A stretch of 49,379 nucleotides of DNA from Pseudobdellovibrionaceae bacterium. GTDB taxonomy: Bacteria > Bdellovibrionota > Bdellovibrionia > Bdellovibrionales > Bdellovibrionaceae. Shown here piece after piece: positions 1 to 49,379 of the stretch. Position 1 is the stretch's first letter; every line of letters begins with the position of its first letter. The translations under genes were made by a program, and so were the position numbers. The DNA is taken from the NCBI GenBank assembly GCA_041288045.1, contig JBGGMM010000051.1:1-49379 (forward strand), read 5' to 3'. The notes under the pieces are model-generated. The model ran no database searches, had not been told where the DNA came from, and saw only the letters and a program-made list of their open reading frames with translations.

Positions 1-2
1 TA

Positions 3-731
3 TCAACTCGGACAATTTTAACAATCCACGAAAAATTAATGCCTCAAGGTGGAGGTCGGTTTAAGAAACAACAAAATCAGATCGCCAAAGGATCCAGAGT
101 CATCTACACGCCGCCAATACCAACTGAAGTTGATGGTTTAATGAGTAATTGGGAAAGCTATGTTCACTCAGACGACGAAAGCTTTGACTCATTAATTCGT
201 GTGGCGGTCAGCCATTATCAATTTGAAGCCATACATCCTTTTTCTGATGGAAATGGCAGAACTGGTCGGATCTTAATGGTATTGCAAATAGTGAAAGACA
301 AGTTATTGGATTCTCCAATTCTTTACCTCAGCGGATATTTGAATAAAAATAGAGAGAAATACTACCGACTCCTAAGTTCGGTAACGAATGAAAACAATTG
401 GATCGAATTCATTCGCTTTATGCTTCAGGCAATCCATGAACAGGCTCAGGTTACAAACCATGTCATTTTCAAAATGATGTCTGAGAGAAATAAGTTAAAG
501 AAAAGATTACGAAAAGATTTTAGCTCGATCTACAGTCCAGATTTGTTGGACCATATTTTTACTTTTCCTGTTACTTATCCGACATTCATGGCAGAAAAAA
601 TGGAAATAACATATCAAACTGCGAGTAAGTACTTAGCTGCTCTTGAAGAGGCTGAAATTCTGAGCAAGAAAAAATCAGGCCGTCATGTTTTATATTATAA
701 TATTAGTTTGTTAGCGTGTTTGCGGACTTAG
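3..731 (+). CDS. Fic family protein (AMPylase-like) with C-terminal wHTH; 5' end truncated by the window
   Basis: Canonical Fic motif HPFSDGNGRTGR; C-terminal ITYQTASKYLAALEEAEIL helix-turn-helix; frame is open back to base 3, so the ATG at 39 is probably internal. Confidence 0.9.
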   Translation, partial: STRTILTIHEKLMPQGGGRFKKQQNQIAKGSRVIYTPPIPTEVDGLMSNWESYVHSDDESFDSLIRVAVSHYQFEAIHPFSDGNGRTGRILMVLQIVKDKLLDSPILYLSGYLNKNREKYYRLLSSVTNENNWIEFIRFMLQAIHEQAQVTNHVIFKMMSERNKLKKRLRKDFSSIYSPDLLDHIFTFPVTYPTFMAEKMEITYQTASKYLAALEEAEILSKKKSGRHVLYYNISLLACLRT

Positions 732-778
732 GTTCAGATCTTAGGGTCATTTGCAGTTCAGTGAGGAGAGTCCAAAAA

Positions 779-855
779 TGGTGATCCCGCCTCGACTCGA
801 ACGAGGGACCTACTGCTTAGAAGGCAGTTGCTCTATCCAGCTGAGCTACGGGACC
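779..855 (-). tRNA. tRNA-Arg(UCU)
   Basis: Reverse complement GGTCCCGTAGCTCAGCTGGATAGAGCAACTGCCTTCTAAGCAGTAGGTCCCTCGTTCGAGTCGAGGCGGGATCACCA: D arm, anticodon TCT, GTTCGA T-loop, encoded CCA; 77 nt. Confidence 0.97.
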
Positions 856-922
856 CTTGGATTGACCTCCGAGTATTTAGCAAAGCTCAGCGGTCTTGTC
901 TTTGAAAAAGGGCTGACAGGGA

Positions 923-1336
923 TTAACGCGCCGTAAAAAAGCAGCGGATTTGGCGAGTTTCGTTGCCCATGGTTTCAATCATTTCAACTTCGTTGCCAGT
1001 CGAAGTGCGAGACAGCTGCAGATAAGTTTGAACTTTGGGCAATTCCTGAGTCAGGCCCATCGAGTTCCCAGCAGTCACAAGATAGAATGGAGCGTTTGCA
1101 TGTTTTTTCTCAAAGGCAAATGAGAAGGGAAATTCATAAGGACGCTGAAGCTCAAATACCAGCTGTGGACCTTCCATTCGAACAACCAAAATACAGTTTT
1201 CAGCACTGATCTGTGTGCCAAGCTCAAATTGCTCCAAAAGAACATTCTGTGCATCCTGAGAAGAAATTTTGGATCCAGAAGCAAAAGTCGAAAAAGCCAA
1301 AAGCAGGATCGAAAGAAGAGTAAAAATTTGTTTCAT
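923..1336 (-). CDS. Hypothetical secreted protein
   Basis: Signal peptide MKQIFTLLSILLLAFSTFA; start moved to ATG 1336, which has AGGGG upstream. Confidence 0.7.
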   Translation of the reverse strand: MKQIFTLLSILLLAFSTFASGSKISSQDAQNVLLEQFELGTQISAENCILVVRMEGPQLVFELQRPYEFPFSFAFEKKHANAPFYLVTAGNSMGLTQELPKVQTYLQLSRTSTGNEVEMIETMGNETRQIRCFFTAR

Positions 1337-1461
1337 AATAACCCCTTTGGAAAACAAGGAGTCTTAACTCTGACTGAGCAGCGGGTAAAGATCCAAGAGA
1401 AGTGATTGTAAAATCAACTCAAGTGTTGGGATTTTAGACAGGTGTTGCACTGAGATTTTGA

Positions 1462-1539
1462 ACTGCTGATCACGACGATCAGCAGTCCGGGGGTTCGGGG
1501 CAGGCCTGCCCCGATTGCAAGGACGCAGGCACCTCATGA
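1462..1539. repeat. Palindromic intergenic repeat, family 2 copy 1
   Basis: 10-bp hairpin 1462-1486; perfect 20-bp palindrome TCGGGGCAGGCCTGCCCCGA 1495-1514; 1501-1539 matches the reverse complement of 7444-7482 at 34/39. Confidence 0.8.
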
Positions 1540-1557
1540 GACACCCAAGACCCGCGT

Positions 1558-2469
1558 TTACAAGAGCGAAAACCGAGACTCCACCGCAAAATCCGACCCC
1601 TGCCGCGAAACTTGGGCAGCATCACAATAAGGATCATGCTCAAAGTACAAGTACCATCCCTCATCCGCAGCTTTCGCCAGAAAGCGCTTCTTCTCTTCAA
1701 TCAAAGTCAGAGGCTCCAAATCATAACCCATCACCCAAGCCAGCCGAACATGCGAGCTGGTGGGCACCACATCCCCACAATAAAGCAGACTGGTCTTACC
1801 ATCAGAAACTTTCACCACTTGCTGCCCACGTGTGTGACCATTGGAAACATAAACCGAAATCCCAGGCAGTAAATTCTCTTTTTCACCTTCAAGCATTTGC
1901 AAACGCCCAGATTGTACAAGCGGCTCAATGTTCGAAGCAAAGTAGCTGGCCTTCTCGCGAATGTTCGGCTCTTTCGCCGTTAGAAAATTTTCTTTCTGCA
2001 CGTAATAAGTCGCTTTCGGAAAGGTCGGCACCAGCTTGCCACCACTTTCCGTCGTGCCCCCGCCGGCATGATCAAAATGCAAATGCGTCAGAATCACATC
2101 GGTGATATCCGAAAATTCAAGCCCGTGAGCCTTGAGCGATTTCTTGAGCGAAGGCCCGGATTCGTCCAAGCCATACATCTCGGCAAATTTAGTTCCCAAT
2201 TTCTCGCCGTACTTGGCAATAAAATCAGCCCCATTCCCGCAGTCGATCAAAATTTTGCGCTGTGGACTCTTGAGCAGCAGAGCTCGAGCTTCCATCGGAA
2301 TTCGATTTTTCTCATCCGGAGGATTGGATTTCTCCCACAGCACTTTAGGAACCGTGCCGAACATGGCACCGCCGTCCAAGCCGAAAATCCCCGTGGGGAT
2401 CGGGCAAATCTCGTAATCACCAATTTTTAAACTTGTTCGCTCAATGGCGAATTCTGGTCTTCTTTCCAT
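1558..2469 (-). CDS. MBL-fold metallo-hydrolase (YtnP-like)
   Basis: LDGGAMFG.VPK.LW N-terminal motif, THLHFDHAGG metal motif, GHTRG, EHDP. Confidence 0.9.
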   Translation of the reverse strand: MERRPEFAIERTSLKIGDYEICPIPTGIFGLDGGAMFGTVPKVLWEKSNPPDEKNRIPMEARALLLKSPQRKILIDCGNGADFIAKYGEKLGTKFAEMYGLDESGPSLKKSLKAHGLEFSDITDVILTHLHFDHAGGGTTESGGKLVPTFPKATYYVQKENFLTAKEPNIREKASYFASNIEPLVQSGRLQMLEGEKENLLPGISVYVSNGHTRGQQVVKVSDGKTSLLYCGDVVPTSSHVRLAWVMGYDLEPLTLIEEKKRFLAKAADEGWYLYFEHDPYCDAAQVSRQGSDFAVESRFSLL

Positions 2470-3203
2470 TCTGGATTCTCCGCAAGCTCAAAAGCTTCTG
2501 GGGCAATGCCGATGGCCCATTGGCGATAAGCCTTGTAAATGGTCTCGATCGGAGCTGGAGGATGCACGGGTCCCACATGAATTGTCAATCGTCCAGGCTT
2601 CGCAAAAACCGCGCCCTTGGGCCACAGCCGAGTGTTGCCTTCAAGGAACAAAAATAAAATGGGAGTGTTGCTTCGCTCAGCGAAAATACTCACGCCTCTT
2701 TTGAAATCGTGCACTTTGCCATCTTTGGACCTGGTTCCTTCGGGAAAAAGAATCAGCCAAATGCGCGGCAGATTATTGAGCAAAGTCATAATCAAATTGA
2801 TTGCTTCACCTTTGCGGTCTTTGCGATCAATCGGGATCGCTCCCAAACAGTGCTGAGAGAAAAAAGTGAAAATAAAATTGGTGAAAAAATAATCTTTGGC
2901 AGCAGCAATGTAGACATCCCGCCAGTAAGCCAGAGGAATGGCCGTCGCAATCGAAATCGCATCCAAGTGACTGCCGTGATTGGAAATCACCAGGACCCGA
3001 GGGTTTTCACGATAGACTTTGTGAAAGTCACCTTTCACTCGCAATTGAATGTAAGTGCGGAAAAAAACCAATTTCAGGAAAAATCCCCAAAGCGTGCGGA
3101 TGAAAATACTGAAAAGATCCACATGACGAGTGAAAAGCGGCAAATGCTTCAAGTAGCCTGGAAGCTTCGTCCACTGGTCATTGTCATAATCCCAATCCTT
3201 CAT
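2427..3203 (-). CDS. Lysophospholipid (1-acyl-G3P) acyltransferase, PlsC family
   Basis: NHGSHLD (NHxxxxD) and FPEGTRS motifs. Confidence 0.9.
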   Translation of the reverse strand: MKDWDYDNDQWTKLPGYLKHLPLFTRHVDLFSIFIRTLWGFFLKLVFFRTYIQLRVKGDFHKVYRENPRVLVISNHGSHLDAISIATAIPLAYWRDVYIAAAKDYFFTNFIFTFFSQHCLGAIPIDRKDRKGEAINLIMTLLNNLPRIWLILFPEGTRSKDGKVHDFKRGVSIFAERSNTPILFLFLEGNTRLWPKGAVFAKPGRLTIHVGPVHPPAPIETIYKAYRQWAIGIAPEAFELAENPEWKEDQNSPLSEQV

Positions 3204-3216
3204 GCGCCTTTTCCCA

Positions 3217-4134
3217 TTAGAGATGAACTTCAGGAAGATACATTATGGCATAATAATAAATCGGAGCCACGAAAATCAGGCGGTCCATGCGATGAAGAAT
3301 ATCCCCGCGGCCCAAAATGAAAGCTCCCATTTCTTTGATGCCAGCATCTTTGCGAATCACTGCCATCAACACATCGCCAATAAAGCCGCCAATCGAAGCA
3401 ATCAAACCCGAAACCAACCAGTATCTTTCAGATCCATCTGAAAGCAAATGTCGCATACTGAAAGCCACAGCCAAAGTAATCCCCGCAGAAACCACAGTGC
3501 CCTCAAGAGTTCGCTTGTAATCAATCCGGTCCACCAATTTGGTGCGGCCAATGTACCTGGAAATCGCTAAATTTGTGTTATCGCAAAATTCAGTCAAAAT
3601 GATCAGGTACATGACCTGATAGACCCCTTTATCAAATTTGAGAATCAATCCCAAATGCATAAAGGACCAACCCAAAAACACAAAAGCCAGATTGGTCAGT
3701 GAAATGTACTGGATCATGCGTTTGTAATTGTTGCGGATCAATGGCACCAGACAAGAGACACCCAAAACAATCATCGGCAGCAAATTGTAAAGATCCACCC
3801 GGTCCACATGGATCGTCCAAGCCAAAGCCAAAATCCCCGCATAGCAGATCAGGACAAAATAACTGCGGTGAAACATTCCCATCAGCTGAAAGAAAATTTT
3901 GGCACCAAAAATCGCAATCACAGTGAGCACAATCAAGGGCCAGGGATCCGGAGTCCCAAACAGCGCAAAAAGCAAAGGCGCGAAAATCAGCCAGCTTTTG
4001 ATGCTGGCCCAAGAAACGATAAAATAGTAATTCCGCTTTCTCAGGAAAAAAACCAGAAGGCCCGAGACGAAAATAAAACTGAGCACAATCAGAGCGGTTT
4101 CGCGATACACTTCTGAAGCCCATGCACCTGTCAT
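3217..4134 (-). CDS. Phosphatidate cytidylyltransferase (CdsA/YnbB-like) family membrane protein, degenerate signature
   Basis: Multi-TM protein; KRTLEG and GDVLMAVIRKDAGIKEMG...RMD echo the CTP_transf_1 signature; adjacent to plsC. Confidence 0.8.
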   Translation of the reverse strand: MTGAWASEVYRETALIVLSFIFVSGLLVFFLRKRNYYFIVSWASIKSWLIFAPLLFALFGTPDPWPLIVLTVIAIFGAKIFFQLMGMFHRSYFVLICYAGILALAWTIHVDRVDLYNLLPMIVLGVSCLVPLIRNNYKRMIQYISLTNLAFVFLGWSFMHLGLILKFDKGVYQVMYLIILTEFCDNTNLAISRYIGRTKLVDRIDYKRTLEGTVVSAGITLAVAFSMRHLLSDGSERYWLVSGLIASIGGFIGDVLMAVIRKDAGIKEMGAFILGRGDILHRMDRLIFVAPIYYYAIMYLPEVHL

Positions 4135-5477
4135 GACTGACTCCCTAGATCGATTTGATAGTCTTTGATTTTTTTATATAAACTGCTGCGTGAGACTTGC
4201 AATGTCTCAATGGCGGATTCGATATCTGGATTTTGCTCCAGGCACTTGCGAATCACCAGGGCCTCATACTCTTCTACCAAACGAGGAAGGCCTTTTTTCA
4301 AATCCAGAAACTGACCCTGTGAGGTGGTGGGCGTGAGCAGAGCTCGCGCATCCTCGCCCCGAATGATCGGCAGGGGACAGGTCAAAGCCAATTGCTCGCA
4401 AACTCTTTTCAGTTCGCGCACATTGCCTGGCCAGGAGTAGGCCTGCAAAGCCTTCAAGCCCTCTTCCGATAGAGTCTTATTGGTTCGAGGTTTTTGCTGC
4501 AGCAAAAAGAAATCCGCCAGCTCTTTCAAATCTTCAAGCCGCTCGCGAAGTGGTGGCAAGAGCAGTTTCTTTCCGCTGATACGAAAAAGAAGATCTTCAC
4601 GAAATTTTCCCTGACGAACCAGATCCTGCAGATTCTGATTGGTGGCGCAGATCACTCGCGATTGAACAGTGATCGTGTCTTTCGATCCCACTTTGCGGAC
4701 TTCGCCAGTTTCCAGAAAGCGAAGCAGCTTCACTTGTTGGGTCAGAGGCAGAGCTTCAATTTCATCTAAAAACAAATCCCCGCCATGAGCGGCTTCAGTC
4801 AGGCCAATTTTTTGTTGGTCCGCGCCAGTGAAAGCGCCGCGAACATGCCCAAACATTTCTGATTCAAAGAGATTTTCCGGTATGCTGGCGATATTGACAG
4901 AGACAAAAGCTCTGTTGAGTTCCTGTTGGTTGAGAATGCGAAAGGCCACTTCTTTGCCAGTGCCAGTTTCGCCTTCAATCAAGATGGGGCCTGGTTCTCC
5001 ACGCAGTGAGGCCATGGATTTTTTAATTTCCTGCGAAGCCAAGCTGCCGCCCACCCATCGGATCTGAGAATGTCCGCCACGGCTTTCCAGTTGCCGCATC
5101 ATCCACACAGCTTCAATTTTCTCAAGAGTCGAGAGCACTTCGTCCGGAGTCAGAGGTTTTGCCAAAAATTTCTGCGCTCCGTTTTTGAGACATTTTTCCA
5201 TCAAGTCCAACGACAGATCGCCAGACATGGCGATGATTTCGATTTGCGGATTGATTTTGCTCAATTTTTCAATCACGTCAGGGCCTTCGGCGACTTGCTG
5301 ATGAGGACCTAGATGCATATCCACAAATGCGGCATGAAACATCATTTTCCCATCTAACATTTTGCCATCTTTGGTGGATGTCATTCTCCAGTGCTTCGGC
5401 AGAAGCAGCTTTAAAGAGTCGATGATCAAAGAATCATCATCAACCACTAAGAGATGGTAATAAGAGCCAATTGCCAT
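4131..5477 (-). CDS. Sigma-54-dependent response regulator (REC-AAA+-HTH, NtrC-like)
   Basis: VVDDD receiver, Walker A GETGTGKE, GAFTGA, WPGNVREL, C-terminal Fis HTH. Confidence 0.95.
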   Translation of the reverse strand: MAIGSYYHLLVVDDDSLIIDSLKLLLPKHWRMTSTKDGKMLDGKMMFHAAFVDMHLGPHQQVAEGPDVIEKLSKINPQIEIIAMSGDLSLDLMEKCLKNGAQKFLAKPLTPDEVLSTLEKIEAVWMMRQLESRGGHSQIRWVGGSLASQEIKKSMASLRGEPGPILIEGETGTGKEVAFRILNQQELNRAFVSVNIASIPENLFESEMFGHVRGAFTGADQQKIGLTEAAHGGDLFLDEIEALPLTQQVKLLRFLETGEVRKVGSKDTITVQSRVICATNQNLQDLVRQGKFREDLLFRISGKKLLLPPLRERLEDLKELADFFLLQQKPRTNKTLSEEGLKALQAYSWPGNVRELKRVCEQLALTCPLPIIRGEDARALLTPTTSQGQFLDLKKGLPRLVEEYEALVIRKCLEQNPDIESAIETLQVSRSSLYKKIKDYQIDLGSQS

Positions 5478-5577
5478 ACATCTTAGAGTCTGGACTCGAG
5501 TCTGAGGAAAGACGAGCCTTTTTGCGTAACGTTATGCTGGAAAAGCATTGTGAATCTCTCTCAAGTCGTCGGAACAT

Positions 5578-6789
5578 GTGCTCATGGAGCCAATTAAAAT
5601 TTTACTTGTTGAAAATATTCATCCCGTGGCCAAAAGCCGTCTTGAAGAAGAAGGCTTTCAAGTCGATCTGAAGACCCATTCTCCGAACGAGAAAGAACTG
5701 ATCGAGATGCTTCAAGGCTATCAGGCTTTAGGCATTCGCTCAAAAACAGAAATCACTCGAAATATTTTCGAAAAATCTCCGCATTTGATGACTGTGGGAT
5801 GTTTTTGCATTGGCACCAATCAAGTCGATGTGACCACTGCCAACCGCCGAGGAGTCCCTGTCTTTAATGCTCCTTATAGCAACACCAGATCCGTCGCTGA
5901 AATGGTGATTGCTGAAATGATCGCTCTTTCAAGGCAGCTTGGTGATCGAAGCGCTCAGGCTCACCAAGGTGAGTGGGTGAAATCCGCCGAAGGCTCTCGG
6001 GAGGTCCGAGGAAAAACATTGGGAATTATCGGCTACGGTCACATCGGCTCTCAAGTCAGCATTTTAGCTGAAGCATTAGGAATGAAAGTTCTTTTCTTTG
6101 ATATTCTGAAGAAGCTGCCTCTAGGAAATGCCCAGTCGGTCAATTCATTGGAAGAGCTTTTGATGAAATCAGATTTTGTCACTTTGCATGTGCCGGAAAC
6201 GCCGCAAACCAAGGACATGATGTCAGCTCGTGTGCTGAAGCAAATGAAAAAAGGCGCCCACTTGATCAATGCCAGCCGCGGAACGGTGGTGGTGATTGAA
6301 GATTTAGTGGAAGCTCTGAAGAGCAAACACCTGGCAGGCTGTGCGATTGATGTTTTTCCGGTGGAGCCAGCCAGCAATAAAGAAAAATTTGTGTCTCCCT
6401 TACAGGGCGTGCCCAATGTGATTCTTACTCCGCATGTCGGGGGGAGTACCGAAGAGGCCCAATACGCTATTGGCCTTGAAGTGGCCGAAAGCTTCACCCG
6501 ATATTTGAAAATCGGCTCCACTTCGGGCGCTGTGAATTTTCCAATTGTCGATCTGCCTGTGCAAAAAGGAGCTCATCGGATTTTGAATGTGCATCGCAAT
6601 GAGCCTGGAGTTCTGGGGGAAATCAATAGTGTGGTTTCTGAGGCCGGTGCCAATATCTTAGCGCAATATTTATCAACGGATCAGCATATCGGTTATCTGG
6701 TGATGGATGTCGAGAAAGCCAACGCCGCTCCTCTTTGTGAAGAGATCAAAAAGCTTTCACGCAGTATTCGCACTCGAATCGTGTACTAA
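5578..6789 (+). CDS. serA: D-3-phosphoglycerate dehydrogenase (E. coli type, with ACT domain)
   Basis: GCFCIGTNQVD, NAPYSNTRSVAE, GYGHIG, TPHVGGSTEEAQ, ACT motif HRNEPGVL. Confidence 0.95.
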   Translation: MLMEPIKILLVENIHPVAKSRLEEEGFQVDLKTHSPNEKELIEMLQGYQALGIRSKTEITRNIFEKSPHLMTVGCFCIGTNQVDVTTANRRGVPVFNAPYSNTRSVAEMVIAEMIALSRQLGDRSAQAHQGEWVKSAEGSREVRGKTLGIIGYGHIGSQVSILAEALGMKVLFFDILKKLPLGNAQSVNSLEELLMKSDFVTLHVPETPQTKDMMSARVLKQMKKGAHLINASRGTVVVIEDLVEALKSKHLAGCAIDVFPVEPASNKEKFVSPLQGVPNVILTPHVGGSTEEAQYAIGLEVAESFTRYLKIGSTSGAVNFPIVDLPVQKGAHRILNVHRNEPGVLGEINSVVSEAGANILAQYLSTDQHIGYLVMDVEKANAAPLCEEIKKLSRSIRTRIVY

Positions 6790-6916
6790 GTACTGTCTAA
6801 AATTCAGACACTCGCCCTCATTTGGGAACTGATGTAAAGTCCCACTATTCAGGGTTTTAGATGTCTGAACCGTCCTTCGAACTTCTTCCCCTCTGAAGGC
6901 GTAGTAAGAATTGAAG

Positions 6917-6954
6917 GCCCGATTTGCTGAACCAGTAAGTCGGGCTTTTTTTTT
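6917..6954 (+). terminator. Rho-independent terminator
   Basis: GCCCGATTTGCTG-aac-CAGTAAGTCGGGC stem followed by 9 T. Confidence 0.9.
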
Positions 6955-7214
6955 CAACAAAAAAAATCTTCTGGGAAATCAAAGAAAATTAAATTTCATT
7001 GTCTCAAAATTTTTTGAGAGCGATTTTCCATGTGTCTTTCAAGGTGTTAACGCATCTCAATCTGAGAGCCCTGCCACTGTCGAAATTCTAACACTTCAGA
7101 GACTGCGGATCCCGCCGAAGAGTTGATTGTCGACGGCAGAAACTGTGGGTGAAACTCCCCAGGCTGGCGCAGGAGACTCGAGACTCCATTCGACAATACA
7201 CAGGAGGACATGTG

Positions 7215-7283
7215 GTGATTAAGAACCGAAGACTGCATTTGCTGGAACTTCCCTATCTCCCAGAGAGGGGCCCTCCAAAATGA
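7215..7283 (+). CDS. Putative 22-aa small peptide MIKNRRLHLLELPYLPERGPPK
   Basis: AGGAGG at 7202-7207, GTG 7 nt downstream, TGA at 7281-7283; ends in RGPP; terminator follows. Confidence 0.45.
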   Translation: MIKNRRLHLLELPYLPERGPPK

Positions 7284-7310
7284 GGTGAAGCGTTCGATAG
7301 CTTCGGATGC

Positions 7311-7347
7311 AAAGCGCTTGAGATGGTCTCAAGCGCTTTTTGTTTTT
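7311..7347 (+). terminator. Rho-independent terminator
   Basis: Perfect 13-bp inverted repeat AAAGCGCTTGAGA-tgg-TCTCAAGCGCTTT plus T-tract. Confidence 0.9.
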
Positions 7348-7443
7348 GGGGCCTGTGATTTTTGTGATGCGTGAGTGATATCTGGTTATCGTACCCTTAT
7401 AGGTGTACGGAAGATTGAGTGTGTTGGTGGAGTTGAGTGGAGA

Positions 7444-7482
7444 TCATGGCGTGTCTGCATCCATGCAATCGGGGCAGGCCTG
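7444..7482 (-). repeat. Palindromic repeat family 2 copy 2 (partial)
   Basis: Reverse complement matches 1501-1539 at 34/39. Confidence 0.8.
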
Positions 7483-7498
7483 TGATAAATGCCGCAGC

Positions 7499-7611
7499 GT
7501 TTTCTGGAAACTCGCCGCAGGCGAGCCCCGAAGGGGTGAGGCCGTGGAGGGCCGAATTTCCAGAAAAGACGGACATGGACGTTCACGATCAGGCAAAGTC
7601 GCGACCTTCGC
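7499..7611 (-). repeat. Structured repeat family 1, partial copy C (3' module)
   Basis: Reverse complement contains GATCGTGAACGTCCATGTCCGT and GCCTCACCCCTTCGGGGCTCGCC...GAGTTTCCAGAAAAC, shared with the copies at 19011 and 24588, plus 26 extra bp (7543-7568). Confidence 0.9.
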
Positions 7612-7614
7612 GCT

Positions 7615-9009
7615 TCAAAGATCAAAAACCTTCCCCGGATTCATAATCTGATCCGGATCGAAGACCTTCTTAATCCCTCTCATCAATTCAATCTCAGCTT
7701 TTGAGCGAGTGTAACTCAAGAAAGATTTCTTGGTGAGTCCCACGCCGTGTTCAGCGGAAATACTGCCGGCTTGTTTTCGAACGGCATCAAAAACCATTTG
7801 ATCGACCTTGCGACATTCTTGCACGAACTCTTCTTTGCTCATGCCCTTGGGTCTTAGGATATTGATGTGCAAATTGCCATCACCAATATGGCCAAACCAG
7901 ATCACTTCCCAAGTGGGGTAGGCCTGAGAGAGAATTCCATCCAGCGCGTGCATAAAGGCCGGAACTTTTGAAATGGCGACAGAAATATCGTTTTTGTAGG
8001 GGGAGTATTTGGCCAAAGACTCTGAAATGTCCTCGCGAAGACGCCAAAAATTTTTAGCTTGGGAATCAGACTGGCTCATCGCTCCGTCGACCACCAGACC
8101 TTTTTCCACACAGGATTCAAAAACTTCTAGAGCTGCCGCTTGTTCGGCTTCTGAGCGCATTTCCACTTCGGCTAGAACGTAATAATCACTGACGCTTTCA
8201 AAAGGTCTTGGCAGATTCGTGCTTTCAATCACTTTTTGCAGAGCTTTTTCAGAGAACATTTCAAAAGCCACCAAAGTGCATTTGCGCTTGAATTCGCTAA
8301 ACACACTCATCACTGCATCCAATCCGGAAACACCCAGAACTAGGACTTGCAAAGGAGGTGGAGCTTGAGTCAATCGGATCTGTGCTTCTGTGACAAATCC
8401 TAAAACGCCTTCACTGCCGATAAAAAGATGGCGCAGATCCAGGCCCGTGGCGTTTTTCACCAGCGAATTGTTCAAATCCAAAATTTCCCCAGCTCCAGTG
8501 ACCACTTTCAAGCCCGACACCCAATCGCGAGTCAGCCCGTAGCGAACCACTTTGATCCCGCCAGCATTGGTGGCGATATTGCCGCCCATCTGCGAAGAGC
8601 CCCGAGCGGCAAAGTCCACAGGGTAATAAAGTCCTTTGTCGTGGGCATATTGCTGCAAGGATTCTGTGACCACGCCAGCTTGAATGGTGACCACTTGATC
8701 GACTTCGCTGAAATTCAAAATCTGATTCATTTTTTCAAATGAAACGATGACTTCGCCTTGAGTGGCAACAGCAGCCCCGCTCAAGCCCGTGCGTCCGCCT
8801 GAGGGGACAAGAGCGATTTTATTTTTTCTCGCCCAGAGAACGATTTTTTGCACCTCTTCTGTGGTCAAAGGAAAGAGGATGGCTGAAGCCTGAATATCGA
8901 AATAAGTGGTCCAATCTTTTCCATAGTATTTCAAAGATTCCAAATCCGTTTTGATCTGGTCGGGTTTGAGAAAATTCAATTCACTGAGGAAATTGGCGAC
9001 TTTTGACAT
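7615..9009 (-). CDS. FAD-linked oxidase / D-2-hydroxyacid (D-2-hydroxyglutarate-like) dehydrogenase
   Basis: PSGGRTGLSG, GGNIATNAGG, GSEGVLG, FGHIGDGNLH, SAEHGVG, MNPGK; start set at ATG 9009. Confidence 0.9.
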   Translation of the reverse strand: MSKVANFLSELNFLKPDQIKTDLESLKYYGKDWTTYFDIQASAILFPLTTEEVQKIVLWARKNKIALVPSGGRTGLSGAAVATQGEVIVSFEKMNQILNFSEVDQVVTIQAGVVTESLQQYAHDKGLYYPVDFAARGSSQMGGNIATNAGGIKVVRYGLTRDWVSGLKVVTGAGEILDLNNSLVKNATGLDLRHLFIGSEGVLGFVTEAQIRLTQAPPPLQVLVLGVSGLDAVMSVFSEFKRKCTLVAFEMFSEKALQKVIESTNLPRPFESVSDYYVLAEVEMRSEAEQAAALEVFESCVEKGLVVDGAMSQSDSQAKNFWRLREDISESLAKYSPYKNDISVAISKVPAFMHALDGILSQAYPTWEVIWFGHIGDGNLHINILRPKGMSKEEFVQECRKVDQMVFDAVRKQAGSISAEHGVGLTKKSFLSYTRSKAEIELMRGIKKVFDPDQIMNPGKVFDL

Positions 9010-9038
9010 AGGCCCTCTTTGCAAAGGCTATTTAATCC

Positions 9039-9404
9039 CTATTTTACTTTCAGGGCAAGAAGGCTTCTCGCGAATGTATCGGCGCTGAGATCCAAACTTT
9101 GATTTTCAATATGCTTCTGATGCATGCGTTCAAGCAGCTCCAAGCTTTTTTCAAACACATCTGCAATTTGAGTTTGCGGTTTTTGCGCCATGACTTCCAA
9201 ACGCTCACAGATTTGTGAAACTCCGGGAAAGCCATAGGTTTTCCCAGTGCCTTTCAGCTTGTGGTATTCCTCTTCCAAAGCTTTCCAATCCTGGGCTTCT
9301 GTGAGCTTGCGAAGTTTTTCGATTTTTTGCGGGAACTTCAGAAGGTATTCGCGGCGCAGCTCTTGAAGGACTTCAGAGAGTTTCTGTTTTGCTGTTGTGC
9401 TCAT
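9039..9404 (-). CDS. Stand-alone Hpt (histidine phosphotransfer) protein
   Basis: HKLKGTGKTYGF motif in a helical 121-aa protein. Confidence 0.85.
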   Translation of the reverse strand: MSTTAKQKLSEVLQELRREYLLKFPQKIEKLRKLTEAQDWKALEEEYHKLKGTGKTYGFPGVSQICERLEVMAQKPQTQIADVFEKSLELLERMHQKHIENQSLDLSADTFARSLLALKVK

Positions 9405-9604
9405 GGAATGAATCGCTTTTCCTGAATTTTGGCAGTGCGAATTTTAAAAAAAGAGTAAACAGGGCAAATTCCCCAGCTGGCAGTCAAAACCAGATAAGCT
9501 CCACCAAAGGCCCACCAAGGTCCACCGGCCACAGCCCAGGCCGTCAAAAGCACGCCTAAAAAAAATCGCAGGGCTCGGTCCCAAATGGCCAGGTTGATCT
9601 TCAT
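9401..9604 (-). CDS. DUF2892/YgaP-like small membrane protein
   Basis: N..WDRALR...two TM segments...GICPVYSFF; ATGA overlap with the Hpt gene. Confidence 0.8.
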   Translation of the reverse strand: MKINLAIWDRALRFFLGVLLTAWAVAGGPWWAFGGAYLVLTASWGICPVYSFFKIRTAKIQEKRFIP

Positions 9605-9715
9605 AGCCCTCATGGTAAAGGTCTTCTGGGCAGCGAGGCAACTGTTTCCCTGTAAATAAAACCTTGATCTTTGGGAAGCCGAGAAAAAAAATAGAAATTT
9701 CGAAAGGCAGGAGCC

Positions 9716-10705
9716 ATGGCCCGTATTCAGACCTCCTTCACTGAAATGATGAAATGCGATCTCCCCTTAATTGGAGCACCGATGTTCCTGGTCTCTAATG
9801 TGGAGATGGTCGTCGCCATCAGTGAGGCGGGTGGAGTTGGGACTTTTCCGGCTTTGAATTACCGTCCGATCGAGGCCTATCAAAAAGCCTTGAAAGAAAT
9901 CAAAGCTCGCACTCAAAAGCCCATTGGCGTCAATATCATCGTCAATAAGAGCAACACCCGTCAGAACGAGGACCTCAAGCAGGCATTGGATGCTGGAGTC
10001 GAGCTGCTCATCACTTCGCTTGGAAGTCCCCGACAAGTGATCGTCGATGCCCATAAAAATGGAACTAAAGTCGTCTGTGACGTCACCAATTTAGAACATG
10101 CCAAAAAAGTCCAGGACATGGGAGCCGATGGAGTCATCGCCGTCAGCAGCGGAGCCGGTGGGCACGCAGGTCCAATTTCACCGCTGGTGCTGATTCCCTG
10201 GCTGCAGAAAGAATTGCGAATCCCAGTGATTGCCGCAGGTGGTATTGCCGATGGACGCAGTTTCGCCGCCGCTTTGACCTTGGGCGCATCAGCCGTCAGT
10301 GTTGGAACTCGGTTTATCGCTTCGAAAGAAGCCGGGGTTGAAATGAGCTACAAAGAAGCCATCGTCAAATCGACTCCTGAAGATATCGTCATGACCATGA
10401 GAGTGTCGGGCACTCCGGCTGCCGTTATCAACACTCCTTATGTGCAGAAAATGGGTTTAGAGCTTCCCTGGTATTTGCGAGCTTTGAAAAATCAAAAGCT
10501 CACAAAAAAATTCATTGTCCCCTTGATTCACTGGATGGGAATGAAACAAATGGAGCAAGCGGCTGTAGGTCCGACTTGGAAAACAGTGTGGAGTGCAGGT
10601 CAATCTGTGGGTTTGATTCATGAAATTTTGAGCTGTCCAGAAATCATTGAAAAAATGCTTCGCGAGTATGAGGAATCCATTCAACAACAACCCAAGGTGA
10701 ACTGA
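9716..10705 (+). CDS. Nitronate monooxygenase / FabK-like flavin oxidoreductase
   Basis: APMFLVS, GAGGHAG, IAAGGIADG, VGTRFIAS. Confidence 0.9.
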   Translation: MARIQTSFTEMMKCDLPLIGAPMFLVSNVEMVVAISEAGGVGTFPALNYRPIEAYQKALKEIKARTQKPIGVNIIVNKSNTRQNEDLKQALDAGVELLITSLGSPRQVIVDAHKNGTKVVCDVTNLEHAKKVQDMGADGVIAVSSGAGGHAGPISPLVLIPWLQKELRIPVIAAGGIADGRSFAAALTLGASAVSVGTRFIASKEAGVEMSYKEAIVKSTPEDIVMTMRVSGTPAAVINTPYVQKMGLELPWYLRALKNQKLTKKFIVPLIHWMGMKQMEQAAVGPTWKTVWSAGQSVGLIHEILSCPEIIEKMLREYEESIQQQPKVN

Positions 10706-10706
10706 T

Positions 10707-11522
10707 ATGGCCAAAGTCAAATACATCCATGGATTCGATCCCACCGAGCAAAATCGATTGATTGATCAAGCCGAATTTCTGGAGCCCTTTATTTATGCCG
10801 GCGTGGATTTGGATTTCAAAGAAAGACTGCTCGAAGTCGGCTGCGGAGTGGGAGCTCAATCCAAAATTCTTCTGCGCCGATTCCCCAAACTGAAAATCGA
10901 TGGCATCGACATTTCCAAAGAGCAATTGGAAGTCGCCAAAAAATATCTCAAATCAGAAATCCAACAAAAGCGAATGACGCTCACTCAGAAAGACGCGCAA
11001 ACTTTCGATTTGAAAAAACCCAAATACGATGCCGCTTTTCTCTGTTGGTTTCTTGAACACGTCCCAGATCCACTGAAGGTTTTGAAGCAAGTCCGGAAGC
11101 ATCTCAAACCCGGAGCGAAAATCTATTGCAGCGAAGTTTTCAACCAGACTTTATTTATCGAACCTTACAGCCCGGCTTACCTGAAATACTGGTTTGAATT
11201 CAACGATTTCCAATGGTCCATCGGCGGTCATCCCTTTGTCGGCGGAATGCTGGGCCATTACCTAAAACAAGCGGGATTCGTCGATATTCAAACGGAAGTC
11301 CGTTCTTTTCACTTCGACTCTCGAGAGCCCGAGCGCCGAAAAGCATTCGTTGATTATTTCTACCAAATTCTTCTCAGCGCCAAAGACACTCTTCTCAAAG
11401 AAGGCCGTGTGAGCCAAGAAATGCTCAAGCAAATGGACGCCGAAGTGGAAAGAGTCAAGCGAGCCAAGGATTCGGTTTTTTTCTATGCTTGGATGCGAGC
11501 AACGGCTCGCGTTCCGGAGTGA
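10707..11522 (+). CDS. Class I SAM-dependent methyltransferase
   Basis: LLEVGCGVG, GIDIS, LEHVPDP, LKPGA. Confidence 0.9.
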   Translation: MAKVKYIHGFDPTEQNRLIDQAEFLEPFIYAGVDLDFKERLLEVGCGVGAQSKILLRRFPKLKIDGIDISKEQLEVAKKYLKSEIQQKRMTLTQKDAQTFDLKKPKYDAAFLCWFLEHVPDPLKVLKQVRKHLKPGAKIYCSEVFNQTLFIEPYSPAYLKYWFEFNDFQWSIGGHPFVGGMLGHYLKQAGFVDIQTEVRSFHFDSREPERRKAFVDYFYQILLSAKDTLLKEGRVSQEMLKQMDAEVERVKRAKDSVFFYAWMRATARVPE

Positions 11523-11526
11523 TGGA

Positions 11527-12210
11527 TTATTTCGAGCAAACCCACTGATGAACCAGGCCGCCCTTGAAATCATAATCCGCAGTGAGAACAGAGTCCTTTC
11601 GCGGTTGTCCGCACTGGACAGTCAGAGTCAGATGAGTCTTTCCATTGTTCAGAGGTGTTTGCGCTGTGGTGACATAATAAGAGCAAGGTGAAGGACAGGC
11701 TTTCGCCATTTGCTTTCCCTCTGAGTTGGTCCCTTGCAAAGTGTTTTCCGTGTATCTCTTGATATCTTCTTTGTCTTTCAAATCGGCGACAAAGGTTTGA
11801 GCTGGCATGGATTCACACTCGACGACAGGTCTGATTTTGACTGGATTGATCGAAGCCAAATAAGAAACAAGATTCTTTTGTTGGCAGGTTCCACAGCGAC
11901 TGGTGTCCGCTTGTTTTTCATCCACCTTGGGCTTCACTGAAAGCATGATTTCATCCACAGAAGCTGTGGCGTTCATGAGGGTGCCCTTTTTTGATTCGAT
12001 TTTCTCAACAATTTCAAGACCGCTTTCAGGGCACTCGCTATTGCCGGCAAGGCCAGTGTCTTTCAAATGATTTTCCAAAGAGCTCTTCAAAAGACCGAGC
12101 CCCTCTTGCATGAAGGAATCTTTATCAAAGGCAATTTCTGTTGTGACAGCGAATGAAGTTTGAAAAGTGAAAAAAGTCAGACAAATCAAAAGCAAAGCAG
12201 CAATTTTCAT
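11527..12210 (-). CDS. Secreted cysteine-rich hypothetical protein
   Basis: Signal peptide MKIAALLLICLTFFTFQTSFA; AGGGGG upstream of ATG 12210; 8 Cys in the mature part. Confidence 0.75.
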   Translation of the reverse strand: MKIAALLLICLTFFTFQTSFAVTTEIAFDKDSFMQEGLGLLKSSLENHLKDTGLAGNSECPESGLEIVEKIESKKGTLMNATASVDEIMLSVKPKVDEKQADTSRCGTCQQKNLVSYLASINPVKIRPVVECESMPAQTFVADLKDKEDIKRYTENTLQGTNSEGKQMAKACPSPCSYYVTTAQTPLNNGKTHLTLTVQCGQPRKDSVLTADYDFKGGLVHQWVCSK

Positions 12211-12342
12211 GAAGGTCCCCCCTGGAGCCGCTTGAGCAAAGCAGGTTTCGGGCCACAACCAAGCTGTATTGATTTTGATTTGATCGCAGAAGTGTTGAAA
12301 AAACTTTAGGATCGGCTGACTTTTGTCGGTCTGAGCTCAGAA

Positions 12343-12651
12343 TCAACTCTTCAATAGAGTCTGCAGCTCGCCGGTTTCATACATTTCCATCATGATGTCG
12401 CTGCCGCCAACCAATTGTTTCTTCACGTAGAGCTGAGGAATGGTGGGCCAGTTGCCATAAGCTTTGATGCCTTCGCGGATCTCTTGGTCTTCAAGGACAT
12501 TGACGTGAGCGAACTCCACGCCCAGGTCTTGAAGGATGGCAGTGGCGCGGGCCGAAAATCCGCACATTGGGAATTGAGCAGTGCCTTTCATGAAAAGCAC
12601 GACTGAATTTGCATCTAGAATTTGTTCGATTTTTTCTTTCACGTCAGACAT
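12343..12651 (-). CDS. grxD: Monothiol glutaredoxin (Grx4)
   Basis: FMKGT..FPMCGFS, WPTIPQLY, GGSDI; start at ATG 12651 with AGGAG upstream. Confidence 0.95.
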   Translation of the reverse strand: MSDVKEKIEQILDANSVVLFMKGTAQFPMCGFSARATAILQDLGVEFAHVNVLEDQEIREGIKAYGNWPTIPQLYVKKQLVGGSDIMMEMYETGELQTLLKS

Positions 12652-12665
12652 TGGCGTTCGACTCC

Positions 12666-12902
12666 TTAGGATTGTGATTTCAATTTGGTTCGGATGGAAA
12701 GAGCGTGGACTTCGCCGGTGCCGAGTTCGGGACCAAAAACAGCCATCACGGCTTGATGTTGCTGGATTCGGCTCAGACCCTGGAAGGCTTGGCTTTCTAC
12801 CATAACTTCCCAATGATCTTGAGTGCCAGTGAGATCAGTCACTTCCACAGAGGCATCCGGATAGGCCTTCAAAAGTCGTTCTTTCATCATTTCGAGTGTC
12901 AT
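12666..12902 (-). CDS. BolA/IbaG family protein
   Basis: DLTGTQDHW, FQGLSRIQQHQAV, VHALSIRT; next to grxD. Confidence 0.92.
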   Translation of the reverse strand: MTLEMMKERLLKAYPDASVEVTDLTGTQDHWEVMVESQAFQGLSRIQQHQAVMAVFGPELGTGEVHALSIRTKLKSQS

Positions 12903-12922
12903 GAGGGATCTTTTATCTGGAA

Positions 12923-14890
12923 ATGTATTTCTTGTCGAGAGGCTTTCAGAACTTGTCCTGGCCTGAAATTTGTTTAAAATCAGCCCTGAAAGGGGATTTT
13001 CTGCCAATTCCGTTATTTTTAGCTGCAGTTCTGCTGACTTTGGTATTTTACAGCCTGGAGAGGCTGCAGTTTTTGCTTTGGAACTGGAGCTATTTTCAAT
13101 CTCAGCCTCTCAGCGAGATTTTATTGGCATTTCTGCAGGGACTTCGTTTTGACCTTTCAGCAGTTGCCATTTTGGCAGTGATTCCATTTTTTTCCTTTTG
13201 GTGTTGGCAGATGTTGGACCGAAGTCCTTTGAGCCGGCCCAAGCAGAGAGGGCTTTTAGGGCTGTATCTGGTTTTTCAGCTACCAACCATGGTGCTCAAT
13301 CTCGCTGATGCCGAATTCATCAATTTTCTCGGTCGGCGCTACACTTTTGATGCGCTTTTTTTCTTTCGCGAGATTCCAGGAAAATTTTGGCGTCTCTTGA
13401 GTTTTTACTGGAAGCTCAATCTGATCAATTTGTGTCTCTTAACTGGCTTTTGTTTTTTATGTCTGTGGTGGCTGCCGCGAGTGGTGCCAGCTCGCAATTG
13501 GAATTTGAAAAAGACCGGTGCCTGGGGATTTGCGGTTTTGGCGAGCCTAGTAATTGCCCTTCGTGGAGGCTTGCAAAGCAAACCCATCGGCTTTGCCCAT
13601 GCCCAAGTGTTTGCCCAGCCGATGATGAACAGCTTGGTCCTGAATTCGTCTTTCACTTTTCTGCAAACCATCAAACGCAAGAGCTTGCCGCGAGAAAATT
13701 ATTTTTCAAGTGAAGAGATGTTGAAATGGGTTCGTTTTGGACCCAATGGCCCTTCACTGCTGGAAGGCCACAGACCTGAAAAACCCAACATTGTCCTGAT
13801 TATTCTTGAGAGCTTCAATTTGGACTACATGGGAAGACCGCACGGGGATCAGGGTTACACTCCTTTTTTGGATGAGCTTTCCAAACAGAGCTTGTTTTTT
13901 CCAAATGGAATTGCCAATGCCAGGCGTTCCATCGAGGGAATTGGGGCCATCATGGGGGGCATCCCAGCTCTGATGAATGAACCCTTTGTCTCTTCTCAAT
14001 ATCTCACCAATTACTTTCTGGGAGTGGGCACTTGGCTGCAGAGAAAGAATTATCACACCAGCTTTTTTCATGGAGCCCAAAACACGTCGATGTATTTCGA
14101 CCAATTCATGAAAAGTGCAGGAGTGCAAAATTATTTCGGTCTTAACGAGTATCCGGATCCGAGTCATTCGAATAGCACTTGGGGGATTTGGGATGAGCCC
14201 TTTTTGCAGTGGGCAAATCAAAAAATCTCGGGTTTCCCGCAGCCTTTTTTCACTTCGATTTTTACTCTTTCCTCGCACAATCCTTTTGATATTCCGGCCG
14301 AATACACTGGGAAATTTCCAAAAGGGAATTTGGATATTCATGAGTCGATTGGTTATGCTGATTATTCTTTGCGAAAGTTTTTTGAATCGGCTCGCCAGCA
14401 GCCTTGGTTTCAAAACACGATTTTCATTTTAACTGCCGATCACACTTACAAACCAGGCCGGCCACAATATGACAATCAGCTGGGAACTTACCAGATTCCG
14501 GTGTTGATTTATGCGCCGGGATTTTCGTTGCCGAAAGTCGATGAAGGCCAAATTGTCCAGCAAATCGATCTCTTGCCCACCATCCTGGATTTGGTCGGTC
14601 TTGAGGAAAAAGAAAAAAATTATCTTGGCAGCAGTGTCTTCGTTCCGGGTGATCGGGCCGCCGTCACTTATTCGGATGGACATTATCTACTGGTGACTCG
14701 CTCCCATTTTCTCACTCATTCGCGGGGCGGGGATTTCAAAATGTACTCGATGCAAGACCCTTTTGAAAAAGAAGCTTTGAGCGAGCCGGCCGAGAAAAAA
14801 ACCGAGCTTGAGAATCGCCTGAAAGCTTTGATTCAATATTTCAGCAAGGGGATGTGGGATAACAAGCTCTACTATCCAAGCGGTCGTTAA
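12923..14890 (+). CDS. LTA synthase family / membrane-anchored sulfatase (start uncertain)
   Basis: N-terminal TM domain with GLRFDLS and LRGG; PNIVLIILES, TLSSHNPF, TADH, QIDLLPT. Confidence 0.9.
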   Translation: MYFLSRGFQNLSWPEICLKSALKGDFLPIPLFLAAVLLTLVFYSLERLQFLLWNWSYFQSQPLSEILLAFLQGLRFDLSAVAILAVIPFFSFWCWQMLDRSPLSRPKQRGLLGLYLVFQLPTMVLNLADAEFINFLGRRYTFDALFFFREIPGKFWRLLSFYWKLNLINLCLLTGFCFLCLWWLPRVVPARNWNLKKTGAWGFAVLASLVIALRGGLQSKPIGFAHAQVFAQPMMNSLVLNSSFTFLQTIKRKSLPRENYFSSEEMLKWVRFGPNGPSLLEGHRPEKPNIVLIILESFNLDYMGRPHGDQGYTPFLDELSKQSLFFPNGIANARRSIEGIGAIMGGIPALMNEPFVSSQYLTNYFLGVGTWLQRKNYHTSFFHGAQNTSMYFDQFMKSAGVQNYFGLNEYPDPSHSNSTWGIWDEPFLQWANQKISGFPQPFFTSIFTLSSHNPFDIPAEYTGKFPKGNLDIHESIGYADYSLRKFFESARQQPWFQNTIFILTADHTYKPGRPQYDNQLGTYQIPVLIYAPGFSLPKVDEGQIVQQIDLLPTILDLVGLEEKEKNYLGSSVFVPGDRAAVTYSDGHYLLVTRSHFLTHSRGGDFKMYSMQDPFEKEALSEPAEKKTELENRLKALIQYFSKGMWDNKLYYPSGR

Positions 14891-14932
14891 TTCTTGCTTC
14901 TTCATCGGATCTTTGCGAAAACTTTTGGACGC

Positions 14933-15292
14933 ATGAAATTGTTTTTTGCTCCCGCTCCACCAGAGCATCAAAAACGCGAAAAAGCGAAAGCTCGCGAGCT
15001 TCGGGCTTCGCAATGGTGGAAACAGACGATCGGAAAAGGAAACTGTTATCATTGCGATGGGAAATTCAAAGCCTCTGAGCTGACGATGGATCATTTGATC
15101 CCAATAGCTCGAGGGGGAAAGTCAGATAAGAAAAATTGTGTCCCGAGCTGCAAGGATTGCAACACGAAAAAAGGGCATAAAACTCGTGCTGAGATGGCCA
15201 TGGAAGAACTAGCAGGCGACTCGGATCCTTTGCAGACTTCTTCTTCTCCAATCAGCGGGAATTCAGATTCTGACGAAAACTCGGGCAATTAA
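14933..15292 (+). CDS. Small HNH endonuclease (Zn-binding, McrA-like)
   Basis: CYHC...TMDHLIPIARGG...NCVPSCKDCNTKKG. Confidence 0.9.
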   Translation: MKLFFAPAPPEHQKREKAKARELRASQWWKQTIGKGNCYHCDGKFKASELTMDHLIPIARGGKSDKKNCVPSCKDCNTKKGHKTRAEMAMEELAGDSDPLQTSSSPISGNSDSDENSGN

Positions 15293-15384
15293 CGCGCAGC
15301 GCGGAGCCAGACGGGACTTTCTGCTTGCGTCGCCGCCCCGCGTTCCTGTTTCCTAGAAAATGATTCATCGAAAAAGGATACCAC

Positions 15385-17187
15385 GTGAGTAATAAGATTA
15401 CGAAAAGCAGCACTGCTGAATATTTCTCAAAAAACCTTCAGCAGGTCGGTTTCTCATCTCCTTTAAAAGCCGTTTTGACCACTCTCAAAGAGTCCGTCGA
15501 CAATTCACTCGATGCCTGTGAGCAGGCCGGGATCTTGCCCGAAATCGAAGTGCAAGTGCAAAGGGTCGGTCAGGGCTCATCGAAAAACACCGATCTGGTG
15601 AAAATCACTGTTGAAGACAATGGCCCTGGGATTGATCCCGATGATTTGGCCAAGGTTTTCGGCGAGTATTTGGCCTCTTCAAAATTTGGCCGTGGGCAGT
15701 GCTCACGGGGACAGCAGGGGATCGGGATTTCTGCAGCCACCACATGGGCCCAGTTGACCAATGCCAAAGGCGCTTTTGTCATGTCCAAAACCAAAAACAT
15801 GAAAAAAGCAGTGCGTGGGCAAGTGGACGTGGACATCAAATCCAACACTGGGATTTTCCGCAATCGAGAGAGCGTGGATTGGGATAAAAAATCCGGCGTT
15901 CGAGTTGAATTCACAATCGATGGCCGAGTTCAACTGAACGGTGATGGCGGCTTGATCACTTATCTCGAAGGCACGGTGCTGGTGAATCCGCACCTGACTT
16001 TGAAATACAAATTGCTTGAAAATGATTGGGCGCATGTGGAGCGAGTGACCTCCACTGTTCCTGAAATTCCAGAGGCGACTTTGCCTCATCCTCACACTTT
16101 CAAATTGGGCGAATTCATCACTCATTCGACTCTCTATGGGAAGATCAGTCTGGACAAGTTCCTGAAAACTGGATTTTCCCGGATTTCTGATCAGTCTTTG
16201 AAGGACTTTGTCGGCAAGGGGCTCCCGAAGGGTTTGCTTTCACAGCCAGTCACTTCTCTCAAAGAAGACGCATTTAAAAAAGTATTCCAAGCGGTGCAAG
16301 ACACCGAGCTGATGGCGCCTTCGACGAAATCGGTGATGACTGTGGGTGAGGATGCGCTTTCCAAATCCATTCAGCGTTTGGGTGAAGTGGACTTTTTCTC
16401 GGTTGTGACTCGAAAGCCGGCCATTTGTGATTTTAAACCTGTGGTGGTTGAAGTGGCTTTGGCTCGATTTATCAATCGCAACCAAGAAGCGGATGATTCC
16501 GTTCAGCTTCTGCGATTTGCGAATCGGGTTCCACTGCAGTTTGATAAATCCGGCTGTGCGATCACCTGGGCCATTGAATCTGTGAACTGGAAATCCTACG
16601 GGCTTCAACAGCCGAAAGGCAGTTTGCCACTGGGGCCTTATGTTTTTGCCGTGTCCCTGACATCACCTTTTATTAAATTTAAAAATGCTTCCAAGGAAAC
16701 AATTGATGCTTCGGAAGAGCTGGTCGAAGAGATTCGCCGGGCGCTGATGCAAGCCGGACAAAAACTGTCCCGGCATATCAAAAAAGAGTTCAAAGAAGCG
16801 GATCTGGAAAGAAAGTTGGCTCACATTGAGCAGTTTGGACCGATCTTGGTGGAGACTTTGGTGCGAATCACCAAATCTCCAGAATCGCGAAAAGCCAAAG
16901 CCGAAGAGGGCTTAAGAAAGCTCTTGGGCCGGGACTCCAAAGAGGCGATTGCTGATTTGGAAGAAGCCGAAAGCCGGCTGCAAAAGCAGAAATCGCGGGA
17001 AGCCAAACGTTTGGGACTTTCTGATGATGAAGACGGCGAAGGCGGTGGCGGCCGCAGAAGTGAAGCCGAAGTCGATGTGATTGGCGAAGAGATCGCTCAG
17101 CAAGCGGCAGTAGCGACCAAAGCCGGCACTAAAAAAACGACCGGGCCTGTGAGCACGAAAAAAGAAGCTGGCACTAAAAAGAAATAA
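15385..17187 (+). CDS. top6B: DNA topoisomerase VI subunit B
   Basis: GHKL motifs KESVDNSLDA, EDNGPGI, SRGQQGIGIS; transducer RFANRVPL. Confidence 0.95.
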   Translation: MSNKITKSSTAEYFSKNLQQVGFSSPLKAVLTTLKESVDNSLDACEQAGILPEIEVQVQRVGQGSSKNTDLVKITVEDNGPGIDPDDLAKVFGEYLASSKFGRGQCSRGQQGIGISAATTWAQLTNAKGAFVMSKTKNMKKAVRGQVDVDIKSNTGIFRNRESVDWDKKSGVRVEFTIDGRVQLNGDGGLITYLEGTVLVNPHLTLKYKLLENDWAHVERVTSTVPEIPEATLPHPHTFKLGEFITHSTLYGKISLDKFLKTGFSRISDQSLKDFVGKGLPKGLLSQPVTSLKEDAFKKVFQAVQDTELMAPSTKSVMTVGEDALSKSIQRLGEVDFFSVVTRKPAICDFKPVVVEVALARFINRNQEADDSVQLLRFANRVPLQFDKSGCAITWAIESVNWKSYGLQQPKGSLPLGPYVFAVSLTSPFIKFKNASKETIDASEELVEEIRRALMQAGQKLSRHIKKEFKEADLERKLAHIEQFGPILVETLVRITKSPESRKAKAEEGLRKLLGRDSKEAIADLEEAESRLQKQKSREAKRLGLSDDEDGEGGGGRRSEAEVDVIGEEIAQQAAVATKAGTKKTTGPVSTKKEAGTKKK

Positions 17188-17196
17188 GGTTGAAAA

Positions 17197-18360
17197 ATGG
17201 CAAAATTGATCAGCATTCGTGAATTGAAAATTGATATCCCTAAAGAGGCCAAAATTCTGGCGGAGCGCATGCTTTCCGATTTGGAAAAATCCAAGCGCCC
17301 AGTTTTAGAAGCAGTGAAAACCTCTTTGGACAATTCTTATTACAATCCCAAAGTCGGATACTTACAGGCCGGCGAAAAAAGAGTGCGAACCGAACTGAAC
17401 GTCTCGTCCGTGCAGAAGCTGGCGCGAGTGGTGTTCATGCTTGAAATTCTGCTGCGCAATTTGGATATTGGTTCCGTCAATACCAAAAGGGAGCTGTATT
17501 ACATTTCAAAAGGTCTGATCAAAGGCAATCCGCGTTTGAGGCCTTTGGATTTTGACGATCAACCTGAAAGCGACACCATCATCGATTTCATTGGTGATAT
17601 GCTTCAAGTCTATCGCGAAGAGCTCAATTGCTTTGCCAATGATCGCGGTGGCCAGACTTATTCTCAAAATTTGGTGGTGACTGAAACAATGAATGATGGC
17701 GACAAAGCCACCATTGACCTTTCCACACTGGGAACGGCGCCATTTCAGCCGAAGAACAAACCTCAATCACTGAAACTGAAAGCGAAAAAGAAAATCGATT
17801 TTGCCTTGGTCATCGAATCAGAGGGTACTGCCAATACTTTGCAATCCATGGGTTTCACGAAACGAAACAACGCCATTTTGATCGGTGCTCAAGGGGTGCC
17901 TTCCAATGCAGTCCGTGGTTGGTGCAAACTGATCGAAGACGAGTTGAGTGTTCCCATGTATTTCTTTGGCGATTTGGACGCCTACACGATGCAAAACATC
18001 TTTCGAACTTTGAAAGCTGGCTCAGCAGCCTCATTGATTCGAAATGCCGATTTCTCGGCACCTGAAGTGAAATTTTTGGGAGTGCTTCCCGAAGACGTGA
18101 AAAAATATGATCTTCCCTACTACAAAGTAAAAGAGTCCGATCCAGCCGAAGCTCGAGCTTTGAAAAAAGCCAAAGACGCTCTCGAAAACGACCCCTTCTT
18201 TTTGGATAAAAAGAACAAGGGGCTTTCTGATATTCTTCGCTGGCTTTTGAAAGAAAAAATCCGTTGCGAGCAGCAGTCGCTGTTTTCTGTTGATCCAAAC
18301 GATCCGATCAAAATGGAAAAGATCATTCTCGAAAAAATCAAAAAGGGAAATTACGTCTGA
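17197..18360 (+). CDS. top6A: DNA topoisomerase VI subunit A (Spo11-like)
   Basis: TKRELYY with catalytic Tyr; TOPRIM acidic motifs VIESEG and GDLDAY; directly follows top6B. Confidence 0.93.
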   Translation: MAKLISIRELKIDIPKEAKILAERMLSDLEKSKRPVLEAVKTSLDNSYYNPKVGYLQAGEKRVRTELNVSSVQKLARVVFMLEILLRNLDIGSVNTKRELYYISKGLIKGNPRLRPLDFDDQPESDTIIDFIGDMLQVYREELNCFANDRGGQTYSQNLVVTETMNDGDKATIDLSTLGTAPFQPKNKPQSLKLKAKKKIDFALVIESEGTANTLQSMGFTKRNNAILIGAQGVPSNAVRGWCKLIEDELSVPMYFFGDLDAYTMQNIFRTLKAGSAASLIRNADFSAPEVKFLGVLPEDVKKYDLPYYKVKESDPAEARALKKAKDALENDPFFLDKKNKGLSDILRWLLKEKIRCEQQSLFSVDPNDPIKMEKIILEKIKKGNYV

Positions 18361-18374
18361 TTTTTCTACACTAT

Positions 18375-18986
18375 TTGAAATTGGGGATTGGATTTCTGAA
18401 GCTGGCAAGAAATCCAGAAAACACACCGGCTGTTTTTGATATCTCTGATTCTCTTTTGGCTTTGGGTGCTCTCACTGGCGCCAAAGCAAAATTTGCCAAA
18501 GACCCAGAAGCTTTGCAGATCATTCGCGAGCGCAAATTGATTTTCCCCTTTCATCTGGATGAATTGGTCCGAATGCCTGAAGGCTCTCTTGGTCGCACTT
18601 ACGCCGAACACATGATCAGCCAAAAACTGGATCCAAACTTTTTTCGCAACATCGAAATTAAAAACGATGCTGCATTTGTCGCTATGAGAATGCGCCAAAC
18701 CCACGATCTCTGGCACGTCGTCACCGGGTTTCAAACTTCAGTCCCAGGCGAATTGGGCCTGCAGGCCTTCGTTGCTGCCCAGACCTCACTCCCGCTCGCA
18801 CCCATTCTGATTTCAGGCGCGCTTCTCAAAGTCGGAGTTCGAAATTCAATTCTGCTGGAACCGATCATGAATGAAATTGTGAGAGGCTGGCAAATGGGCC
18901 TCAAATCCAAACCCCTCTTTTCTTTCGATTGGGAAGCCAACTGGCAAACCCCAGTCTCAAAAATCCGCGAACAGCACTTGCTCTAA
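18375..18986 (+). CDS. Coq4-like protein (start uncertain)
   Basis: MPEGSLGRTYA, THDLWHVVTGF...GE (HDxxH...E metal motif). Confidence 0.85.
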   Translation: MKLGIGFLKLARNPENTPAVFDISDSLLALGALTGAKAKFAKDPEALQIIRERKLIFPFHLDELVRMPEGSLGRTYAEHMISQKLDPNFFRNIEIKNDAAFVAMRMRQTHDLWHVVTGFQTSVPGELGLQAFVAAQTSLPLAPILISGALLKVGVRNSILLEPIMNEIVRGWQMGLKSKPLFSFDWEANWQTPVSKIREQHLL

Positions 18987-19010
18987 CACCGGCACATAAA
19001 CAAACAAACG

Positions 19011-19305
19011 AACCTAACTGTCCTAATTCCACTTGCCAGACGACCACGATGGTCGTCTGGGAGCCTTTCGCACGGACGGACACACTCACGTTTACCCTCG
19101 GCACCGCTGTGCTTGAGACTTCCCATCCACGATGTTGTCCGTTGGTACGCTATACCAACGGACAACATCGTGGATGAGGGGTCGCCGCGAAGTCATTTAC
19201 CAACGTGATGTGCGAAGCCTGCGTCTTCGCTTGATCGTGAACGTCCATGTCCGTTGCCTCACCCCTTCGGGGCTCGCCTTCGGCGAGTTTCCAGAAAACC
19301 TCAAG
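19011..19305 (+). repeat. Structured repeat family 1, full copy A (~295 bp)
   Basis: Colinear with 24588-24882; 11-bp hairpin, perfect 24-bp inverted repeat 19124-19176, three small 3' hairpins. Confidence 0.95.
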
Positions 19306-19323
19306 GCTGAGCTGGTTTTGGAA

Positions 19324-19758
19324 TTATTGGAGTTGAAAATTTGCGAAATTTTCTGGGTCTCTTGAAGATTCGGAAAAATCTTTTGTGACGAAACCGGATT
19401 CGATAATTCTGCCTTCTTGGCAATCTTCAAAACTGGAAGGGTTGTGCGGCTCCAGGCGACAGCTGCTGGTATCCCAGGCGCGAGAAGAATAAGTGATGCG
19501 GTAACCGATGAAGGCTTGGGAGAGGTACAGCTTTTCGATCAAGTCGATTTGGACTTTTTCGTCAGCAAAAAACTCACCTTCTAAAATTGTGTCGGCCCAA
19601 ATGGATGAAAGATCGATGGCAGCTAGGTGGAGGTTTTCGCGAATCGAAACTGGCAGAGCGGCGACTTGTTCGTCAGTGAGTGGGTTTCGACGGATAGAAG
19701 TGTCTGCAAAAGCTGAAAAGCTCAGAAGAAAAAAAAGACTCAAGATGCTGCTTTTCAC
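19324..19758 (-). CDS. Hypothetical secreted protein
   Basis: GGAGG before GTG 19758; signal peptide VKSSILSLFFLLSFSAFA; IWADTILEG motif. Confidence 0.75.
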   Translation of the reverse strand: MKSSILSLFFLLSFSAFADTSIRRNPLTDEQVAALPVSIRENLHLAAIDLSSIWADTILEGEFFADEKVQIDLIEKLYLSQAFIGYRITYSSRAWDTSSCRLEPHNPSSFEDCQEGRIIESGFVTKDFSESSRDPENFANFQLQ

Positions 19759-19871
19759 AATGCCTCCAATCGATGATCTGACGATACGCTTCGAATGGAG
19801 GCTTGTGGAATGTTTGGTTCTCATTTTACTATTCATAAAATGAATAGTAGAGGCATCGCGCTAGCATTCGG

Positions 19872-20429
19872 CTAGCGGGTGACTGCGTAAATTTCGGGTC
19901 CGTTGGGACCATCCATTTGCAAACAAGGACCGACAAAAGTGTAATTGCGAGGTGGTGTCGCATGTGAGATCGCAGTGCAGGTGACTGTGCTTCCACTGAC
20001 TCCCATGGCGCTGATGGACCGCGAATCCTCTTCAGTCACTTCAATTGTAGCCGGAGTGATGATCGCGTTGCCACCCACAGAAGCTCTCACTTGGATTCCA
20101 TCTCCAGAGCAGAAAGCGACCGTGAACATGGTGTCTTCATCAAATTCATAGACATATTTTCTTTTGATTCCGTCACTTCCTTCGAATTCTTTGTACCACA
20201 TACCTTCAAACAGTTGTGTGGGCTCAACAGCGGGACCCACGCATTCCGATGTGTTGGTGATTTCCGTCAGCACGACATCGGGACTTCCGTTGCCAGCGCC
20301 GCCTTCTTCGCCATTGTTTGCGTCATTGCCGCCTCCCTGTTCTGGAATGGGTGAATGCGCATTCTCACCTGGAGAACTGCATGCTGCCAGTCCTGTCACT
20401 AAAACTGCCATCAAGAAAATCTTTTTCAT
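19872..20429 (-). CDS. Hypothetical lipoprotein
   Basis: AGGAG before ATG 20429; lipobox LAAC; Gly/Asn-rich linker, then a beta-rich domain with 4 Cys. Confidence 0.8.
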   Translation of the reverse strand: MKKIFLMAVLVTGLAACSSPGENAHSPIPEQGGGNDANNGEEGGAGNGSPDVVLTEITNTSECVGPAVEPTQLFEGMWYKEFEGSDGIKRKYVYEFDEDTMFTVAFCSGDGIQVRASVGGNAIITPATIEVTEEDSRSISAMGVSGSTVTCTAISHATPPRNYTFVGPCLQMDGPNGPEIYAVTR

Positions 20430-20800
20430 AAGTTGCTCCTTAGTTTTTTGAAAAACGTCTCCTTGCTCTTTCGAGCGAGCGCTGAAAAGATTTGCACTCA
20501 AAAAAATCCCGATCAAGAGAAGTTTGATGAAAGACATGGCAGTTTTTTGTAAAGGGGAAAGAGTCCACGAAACACTCAGAAATAAGAGGGAAAACTTGTC
20601 AGTTTGAACCTGTCGACCAGGGCAAAAAACCCGACACCCCAATTGGTTTCTTCGCCATAACAGTCAACTGCATTTTGATTCTAACGTGACTGCTCGCCAT
20701 TGCCGAAAAATGTCAAAACTTTGGACAGCTCGAGAAGCTTTTTCAATCTCTTGGAGTGGTGCTTTCATCGACTCGAATCCAGGATTAGAGTCGATCGATC

Positions 20801-21649
20801 ATGAAAAATGTTGTGCTTTTCCTTTTTTGCCTGGCCCTTCTTTCTTGCGTTCGTCACGAGAAGCCCAATCTCGAGGATCGCTATCAAGTGATTCAAAGCA
20901 AGATCGATCAAAAAGAGTATGACCAAGCCGAGAGTGAACTGGTTTCCATTTTGGAAAAGGATCCGCAAAATGAAAGAGCCAGGATGATTTTGGCTTCAGT
21001 TTCCGTTCACAGAGCTGGGATTACTCTAAAAGATTACTTTTTGTTGGAAAGTCTTTCGCATCTTGAGGACGATCCATCCATTGAAGTTCTGAAATTAAAC
21101 GAGCTTGAAAAATTAAAGCTGCCAACCGATACAGGTTCGCAAAAGGCTTTGGAATTTTTAAAACAGATCAGTCATGTTGCCGGACGGGCCGTTGAGATTA
21201 GCAACAAATTCGAACAGGTGACATTGGTTTCGGAAGATGGTGCAAATCAGCTCTATCAAGCGCTCAACGAAATGGAAAAAATTAAAACCCCCCAAAGCGG
21301 AAACGCTCTTTACCGGGGAGTGATCAAGCTCTTTTATTTCAAGTACCTTTGGGAAAATGGAAAGTTTCTCAAATTCGGGAACCGCCAATTCTGTCTTGAG
21401 AAAATCAACTCTTTGAGTGTGCGTTTAGAAGGCTTTCATCGATTCACTTTGGGAATGGTTCGCGATGTCAGTCAGGGTTTCCCGAAAAGTCAGAGCGAAT
21501 TTGAAACTCAAATCCAAAATTTGGATCGCGGCTTTTTGGATGCGAGAAAGTTTTTAGTGCAAGTGAAAGATGCCACAAGAAACTTCCAGGAAACCTTGCA
21601 GGACACACTTTTGAAAGATCAATTGGATGGCTGGAAATGCGAATTTTAA
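20801..21649 (+). CDS. Helical (TPR-like) lipoprotein
   Basis: Lipobox LLSC; YDQAESELVSILEKDPQNERARMILA is TPR-like. Confidence 0.75.
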   Translation: MKNVVLFLFCLALLSCVRHEKPNLEDRYQVIQSKIDQKEYDQAESELVSILEKDPQNERARMILASVSVHRAGITLKDYFLLESLSHLEDDPSIEVLKLNELEKLKLPTDTGSQKALEFLKQISHVAGRAVEISNKFEQVTLVSEDGANQLYQALNEMEKIKTPQSGNALYRGVIKLFYFKYLWENGKFLKFGNRQFCLEKINSLSVRLEGFHRFTLGMVRDVSQGFPKSQSEFETQIQNLDRGFLDARKFLVQVKDATRNFQETLQDTLLKDQLDGWKCEF

Positions 21650-22707
21650 TTTTGTTCTTCATTTTTATTTCGTGTGCTTGGGCACAGGCCGCTTCTGTTT
21701 TAAAATCCGGGGCTTCGCATTTTTTTGAAAATGGCGATCGAAGCTTTCTTTCGCATTCGGTCTTGGGGCCTGTCTGTTCCACTGTTCGCACCATCCGAGC
21801 TGAGCCTACTTGCAATCCCGCTTTGTTGGGTGAAAATCAAATGTGGTCACATGGAGTTTTTGGGGCGAATTTGTTTTTTGGAAATGATATCGACACTCTC
21901 TACAAAAATCGGGATCTCATCGCAGGAGAGGATAAAATGAAGCTCGCCCAGAGCTTGCTGTCAGAAACAGAGCCGGTGAGTTTCGAGGCTTCGACACTTA
22001 TTTGGTGGCGAGCAGAAAAAATGGCGCTCTCCTTTCAGCCGCAGCGAATGACTTATTTTTCAGACGTTCGCAACCAGTCTTATCCGGATGTGGCGATTCA
22101 TGGAATGCAGGAGCAATCGCTGCAGGGTCAGATTGGTGGATTTGTCAGCGAAAACTGGCGGGCAGGATTGCAGCTGCGCTTTCTGGATCGTCGGTTTGTG
22201 TATGAAGAGTTCAATCTTTTTGAAGCTCTGCCAACGCTTGATGAGCAATTTCAAGTGAAAAATCAAAGAGCTGTTTTTGTTGAACCAGGAGTTGCCTATG
22301 AACTCAATCAGACAGAAGACTTGCAGCAGTGGCAGCCGCTTCTGTCGTTAAGTGCCTCGCAAACCGGATGGGTGGACCGCAATTACGATGAAATTCCTGT
22401 GGAGCCGATTGTCGATGCGGGAGTGAGTATTTCTCCGCCAATCGCACTCGGAGAATGGGAGTTGGGTCTGAATTACCGTTGGACTGCCAATGTGTCTGAA
22501 GCTCGTAAGTTTCGATGGGGGACTTTGTATCGTTTGGATTTCATTGAACTGTATGCTGGCTATGATCCTGATGAATGGGCCCTTGGCTTGAGTGCGAATG
22601 TTCGGGCCTTGAGTGCCGGCTGGATGTACAAACGAACTCAACTTGGTGATTCCGCGGCAAAAGCTTTTGAAGACTCGCATTTTTTCGAATTGCGCTTGGC
22701 TTTTTGA
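21637..22707 (+). CDS. Putative outer-membrane beta-barrel protein
   Basis: Signal peptide, amphipathic beta strands, C-terminal beta-signal FELRLAF. Confidence 0.7.
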   Translation: MRILILFFIFISCAWAQAASVLKSGASHFFENGDRSFLSHSVLGPVCSTVRTIRAEPTCNPALLGENQMWSHGVFGANLFFGNDIDTLYKNRDLIAGEDKMKLAQSLLSETEPVSFEASTLIWWRAEKMALSFQPQRMTYFSDVRNQSYPDVAIHGMQEQSLQGQIGGFVSENWRAGLQLRFLDRRFVYEEFNLFEALPTLDEQFQVKNQRAVFVEPGVAYELNQTEDLQQWQPLLSLSASQTGWVDRNYDEIPVEPIVDAGVSISPPIALGEWELGLNYRWTANVSEARKFRWGTLYRLDFIELYAGYDPDEWALGLSANVRALSAGWMYKRTQLGDSAAKAFEDSHFFELRLAF

Positions 22708-22819
22708 TCCCTTGACTCGCACAGTCAGTTGCTTTGATCCCTGTCAATGAACACAAAATTCAGGTGACTCCCTTTTGCGGCCAGAATAGACAGATCCCAG
22801 ATTTCATCAGGGAGAATCT

Positions 22820-24490
22820 ATGAAAAAACTGGTTTTTGCTTTGGCTTTGGCAGTTTCCATTTTCGCTCAGGCGCAAAAGGGAGCGATCGATGATCGGTCT
22901 CGCACGAAAATGCAACAGGAACTCGATTTTATCGGTTCACTTTTTTCCACGGCCTATGCGCCTCGGGTTTGGAAGCAAACTCATTTGGGTTGGGATCTTT
23001 CGGCTCAAATGTCTTTGGCTCAGGCTCGATTGGCAGCCGCGCAGAATATGGATGAAGCCCGCCGTGTGGTTGCGGATCTTCTCTATTCAACAGCCGATTA
23101 CCATGTTGGATTTTCATTTTTTTCCACTGAAGTTGCCACTTTGCCTTTTCAAGTCAAAACCGTTCAGGGGAAGACTCTGATTGTGTATGTGGATCGCAGC
23201 AAATTGGGTGATGAAGCTTTCCCCTTTCAGGTTGGCGATGAGCTTTTGACAATGAATGGTGTTCCCGTTTCGCAGGTTCTTGGCGAAATGGTGAAAATCA
23301 ATGGAGCCAATGTTCCTGGAACTGATCTGGCTATTGCTGATTTGAATGTGACTCGCCGACGTGGAGCGCGTGGGATTTTCAATGTGCCCAATGGTCCTGT
23401 CGCAGTTTCTGTGAAACGTGCTACCGATGATTCTGTTGGAACAGCTCAGCTGGTTTGGGAGTACACTCCAGAAGAATTGCACCGCGGATCGGGCCAGCTT
23501 TTAAGCCGAAATCAAAGTTCTTTCTTGTCACGCAAAATGATCTCTCCGCGCGCCATGGATTTCATGACTGCGGATGAAAATCCTTACGGGTTGGGTGGCC
23601 GCAAGCCCTTCTTGCCAAATTTAGGAGAACGAGTCTGGGAGACGGCAGCTGATAATACTTTCGATGCTTATATCTACAGAAATGAAGAAGGCCGACTGAT
23701 CGGTGTCGTTCGCATTTTTGGATACATTGTTGATGATTACAAAAAAGCGATCAGCGATTTCACTGGCATCATGACTCATTTCCAAAAACACACCGAAGCC
23801 ATGGTGATTGATCAGAATAACAATCCGGGCGGATCTGTTTTCTATCTTTATGCTCTGGCTTCTTTGGTCTCAGATCAAACATTGACAGTGCCTCGTCATC
23901 AGATTGCTATTTTGGATTCCGACGCCCAAGAGTGTGTGGATTTCCAAAAGACTCTCGTTGGTGTGAAAAACGATACGGATGCTCAAAAAGTATTGGGTGA
24001 AGAAATGGACGGATACCCAGCCACTTACCAGTTGGCTTTGGGAATTTCTGACTATTGCAACTTTTTGATGAAAGAATACAACGCCGGAAAATTTTTGTCC
24101 GAGCCTTACTATCTCTGGGGCGTGGATAAAATCACTCCAAACAAATCGGCGTACACAAAGCCCATCGCGATTTTGGTGAATCAGTTGGATTTCTCGGGCG
24201 GCGATTTCTTCCCAGCGATTTTGCAAGACAACAAACGAGTGACGGTCGTCGGGGTGCGCACAGCTGGCGCTGGCGGTTACGTTCAAGATGTCCAGTACCC
24301 AAGTGCCTTTGGACTGCAGCATTTTTCGTTCACAGGATCTCTAGCTGAGCGAGTGAATCTGCAACCCATCGAAAATCTCGGCGTCACTCCAGACGTCGCA
24401 TTGGAAATGACAGTTGATGACGTCCGCAACAGCTACAAAAACTACCTCGACGGAGTCCGCACAGTCGTCAAAGGCCTCGTCAGCAAATAA
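22820..24490 (+). CDS. Secreted S41 peptidase, CPAF-like
   Basis: Signal peptide; YAP..WK; DYHVGF (His); PDZ-like GDELL; IDQNNNPGG; DFSGGDFFPAILQDN (catalytic Ser); TAGAGG; IENLGVTPD. Confidence 0.88.
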   Translation: MKKLVFALALAVSIFAQAQKGAIDDRSRTKMQQELDFIGSLFSTAYAPRVWKQTHLGWDLSAQMSLAQARLAAAQNMDEARRVVADLLYSTADYHVGFSFFSTEVATLPFQVKTVQGKTLIVYVDRSKLGDEAFPFQVGDELLTMNGVPVSQVLGEMVKINGANVPGTDLAIADLNVTRRRGARGIFNVPNGPVAVSVKRATDDSVGTAQLVWEYTPEELHRGSGQLLSRNQSSFLSRKMISPRAMDFMTADENPYGLGGRKPFLPNLGERVWETAADNTFDAYIYRNEEGRLIGVVRIFGYIVDDYKKAISDFTGIMTHFQKHTEAMVIDQNNNPGGSVFYLYALASLVSDQTLTVPRHQIAILDSDAQECVDFQKTLVGVKNDTDAQKVLGEEMDGYPATYQLALGISDYCNFLMKEYNAGKFLSEPYYLWGVDKITPNKSAYTKPIAILVNQLDFSGGDFFPAILQDNKRVTVVGVRTAGAGGYVQDVQYPSAFGLQHFSFTGSLAERVNLQPIENLGVTPDVALEMTVDDVRNSYKNYLDGVRTVVKGLVSK

Positions 24491-24522
24491 TTCAGCAAGC
24501 AAAAACAAAAAGAATAAAACTC

Positions 24523-24551
24523 AAAAAGGCGGTCTCAGGATCGCCTTTTTT
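24523..24551. terminator. Bidirectional-type rho-independent terminator
   Basis: AAAAA-GGCGGTC-tcag-GATCGCC-TTTTTT. Confidence 0.85.
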
Positions 24552-24587
24552 ATTCATGTTCATGTCACAGCCAACACACAAATCAGC

Positions 24588-24882
24588 AACCGAGCTGTCC
24601 CAAATCCACTTGCCAGACGGCCACGATGGCCGTCTGGGAGCCTTCGCACGGACGGACACACTTTCCGTTTACCACCGGCACCGCTGTGCTTGAGCCCCCT
24701 CATCCACGATGTTGTCCGTTGGTATGGTGTGCCGACGGACAACATCGTGGATGAGGGGGCGTCGCAAATTAATTTGGTGAGGTGGTGTGCGAAGCCCACA
24801 TCTTCGCCTGATCGTGAACATCCATGTCCGTTGCCTCACCCCTTCGGGGTCCGCCTTTGGCGGATTTCCAGAAAACCTTAAG
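24588..24882 (+). repeat. Structured repeat family 1, full copy B (~295 bp)
   Basis: Colinear with 19011-19305; 31-bp stem 24694-24760 with two G-T pairs. Confidence 0.95.
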
Positions 24883-24917
24883 CTTAAGGATGAGGAGTGG
24901 GAAAGGAAAGAGCGGTA

Positions 24918-25481
24918 TTACCGGCGGATCGGAAAATAATACGTTGTTGTCATCGATTCTTGGGAGTGGATTTCGTAGACTTCGAGGACTGCTTCTTCAA
25001 GACGGAGTCTTTGTTCGGAGGCGTATTGGTAGACTTTTGGGTAGACTTTCATGGGACCGATGCCGGGTGAGCCTTCGAATTTGGCTGTGACATAATTTTT
25101 TTCTTCGATGGTTTTTGCTTGAAAGCCTTCGGGGATTTGGACTGGTGGATTTTCTAAGAGGCAGCCGCCGTTGGAGCGCAGTCGAGCTTCTTCGGTTTGA
25201 GAAGGGCTGTCCAAATATTCGCCAAACGAGAGTTTGCAGCTGAGACCTTGTTCTTTGGCCCATTTTTCGACTTCTTCGATGACTGGGACAATTTTGTGAT
25301 AGGGACCGACATGGGTTTTATAGACGAGATGAAAGGGGCCCGCTTTTTTTTCTTGAATCACGACCGGGCGAAATGCTCCTAGATAATTCATCAAGTAAAC
25401 CACGAAGACGATGATGGCGATCAAGAGAGGCAAAAGCAAATAACGAATCGAGATTTGAAATCCTTTTTTCTCTTCGCTCAT
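24918..25481 (-). CDS. Membrane-anchored GyrI-like small-molecule-binding protein
   Basis: N-terminal TM; HVGPYHKI, FGEYLDSP, LEVYE; ATGA overlap with the upstream gene. Confidence 0.8.
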   Translation of the reverse strand: MSEEKKGFQISIRYLLLPLLIAIIVFVVYLMNYLGAFRPVVIQEKKAGPFHLVYKTHVGPYHKIVPVIEEVEKWAKEQGLSCKLSFGEYLDSPSQTEEARLRSNGGCLLENPPVQIPEGFQAKTIEEKNYVTAKFEGSPGIGPMKVYPKVYQYASEQRLRLEEAVLEVYEIHSQESMTTTYYFPIRR

Positions 25482-26032
25482 GCTTGGGACCATTTGATAT
25501 TGCAGCCCATGGAAGGGGTTTGCTTTTCAGGAGCCTTCTGATTTTTGACCAAAAGTTGAGCGGCTTCAAAGAGCTCTTTTTTTGTCACTTTGCTGGGATC
25601 TTTCCAAGAGTCATCGAGTCGGCCACGATAGGCCAAGTGTCCGCTGGAATCATAGAGAAAAAAATCGGGAGTGCAAACGGCGCCAAAAGCATGCGCCACT
25701 TTTTGATCGGCATCATGCAGGTAAGGAAAGGTGTATTCTTTTTCTTTCCACCTTTTTTGCAGATTTTCAAAACTGTCTTCAGGATTATCGATCCAGTCAT
25801 TCGAGCAGATTGCGACAGTTGAGACGCCGATCGATTTCAAATCCCGGCCCAAGGCAATCAAGCGATCCTCAATGGCTTTCACATAGGGACAGTGATTGCA
25901 AATGAACATCACTAAAAAAGGTTTTCCATTTTTAAAATCAGAAAGCGAATATTCTTTTTCATCGACGGCAGGCAAGCGAAAGTCGGGGCAGGGACGGCCG
26001 AGCTCGGCTTCGGGTGTGTAGGTCAAAGCCAT
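25478..26032 (-). CDS. Thioredoxin-like AhpC/TSA family protein
   Basis: FICNHCPYV, GAVCTPDFF, YRGRLDD, SMGCNIKW. Confidence 0.93.
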   Translation of the reverse strand: MALTYTPEAELGRPCPDFRLPAVDEKEYSLSDFKNGKPFLVMFICNHCPYVKAIEDRLIALGRDLKSIGVSTVAICSNDWIDNPEDSFENLQKRWKEKEYTFPYLHDADQKVAHAFGAVCTPDFFLYDSSGHLAYRGRLDDSWKDPSKVTKKELFEAAQLLVKNQKAPEKQTPSMGCNIKWSQA

Positions 26033-26034
26033 AA

Positions 26035-26769
26035 TTAAAGTTCACTCCAGTTGGTTTTTTGTTCGCCTTTCCAAAGACAGCCATCAGGGTCCACCTGTCG
26101 ATAGGGCACTTCTTGAAAAGGGTGTCGGTTCAGAGCATGAAGCAGAGCTTGAGTTTGAGCAGGCGTCAGAGTTTCTTTTGTCTGAGAAACTGCCAAGCTG
26201 ATTTCAAGCAGCAGACGATCCAGCACGTTGAACCAGGTCTCTTGGTTCAATTCATTGGGAAGCCGATCTGCCAAAGCAATCGAAGTGTCCACCGATGAGG
26301 TCGGGGCTTCAAAGACATTGACCCCAAGTCCGACGATCAGTCGATTGTAATTTCCCTGCTTGGTGGTTTGCGGAATGTTTTCAATGAGAATCCCAGCCAG
26401 TTTTCTGTCTTCAAGAAAAAGATCATTGGGAGCTTTCAAGCTGAATTTCAACCAGGGGAAGGAAGCTTTAAAAGCAGTCCAAACCGCCAAGCCAATGGCC
26501 GGCGAAAGAACAGGCTGTGGCGCTTTGCGAGTCACAAAAACCCAGCTCGAAAGCAAGGCTTTGCCCTCAGGAACATTGCTCCAGGAATTGCCGCCACGTC
26601 CGCGTCCGTTGGTCTGGTGATCAGTGAGGTAAAGTGTGACCGGACTTTCCGAAATCACGATTTCTTTGGCCACCGAGTTGGTGCTGGTCGCTTCGCCCTG
26701 ATACCAAACCGGAATTTGACTTTTATCCGACCAGGTCTTTGAAACTTCACCAATTTTGAAAGGAGCCAT
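26035..26769 (-). CDS. birA: Biotin--protein ligase (catalytic domain only, no HTH)
   Basis: TSTN, QTNGRGRGGNSW, LKAPNDL, KLAGILIE, VGLGVNV. Confidence 0.85.
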   Translation of the reverse strand: MAPFKIGEVSKTWSDKSQIPVWYQGEATSTNSVAKEIVISESPVTLYLTDHQTNGRGRGGNSWSNVPEGKALLSSWVFVTRKAPQPVLSPAIGLAVWTAFKASFPWLKFSLKAPNDLFLEDRKLAGILIENIPQTTKQGNYNRLIVGLGVNVFEAPTSSVDTSIALADRLPNELNQETWFNVLDRLLLEISLAVSQTKETLTPAQTQALLHALNRHPFQEVPYRQVDPDGCLWKGEQKTNWSEL

Positions 26770-26777
26770 AAACACCT

Positions 26778-27608
26778 CTATTCTTTTTCATTCCATTGGA
26801 ACATCAAACTGATATCTGCCGAAGGAGCTGAATGAGTCAGAGCTCCGACGCTGATAAAGTTCACACCAATTTCAGCAACTGAAGCCACTCGATCCAAAGT
26901 CATGTTTCCACTGGCTTCCGTTTCAATTGAGCCCGGGACCAGCTTCACGGCCTGGCTCAGCAGATTCTGATCCATATTGTCCAAAAGGATCCGCTGCACT
27001 TTCAAATCCACACACTCTTTCACATCCTCCAGAGTTCGAGCTTCAACTTCGATAGGGCCATTGTGGTGTTCGCGAATTCTCAAAACGGCAGGCGTGATCC
27101 CGCCCATCACCGAAATGTGATTGTCCTTGATCAAAATGGCAGAGCTTAAATTCATGCGATGATTGGCTCCGCCACCATGGAACACAGCTCGTTTTTCAAG
27201 CTCTCGATAGCCAGGCAGAGTCTTGCGAGTGTCGAGAATTTTTGTTCCATAGGGAGCTACTTTTTTGCAGAATTCAGCAGTGAAAGTGGCAATGCCAGAA
27301 AGATGCATCAAAAAATTCAGTGCCACTCGCTCAGCTTTGAGAATCTGAATCAAGTCCCCTTGCAAAGTGCAGAGGATTTGTTTTTTGAGAATCTGGTTTC
27401 CCTCTTCGAAATGCCATTTCAATTTGGCATTGGGTTCCAGTGTTTGCATTGTCTGTTCAAATGCGGCAGTTCCTGAAAGAATCATATCTTGTTTGGCGAT
27501 GAGCTTAGCTCGCCCCTGACGAGGAGATAAAGCCAAGGATTCTGTGGTCAGGTCGCCCGCAGGCATGTCTTCTTTGAGCGCAGCTCGAATGAGTTCCAGT
27601 AAATTCAT
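26778..27608 (-). CDS. nadC: Nicotinate-nucleotide pyrophosphorylase (carboxylating)
   Basis: ERVALN, DTRKTLPG, NHR, IKDNH, LLDN, EASG, SVGALTHS. Confidence 0.97.
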   Translation of the reverse strand: MNLLELIRAALKEDMPAGDLTTESLALSPRQGRAKLIAKQDMILSGTAAFEQTMQTLEPNAKLKWHFEEGNQILKKQILCTLQGDLIQILKAERVALNFLMHLSGIATFTAEFCKKVAPYGTKILDTRKTLPGYRELEKRAVFHGGGANHRMNLSSAILIKDNHISVMGGITPAVLRIREHHNGPIEVEARTLEDVKECVDLKVQRILLDNMDQNLLSQAVKLVPGSIETEASGNMTLDRVASVAEIGVNFISVGALTHSAPSADISLMFQWNEKE

Positions 27609-27617
27609 GCTGCCTTT

Positions 27618-28670
27618 TTACAGGCGTTCGGCATCTTTGAGAAGCTTTTGCAGCTCTTCACGAACAACGCGTTCCACAATTTCCGGCAAAAGTTTCCAGG
27701 CGACGTTTTCGAGAACGGCGCGGGCTTCTTGTCTTAAGACTTCCTCTGCGCGCATTGGGTCTAAAGCGCTGAGGCTCGTCGCTGAAGCCGACATTTGGGA
27801 CGGTGTTGTGAATGTTTTGGAAATGGGAGGAGTTTTGGCCGGCGTTTTTTTCGCTTGGGGCCGAGGCTCTGGATTGTCAATTTCATCTAAAGAGATCTCT
27901 TCAGCGCCAGAACTGAGAGCAATCGAAGTGTTGGTGAGATCTTCATCCGTAAACGAAAAGGCATCATCCTTGGGAATTTCAATTTTATATCGGCTCAGGT
28001 CCTGCCTGGACCAATCGTCGTTGGGAGCTGAAGCCGGTGCTTTGGTTTGAGGCAAACCCTGATTTTTCGGAAGAGGCACAGCTTGAAACTCTTCTGGCTC
28101 TTCAATTTCCTCCCAGGCAGATGGATCCTGCTCTGGTTCGGGAGTTGGAATTTTGGGAGCTGGTCTGGCCGGTGGAGCTTTTGGAACTCGCAAATCCGTC
28201 AGCTGCACGCCGACAGGTTCTTCTGCCGGAGATCTTTTGCCGTCTTCAACCATTTCTGGCATCTCGGGAAAACTGAGAAAATTGGCGATCAAGTTGGAGC
28301 CGAGAGACGGAACAAGTTCTTTCACTAAAGCTCTTAAAGTCTCAGCATCAAATGGCTTTTCCAAGCGCTGATCGGCTTTGCTGGTTTGAGCTTTGTTTTC
28401 ATCCAGCTCCATAAACCCGCTCCACATGAGAATCACCGGCGTTTTTTTCAGAGTGGGATCGGCCTTCAGTTCAGCTGAAACTTCGTAGCCATTTTTTTTG
28501 GCAAGAAGCACATCTGCAAACACAATATCCGGGTTAAAAGAGCGAGCGACTTGCAGAACATCGAGGCCAATGGGCACGGCTTTGACTTCGACACCGAAAT
28601 CTTGCAAAGCGAGCTGCATCACCTTCTTGATGGTGGAACTTTCATCAGCCAATAAGACGCGTAAAGCCAT
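27618..28670 (-). CDS. romR: RomR-like polarity response regulator
   Basis: N-terminal receiver, long Pro/Glu-rich linker, C-terminal helix ENVAWKLLPEIVERVVREEL resembling the RomR C-terminus. Confidence 0.75.
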   Translation of the reverse strand: MALRVLLADESSTIKKVMQLALQDFGVEVKAVPIGLDVLQVARSFNPDIVFADVLLAKKNGYEVSAELKADPTLKKTPVILMWSGFMELDENKAQTSKADQRLEKPFDAETLRALVKELVPSLGSNLIANFLSFPEMPEMVEDGKRSPAEEPVGVQLTDLRVPKAPPARPAPKIPTPEPEQDPSAWEEIEEPEEFQAVPLPKNQGLPQTKAPASAPNDDWSRQDLSRYKIEIPKDDAFSFTDEDLTNTSIALSSGAEEISLDEIDNPEPRPQAKKTPAKTPPISKTFTTPSQMSASATSLSALDPMRAEEVLRQEARAVLENVAWKLLPEIVERVVREELQKLLKDAERL

Positions 28671-28726
28671 AAATCAAGTACACATTTTTTCGAGACCTGA
28701 GTCAAGAGAAGGGATATTTTTATTTT

Positions 28727-29803
28727 ATGGGCAGTCGAATTGATCGCTATATCTCAGGACTTTTCTGGTTTTATTTCGTTGGCGGTTTGCTTGTGTTTAT
28801 CACTTTGTTTTTGGCGATCGATGCCCTGAGTACCATGGTGACCTATAAAGAAGCAGCCCTCAGTGCGCTGATTCCGTTTTATGCTTATGGCCTTCCAGAA
28901 ATTATTTATCGAATGGCGCCGGTCGCCTGTCTTTTGGCGACGATTTTCACTCTTTCAACTTTGAACCGAAACAACGAACTGGTGGCCCTTTTCGCGACTG
29001 GGATGAGTTTATTGCGAATCACTTCATCGATTCTTGTGTGGGTGTTTTTGATTTCGATTGGGATTTTTGTCCTGAGTGACCGAGTTCTGCCTGATTTCAC
29101 AAAGCAAAAGAATTTCATTTTTTACAAAGACATTAAGAAAAATCCCTCTTTGTATTCAATGGTGAGAAACGAAAAAATTTGGTATCGCTCCAAAGACACC
29201 ATTTTCAATATCAAAACACTCAATCCGGAACAAAAAGAAGCTCAAGGACTGACTCTTTATTATTTCAATCAGAATTGGGATCTCATCCAGATGATCACAG
29301 CCAAGAAAGTTCAATTGGCTGGTCAAAACTGGAACCTTTTTGATGGATCTGTGACCCTGTTCACTGAGGATTCTAGCTTTCCGTTGACCAGTCAGTTCAC
29401 TAAAAAAAGCATTGTCATGTCAGAAGATGCCAAGGATTTGGGGACTTCGGCCAACACAGCCGATGTCTTGAGCATGAGTGAGCTGAAAAACTTCATTAAA
29501 CGAAACAAAGAAGCTGGGCTGGATACAGTCAGCTACGAGGTTGATTACCAGTCCAAGTACGGATTTGCCTTTGCGGCTTTGGTGATGACTTTGGTTGGAA
29601 TCCCATTTTCCGTCGGCCGCCAGCGCTCTGGGGGATTGATGCTCAATATGGGGATTTGCTTGGGGCTCGTTTTTGTCTATTGGATTCTCTACTCTTCAGC
29701 TCTAACCCTCGGAAAGCACGGACAAATCAATCCTCTTGCTGCGGCCTGGGTCCCCAATATCGCCATGGGCCTTTTCGGCCTCTACCGAACCCGAAAAATG
29801 TAG
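28727..29803 (+). CDS. lptG: LPS export ABC transporter permease (LptF/LptG family)
   Basis: IDRYI, NNELVALFATGMS, periplasmic beta-jellyroll, AAWVPNI. Confidence 0.85.
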   Translation: MGSRIDRYISGLFWFYFVGGLLVFITLFLAIDALSTMVTYKEAALSALIPFYAYGLPEIIYRMAPVACLLATIFTLSTLNRNNELVALFATGMSLLRITSSILVWVFLISIGIFVLSDRVLPDFTKQKNFIFYKDIKKNPSLYSMVRNEKIWYRSKDTIFNIKTLNPEQKEAQGLTLYYFNQNWDLIQMITAKKVQLAGQNWNLFDGSVTLFTEDSSFPLTSQFTKKSIVMSEDAKDLGTSANTADVLSMSELKNFIKRNKEAGLDTVSYEVDYQSKYGFAFAALVMTLVGIPFSVGRQRSGGLMLNMGICLGLVFVYWILYSSALTLGKHGQINPLAAAWVPNIAMGLFGLYRTRKM

Positions 29804-29811
29804 AGAAAATC

Positions 29812-29838
29812 GAGGGTGCCTTTCTCTTTTTCCTTCAC
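29812..29838. repeat. Solo end of the MITE-like element at 37048
   Basis: GAGGGTGCCTTTCTCTTTTTCCTTCAC is identical to 37046-37072 (27 bp). Confidence 0.85.
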
Positions 29839-29941
29839 GCGCCGCTTCAAATGGAGGCGAGCTTGGGCTATAATTGAAGGGCTGAGCCGAGACATTCTCA
29901 ACTGAATCTGTTATAAGAACTGTCTCGATTGAAAGGGATTT

Positions 29942-30529
29942 ATGGCCATACTTGAAGTTCTCAAATACCCAGATCCTCGTTTGCGGGAAATTTCAAAGCC
30001 CGTTGAGAAGTTCACGGCTGATCTCAAAAAGCTGGCTGCCGACATGCTGGAAACCATGTACTCAGAAAATGGCATTGGTCTGGCAGCTCCGCAAGTGGGT
30101 CAACTCATTCGCATGCTAGTGATCGATACCAGTCCGCGCGACACCAAAGGCCGATATGAAAAAAATGAAATGTCCGAGCTGGAATCTCAAATCGATCAGC
30201 CGCTGGTCATCATCAATCCGGAAATCGTCAAGGGTGAAGGAAAAACCACGTTCAGCGAAGGTTGCCTCAGTGTTCCTTCTTTTTTTGAAGACGTTGAAAG
30301 ATTCCAAACCATTGAACTGAAATACCAGGATCTGGATGGCAATTCGAAAATTTTAAAAGCCGATGGTCTTCTTGCCATTTGTATCCAGCATGAAATGGAT
30401 CATCTCGAAGGCACTTTGTTCATCGATCATCTCAGTTTTATCAAAAGCAACAAAATCAAAAACTCGATTAAAAAGCACGGTTATCCCGTGAAAGAAAAAG
30501 ACGAAGAAAAAGAAGAAGTCAAAGTGTGA
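29942..30529 (+). CDS. def: Peptide deformylase
   Basis: GIGLAAPQVG, EGCLS, QHEMDHL. Confidence 0.98.
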   Translation: MAILEVLKYPDPRLREISKPVEKFTADLKKLAADMLETMYSENGIGLAAPQVGQLIRMLVIDTSPRDTKGRYEKNEMSELESQIDQPLVIINPEIVKGEGKTTFSEGCLSVPSFFEDVERFQTIELKYQDLDGNSKILKADGLLAICIQHEMDHLEGTLFIDHLSFIKSNKIKNSIKKHGYPVKEKDEEKEEVKV

Positions 30530-31464
30530 GCAAAGTCCGCGTCTGTTTTCTTGGAACACCTGAATTCGCTCTGACCTCATTGAAAGCTCTGCTCTCTGAT
30601 GACCATTACGAAATTGTCGGAGTGGTGACTCAACCAGATCGCCCGGCTGGACGTAAAATGCAGCTCACTCCCAGTCCAGTGAAAATTCATGCTCAAGCAC
30701 AAGGTTTGAAAGTGCTCTCTCCAGAATCTGTGAATAAGGATTTTATCCTGGAGGAAATTCAAAAGTGGGGAGCTGAGATCGCCGTGGTTGTCGCTTTTGG
30801 CCAGATTCTTTCTACCAAGTTTCTCAATCTTTTTCCCTTCGGTGCTGTGAATGTGCATGGCTCGATTCTGCCTCGCTGGCGGGGGGCGGCTCCGATCCAA
30901 AGAGCTCTCGAAGCTGGTGATGAAGAGACCGGAGTGACTTTGCAAAAAGTCGTCAAAGAATTGGATGCTGGTGATTTGCTGGGAATTCGCAAAATGAAAA
31001 TTCCAAACGATATGGATGCTTGGCAGTTGCATGACCAGTTGGCTCTCTTGGGCTGTGATCTTTTGCACATTGAACTGATGGATTATATGCGCGGTAATTT
31101 GGCTCCCGTACCACAAGATCCAGCCGGCGTGACTTACGCAAAAAAAATTGAAAAATCAGAGGCTGAAATCAAATGGTCGCTTCCGGCCGAAGGAATTCAT
31201 AACAAAGTCCGAGCTTTTCATATGGGACCAGGGACTTTCACGACTTTGAATGGCAAGAAATTGAAAATTCACCAAACCAAAGTCACAATCGGCTCAGGTC
31301 AACCTGGGGCTGTGCTTGAAGCCTCAGATCGAGCTTTGATCGTTGCCACTGGGCAAGGAGCTTTGGAAATTTTAGTGATTCAGCCCGAGTCTCGCAATAA
31401 GATCGGAATCTCCGAATTTCTGAAAGGCAATCCTCTCAAAAAGGGAGACCATCTTGGCTCGTAA
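30526..31464 (+). CDS. fmt: Methionyl-tRNA formyltransferase
   Basis: FLGTPEFA, TQPDRPAGR, NVHGSILPRWRGAAPIQ, LDAG. Confidence 0.98.
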   Translation: MSKVRVCFLGTPEFALTSLKALLSDDHYEIVGVVTQPDRPAGRKMQLTPSPVKIHAQAQGLKVLSPESVNKDFILEEIQKWGAEIAVVVAFGQILSTKFLNLFPFGAVNVHGSILPRWRGAAPIQRALEAGDEETGVTLQKVVKELDAGDLLGIRKMKIPNDMDAWQLHDQLALLGCDLLHIELMDYMRGNLAPVPQDPAGVTYAKKIEKSEAEIKWSLPAEGIHNKVRAFHMGPGTFTTLNGKKLKIHQTKVTIGSGQPGAVLEASDRALIVATGQGALEILVIQPESRNKIGISEFLKGNPLKKGDHLGS

Positions 31465-32116
31465 AAAGAAAGTCGCTCCTTCGATTCTGTCAGCTGATTT
31501 TGCTCGATTGGGTGAAGAGATTCAAGCCGTCACCAAAGCTGGTGCGGATTGGATTCATGTCGATGTGATGGATGGACATTTTGTCAATAACATCACCATT
31601 GGCATTCCGGTTGTGAAGTCTTTGAAAAAATTCACGACAGTTCCCTTGGATGTGCATCTGATGATTGAGAAGCCGGAAAAATATGTGGATCAGTTTGTCA
31701 AAGCGGGCGCTGACTATTTGACCATTCACGTGGAATCCACTGAAGATCCAGAAAAAGTCCTCAAGCAAATTCGCCAAGCCGGAGCAAAGCCGGGGATCAC
31801 TCTCAGACCTGGCACTGCACTGGATGAAATTCGGCCCTTCTTGCATCTTGTTGAATTGGTTTTGATTATGACTGTAGAGCCTGGCTTTGGGGGTCAGGCC
31901 TTTATGAAAGATCAAGTTGCAAAGATTCACTCTCTCCGACAGGAAATCGATCAAAAAGGCCTTCAAGTGCTGATCGAAGTCGACGGTGGCGTCAGTGATC
32001 AAACCCTCGCTTATCTCGACGATGTCGACGTGCTGGTGGCGGGAAGTTATATCTTCGGCAATGATTACGAAAAAGCCATTACAAGCTTAAAATCCGGAGA
32101 AAAAAAATATGTCTGA
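31454..32116 (+). CDS. rpe: Ribulose-phosphate 3-epimerase
   Basis: APSILSADF, HVDVMDGHFV, MTVEPGFGGQ, EVDGG. Confidence 0.98.
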   Translation: MARKKKVAPSILSADFARLGEEIQAVTKAGADWIHVDVMDGHFVNNITIGIPVVKSLKKFTTVPLDVHLMIEKPEKYVDQFVKAGADYLTIHVESTEDPEKVLKQIRQAGAKPGITLRPGTALDEIRPFLHLVELVLIMTVEPGFGGQAFMKDQVAKIHSLRQEIDQKGLQVLIEVDGGVSDQTLAYLDDVDVLVAGSYIFGNDYEKAITSLKSGEKKYV

Positions 32117-33659
32117 AGTGATTCAGCTGACGGGCGAATCTGTCACGATCGATCATGTGCGCAAAGTGGCCTTTGCCAGGCCCGGAACTTTGCGAGTGGA
32201 GCTTGCTCCCTTCAGCCGCGAGAAAATGACAGAGTCTCGTTCTTACATCGAAGGCCGAATCTCCAAAGGCGAAGTGATGTATGGAGTGAATACAGGCTTT
32301 GGTCTTTTCAGCAATGTGCGCATTTCGGATTCAGAAATTGAAGAATTGCAGAAAAATTTGATCCGTTCTCACTCGGCTGGGATTGGAACTCCATTCACTC
32401 AAGAAGAGACGAGAGCGATTTTGTTTCTTCGCGCCAATGCTTTGGCCCGCGGACACAGCGGGATCAGACCCGCTGTCGTTGAAAAAATTCTTGAATTTCT
32501 CAATCAACACATCACTCCAGTGATTCCCTCTCAGGGATCTGTGGGAGCCAGTGGAGATTTGGCGCCATTGTCCCATCTCGCCTTGGCTTTGATCGGCGAG
32601 GGAGAAGCTTGGGATGAAAATGGCAAGTCTGTGGATGTGCAGAAGCTTCTCACACAGAAAAAAATCGAACCCCTTCTTTTACAAGCCAAAGAAGGCCTGT
32701 CACTGATTAACGGGTGCCAGGTGATGACTGCTGTCGGAATGCTCGGGGCCTTTGATGCGCGACGATTTCTGTGGCTGACGGACCTCGCCGGTGCCATGTC
32801 GCTGGAAGCTCTTCGTGGATCTCGAAAAGCTTTTGATCCGCTGATTGCAGCGACAAGACCACACCCGGGAGAAGCAAAAACTGCCCGCAACTTGCTGAAG
32901 CTGCTTGGTTCCACAAGTGAAATCGCCGAGAGCCATGAAGGCTGCAGTCGTGTTCAGGATGCTTATTCGCTTCGCTGCATGCCTGCAGTTCATGGGGCTG
33001 CGAAAGATTCTCTTGGGTATGTTTGGAAAGTTCTGGAAACTGAAGCCAATTCTTCAACCGACAACCCCTTGGTGTTTGCCAAAGAGAACAAAGTTCTCTC
33101 CTGTGGAAATTTTCACGGCGAGCCTGTGGCTTTTGCTTTGGATTTTGCAGCCATCAGTATCAGTGCAGTGGCCAATATTTCCGAGTGCCGCATTGAAAAA
33201 CTGATCAATCCTTCCATGAGTGAGCTTCCGGCTTTTTTGACTCCGCAAGGGGGTCTCAATTCGGGTCATATGATTGTGCAAGTGGCGGCCGCTTCCCTGG
33301 TGAGTGAAAATAAAATTCTCGCCCATCCCGCTTCTGTCGATAGCATTCCCACTTCGGCGGACAAAGAAGATCATGTGAGCATGGGAACGATCGCCGCTCG
33401 AAAATTCGTGCAGATCGTTCGCAATGCCGAAAATGTAGTGGCGATGGAAATGCTTTCGGCGTGTCAAGCTTTGGATTTGCTCAAGCCACTGAGGCCTTCA
33501 TCGGCAGTGCTTTCAGCTTACGAAAAAATTCGCGAGAAAGTTCCTTTTGCCGCAAAAGACCGGGTCTTTTCAAAGGACATCAATCAGATTCGCCAGATGA
33601 TTCAGGCCGAAGAAATTTCTTCGGCTTTGCAGAAATCGGTGGGCTCTTTAGAATTTTAA
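32109..33659 (+). CDS. hutH: Histidine ammonia-lyase
   Basis: [20 protein letters not shown] (MIO-forming ASG), [16 protein letters not shown]. Confidence 0.97.
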
Positions 33660-33678
33660 TTCGTTGAAGGAGAATGAA

Positions 33679-35325
33679 ATGTCTCGCACAGTGAAATCCC
33701 CAACCGGAACAAAATTGCACTGCAAAGGCTGGTTGCAAGAGGCCGCTTATCGAATGATTCAAAACAATTTGGATCCCTCAGTCGCCGAGCATCCGGAAGA
33801 CCTGATTGTCTATGGCGGGATCGGCAAAGCCGCCAGAAATTGGGAGAGCTTTGATAAAATTTTGGAAGCCTTGAAAACACTTGAAAACAACGAGACTCTG
33901 CTGGTGCAATCGGGAAAGCCCATCGGCATTCTTCGCACTCATGAAGATGCGCCCCGAGTGCTGCTGGCCAACTCCAATCTTGTCCCGAAATGGGCAACTT
34001 GGGAGCATTTTCATGAGCTGGATAAAAAAGGCTTGATGATGTTTGGTCAAATGACGGCTGGATCTTGGATTTACATTGGCACTCAGGGCATCATTCAGGG
34101 AACTTATGAAACTTTTGTCGAAGCGGGACGTCAGCATTTTGGTGGGTCACTGAAAGGAAAAGTGATTCTGACTGCCGGCCTGGGCGGTATGGGCGGAGCT
34201 CAACCTCTCGCCGGTGTTTTTGCTGGGGCCTGTGTTTTGGCTGTTGAAATTGATCCGACTCGAATTCAAAAACGTCTTGAAACGAAATACGTCGATGAGG
34301 TTGCAACCGACATCGATGATGCCATTGCCCGAGTTCGCAAGTATGCGGCCAGCGGAGAGGCCAAATCCATTGCTCTTCAAGGCAATGCGGCCACATTGAT
34401 CCACGAATTCATCAAAAAAGATTTCGTCCCCGATCTTTTGACCGATCAGACTTCGGCTCATGATCCTTTGGTGGGATACATTCCGGAAGGCTACAGCATT
34501 GAAACTGCTGCCGTCTTTCGCAAGCAGGATCAAAAGGCTTATTTGCAGGCAGCTTACGCCAGTATGGCCAAGCATGTGCAAGGCATGCTGGAAATGCAAA
34601 AGCGGGGAGCTGTGACTTTTGATTATGGCAATAACCTTCGGGCTCGCGCCAAAGAGGCAGGAGTCGAAAACGCTTTTGATTTCCCAGGTTTTGTTCCGGC
34701 CTACATTCGTCCTTTGTTCTGCAAAGGCAGCGGTCCCTTTCGTTGGGTGGCTCTGTCGGGCGATGCGCAGGACATTCAAGTGACAGACAATGCTCTTCGC
34801 GAACTTTTTCCGCACAAGAAAGATCTTTTGCGCTGGCTCGAGATGGCTGAAAAGCGCATTGCTTACCAGGGGCTTCCGGCTCGCATCTGCTGGCTTGAAT
34901 ACGGCGAAAGAGCGAAAGCTGGACTTTTGTTCAATGAACTGGTTCGCACTGGAAAAGTAAAAGCACCACTTGTCATTGGTCGAGATCATTTGGACTGCGG
35001 TTCCGTGGCGTCTCCAAATCGTGAAACAGAAGCGATGAAAGATGGTTCGGATGCGGTCAGTGACTGGCCACTTTTGAATGCCATGGTCAACACGGCCTGC
35101 GGTTCCACATGGGTGTCATTGCACCACGGGGGTGGAGTCGGCATGGGGTATTCTCAACACGCCGGCCAAGTGATCGTCGCCGATGGCACCGAAGCCGCTG
35201 CTCGGAGATTGGAAAGAGTTCTCACTGCGGATCCAGCCATGGGAGTTTTCCGCCATGTGGATGCCGGCTATGAAGAAGCTGCCAAAGTCGCTCGTGAAAG
35301 AGGCGTTAAGAGTCTTTGGATTTAG
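33679..35325 (+). CDS. hutU: Urocanate hydratase
   Basis: [38 protein letters not shown]. Confidence 0.98.
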
Positions 35326-35419
35326 GTCCAGAGACATGGTTTAAAATCCAGTTTCTAGTCTCGCGTCCTGTCGAGAGTTCAGCCATTTCGACCGAAAAAT
35401 CAAGGTCGGGAGGCAACTG

Positions 35420-36640
35420 GTGTTTCGGCTTTCTCCAATGTTTTTCATCTGCTTCGTGGGCTTGTCAATTCTGACGGCTTTTGGAATTCATTCATTCACA
35501 TCATCAGGGTCAGGGAGCAAAAGTTTTGCCTCGACGGATCCACTCAATCAAGATTTCGAAGGGGCTCGATCTTCAACATCCCTGACGATTGGTTCCGTGG
35601 ATTCAAAGAATTTTGAATTTGAAGATGAGTCTCAATGTTCTGATGCCAGAAAGGTCTATGAGAGATCTTTTGCAAGAAATATCCCGTCGCTCTTTCGAGA
35701 TGATCGAGTTCGGTCCTTCAGTGATTTTCCAAGAGCCTGTATGACTTTCATTTTGAATAACAGTATGGGAAGCGGAAATTCGAGTTCAGCCTCTTTGGCA
35801 GTCTGTTCTTCTGAGAAAAGTGGAGCCAAACGAAATGGCTCTAAGGCCTGCTTGACAAAGACCTATGTGAACACTCTTTACAATTATTTTGGCGATGTTT
35901 TCGATTGCATGGGAGTGCCACAAAAAGAGTACTTGCCAAAGATCTTTAATGAAAGTGGATTTCAGATGGCGGCCTTTGGGCGAAAGCAAGAGGCTGGCCT
36001 AGGGTATCTGCTATCGATTGCTGTGAAAGACGCCAACAATGATCACTCATTTGAGAAATTCAAAGAAAAAATTCTGTCGGATGCAGCTGACAAGGAATCA
36101 TGCAGAAATATTTCTGCTCAAGTGAAAAACTTGGCTCCTCTTGATCCGGGTCCCGCGGGAAAATGTGGATTGATGGTATCTCCCAGCAACCCTTTGCTGA
36201 ATCTTTTCTATGTGGGAGTGAAATACTGGAAAGATCGCGGTTACATTGAGGACGCTCTAGCGCAAATGAAGATCATCGAACGCATGAGTCGATTGGGGTT
36301 GGATGAAGACAGTTACTCCAGGGAGCAGCTCTATCAGATCCTCAATACAATTGGATTCAATGCAGGTCCTGTCACGGCAGTGACACTGTTGCATGGCTAT
36401 TTGAAAAAAGTGGAAAGCCAAGGTCGGAAACTGACGCTTCAAGATTTTAATTTTGAAGAACCCGACCTCGGGTCATTAGAAAATCGAAAAGCTTGGGAAG
36501 GTGGTTTTGCCTATTACCTTCGTGTGAATCAAGCTCCTGGAACAAAAACTTATGGAATTATTTTAAAAGAGAGAGCTCAAGAGCTCAATCAGGTTTTTAA
36601 GGAGGGGGTATGCGTCCCCAATTCATATTTGGCACTTTAG
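35420..36640 (+). CDS. Secreted/anchored Cys-rich protein with a possible lytic-transglycosylase-like domain
   Basis: N-terminal hydrophobic segment; KIFNESGF, AGLGYL and GFNAGP resemble SLT motifs I-III. Confidence 0.55.
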   Translation: MFRLSPMFFICFVGLSILTAFGIHSFTSSGSGSKSFASTDPLNQDFEGARSSTSLTIGSVDSKNFEFEDESQCSDARKVYERSFARNIPSLFRDDRVRSFSDFPRACMTFILNNSMGSGNSSSASLAVCSSEKSGAKRNGSKACLTKTYVNTLYNYFGDVFDCMGVPQKEYLPKIFNESGFQMAAFGRKQEAGLGYLLSIAVKDANNDHSFEKFKEKILSDAADKESCRNISAQVKNLAPLDPGPAGKCGLMVSPSNPLLNLFYVGVKYWKDRGYIEDALAQMKIIERMSRLGLDEDSYSREQLYQILNTIGFNAGPVTAVTLLHGYLKKVESQGRKLTLQDFNFEEPDLGSLENRKAWEGGFAYYLRVNQAPGTKTYGIILKERAQELNQVFKEGVCVPNSYLAL

Positions 36641-37038
36641 TTGTTGGGATTTTCTTTTTCAGTCACGCCTTGATGGGAAAGAAAGATAATTACACGTCGC
36701 AATTGAGCGTTCGGCAACAAGTTGATTCTGAAATTGATAATTTGAAGAAAAATCTCTCGCAGTCTCATCCTCTGCTGGAGAAATGGAAATTTTTAGCCAA
36801 GTCCGAATCACAAATCGAGACTCTCAGAAAGAAAAGTCCTCTTCAAATCGATAAAGATGAATTTTATATGGATCAGCTGGCATTGAGCCTAAAAAGAATT
36901 CCAAGAGATAAAGATTTCAAAACTGAAAACTGCGAAAGTTATCAGACTTCAATTCTTGCGCAATTCGACCCGCAATCAGAAAAACAATCGGAACCAATTT
37001 CTCAAACCCTAGGAATCCTCGAAATCCTCTGCAAGTAG
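36610..37038 (+). CDS. Hypothetical secreted protein
   Basis: Signal-like N-terminus, helical, two Cys; GGAGG upstream; overlaps the previous gene. Confidence 0.7.
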   Translation: MRPQFIFGTLVVGIFFFSHALMGKKDNYTSQLSVRQQVDSEIDNLKKNLSQSHPLLEKWKFLAKSESQIETLRKKSPLQIDKDEFYMDQLALSLKRIPRDKDFKTENCESYQTSILAQFDPQSEKQSEPISQTLGILEILCK

Positions 37039-37047
37039 AGGGTTAGA

Positions 37048-37152
37048 GGGTGCCTTTCTCTTTTTCCTTCACCCAGCGCAGTAAGTGCGCAAAATCACAG
37101 TTTCAGCAAAAGTTTTTGCTGCAGCGGGTGAAGGAAAAAGAGAAAGGCACCC
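37048..37152. mobile_element. MITE/REP-like element with perfect 27-bp terminal inverted repeats
   Basis: GGGTGCCTTTCTCTTTTTCCTTCACCC (37048-37074) and its exact reverse complement (37126-37152); two small internal hairpins; one end recurs at 29812. Confidence 0.7.
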
Positions 37153-37160
37153 GTCTGCCG

Positions 37161-38564
37161 TCAGATTTGGCGGGCGCGTTTGTCGACGGCGAGTGCCGCT
37201 TCGCGGATGACTTCGTTCAATGTTGGATGAGCGTGAAAACTTCGGGCCAGATCTTCGGAGCTTCCACCGAATTCCATGGCAACGACAATTTCACCCAAGA
37301 GCTCGGAAGCTCGGGGACCAACAATGTGGCCACCGATGATGCGATCTGAGCGCTTGTCGGTGATGATTTTGACTTGGCCTTCAGTGAATCCCAAAGCACG
37401 GGCTCGTCCGTTCGCCATGAAAGGGAAAGAACCCACAGCGAAGGGGATTCCTGACTCTTTCACTTGCTCTTCTGTTAGACCAACAGAAGCGACTTCGGGA
37501 TAGGTGTAAATCACACTAGGAACAGTTTCATAATTGATGTGGCCGGCTTGGCCAGCTAGAATTTCAGCAAGAGCCACGCCTTCTTCTTCGGCTTTGTGGG
37601 CAAGCATCGGACCAGGGGTTAAATCACCAATGGCAAAAATGCCAGGGACATTGGTTTGAAAATGTTTGTCCACAGTGACAAAGCCGCGCTGATCTTTTTG
37701 CACACCAGCGCCTTCAAGTCCCAAGCCTTCTGAAAAAGGTTTGCGGCCTGTCGATACCAGCACAACGTCAGCTGTGATTTGCCCTTTGGAGTTGTCAGCC
37801 ATGTTTTCAAATTCAAGCTCGACTTGATCGCCCTTGGTTTTTGAAGCAGTGACTTTAGTTTTGAACAGGAACTTCATGCCTTGCTTGGTGAGGATCTTCT
37901 GTAGAGTCGCCATGGAGCTTGCATCCATCACGGGACACAAGCGATCCGCAAATTCGATCACTGTGACTTTGGATCCTAAGCGCATCCAAACAGAGCCAAG
38001 CTCAAGCCCAATCACTCCGCCGCCGACCACCACCATTTCCTTTGGAACTTTTTCGAGGGCCAAAGCGCCAGTGGAAGAAACGATTTTCTTTTCGTCGTAT
38101 TTTAAAAATGGCAGTTCAACCACAGTGCTGCCAGTGGCGAGCACGATGTTTTTTGTTTCCAGCTGAGTTTTCTGTCCGTCAGCTCCAGCAACTTCGACGA
38201 GACCTGGTTTCAGCACTTTTCCAAAACCATTGTAAGATTCGACTTTGTTTTTCTTAAACAGAAAGGCGATCCCCTGATTGCTTTGTGTGACGATTTTATC
38301 TTTTCTCGCCATCATTTTTTTCAAATCAAATTCGACGCTGCCGGTTTTAATCCCATGAGTTTCAAAATCATGAAGGCTGGCATGATAGAGCTCTGAGCTT
38401 TCCAAAAGAGCTTTTGAAGGAATGCATCCCACATTGGTGCAAGTTCCACCCAAGCCTTTGTCCTTTTCAACCACTGCGACTTTCAGACCCAACTGGGCGG
38501 CGCGAATGGCGCAGACATAACCACCGGGACCAGAACCAATCACAACCAAATCAAAAGATGCCAT
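37161..38564 (-). CDS. lpdA: Dihydrolipoamide dehydrogenase (E3)
   Basis: GSGPGGY, GGTCTNVGCIPSK, HAHPTLNE. Confidence 0.98.
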   Translation of the reverse strand: MASFDLVVIGSGPGGYVCAIRAAQLGLKVAVVEKDKGLGGTCTNVGCIPSKALLESSELYHASLHDFETHGIKTGSVEFDLKKMMARKDKIVTQSNQGIAFLFKKNKVESYNGFGKVLKPGLVEVAGADGQKTQLETKNIVLATGSTVVELPFLKYDEKKIVSSTGALALEKVPKEMVVVGGGVIGLELGSVWMRLGSKVTVIEFADRLCPVMDASSMATLQKILTKQGMKFLFKTKVTASKTKGDQVELEFENMADNSKGQITADVVLVSTGRKPFSEGLGLEGAGVQKDQRGFVTVDKHFQTNVPGIFAIGDLTPGPMLAHKAEEEGVALAEILAGQAGHINYETVPSVIYTYPEVASVGLTEEQVKESGIPFAVGSFPFMANGRARALGFTEGQVKIITDKRSDRIIGGHIVGPRASELLGEIVVAMEFGGSSEDLARSFHAHPTLNEVIREAALAVDKRARQI

Positions 38565-38573
38565 AAATTCTCC

Positions 38574-39833
38574 TCAAATCTCTAGAACCAAGCGCTCAGG
38601 ATCCTCAACACACTCTTTGATGCGAACGAGAAAGCTCACAGCCTCTTTGCCATCGACAATGCGATGATCGTAAGACAGGGCCAAGTACATCATCGGACGA
38701 ATCTCGACTTTGCCATTGATGGCCACAGGCCGGTCTTCCACTTTGTGCATTCCAAGAATCGCTACTTGTGGTGGAGTCAAAATCGGTGTCGACATCAAAG
38801 AGCCAAACACGCCGCCATTGGAAATGGTGAAAGTGCCGCCACTCAAATCATCAATCGAAATTTTTCCATCACGAGCTTTGAGAGCGAAATTTTTAATCGC
38901 CAATTCGACACCGGCGACGGTCAATTGATCAGAGTCCTTGATAACAGGAACAATCAATCCCTTTTCAGTGCCGACAGCCACGCCAATGTTGTAAAAGTTT
39001 TTGTAAACAATGTCGTTGCCATCAATCGATGCATTGATCGCTGGCCAATCTTTCAAAGCTTCAATCGCAGCTTTCACAAAGATGCCCATAAAGCCAAGGC
39101 TTGTGCCGTATTTCTCTTTGAATTTGTCTTTGTATTTGTTTCGAAGTTCCATCGCTTTGGACATGTCCACTTCGTTAAAAGTGGTCAAAATCGCAGCTGT
39201 GTTCTGAGCTTGCTTCAATCGCTCCGCAGTCTTTTTGCGAATTGTTGTCATTGCCACGCGCTTTTCATCGCCTTGTTTGGAAGGCCCACGAAGTGCCGGA
39301 GCTTGAACGGGAGCTTTGGACTCTTTCGCCGGAGCGGGTGCAGAAGCGCTCATCACATCCGCTTTGGTCAAGCGACCATCGCGACCCGTGCCTTGAACTG
39401 AAGATGGATCGATTCCTCGTTCTGCTGTGATTTTGGCAACTGCAGGGGAGAGATGATTTTTCAAATCAGGATGCAGGCTTCCTTGAGAAGCCCGAGCTTC
39501 GACAGATGGTGAAGGCGCTGGAGCGGGTCCTGATTTCTCAGAGGACTTGCTGGCACCCGCTGGAGCGGATGCTGTCGCTGAAGCCACTGAAGCTTTTCCT
39601 TCAGAATCAATCACTGCCACCACAGAGCCGATCGGGATTGTTTGACCTGCTTCGGTTTTGATTTGCAGAACGCCGTCTTGTTCGGCAACGACTTCGACGC
39701 TGGCTTTGTCTGTTTCCAGCAGCATCAAAACATCGTTTCGTTTCACGGTTTCACCGTTTTGTTTCATCCAAGAGCCAATGGTGGCCTCTGTGATGGATTC
39801 TCCGACTGCTGGGACTTTGACGTCGTACTTCAT
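38574..39833 (-). CDS. sucB: 2-oxoglutarate dehydrogenase E2 (succinyltransferase)
   Basis: Lipoyl motif [22 protein letters not shown]. Confidence 0.97.
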
Positions 39834-39860
39834 AGGGGGTCCTCTCTCTTTAACTCTTAT

Positions 39861-42590
39861 TTAGACTTTCAAACAATTCTGAACAAGTTCGGCCTGTTCC
39901 ACTTTGTGGCGATACACAGATCCCGTCGCTGGCGAAGATTTGTCAGGACGTCCTACATATTGCAAATTCAATTTCAAGCCTTCGCTTGCAATCAAATCAC
40001 TCAAGCGGAAATAAATATGTCCCCAAGCACCCATATTGCGGGGCTCTTCCTGGCACCAAACCACATTCTTCAATTTTGGATAGCTCTTCAAAACTGCAGC
40101 GATCATTTTCGCTGGAGTCGGATAAATCTGCTCGACACGAACAAGCGCTGTGCGTTCGTTCTTCTGTTTGTCTCGCTCTTCCAAAAGATCGTAATAAACC
40201 TTGCCTGAGCAAAGAACCACAGTTTCGACTTTTTTAGGATCTTGCAAAGCCGTGTCTGGGATCACTTCTTGAAAAGTGCCCTTGGCCAAATCTTCCAATG
40301 TTGAAACCGCTTTCGGATGACGAAGCAGAGATTTTGGCGACATCACAATCAAAGGCTTTCGGAATTGGCGCTTCATCTGGCGGCGAAGTGCATGATAGAT
40401 TTGCGCTGGAGTCGTCATATTGCAGACCTGCATATTGTTCTGAGCGCAAAGTTGCAAGAATCGCTCAAGGCGAGCGCTTGAGTGTTCGGGTCCCTGGCCT
40501 TCGTAGCCATGCGGAAGAAGCAACACAAGTCCGCACATTTGCTGCCACTTGGCTTCACCGGCACTCAAGAACTGATCGATGATAATCTGGGCGCCATTGA
40601 CGAAATCGCCGAACTGAGCTTCCCACATGGTGAGGAATGTCGGATCCGAAATCGCATTGCCGTACTCAAAGCCCATCACGCCATATTCTGACAAAATGGA
40701 ATCATAAACGCAGAATTCAACTTTATCACCGTTGATCTGATCCAAAGCCACATACTGCTCGCCAGTTTTCACATCATACAATCCAGCATGACGGTGAGTG
40801 AAAGTCCCGCGCACACAGTCTTGGCCAGTCAATCGCACTGAGGTGCCTTCAGACAACAGAGAGCCGTAAGCGAGAAGCTCGCCCATACCCCAATCAATGG
40901 GCTCTTTGCCCTCAGCCATGTTTCGTCGAGTCTCCAAGAGCTTCATCAATTTCGGATGCGGAGAAAATCCCGCCGGCACTTCGCTTAAAAGTTTTCCAAC
41001 AGATTTCAAAACTGAAAGGTCTACAGTCGTATCTGTCGGAGTCTCAAAGTCCGAAGATTTACCTTTGCGAAGGCCTTTCCAGAATCCATCAAATTTCACT
41101 GGCTGAATTTTAGGCGGATTGGTCTTGGTGTGCTCATAAATTTTCTGAAGATTGTCGATCTTTTCATTGAAGAGTCCATCATAGTGAGCTTGATCGATCA
41201 CTCCCTCGCGAATCAGCTGCTTTCCGTAAATCTCACGAGGGGTCGGGTGCTTTTTGATGATGTCATACATGAGGGGCTGAGTGTAAGCCGGCTCATCGCC
41301 TTCGTTGTGACCAAAGCGTCGATAGCAGACGATATTGATGACCACATCGCGGCTCCACTCCTGACGGTAGCGAAGCGCAATGTCCATGGCGCGAATGCAG
41401 GATTCGACATCATCGCCGTTCACATGCAGAACTGGAGTGGCAATTACTTTGGAAACATCCGAGCAGTAATGAGAGCTTCGGCCATTTTCCGGATTGGTGG
41501 TAAAGCCGACCTGATTATCAATGGCAATGTGAATCGTTCCACCGACAGTGTAACCTTTCACGTAAGCCATTTGAAAAGTTTCAGCGACAACCCCTTGACC
41601 AGCAAAGGCCGCATCTCCGTGAATCAAAACCGGGATGACTTTCTTGCGTTGTTTGGTGTCTTTGCGACGGCGTTGAGCGGCCCGAGCCATTCCAAGCACC
41701 ACTGGATTCACAGCTTCCAAATGAGACGGGTTGAAAGCCAAAGTCACTTGGCAGTTTCCATTTTCAGTTGTTTTGTCGGATTTGTAACCGAGATGATATT
41801 TCACGTCGCCATCGAAATCATCAATCGGCTCAGCAGTTTCTGTTGGGCCATTGAAATCAGCAAAAATATATTCGAGAGCTTTCCCCATAAAGTTCGCAAG
41901 CACATTCACGCGGCCTCGGTGAGCCATTCCGATCACAACCTCTTCAACTCCGCGACCAGTGCCACGAGAAACCAAGGCTTCCAGCATCGGCAAGAGAGAG
42001 TCTCCACCTTCAACTGAGAAACGTTTCGTTCCGACGTATCGAGTGTGAATGAATTTTTCCAAGCTCTCAGCGCGAGTCAGTGAATGAAAAGCATCTTTTT
42101 TTTCTTGAGGCGAAAGTTTGAGCTGAGATTGTTTCTGTTCAAATTCTTTGATGAACCAATTGCGAACTTCGGGCAGGGCTTCGGCCACCTGCACAGTGAG
42201 CTTTCCACAATAGCAAGCGCGCAGATGTTGAATGATTTCTCGCAAAGTCGCCTGGGGCTTGCCAATGATCTGACCAATTTGAAATTTTTTATCCAGATCC
42301 GCTTCGCTCAGATTGAAGCGCTTCATTGTCAATTGATCCGAAGGTGCCGGCGTGTTGGTGAGGGGGTCCAAATCCGCTTCAAAGTGACCGTAATCACGAT
42401 AAGCAGTGATCAAGTGATAAACATCCAATTCTTTTTCTGACAGACCAAGGCTTCCATCTTGAGCGAACTCAACACCTTCGAAAAATCGTTTCCAATCCGG
42501 GGTGACAGAGTTCGGGTCTGTTTTGTACTGATGATAGAGTTGTTCAATGTATTCCAAATTGCCCATTTGCGCGTAAGAGCTGGTCGCCAT
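39861..42590 (-). CDS. sucA: 2-oxoglutarate dehydrogenase E1
   Basis: GMAHRGRVN, GDVKYHLG, HGDAAFAGQG, PHGYEGQGPEHSS. Confidence 0.98.
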   Translation of the reverse strand: MATSSYAQMGNLEYIEQLYHQYKTDPNSVTPDWKRFFEGVEFAQDGSLGLSEKELDVYHLITAYRDYGHFEADLDPLTNTPAPSDQLTMKRFNLSEADLDKKFQIGQIIGKPQATLREIIQHLRACYCGKLTVQVAEALPEVRNWFIKEFEQKQSQLKLSPQEKKDAFHSLTRAESLEKFIHTRYVGTKRFSVEGGDSLLPMLEALVSRGTGRGVEEVVIGMAHRGRVNVLANFMGKALEYIFADFNGPTETAEPIDDFDGDVKYHLGYKSDKTTENGNCQVTLAFNPSHLEAVNPVVLGMARAAQRRRKDTKQRKKVIPVLIHGDAAFAGQGVVAETFQMAYVKGYTVGGTIHIAIDNQVGFTTNPENGRSSHYCSDVSKVIATPVLHVNGDDVESCIRAMDIALRYRQEWSRDVVINIVCYRRFGHNEGDEPAYTQPLMYDIIKKHPTPREIYGKQLIREGVIDQAHYDGLFNEKIDNLQKIYEHTKTNPPKIQPVKFDGFWKGLRKGKSSDFETPTDTTVDLSVLKSVGKLLSEVPAGFSPHPKLMKLLETRRNMAEGKEPIDWGMGELLAYGSLLSEGTSVRLTGQDCVRGTFTHRHAGLYDVKTGEQYVALDQINGDKVEFCVYDSILSEYGVMGFEYGNAISDPTFLTMWEAQFGDFVNGAQIIIDQFLSAGEAKWQQMCGLVLLLPHGYEGQGPEHSSARLERFLQLCAQNNMQVCNMTTPAQIYHALRRQMKRQFRKPLIVMSPKSLLRHPKAVSTLEDLAKGTFQEVIPDTALQDPKKVETVVLCSGKVYYDLLEERDKQKNERTALVRVEQIYPTPAKMIAAVLKSYPKLKNVVWCQEEPRNMGAWGHIYFRLSDLIASEGLKLNLQYVGRPDKSSPATGSVYRHKVEQAELVQNCLKV

Positions 42591-42690
42591 GATGTTCCTT
42601 CCATGCCGTATGCCGGAATTTTTTGAGTGATCAAAAGAACAACTTATGTTAGCAATTTTCAAGCACTTTTTGAACTGTTAAGGAGTCTGG

Positions 42691-43449
42691 ATGAAGCTCG
42701 TTCTTATCCGCCACGGCGAAAGTACCTGGAACAAAGAAAATCGATTCACAGGATGGCAAGACGTTGATCTTTCAGAGAAAGGTCGAGCAGAAGCTCAAGT
42801 GGCTGGAAAGACACTCAAGAAACTGTACGAGGACACGGGTCATGACTTTGATTTGGCCTATTCCTCAGTTTTGAAACGGGCCATTCGAACTCTTTGGATT
42901 GCTTTGGATGAAATGGACCGACTTTGGTTGCCTGTCAAAAGGGACTGGCGCCTGAACGAAAGGCACTATGGGGCGCTCACCGGACTGGACAAGGCCGAGA
43001 CTGCAGCTCGTCATGGAGAGGAGCAGGTGAAAGTCTGGAGACGCAGTTATGACACTCCACCTCCAGCCATGGAATGGGATGATCCCAGACACCCTCGTTT
43101 TGACCTGCGTTACAAACAGGTGGATCCCAAAAAACTACCGGCTTGCGAATCTTTAAAGGACACAGTCGCAAGATTTTTGCCGCTTTGGAAAGAAGAAATC
43201 GGACCCGCCATTCAAGCTGGTCAGAAAATTCTGGTTGCTGCTCACGGAAACTCCATTCGCGCTTTGATTCAACATTTAGAGAAGCTCACACCAGAGCAGA
43301 TCATGGAAGTGAATGTGCCAACCGGCATACCTTTGATGTACGAATTGGATTCAAAACTGGAAGTGCAAAGCAAAGAATATTTAGGCGATCCAGAAGTGGT
43401 GAAGGCGGCAATGGAAACAGTTGCCAACCAGGGGAAAGCCAAGAAATAA
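42691..43449 (+). CDS. gpmA: 2,3-BPG-dependent phosphoglycerate mutase
   Basis: [25 protein letters not shown]. Confidence 0.98.
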
Positions 43450-43456
43450 TCCTTGC

Positions 43457-43726
43457 ATGCTTCCAAATCCAGAAATCGATAAGCTCATTCAGATCGCTGA
43501 AGATACAGCCCTTCTGTACATGCAAAAAGATTCGCTCTCTGTGGATGAAGAAGTTCAGCTTCTGGCGTCTGCCTATGCCATTCTTTTTCTCAAAGCTGTG
43601 GATCATTCTTCAACAATCGATCTTTCCAAAGCGCATGGATTTTTGAATCAGTGTTTTCAAAAAGTGGGGGACACCCAATTTTCTCGCAAACATCGAGTGA
43701 TGGAAGAAGCCTACAGAAAAATTTAA
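43457..43726 (+). CDS. Small hypothetical protein
   Basis: Fills the gap between gpmA and the GST gene with tight spacing; protein-like composition. Confidence 0.6.
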   Translation: MLPNPEIDKLIQIAEDTALLYMQKDSLSVDEEVQLLASAYAILFLKAVDHSSTIDLSKAHGFLNQCFQKVGDTQFSRKHRVMEEAYRKI

Positions 43727-43728
43727 AA

Positions 43729-44352
43729 ATGAAGTTAATTATCGGCGATAAAAATCTCTCCAGTTGGTCTTTGCGTCCTTGGCTTGTTTTGAAGGCCTTT
43801 CAAATTCCCTTCGAGGAAATCAAAATCTGGTTGGATCAACCAACAACAAAAGCGGAGATTGAAAAGTACTCTCCCTCTGGGAAAGTGCCTTGCTTGATTG
43901 ATGGAAATCTTGTGCTTCCAGAGTCTCTGGCGATCTGTGAGTATTTGAATGATCGATTTTCAGAGAAAAACATGTGGCCAGCTGACATCAAGAAAAGAGC
44001 TTGGGCTAGATCCATCAGTCATGAAATGCATGGTGGATTTCAAATTTTAAGAAGCCATATGCCTCATCATGTGAAAGAGCGTTTTCCAGGATTTGATCTC
44101 AGCAAAGCCAAAGACGATATTGCACGAATCGAAAGAATTTGGACCGAATGCCGAGAAAGCCATCGCTCACAAGGGCGCTATCTTTTCGGCGAATTCTCTA
44201 TTGCTGATGCGATGTTTGCACCTGTGGTGAACCGCTTTCGCGCTTATGATGTCAAAGGTTCTCCGTGGACCAAAGAGTACATGAACACAATGCTCAAACA
44301 TCCGGCCATGCTCGAGTGGGAGCAAGAGGCACTCAAAGAAATTCGTCCTTAG
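43729..44352 (+). CDS. Glutathione S-transferase family protein
   Basis: KNLSSWSLRPWL, SPSGKVP, ESLAICEYL, FSIADAMFAPV. Confidence 0.95.
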   Translation: MKLIIGDKNLSSWSLRPWLVLKAFQIPFEEIKIWLDQPTTKAEIEKYSPSGKVPCLIDGNLVLPESLAICEYLNDRFSEKNMWPADIKKRAWARSISHEMHGGFQILRSHMPHHVKERFPGFDLSKAKDDIARIERIWTECRESHRSQGRYLFGEFSIADAMFAPVVNRFRAYDVKGSPWTKEYMNTMLKHPAMLEWEQEALKEIRP

Positions 44353-44476
44353 TTCCACGACGCAGGTCCAGCGTTTTGCTCTCAAGAACAAATGATCACC
44401 GAAGGAAAAATCCGTTTTGATTTCAAGGTGAGCATTCGTCAATTCAAATGATAGAATCAGCACGAGGAGATCAGAC

Positions 44477-45937
44477 ATGAAAAGATTTCGATTCGATGTT
44501 TTCCGCTTTGTGGGAAGCTGGATCCTTGTGATTGCCGTCTTAGGATGTCAAAAATCCGCAACTGATGAAGGTGAAATCCAATTGCCTGGTGATACTCCAG
44601 ACCCCACCGTGCAAGCGGCTGGTCCCTTTTCAATTCTCAATGCGGTCGAAGGCGATCAAGAAGTCACTTTGACCTGGGAAGCTTCCGCCAACGCCTCAAC
44701 GTACACAGTTCATTACGGAACCAGCTCAGGTTTTTATCCAACAATCTTTTCAAGCTCAGCAACCAGTCCCACCACAGTGACGGGTCTGACAAATGGGACT
44801 GTTTATTATTTTATGGTGACGGCCGTGAATGAGCAGGGAACTGTTCCAGCTTCGACCGAATTTGTGCGAATGCCGGGACCTCCAACTTTGTCGGATCTAG
44901 GAGATGTCTTTTCAATGACAAAAGCAACGGCTTGGAGTTTGGCTCTTCCCTTTCAGTTGGGCGGTGATCCCAATCTAGCTTGCACAGAAAATGTCACGGC
45001 CGCGTCCTCGGATGTCGCCGTTCTTCCGGCATCTGGAATTTCAATCACAGGGACATATCCCAATTGCTCTCTCAATTTGAATTTTGCAGCTTCGGTCACC
45101 GGATCAACCATCCTCACCCTGACAGCGACTCGTGGACAAATGACCGCGACTCAGACTTTTTCTGTGCAATTGGTTCCGCTAGCGGCAGGAGTCTACTCTT
45201 TGCGAAAATTGGTGTTAAGTTCCGTTGCGAAAGCCATTCAGGTGCGAAGAGCTTCTGATAACACTTTAAAGGACATTGGCTTTTCAGCGACAGGAGGGCT
45301 GGATGTTTCTGATCTCTCTAGTTTTTGTGCGGCGACCAGCTGTTTTGTCAGAACTTGGTATGATCAAAGTGGCAATGGCAAAAATGCAGTGCAAACTGCA
45401 GCCGCCAATCAGGCTCGCATTGTCAATGCCGGTGTTGTGGATTTGAAAAATTCAAAGCCAGCTCTGATCTTTGATTCCAATGATTATTACACTTTATCTA
45501 ATGCCATTGCCAAAGCAGCTGGGATGAGTTCAGTCTCAGTGGCTGAACGAACATCCAATGCCAGCATTCGCACTATTTTCAGTGGTGCTGCTGGCTCTTT
45601 TCAATTTCGTTACAACAATGCTCATAAACTGAATTTACTGCGAACCAATCAAGTCAGTTTGCTTTTGGCTTCTGCTGTTTCACCTTTAGGACTGAATGTG
45701 ATATCGACGACCACGATTGCCGGAAATTCCATGGTGGCGACAAATGGTGTGGGAATATCCAACACGACTTCTCCGGGGTTTACGAGTGGAATCACGACGA
45801 TCGGAAGAAATGGCTCCAATCTGGGCGAGAATTTTATTGGCGGACTTTCTGAAGTGACGATTTTTTCCATTGTGCTACCTCCAGTTCACAGACAGGCCCT
45901 GGAGGCCAATCAAAAAACTTTCTACTCAACGCCTTAA
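44477..45937 (+). CDS. Lipoprotein with FN3, Ig-like and arabinofuranosidase-B-catalytic/LamG-like domains
   Basis: AGGAG RBS; lipobox VLGC; FN3 GDQEVTLTW...GLTNGTVYYF; YSLRKL...VRRASDN...WYDQSGNG. Confidence 0.8.
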   Translation: MKRFRFDVFRFVGSWILVIAVLGCQKSATDEGEIQLPGDTPDPTVQAAGPFSILNAVEGDQEVTLTWEASANASTYTVHYGTSSGFYPTIFSSSATSPTTVTGLTNGTVYYFMVTAVNEQGTVPASTEFVRMPGPPTLSDLGDVFSMTKATAWSLALPFQLGGDPNLACTENVTAASSDVAVLPASGISITGTYPNCSLNLNFAASVTGSTILTLTATRGQMTATQTFSVQLVPLAAGVYSLRKLVLSSVAKAIQVRRASDNTLKDIGFSATGGLDVSDLSSFCAATSCFVRTWYDQSGNGKNAVQTAAANQARIVNAGVVDLKNSKPALIFDSNDYYTLSNAIAKAAGMSSVSVAERTSNASIRTIFSGAAGSFQFRYNNAHKLNLLRTNQVSLLLASAVSPLGLNVISTTTIAGNSMVATNGVGISNTTSPGFTSGITTIGRNGSNLGENFIGGLSEVTIFSIVLPPVHRQALEANQKTFYSTP

Positions 45938-47394
45938 GATTTTCTGGAGACTCGTTTGCCAGGTCTCCACTTTTTCAAAGTCTGCGGTAACATCTGCAAA
46001 AGATCTTGGGGAGTGAGGCTTAAGATGTCTTTTCCATCTCTCAACCATTGATCCGCCATCCAGCCGTGGAGAGCGGCGGCCAGCAAGGGTGCCTTTTGCA
46101 GGGGAACGCCTTGGCTGAGAAAGCCAGCGATCATTCCAGCGAGGACATCTCCGGATCCCCCTTTGCCAAGGGCTGCATTTCCAAAAGGGATAATGACGGT
46201 CACTTGTGGAAATGCCACGACAGTGTGAAAGCCCTTCAGTAAAAAAATGCCACCCCACTTTTGTTGCGCTTTTCGAGCTGCGCTTAAACGATCGGCTTCA
46301 ATTTCGGAAGCCGTGATCTGCAAAAGTCTTGAAAGTTCCCCTGCATGAGGCGTTGCGATCCAGTTTGTGGGAAAGGGAGAAAATTTTTTTTGTGCAGCCA
46401 CGGTCAGGGCATCGGCGTCGATGACAACAGGTGGTGGCTGTTTGGAAAGTTTCTGAATCCATTGAAATGTTTTGGGGCCAGCTCCAAGACCTGGCCCGAC
46501 GAGAATCGAGGACATTTTCGCTAGCGAATTCTTGGTCAGTGAAAAAGGAATCACTTCTGGGCGAAAGGGGATGATTTCTTTTTCCGTGCAATAGACATAA
46601 CCGCTGCCCACACGGGCGGCCGCTTCGCATGCCAAGAGGGCGGCCCCTGGCATGCCGGGACTGCCAGCGCAAATCAAAGTCTTTCCACCTTTGGTTTTAT
46701 TGTCGGTGCTGGATCGAGTGGGAATCCATTTTCGAATCAGTGCTGGAGTCAGAAGAAATGTGCTTTTGGCCACTCGTTTGGAAATTTCATTTGGAAAGCC
46801 AGCATCGACAATTTTGATTTTGCCACAGGCCCTGGGTCCTTCATTGAAATAAAAGCCAGGCTTGGGGCGCCCCACGGTCAAAGTGAAATCAGCTTGAAAT
46901 GAAATTTTCAGAACATTTCCTGTATCAGCTTCTAATCCAGAGGGAAGATCCAAAGCGATTTTGATTCCCTTCAACCGATTGACGGCTTGGATGAGAGAAA
47001 AGGCAACTCCGTCAATGTCTCGGCTCAGTCCAATTCCAAAAAGGCCATCAATCCAGAGATCGCAAGGCTTTGGATTCTTCAGAAAATTTTCGGCATTAAG
47101 AATTTCGCCGGAAAACTCGGATCTCTTTTTTGCACGAAGCTCTGAAGAGCTCGAAATTTCAACGACCTGAACTTCCAGTCCCAGCTTGAGGAGCTCCCGG
47201 GCCACAACAAACCCATCGCCACCATTGTTGCCGGGGCCGCAGAGAACCCTGGCTGTCTTTGCCAATGGGGCCAAACCAAAAATTTGACCGGCCATATTTT
47301 GACCCGCTGTCTCCATCAGCGACTCAGCGCTGAGTCCCGATTGAATGCTGAGCTCATCAATTTGTTTTGCTTCTTGTCTGGTCCATAGCCACAT
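45934..47394 (-). CDS. nnr: Bifunctional NAD(P)H-hydrate epimerase/dehydratase
   Basis: LMETAG, GPGNNGGDG, DLPSG; GPGLG, DADAL, TPHAGE, GSGDVLAG. Confidence 0.95.
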   Translation of the reverse strand: MWLWTRQEAKQIDELSIQSGLSAESLMETAGQNMAGQIFGLAPLAKTARVLCGPGNNGGDGFVVARELLKLGLEVQVVEISSSSELRAKKRSEFSGEILNAENFLKNPKPCDLWIDGLFGIGLSRDIDGVAFSLIQAVNRLKGIKIALDLPSGLEADTGNVLKISFQADFTLTVGRPKPGFYFNEGPRACGKIKIVDAGFPNEISKRVAKSTFLLTPALIRKWIPTRSSTDNKTKGGKTLICAGSPGMPGAALLACEAAARVGSGYVYCTEKEIIPFRPEVIPFSLTKNSLAKMSSILVGPGLGAGPKTFQWIQKLSKQPPPVVIDADALTVAAQKKFSPFPTNWIATPHAGELSRLLQITASEIEADRLSAARKAQQKWGGIFLLKGFHTVVAFPQVTVIIPFGNAALGKGGSGDVLAGMIAGFLSQGVPLQKAPLLAAALHGWMADQWLRDGKDILSLTPQDLLQMLPQTLKKWRPGKRVSRKS

Positions 47395-47409
47395 AGGATG
47401 ATGTTAGGC

Positions 47410-48642
47410 ATGGCTCAAAAGAAAACCCAAGTTTTTCGTGGAATTGACACATTACTGACTTTGCAAGGCGCTTCTCAGAAGCAAGGTCGACGAATCCAAG
47501 AGAGCGACCTGTCTATCCAGTCGAAGGCCGCCATCGTTGTTGAAAATGGAAAGATCCTATGGCTCGGCCCACAGAAATCTCTGCCAAGAATTTATGCGAA
47601 GAATTCCAAAGAGATCCATCTGGATGCGGCCACTGTTCTTCCCGGTTTTGTCGAGTGCCACACGCACAGTCTTTTTGCGGGCTCCAGAGCCAGCGAGTTT
47701 GAAATGCGCTTGCAGGGTGTGAGTTATCAAGAGATCGCCAAGCGTGGGGGTGGAATTCTTTCTACGATGAAAGCGACTCGTCAGGCTTCGGCTGCCGATT
47801 TGAAAGAAAAAACTCAAGAGCGAGTGGCGAATTTCATGCGCCAAGGAGTCACCACTTTAGAAATCAAGACAGGCTATGCGCTGAATGAAAAAGAAGAGCT
47901 GAAATCTCTCAAGGTCATTCACTCTTTGCAGGGACCTCGGATTGTTCCGACATTTCTTGGAGCTCACTCCGTTCCGCCCGAGTTTTCAACGGCCCAAGAT
48001 TACCTGAAGCATTTAGAAACACTTTTGCCGAAAGTGAGGAAGCTCTGTGATCGAGTCGATATTTGGATTGAGAAGGGTTTTTTTGAAAAAGATTTTTCCG
48101 AAGCCTATTTGAAAAAGGCCCAGCAGCTTGGATTTCAAATTGTCATTCATGCCGATCAGTTGACTTTGAGTGGGGGAGCGGATCTGGCAGTGCAGCTGAA
48201 AGCACTTTCGGCAGATCATGTGATTCAATTGGGCAATGGCCAGATTCAAAAACTAGCGGCTTCGGAAACAACAGCTGTGCTTTTGCCACTGGCTGATCTT
48301 TATATGAAATGTGCTTATCCGCCGGCGCAGAAACTGATCGAAGCCGGAGCTCGAGTCGCGCTTGCCACAGATTTCAATCCTGGCAGTTGTCCTTCTCAGG
48401 ATTTGGCGCTCGTGGGTCTCTTGGCCCGCCTGGAAATGAAAATGTCGCTTCCCCAGGTTATTGCTGCTTACACTGTTGGGAGCTCCTATGCCCTTGGATT
48501 GCAGTCAGAAGTGGGCAGTTTGGAAATAGGGAAGTCTGCTGATTTTATATGCACGAATGAGGATTGGACTTCGCTTTTTTACTCGGCTGGAGGGCTTTCT
48601 GTGCAGAAAACCTATTTAAAAGGTCATTTAATAGGTTTTTGA
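47410..48642 (+). CDS. hutI: Imidazolonepropionase
   Basis: PGFVECHTH, GGGILST, EIKTGY, HADQL, ATDFNPG. Confidence 0.96.
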   Translation: MAQKKTQVFRGIDTLLTLQGASQKQGRRIQESDLSIQSKAAIVVENGKILWLGPQKSLPRIYAKNSKEIHLDAATVLPGFVECHTHSLFAGSRASEFEMRLQGVSYQEIAKRGGGILSTMKATRQASAADLKEKTQERVANFMRQGVTTLEIKTGYALNEKEELKSLKVIHSLQGPRIVPTFLGAHSVPPEFSTAQDYLKHLETLLPKVRKLCDRVDIWIEKGFFEKDFSEAYLKKAQQLGFQIVIHADQLTLSGGADLAVQLKALSADHVIQLGNGQIQKLAASETTAVLLPLADLYMKCAYPPAQKLIEAGARVALATDFNPGSCPSQDLALVGLLARLEMKMSLPQVIAAYTVGSSYALGLQSEVGSLEIGKSADFICTNEDWTSLFYSAGGLSVQKTYLKGHLIGF

Positions 48643-48754
48643 GAGAAATAATCAAGTGCGTCATAAAATATAAATAATCTGTCAGGGCCTTAAAATTTCT
48701 TTGATTTCTAGGTGCAATCTTTCCTAGGCTGAAGGTGTTCAACCAGGAGAAGCC

Positions 48755-49174
48755 ATGAAGGGCACTTATTCAGCATTGATGCAGTCCAGATTTTTCACAC
48801 CCGCTTTCAATTCGGCCATCTTTGACGGACCTTTGCGAATTTACTTCGCTCAGTTTCACGAGTCTCTGGCATTGAAAATCTACTTCACTCTTCAGCAGAG
48901 ATTTCCCCATGAGCTCGCTCGAGCCAAGGAAATGCACAAATTTTTAGAGCGAACTGTCTTGGTCATGGTTTATCCCACCTCGGAAAGTTTTCACCACTCT
49001 TTTGAAAGCGAAGACTTTTTGCAGTCTGAGCATCTGTCAGAAGACACCATCATCGGGATCAATGGTCCTTTTGAAGACAACAAACTGGACGAAGTGCTGG
49101 CTCAGGTTCTGCTCGCTTTTCAAGCTTGGGAAAAAATTCCGCTTGAAAAGCACTCAGCTGATGCCATTCTTTAA
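48755..49174 (+). CDS. Hypothetical protein
   Basis: AGGAG RBS; 139 aa; protein-like; abuts the pilin-like gene. Confidence 0.7.
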   Translation: MKGTYSALMQSRFFTPAFNSAIFDGPLRIYFAQFHESLALKIYFTLQQRFPHELARAKEMHKFLERTVLVMVYPTSESFHHSFESEDFLQSEHLSEDTIIGINGPFEDNKLDEVLAQVLLAFQAWEKIPLEKHSADAIL

Positions 49175-49176
49175 GT

Positions 49177-49371
49177 ATGAAACAAATTCGCCAACAAAAA
49201 GGACAAGTCGTTGTTGAGTACGTGCTTTTGCTCACCATCGCCGTGTCCTTGGCAATGATTGTTGTCTCTCAACTGATCAAACGGGATGCGGATGATCCTT
49301 CCAATTCAGGCGCCATGATTCAAAAGTGGCAGCAAATGCAAGAAGCCATTGGCAAAGACGAACAAAAGTAA
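49177..49371 (+). CDS. Flp/TadE-like prepilin (class III signal peptide)
   Basis: KG|QVVVEYVLLL: Gly at -1, Glu at +5 followed by Tyr, then a hydrophobic helix. Confidence 0.75.
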   Translation: MKQIRQQKGQVVVEYVLLLTIAVSLAMIVVSQLIKRDADDPSNSGAMIQKWQQMQEAIGKDEQK

Positions 49372-49379
49372 ATTCTCTG

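Follow-up and report, generated by a model that had tools for sequence, protein, structure and literature searches.

Characterised arrest peptides with a C-terminal RAPP or RGPP motif all act as cis-regulators of a downstream gene and sense protein export. The same motif is found here in a cytosolic ORF of 23 codons, which is part of a small, structured RNA with a terminator; relatives across two families of predatory bacteria have retained this RNA. The ORF lies in a contiguous stretch of 49,379 nucleotides from a Pseudobdellovibrionaceae bacterium (the window), where it had been described from the letters alone. From comparison with related genomes, we conclude that the unit is conserved and real, but that its anatomy differs from that given in the initial annotation, whose observation is confirmed in part and whose interpretation is supported in part.

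Extent, distribution and promoter of the unit

The unit is self-contained, comprises about 220 nt (about 7127-7347 on the forward strand) and lies behind a sigma-28/FliA-type promoter (Table 1). In the following, f1 denotes the family of the window's own genome and f12 a second family, while g3, g10 and g54 are genera. A model of the unit matched 47 of the 151 sampled genomes of f1, distributed over 11 of 41 genera, and 11 of the 30 genomes of f12 contained in a sample of the order. No model match was obtained in the 89 genomes of the other 11 families of the order sample or in the 141 genomes of a phylum sample outside f1, and genus g10, which is represented by many complete genomes, gave neither a sequence nor a model match (0/32 in the f1 sample and 0/17 in the order sample). 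Two weak model matches (L091 and L092) contained neither a Shine-Dalgarno (SD) sequence nor the ORF and were discarded as false positives. Among the genomes with the unit are two of genus g3 that consist of a single contig (G079 and G124) and thus probably derive from isolates. The initial annotation had proposed comparisons with Rfam and across genomes: no family of Rfam 15 matches positions 7040-7350, neither at the gathering score nor at E values up to 10, and the cross-genome comparison revealed conservation of the ORF and of RGPP at the codon level as well as covariation of the helices.

Table 1. Features of the unit, with positions in the window
Feature	Position	Strand	Details
Sigma-28 (FliA)-type promoter	7095..7120	+	-35 TTCAG 7095-7099, 15-nt spacer, -10 CCGAAG 7115-7120
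5' three-way junction	7127..7196	+	P1 7127-7133/7190-7196; P2a 7134-7139/7164-7169; P2b 7143-7149/7157-7162; P3 7172-7175/7184-7187
P3 loop A-CUCGAG-A	7176..7183	+	perfect 6-nt palindrome 7177-7182
Shine-Dalgarno sequence AGGAGG	7202..7207	+	strong and conserved; 4 nt (34/40) or 5 nt (6/40) before the GTG start
Tiny out-of-frame ORF ATG-TGG-TGA, overlapping the main start codon	7210..7218	+	SD spacing only 2-3 nt
23-codon ORF M(GTG)-VIKNRRLHLLELPYLPERGPPK-stop	7212..7283	+	RGPP codons 7266-7277
Long-range helix, 5' strand CCGAAG (ORF codons 5-7)	7226..7231	+	pairs with CTTCGG 7301-7306
Long-range helix, 3' strand CTTCGG	7301..7306	+	in the window also overlaps local hairpin 7287-7291/7300-7304
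Intrinsic terminator	7311..7347	+	13-bp stem 7311-7323/7327-7339, then TTGTTTTT

The promoter motif T..AG-N14-16-.CGA.. precedes P1 with constant spacing in 32 of 34 relatives and recurs in family f12 and in variant loci. It reaches TTAAG-N15-CCGATA in relatives, the version of the window being TTCAG-N15-CCGAAG, and the consensus reported for attack-phase promoters of Bdellovibrio bacteriovorus is TTAAG-N16-CCGATA (PMC3627812). The window's promoter agrees with this TTAAG-N16-CCGATA-type pattern of the FliA-dependent attack-phase RNAs of Bdellovibrio. The exact FliA consensus is only weakly enriched by count in the window's own genome (7 sites versus 3 in a reversed control); its support comes from the position of the sites, all 7 of which are located 8-28 nt upstream of an ORF on the same strand; the products of these ORFs are not flagellar. 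Transcription of the unit is probably due to the sigma-28 (FliA) polymerase, which drives attack-phase genes in Bdellovibrio, and is predicted to start at about 7127 (+/-2). A long hairpin at 7071-7139, which had been proposed to compete with the P1 helix in a structural switch, can be drawn in the window, but alignments A1 and A2 show no conservation of its 5' arm, and it overlaps and precedes the promoter. The hairpin is probably absent from the RNA altogether, and the proposed switch fails because the hairpin represents promoter DNA and is not conserved.

The open reading frame and its C-terminal motif

The main ORF had been assigned 22 codons starting with the GTG at 7215. The GTG start as such holds, but the start codon is the preceding GTG at 7212, which is GTG in 40 of 40 relatives, whereas the codon at 7215 is start-capable in 13 of 40; the ORF therefore contains 23 codons. 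ORFs of 23 residues are shorter than gene callers usually report. The end RGPPK-TGA is present and conserved as annotated, and the minimal ORF ATG-TGG-TGA is likewise found in the window; among the relatives, 38 of 40 contain a start-capable codon at -2 and 38 of 40 a stop within 1-4 codons after it.

The mean column entropies at codon positions 1, 2 and 3 amount to 0.94, 0.74 and 1.49, a pattern that is absent in the other two frames. The relatives use five codons from both Arg codon families for the arginine of RGPP (AGG, CGG, CGA, AGA and CGT), all four codons each for the glycine and the first proline, and TGA, TAG or TAA as stop codons. Judged from these patterns, the ORF is clearly under codon-level (amino-acid) selection. 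In a scan of the genome collection with a search pattern that covered codons 1-12 only, 15 of 15 complete ORFs ended with RGPPK. Among 46 relatives, the window included, the motif reads RGPP in 35, TAPP in 10 and TGPP in 1, with nine of the ten TAPP cases belonging to genus g3 and the tenth to no assigned genus. The ORFs extend over 22-28 codons and share the core L-E-L-x(4-5)-[EG]-[RT]-[GA]-P-P, while the residues after P-P vary (none, K, R, Q, QH, QVF or QQVAL) and the stop follows 0-1 codons past P-P, except in the TAPP group of g3. Most members of family f1 have retained a Lys codon after P-P, which alternates synonymously between AAA and AAG, so ribosomes probably do reach it. The 23-residue peptide of the window, MVIKNRRLHLLELPYLPERGPPK, is charged, without a hydrophobic stretch, and contains no signal peptide or transmembrane segment. 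Its N-terminal third is widely variable in f12, where the long-range helix described below also changes. Interpretations of PYLP as PqqA-like or as resembling proline-rich antimicrobial peptides were rejected, as these residues are not conserved.

RGPP and RAPP are reported to cause a robust, EF-P-refractory arrest with the codon of the third residue in the P site (PMC12992588, PMC10987492). Ordinary proteins strongly avoid RGPP, whereas the C-termini of arrest peptides are enriched in this motif, and every replacement of the arginine abolished the arrest of ApcA, ApdA and ApdP (PMC12992588). If the stall position is transferred from the toeprints of RAPP-like peptides (PMC10987492), the arrest is predicted to occur with the P site on CCT 7272-7274 and the A site on CCA 7275-7277, after 21 residues have been made. 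The free variation after P-P is compatible with ribosomes that seldom have to proceed beyond this point.

A long-range helix linking the ORF and the 3' UTR

The ORF strand of the long-range helix shows no variation at synonymous sites in family f1, and the synonymous sites of codons 5-7 are frozen because of the pairing between the coding sequence and the 3' UTR. The helix is 6-7 bp long, with its 3' site just before the terminator, and both strands change together in f12, g54 and one g3 genome; at least nine different complementary sequence pairs occupy the same ORF position among the relatives. In a MAFFT alignment (A5), pairing is found in 92.9% of the cells, and 4 of the 7 base pairs are changed on both sides. 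The best duplexes have a mean energy of -10.4 kcal/mol versus -5.1 kcal/mol for shuffled 5' windows, and for 35 of 40 sequences at most 5 of 100 shuffles were as good. The CCGAAG/CTTCGG helix is maintained by compensatory changes. The local hairpin overlapping its 3' strand is lineage-specific and missing in most g3 members. Two other pairings were rejected, namely CUUCGG as a UUCG tetraloop, which has no conserved closing stem, and an RNAalifold pairing of the upstream CCGAA (7115-7119) with TTCGG, because this CCGA stays fixed as part of the -10 element (CCGA[AT]) in f12 although the helix strands change there. The terminator is present after the ORF in all relatives with contigs reaching that far, with 6 of 9 stem pairs changed on both sides (A5).

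The 5' three-way junction

The helix 7126-7133/7190-7197 seen in the initial annotation was recovered with a core of 7127-7133/7190-7196, and it closes a three-way junction directly upstream of AGGAGG, with support from covariation. The junction positions are paired in 87.9% of the cells of alignment A4 (34 distinct rows), compared to 34-43% with the partners slid, while 20 of 23 pairs are changed on both sides and 0 of 500 shuffles attain the observed values, a count that is biased toward the model structure to which A4 was fitted. The minimum-energy fold of 7127-7347 gives P1-P3 again. The loop of P2b is A-rich (UGAAACU), and that of P3 is palindromic in 42 of 42 relatives having the junction domain, with the four types TTCGAA, CTTAAG, CTCGAG and GTCGAC. 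Genus g54 contains a differently built junction, whose third hairpin (CCU-GGCC-AGG) is again palindromic. By its palindromy alone, the P3 loop is a candidate kissing-loop site for self-dimerisation. A pairing of the P3 loop with CUUCGG, which is feasible on paper for UUCGAA and CUCGAG loops but not for CUUAAG, was rejected. Two g3 genomes (L095 and L096) are without the junction domain although the promoter, SD sequence, ORF and terminator have been retained, so the ORF, whatever its role, can do without the junction.

Proposed function and alternative readings

The best reading, to which we give about an even chance, is a small RNA that is translated and in which the ORF makes the ribosome pause or arrest in a programmed way, with effect on the RNA itself. 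A ribosome would load on the open stretch of about 35 nt between P1 and the long-range helix, melt the ORF-3' UTR helix during elongation and pause or arrest at R-G-P-P in the manner of the RAPP/RGPP arrest peptides, when the P site is occupied by RGP-tRNA and the A site by Pro-tRNA. At this point, the 21-residue nascent chain would be wholly within the exit tunnel, and the palindromic loop would probably pair two such RNAs. Because the chain would be inside the tunnel and no gene follows downstream, the arrest could not work like that of SecM or ApdA; should the ribosome stall, the output would therefore have to be the RNA-ribosome complex itself, via RNA conformation, lifetime, dimer state or ribosome occupancy. 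Such a use of programmed arrest has not been described before. The initial annotation had considered either an orphan riboswitch-like leader or a stalling dual-function sRNA; the riboswitch part was not supported, and the dual-function sRNA is retained with a predicted stall. Several observations speak against this reading: the TAPP (10/46) and TGPP (1/46) relatives lack the arginine needed by ApcA, ApdA and ApdP; the Lys codon after P-P is conserved in most of f1, so ribosomes probably get as far as this codon; the junction is dispensable in two genomes; and the RAPP-like arrest peptides characterised so far are all much longer, possess a localisation signal and are encoded ahead of a regulated gene, unlike the ORF described here.

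An elaboration that we consider speculative and improbable is a single-occupancy ribosome trap, in which RGPP would arrest the ribosome in mid-loop, the helix would re-close behind and ahead of it, and a second initiation would be blocked, with the complexes paired by the kissing loop and FliA providing expression in the attack phase. The RGPP site is located 41-44 nt past the 5' strand of the helix and 27-37 nt before its 3' strand. If true, an RNA scaffold would keep pairs of ribosomes parked while the attack-phase cells are not growing, or the RNA would report translation capacity, which would represent an RNA-based analogue of ribosome hibernation.

A serious possibility, although we doubt it, is an ordinary microprotein gene whose released 23-residue peptide is a free effector, with the amphipathic N-terminal half and the P-P tail forming a binding epitope and the RNA structures only setting mRNA stability and translation rate. 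Selection does act along the whole peptide, beyond RGPP, and the Lys after P-P is kept with synonymous changes, but the stop position and the other post-P-P residues drift freely, and the N-terminal third varies widely in f12 alongside the helix change. The TAPP variant of g3, which is without the arginine needed for RAPP-type arrest, and the two genomes that dispense with the junction yet keep the ORF fit a free peptide, whereas the fixation of synonymous sites in codons 5-7 by an RNA helix and the avoidance of RGPP in ordinary proteins, together with its enrichment at the C-termini of arrest peptides (PMC12992588), do not.

We regard it as distinctly improbable that the unit is a riboswitch-controlled micro-ORF, in which a small ligand, e.g., a cyclic dinucleotide, binds to the junction and thereby controls whether the peptide is translated. 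The covariation-supported junction ends 5 nt before the SD sequence, for which the CUC in the 3' arm of P3 offers an alternative pairing partner, but this 3-bp CUC/GAG option is the only one, and no conserved SD-hiding alternative pairing was found. An orphan riboswitch RNA has a precedent in Bdellovibrio, namely merRNA (PMC3627812), yet Rfam gave no match here, and the loop with the strongest conservation forms a self-complementary palindrome instead of a pocket. The segments that join the helices, J2/3 and J3/1, differ in sequence and length among relatives, g54 has its own junction architecture and two g3 genomes have none, and the variable joining bases and missing junctions make a riboswitch unlikely.

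The readings in which a neighbouring gene is the target depend on the surroundings of the unit, which is preceded by a serA-like ORF (5578-6789; 2-Hacid_dh and ACT) and followed by a convergent ORF for a FAD-linked oxidase (7615-9024). It had been placed between the serA terminator and its own: both terminator-like sites exist (6913-6949 and 7311-7339; a scan of the region found 4 versus 1.0 expected), but the upstream one is part of a conserved block (about 6852-6955) which accompanies the unit even where the neighbour is not serA. Two RNA runs gave matches confined to 6855-6910 within this block, which have no bearing on the expression of the unit. The annotated absence of a downstream sense gene was borne out in the window. 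The next ORF is convergent here and in 11 of 16 further loci and on the same strand in 5 of 16; the neighbours are unrelated across genera, and the family of the next gene differs between genera. A DUF5522 gene follows the unit in two genomes (G002 and G006). These comparisons support that no downstream sense gene is consistently linked to the unit and that it is stand-alone, as annotated, possessing both a promoter motif and a terminator of its own.

A leader or attenuator that acts in cis on a downstream gene, like the known arrest and leader peptides, is very improbable: the five same-strand loci and the two DUF5522 genes would suit it, but a strong terminator directly after the ORF in all members, with no conserved anti-terminator, and a mostly convergent next gene of genus-dependent family argue against it. 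A purely non-coding base-pairing sRNA with an incidental ORF is barely credible, since the sRNA-like size, the own terminator and an A/U-flanked CUUCGG just before it, invariant in f1, are opposed by clear codon periodicity and synonymous codon turnover, by the invariant SD sequence and GTG, and by f12, where CUUCGG changes jointly with the ORF strand and is therefore not a fixed seed.

Significance and comparison with known systems

The unit represents an RNA family not yet curated, in which the covariation is unusually clear and extends to the helix that connects the ORF with the 3' UTR. Three separate predictions follow from it: an RNA of about 220 nt whose transcription depends on sigma-28, a toeprint signal where the first Pro codon is located, and RNA dimers formed via the palindromic loop.

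The RAPP/RGPP-type arrest peptides comprise ApdA, ApdP, ApcA, the RQH family, CruR and uORFs of Streptomyces lividans (PMC7897499, PMC10987492, PMC12992588). The unit resembles them in the position of R-G-P-P, which is 1-2 codons away from the stop, in the roughly 12 conserved residues that precede the motif and in its patchy taxonomic distribution. It differs in its 22-28 residues, compared to roughly 80-130, in its embedding in a structured, terminated small RNA, in the TAPP version of one genus, and in lacking a co-directional regulated gene downstream. Because it also lacks the signal peptide or membrane segment by which Sec or YidC releases their arrest, no pulling force can release an arrest here.

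Short ligand-sensing leader peptides, such as TnaC, SpeFL and the Erm leaders, share with the unit a length of about 20-35 codons, conservation throughout, an end in or near proline and a nascent chain wholly in the exit tunnel at the stall, which is predicted in our case. They control a downstream gene via Rho or SD exposure, whereas nothing is controlled downstream of this unit and no ligand is indicated.

Examples of dual-function sRNAs are SgrS/SgrT, RNAIII/hld and SR1/SR1P, and the unit likewise appears as an independent small transcript, predicted here, with RNA structure and a small ORF. Unlike these, it contains an arrest motif; no such member was found in the literature searched on dual-function sRNAs encoding small proteins, which includes a review (PMC12310071). 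Another difference is that no trans-pairing seed is evident, as the single-strand candidate CUUCGG co-varies with the ORF. The small size, the promoter motif (32/34 relatives) and the terminator are those of a dual-function sRNA, and the codon-level evidence points to a translated small ORF.

The dimerisation site of HIV-1 is a self-complementary kissing loop. OLE, ROOL and GOLLD RNAs are homo-oligomeric as well (PMC12286853). The RNA described here is small and also translated, unlike kissing-loop RNAs, and its dimerisation is suggested by palindromy alone, but it shares with them a purine-flanked 6-nt palindrome in a hairpin loop, whose self-complementarity is kept by paired substitutions. 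The unit differs from merRNA in having no c-di-GMP aptamer, as judged by Rfam, but it corresponds to the attack-phase sRNAs of B. bacteriovorus and to merRNA in being a stand-alone small RNA of a predatory bacterium with a FliA-type promoter and no downstream ORF (PMC3627812).

Occurrence and genomic context

A BLAST search of 40 related genomes recovered the core of the putative RGPP-encoding small RNA gene (7115–7353) in four members of its own genus; two further genera yielded shorter pieces. A pattern made from ORF codons 1–12 yielded nine loci in a species-genome collection, each from a record named as a Bdellovibrio or Pseudobdellovibrionaceae MAG, and a second pattern yielded eight metagenome loci. 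The covariance model R1, which covers the 5′ domain and the first part of the ORF, matched 47 of 151 genomes (from 11 of 41 genera) of the window's own family and, in an order-level sample, 11 of 30 genomes of a second family (f12), with no match in 89 genomes of the other 11 families or in 141 genomes of a phylum-level sample outside the window's family; these sets are samples, in which "not found" does not equal "absent". The genus g10, represented by many complete genomes, gave no R1 matches (0/32 and 0/17), even under laxer filters, and none was obtained in two genomes of the window's genus with 81% and 93% completeness. Searching 7040–7350 against Rfam 15 returned no match at the gathering score and none at E values up to 10.

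The gene lies in an intergenic stretch flanked by two convergent genes. As the initial annotation had proposed, it stands alone: a strong terminator follows it in every member whose contig extends far enough, a convergent gene comes next in the window and in 11 of 16 other loci, and the flanking genes are unrelated from genus to genus (the serA and FAD-oxidase pair, a nuclease/phosphatase-family and PBP pair, glutamate dehydrogenase, peptidase C25 and others). In the window's genus, this gene and a conserved upstream block are found, in one orientation or the other, between the same two genes (serA-like and FAD-oxidase), and comparing 6790–7620 with four related loci (L023, L026, L027 and L030) suggests an inversion of the intergenic module.

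The upstream block, of about 100 nt, ends in its own terminator-like site, belongs to no Rfam family and may represent a separate small RNA. It precedes the gene on the same strand in G002, G006, G007 and L032, also where the neighbour is not serA, and bases 6855–6910 recur with 100% identity, but with different flanks, in contigs of 151 and 262 nt from two runs labelled soil metatranscriptome. Directly after the FAD-oxidase stop codon lies a 113-bp repeat with 11 more copies of 87–96% identity in the same genome, which looks like a MITE or REP element, and a motif of about 31 nt at 7443–7475 has many copies in two related genomes, G006 and G007.

Features of the locus (window coordinates)
Feature	Position	Strand	Remark
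serA-like gene	5578–6789	+	2-Hacid_dh plus ACT
Intergenic stretch	6790–7614
Conserved block	6852–6955	+
Terminator-like site	6913–6949		3′ end of block
Small inverted repeats	7003–7020, 7056–7068		TCTCA-N-TGAGA
Sigma-28-type promoter motif	7095–7099, 7115–7120	+	TTCAG, CCGAAG
P1	7127–7133/7190–7196
P2	7134–7169		internal loop, A-rich terminal loop
P3	7172–7187
P3 loop palindrome	7177–7182		CTCGAG
Tiny −2-frame ORF	7210–7218
Long-range helix	7226–7231/7301–7306		CCGAAG/CTTCGG
Competing local hairpin	7287–7291/7300–7304
Terminator-like site	7311–7339		3′ of ORF
Repeated motif	7443–7475
113-bp repeat	7499–7611
FAD-linked oxidase gene	7615–9024	−

Promoter

In 32 of 34 relatives, a motif T..AG-N14-16-.CGA.. 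is present at a fixed distance 5′ of the first helix; the exceptions are L048, which lacks it, and L053, which has CCGT instead of CCGA. Several relatives carry TTAAG-N15-CCGATA, and a study of mapped attack-phase promoters of B. bacteriovorus gives TTAAG-N16-CCGATA for 92 of 140, assigned to FliA/sigma-28 (PMC3627812). From the position of the motif, the transcript would begin near 7127, where P1 begins, and the conserved stretch just upstream of P1 is probably promoter DNA outside the RNA. A long hairpin annotated initially at 7071–7139 thus covers promoter DNA and has a non-conserved 5′ arm. All seven exact consensus sites in the window's own genome lie 8–28 nt 5′ of an ORF on the same strand with 100 codons or more; their number is weakly enriched (7 vs. 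3 in a reversed control), and the products of these ORFs are not flagellar. Two small inverted repeats lie 5′ of the promoter and a GTCTCA motif occurs about 15–20 nt 5′ of the −35 element in other genera; these may be a regulator site.

The translated ORF

We compiled 40 distinct ORF sequences, plus six from weaker hits (46 in total), after dropping exact duplicates (cases of the same genome reached by two routes), L048 and L024, whose ORFs are cut by contig ends, and L036, which lacks the 5′ part and whose ORF also ends in RGPPK. The 8-bp helix, the AGGAGG, the RGPPK-TGA end and an ATG-TGG-TGA mini-frame described initially were all found in the window. GTG is found at the position of 7212, 4–5 nt 3′ of GGAGG, in 40 of 40 sequences, whereas the position previously taken as the start, GTG 7215, is start-capable in only 13 of 40; the start is therefore placed at 7212, which gives an ORF of 23 codons.

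Mean column entropies of 0.94, 0.74 and 1.49 at codon positions 1, 2 and 3 over the 15 codons up to P-P form a pattern absent from both other frames. The peptide has the conserved core L-E-L-x(4-5)-[EG]-[RT]-[GA]-P-P and ends in RGPP in 35 of 46 sequences, in TAPP in ten (nine from genus g3) and in TGPP in one. The Arg of RGPP is encoded by AGG (15), CGG (8), CGA (5), AGA (2) or CGT (1), and all four codons occur for both Gly and the first Pro. P-P is followed by nothing (f12), K, R, Q, QH, QVF or QQVAL, and the stop codons are TGA, TAG or TAA. Judged by these codon patterns, the ORF is translated.

A tiny −2-frame ORF, NTG-TGG-TRA (M-W-stop), overlaps the main start in the window and its relatives; 38 of 40 sequences have a start-capable codon there, and in 38 of 40 a stop comes within 1–4 codons. 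Its presence may be a side effect of GTG-GTN, or it may be a start-stop element.

RNA structure

P1, P2 and P3 make up a three-way junction. In alignment A4 (34 distinct rows), which is model-fitted and thus favours the structure, 87.9% of the cells are paired vs. 34–43% with slid partners, and 20 of 23 pairs show changes on both sides, values reached by no shuffle; covariation in P1 and P2a is already present in a plain MAFFT alignment. The predicted fold of 7127–7347 also gives P1–P3, at −77.9 kcal/mol (z = −2.77; none of 200 shuffles as low). The earlier idea of a riboswitch-like leader is weakly supported: the variable joining segments and the missing junction domain in two g3 genomes (L095, L096), which retain promoter, SD, ORF, long-range helix and terminator, argue against an aptamer, and Rfam gave no match.

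The 8-nt loop of P3 consists of a purine, a perfect 6-nt palindrome and a purine in 42 of 42 relatives. Four palindromes occur (TTCGAA, CTTAAG, CTCGAG and GTCGAC), three of them in both families; each switch requires two coordinated changes, and no intermediates were seen. Genus g54 (L093, L094; peptide ending in RGPPR) has a differently built three-way junction, whose third hairpin, CCU-GGCC-AGG, is again self-complementary. The simplest reading would be a kissing-loop contact between two RNA copies.

Codons 5–7 (AAC-CGA-AGA) show no synonymous change in the window's family, and CCGAAG within them is complementary to an equally fixed CTTCGG in the 3′ UTR. Both strands differ together across relatives (ACCGAAG/CTTCGGT, TCCGAAG/CTTCGGA, TCCGAAT/ATTCGGA, GCCAAAG/CTTTGGC, GCCAATT/AATTGGC, TGCCAAA/TTTGGCA, GGCCAAA/TTTGGCT, TACCCGA/TTGGGTA, AGCCAG/CTGGTT and, in g54, CGAAGGT/ACCTTCG). 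The best duplex of ORF nt 10–27 with the UTR averages −10.4 kcal/mol vs. −5.1 for shuffled 5′ windows, and in 35 of 40 sequences no more than 5 of 100 shuffles do as well. On the alignment A5 (MAFFT, 34 of the 40 sequences, without five near-duplicates and the contig-truncated L088), the helix is 92.9% paired, with both-side changes in four of seven pairs. The first Pro codon lies 41–44 nt 3′ of its 5′ strand and 27–37 nt (mode 29–30) 5′ of its 3′ strand. Hairpins competing for the 3′ strand, as in the window, are lineage-specific.

Proposed mechanism

We propose that about 35 nt separating P1 from the long-range helix would be single-stranded and contain the SD and start codon, and that the elongating ribosome would open this helix before pausing or arresting at R-G-P-P with RGP-tRNA in the P site. 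Two studies describe RGPP as a robust, EF-P-refractory arrest core (PMC12992588) and, for RAPP-like motifs, a toeprint with the codon of the third residue in the P site (PMC10987492). The nascent chain would then have 21 residues, so that nothing outside the tunnel could pull it free; because no gene lies downstream either, the consequence would have to fall on the RNA-ribosome particle, namely on its conformation or lifetime, on how it pairs with another copy, or on ribosome occupancy.

Two findings count against arrest and make a free microprotein a serious rival, which we regard as possible rather than probable. Arg is absent from the TAPP and TGPP variants, and every substitution of this residue abolished arrest in three model peptides (PMC12992588); Lys is retained after P-P through synonymous codon changes. 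Extending the arrest model, a ribosome-holding RNA dimer is a more radical candidate reading.

Comparison with known systems

Among the papers returned by full-text literature searches, none describes a stand-alone, terminated small RNA with an arrest-motif ORF, nor this RNA family. The resemblance to the FliA-driven orphan RNAs of B. bacteriovorus is one of context. Dual-function sRNAs have a similar layout, but a trans-acting seed is not evident here. RAPP/RGPP arrest ORFs, although the defining localisation signal and the downstream target of that family are both missing, would come closest in working mode.
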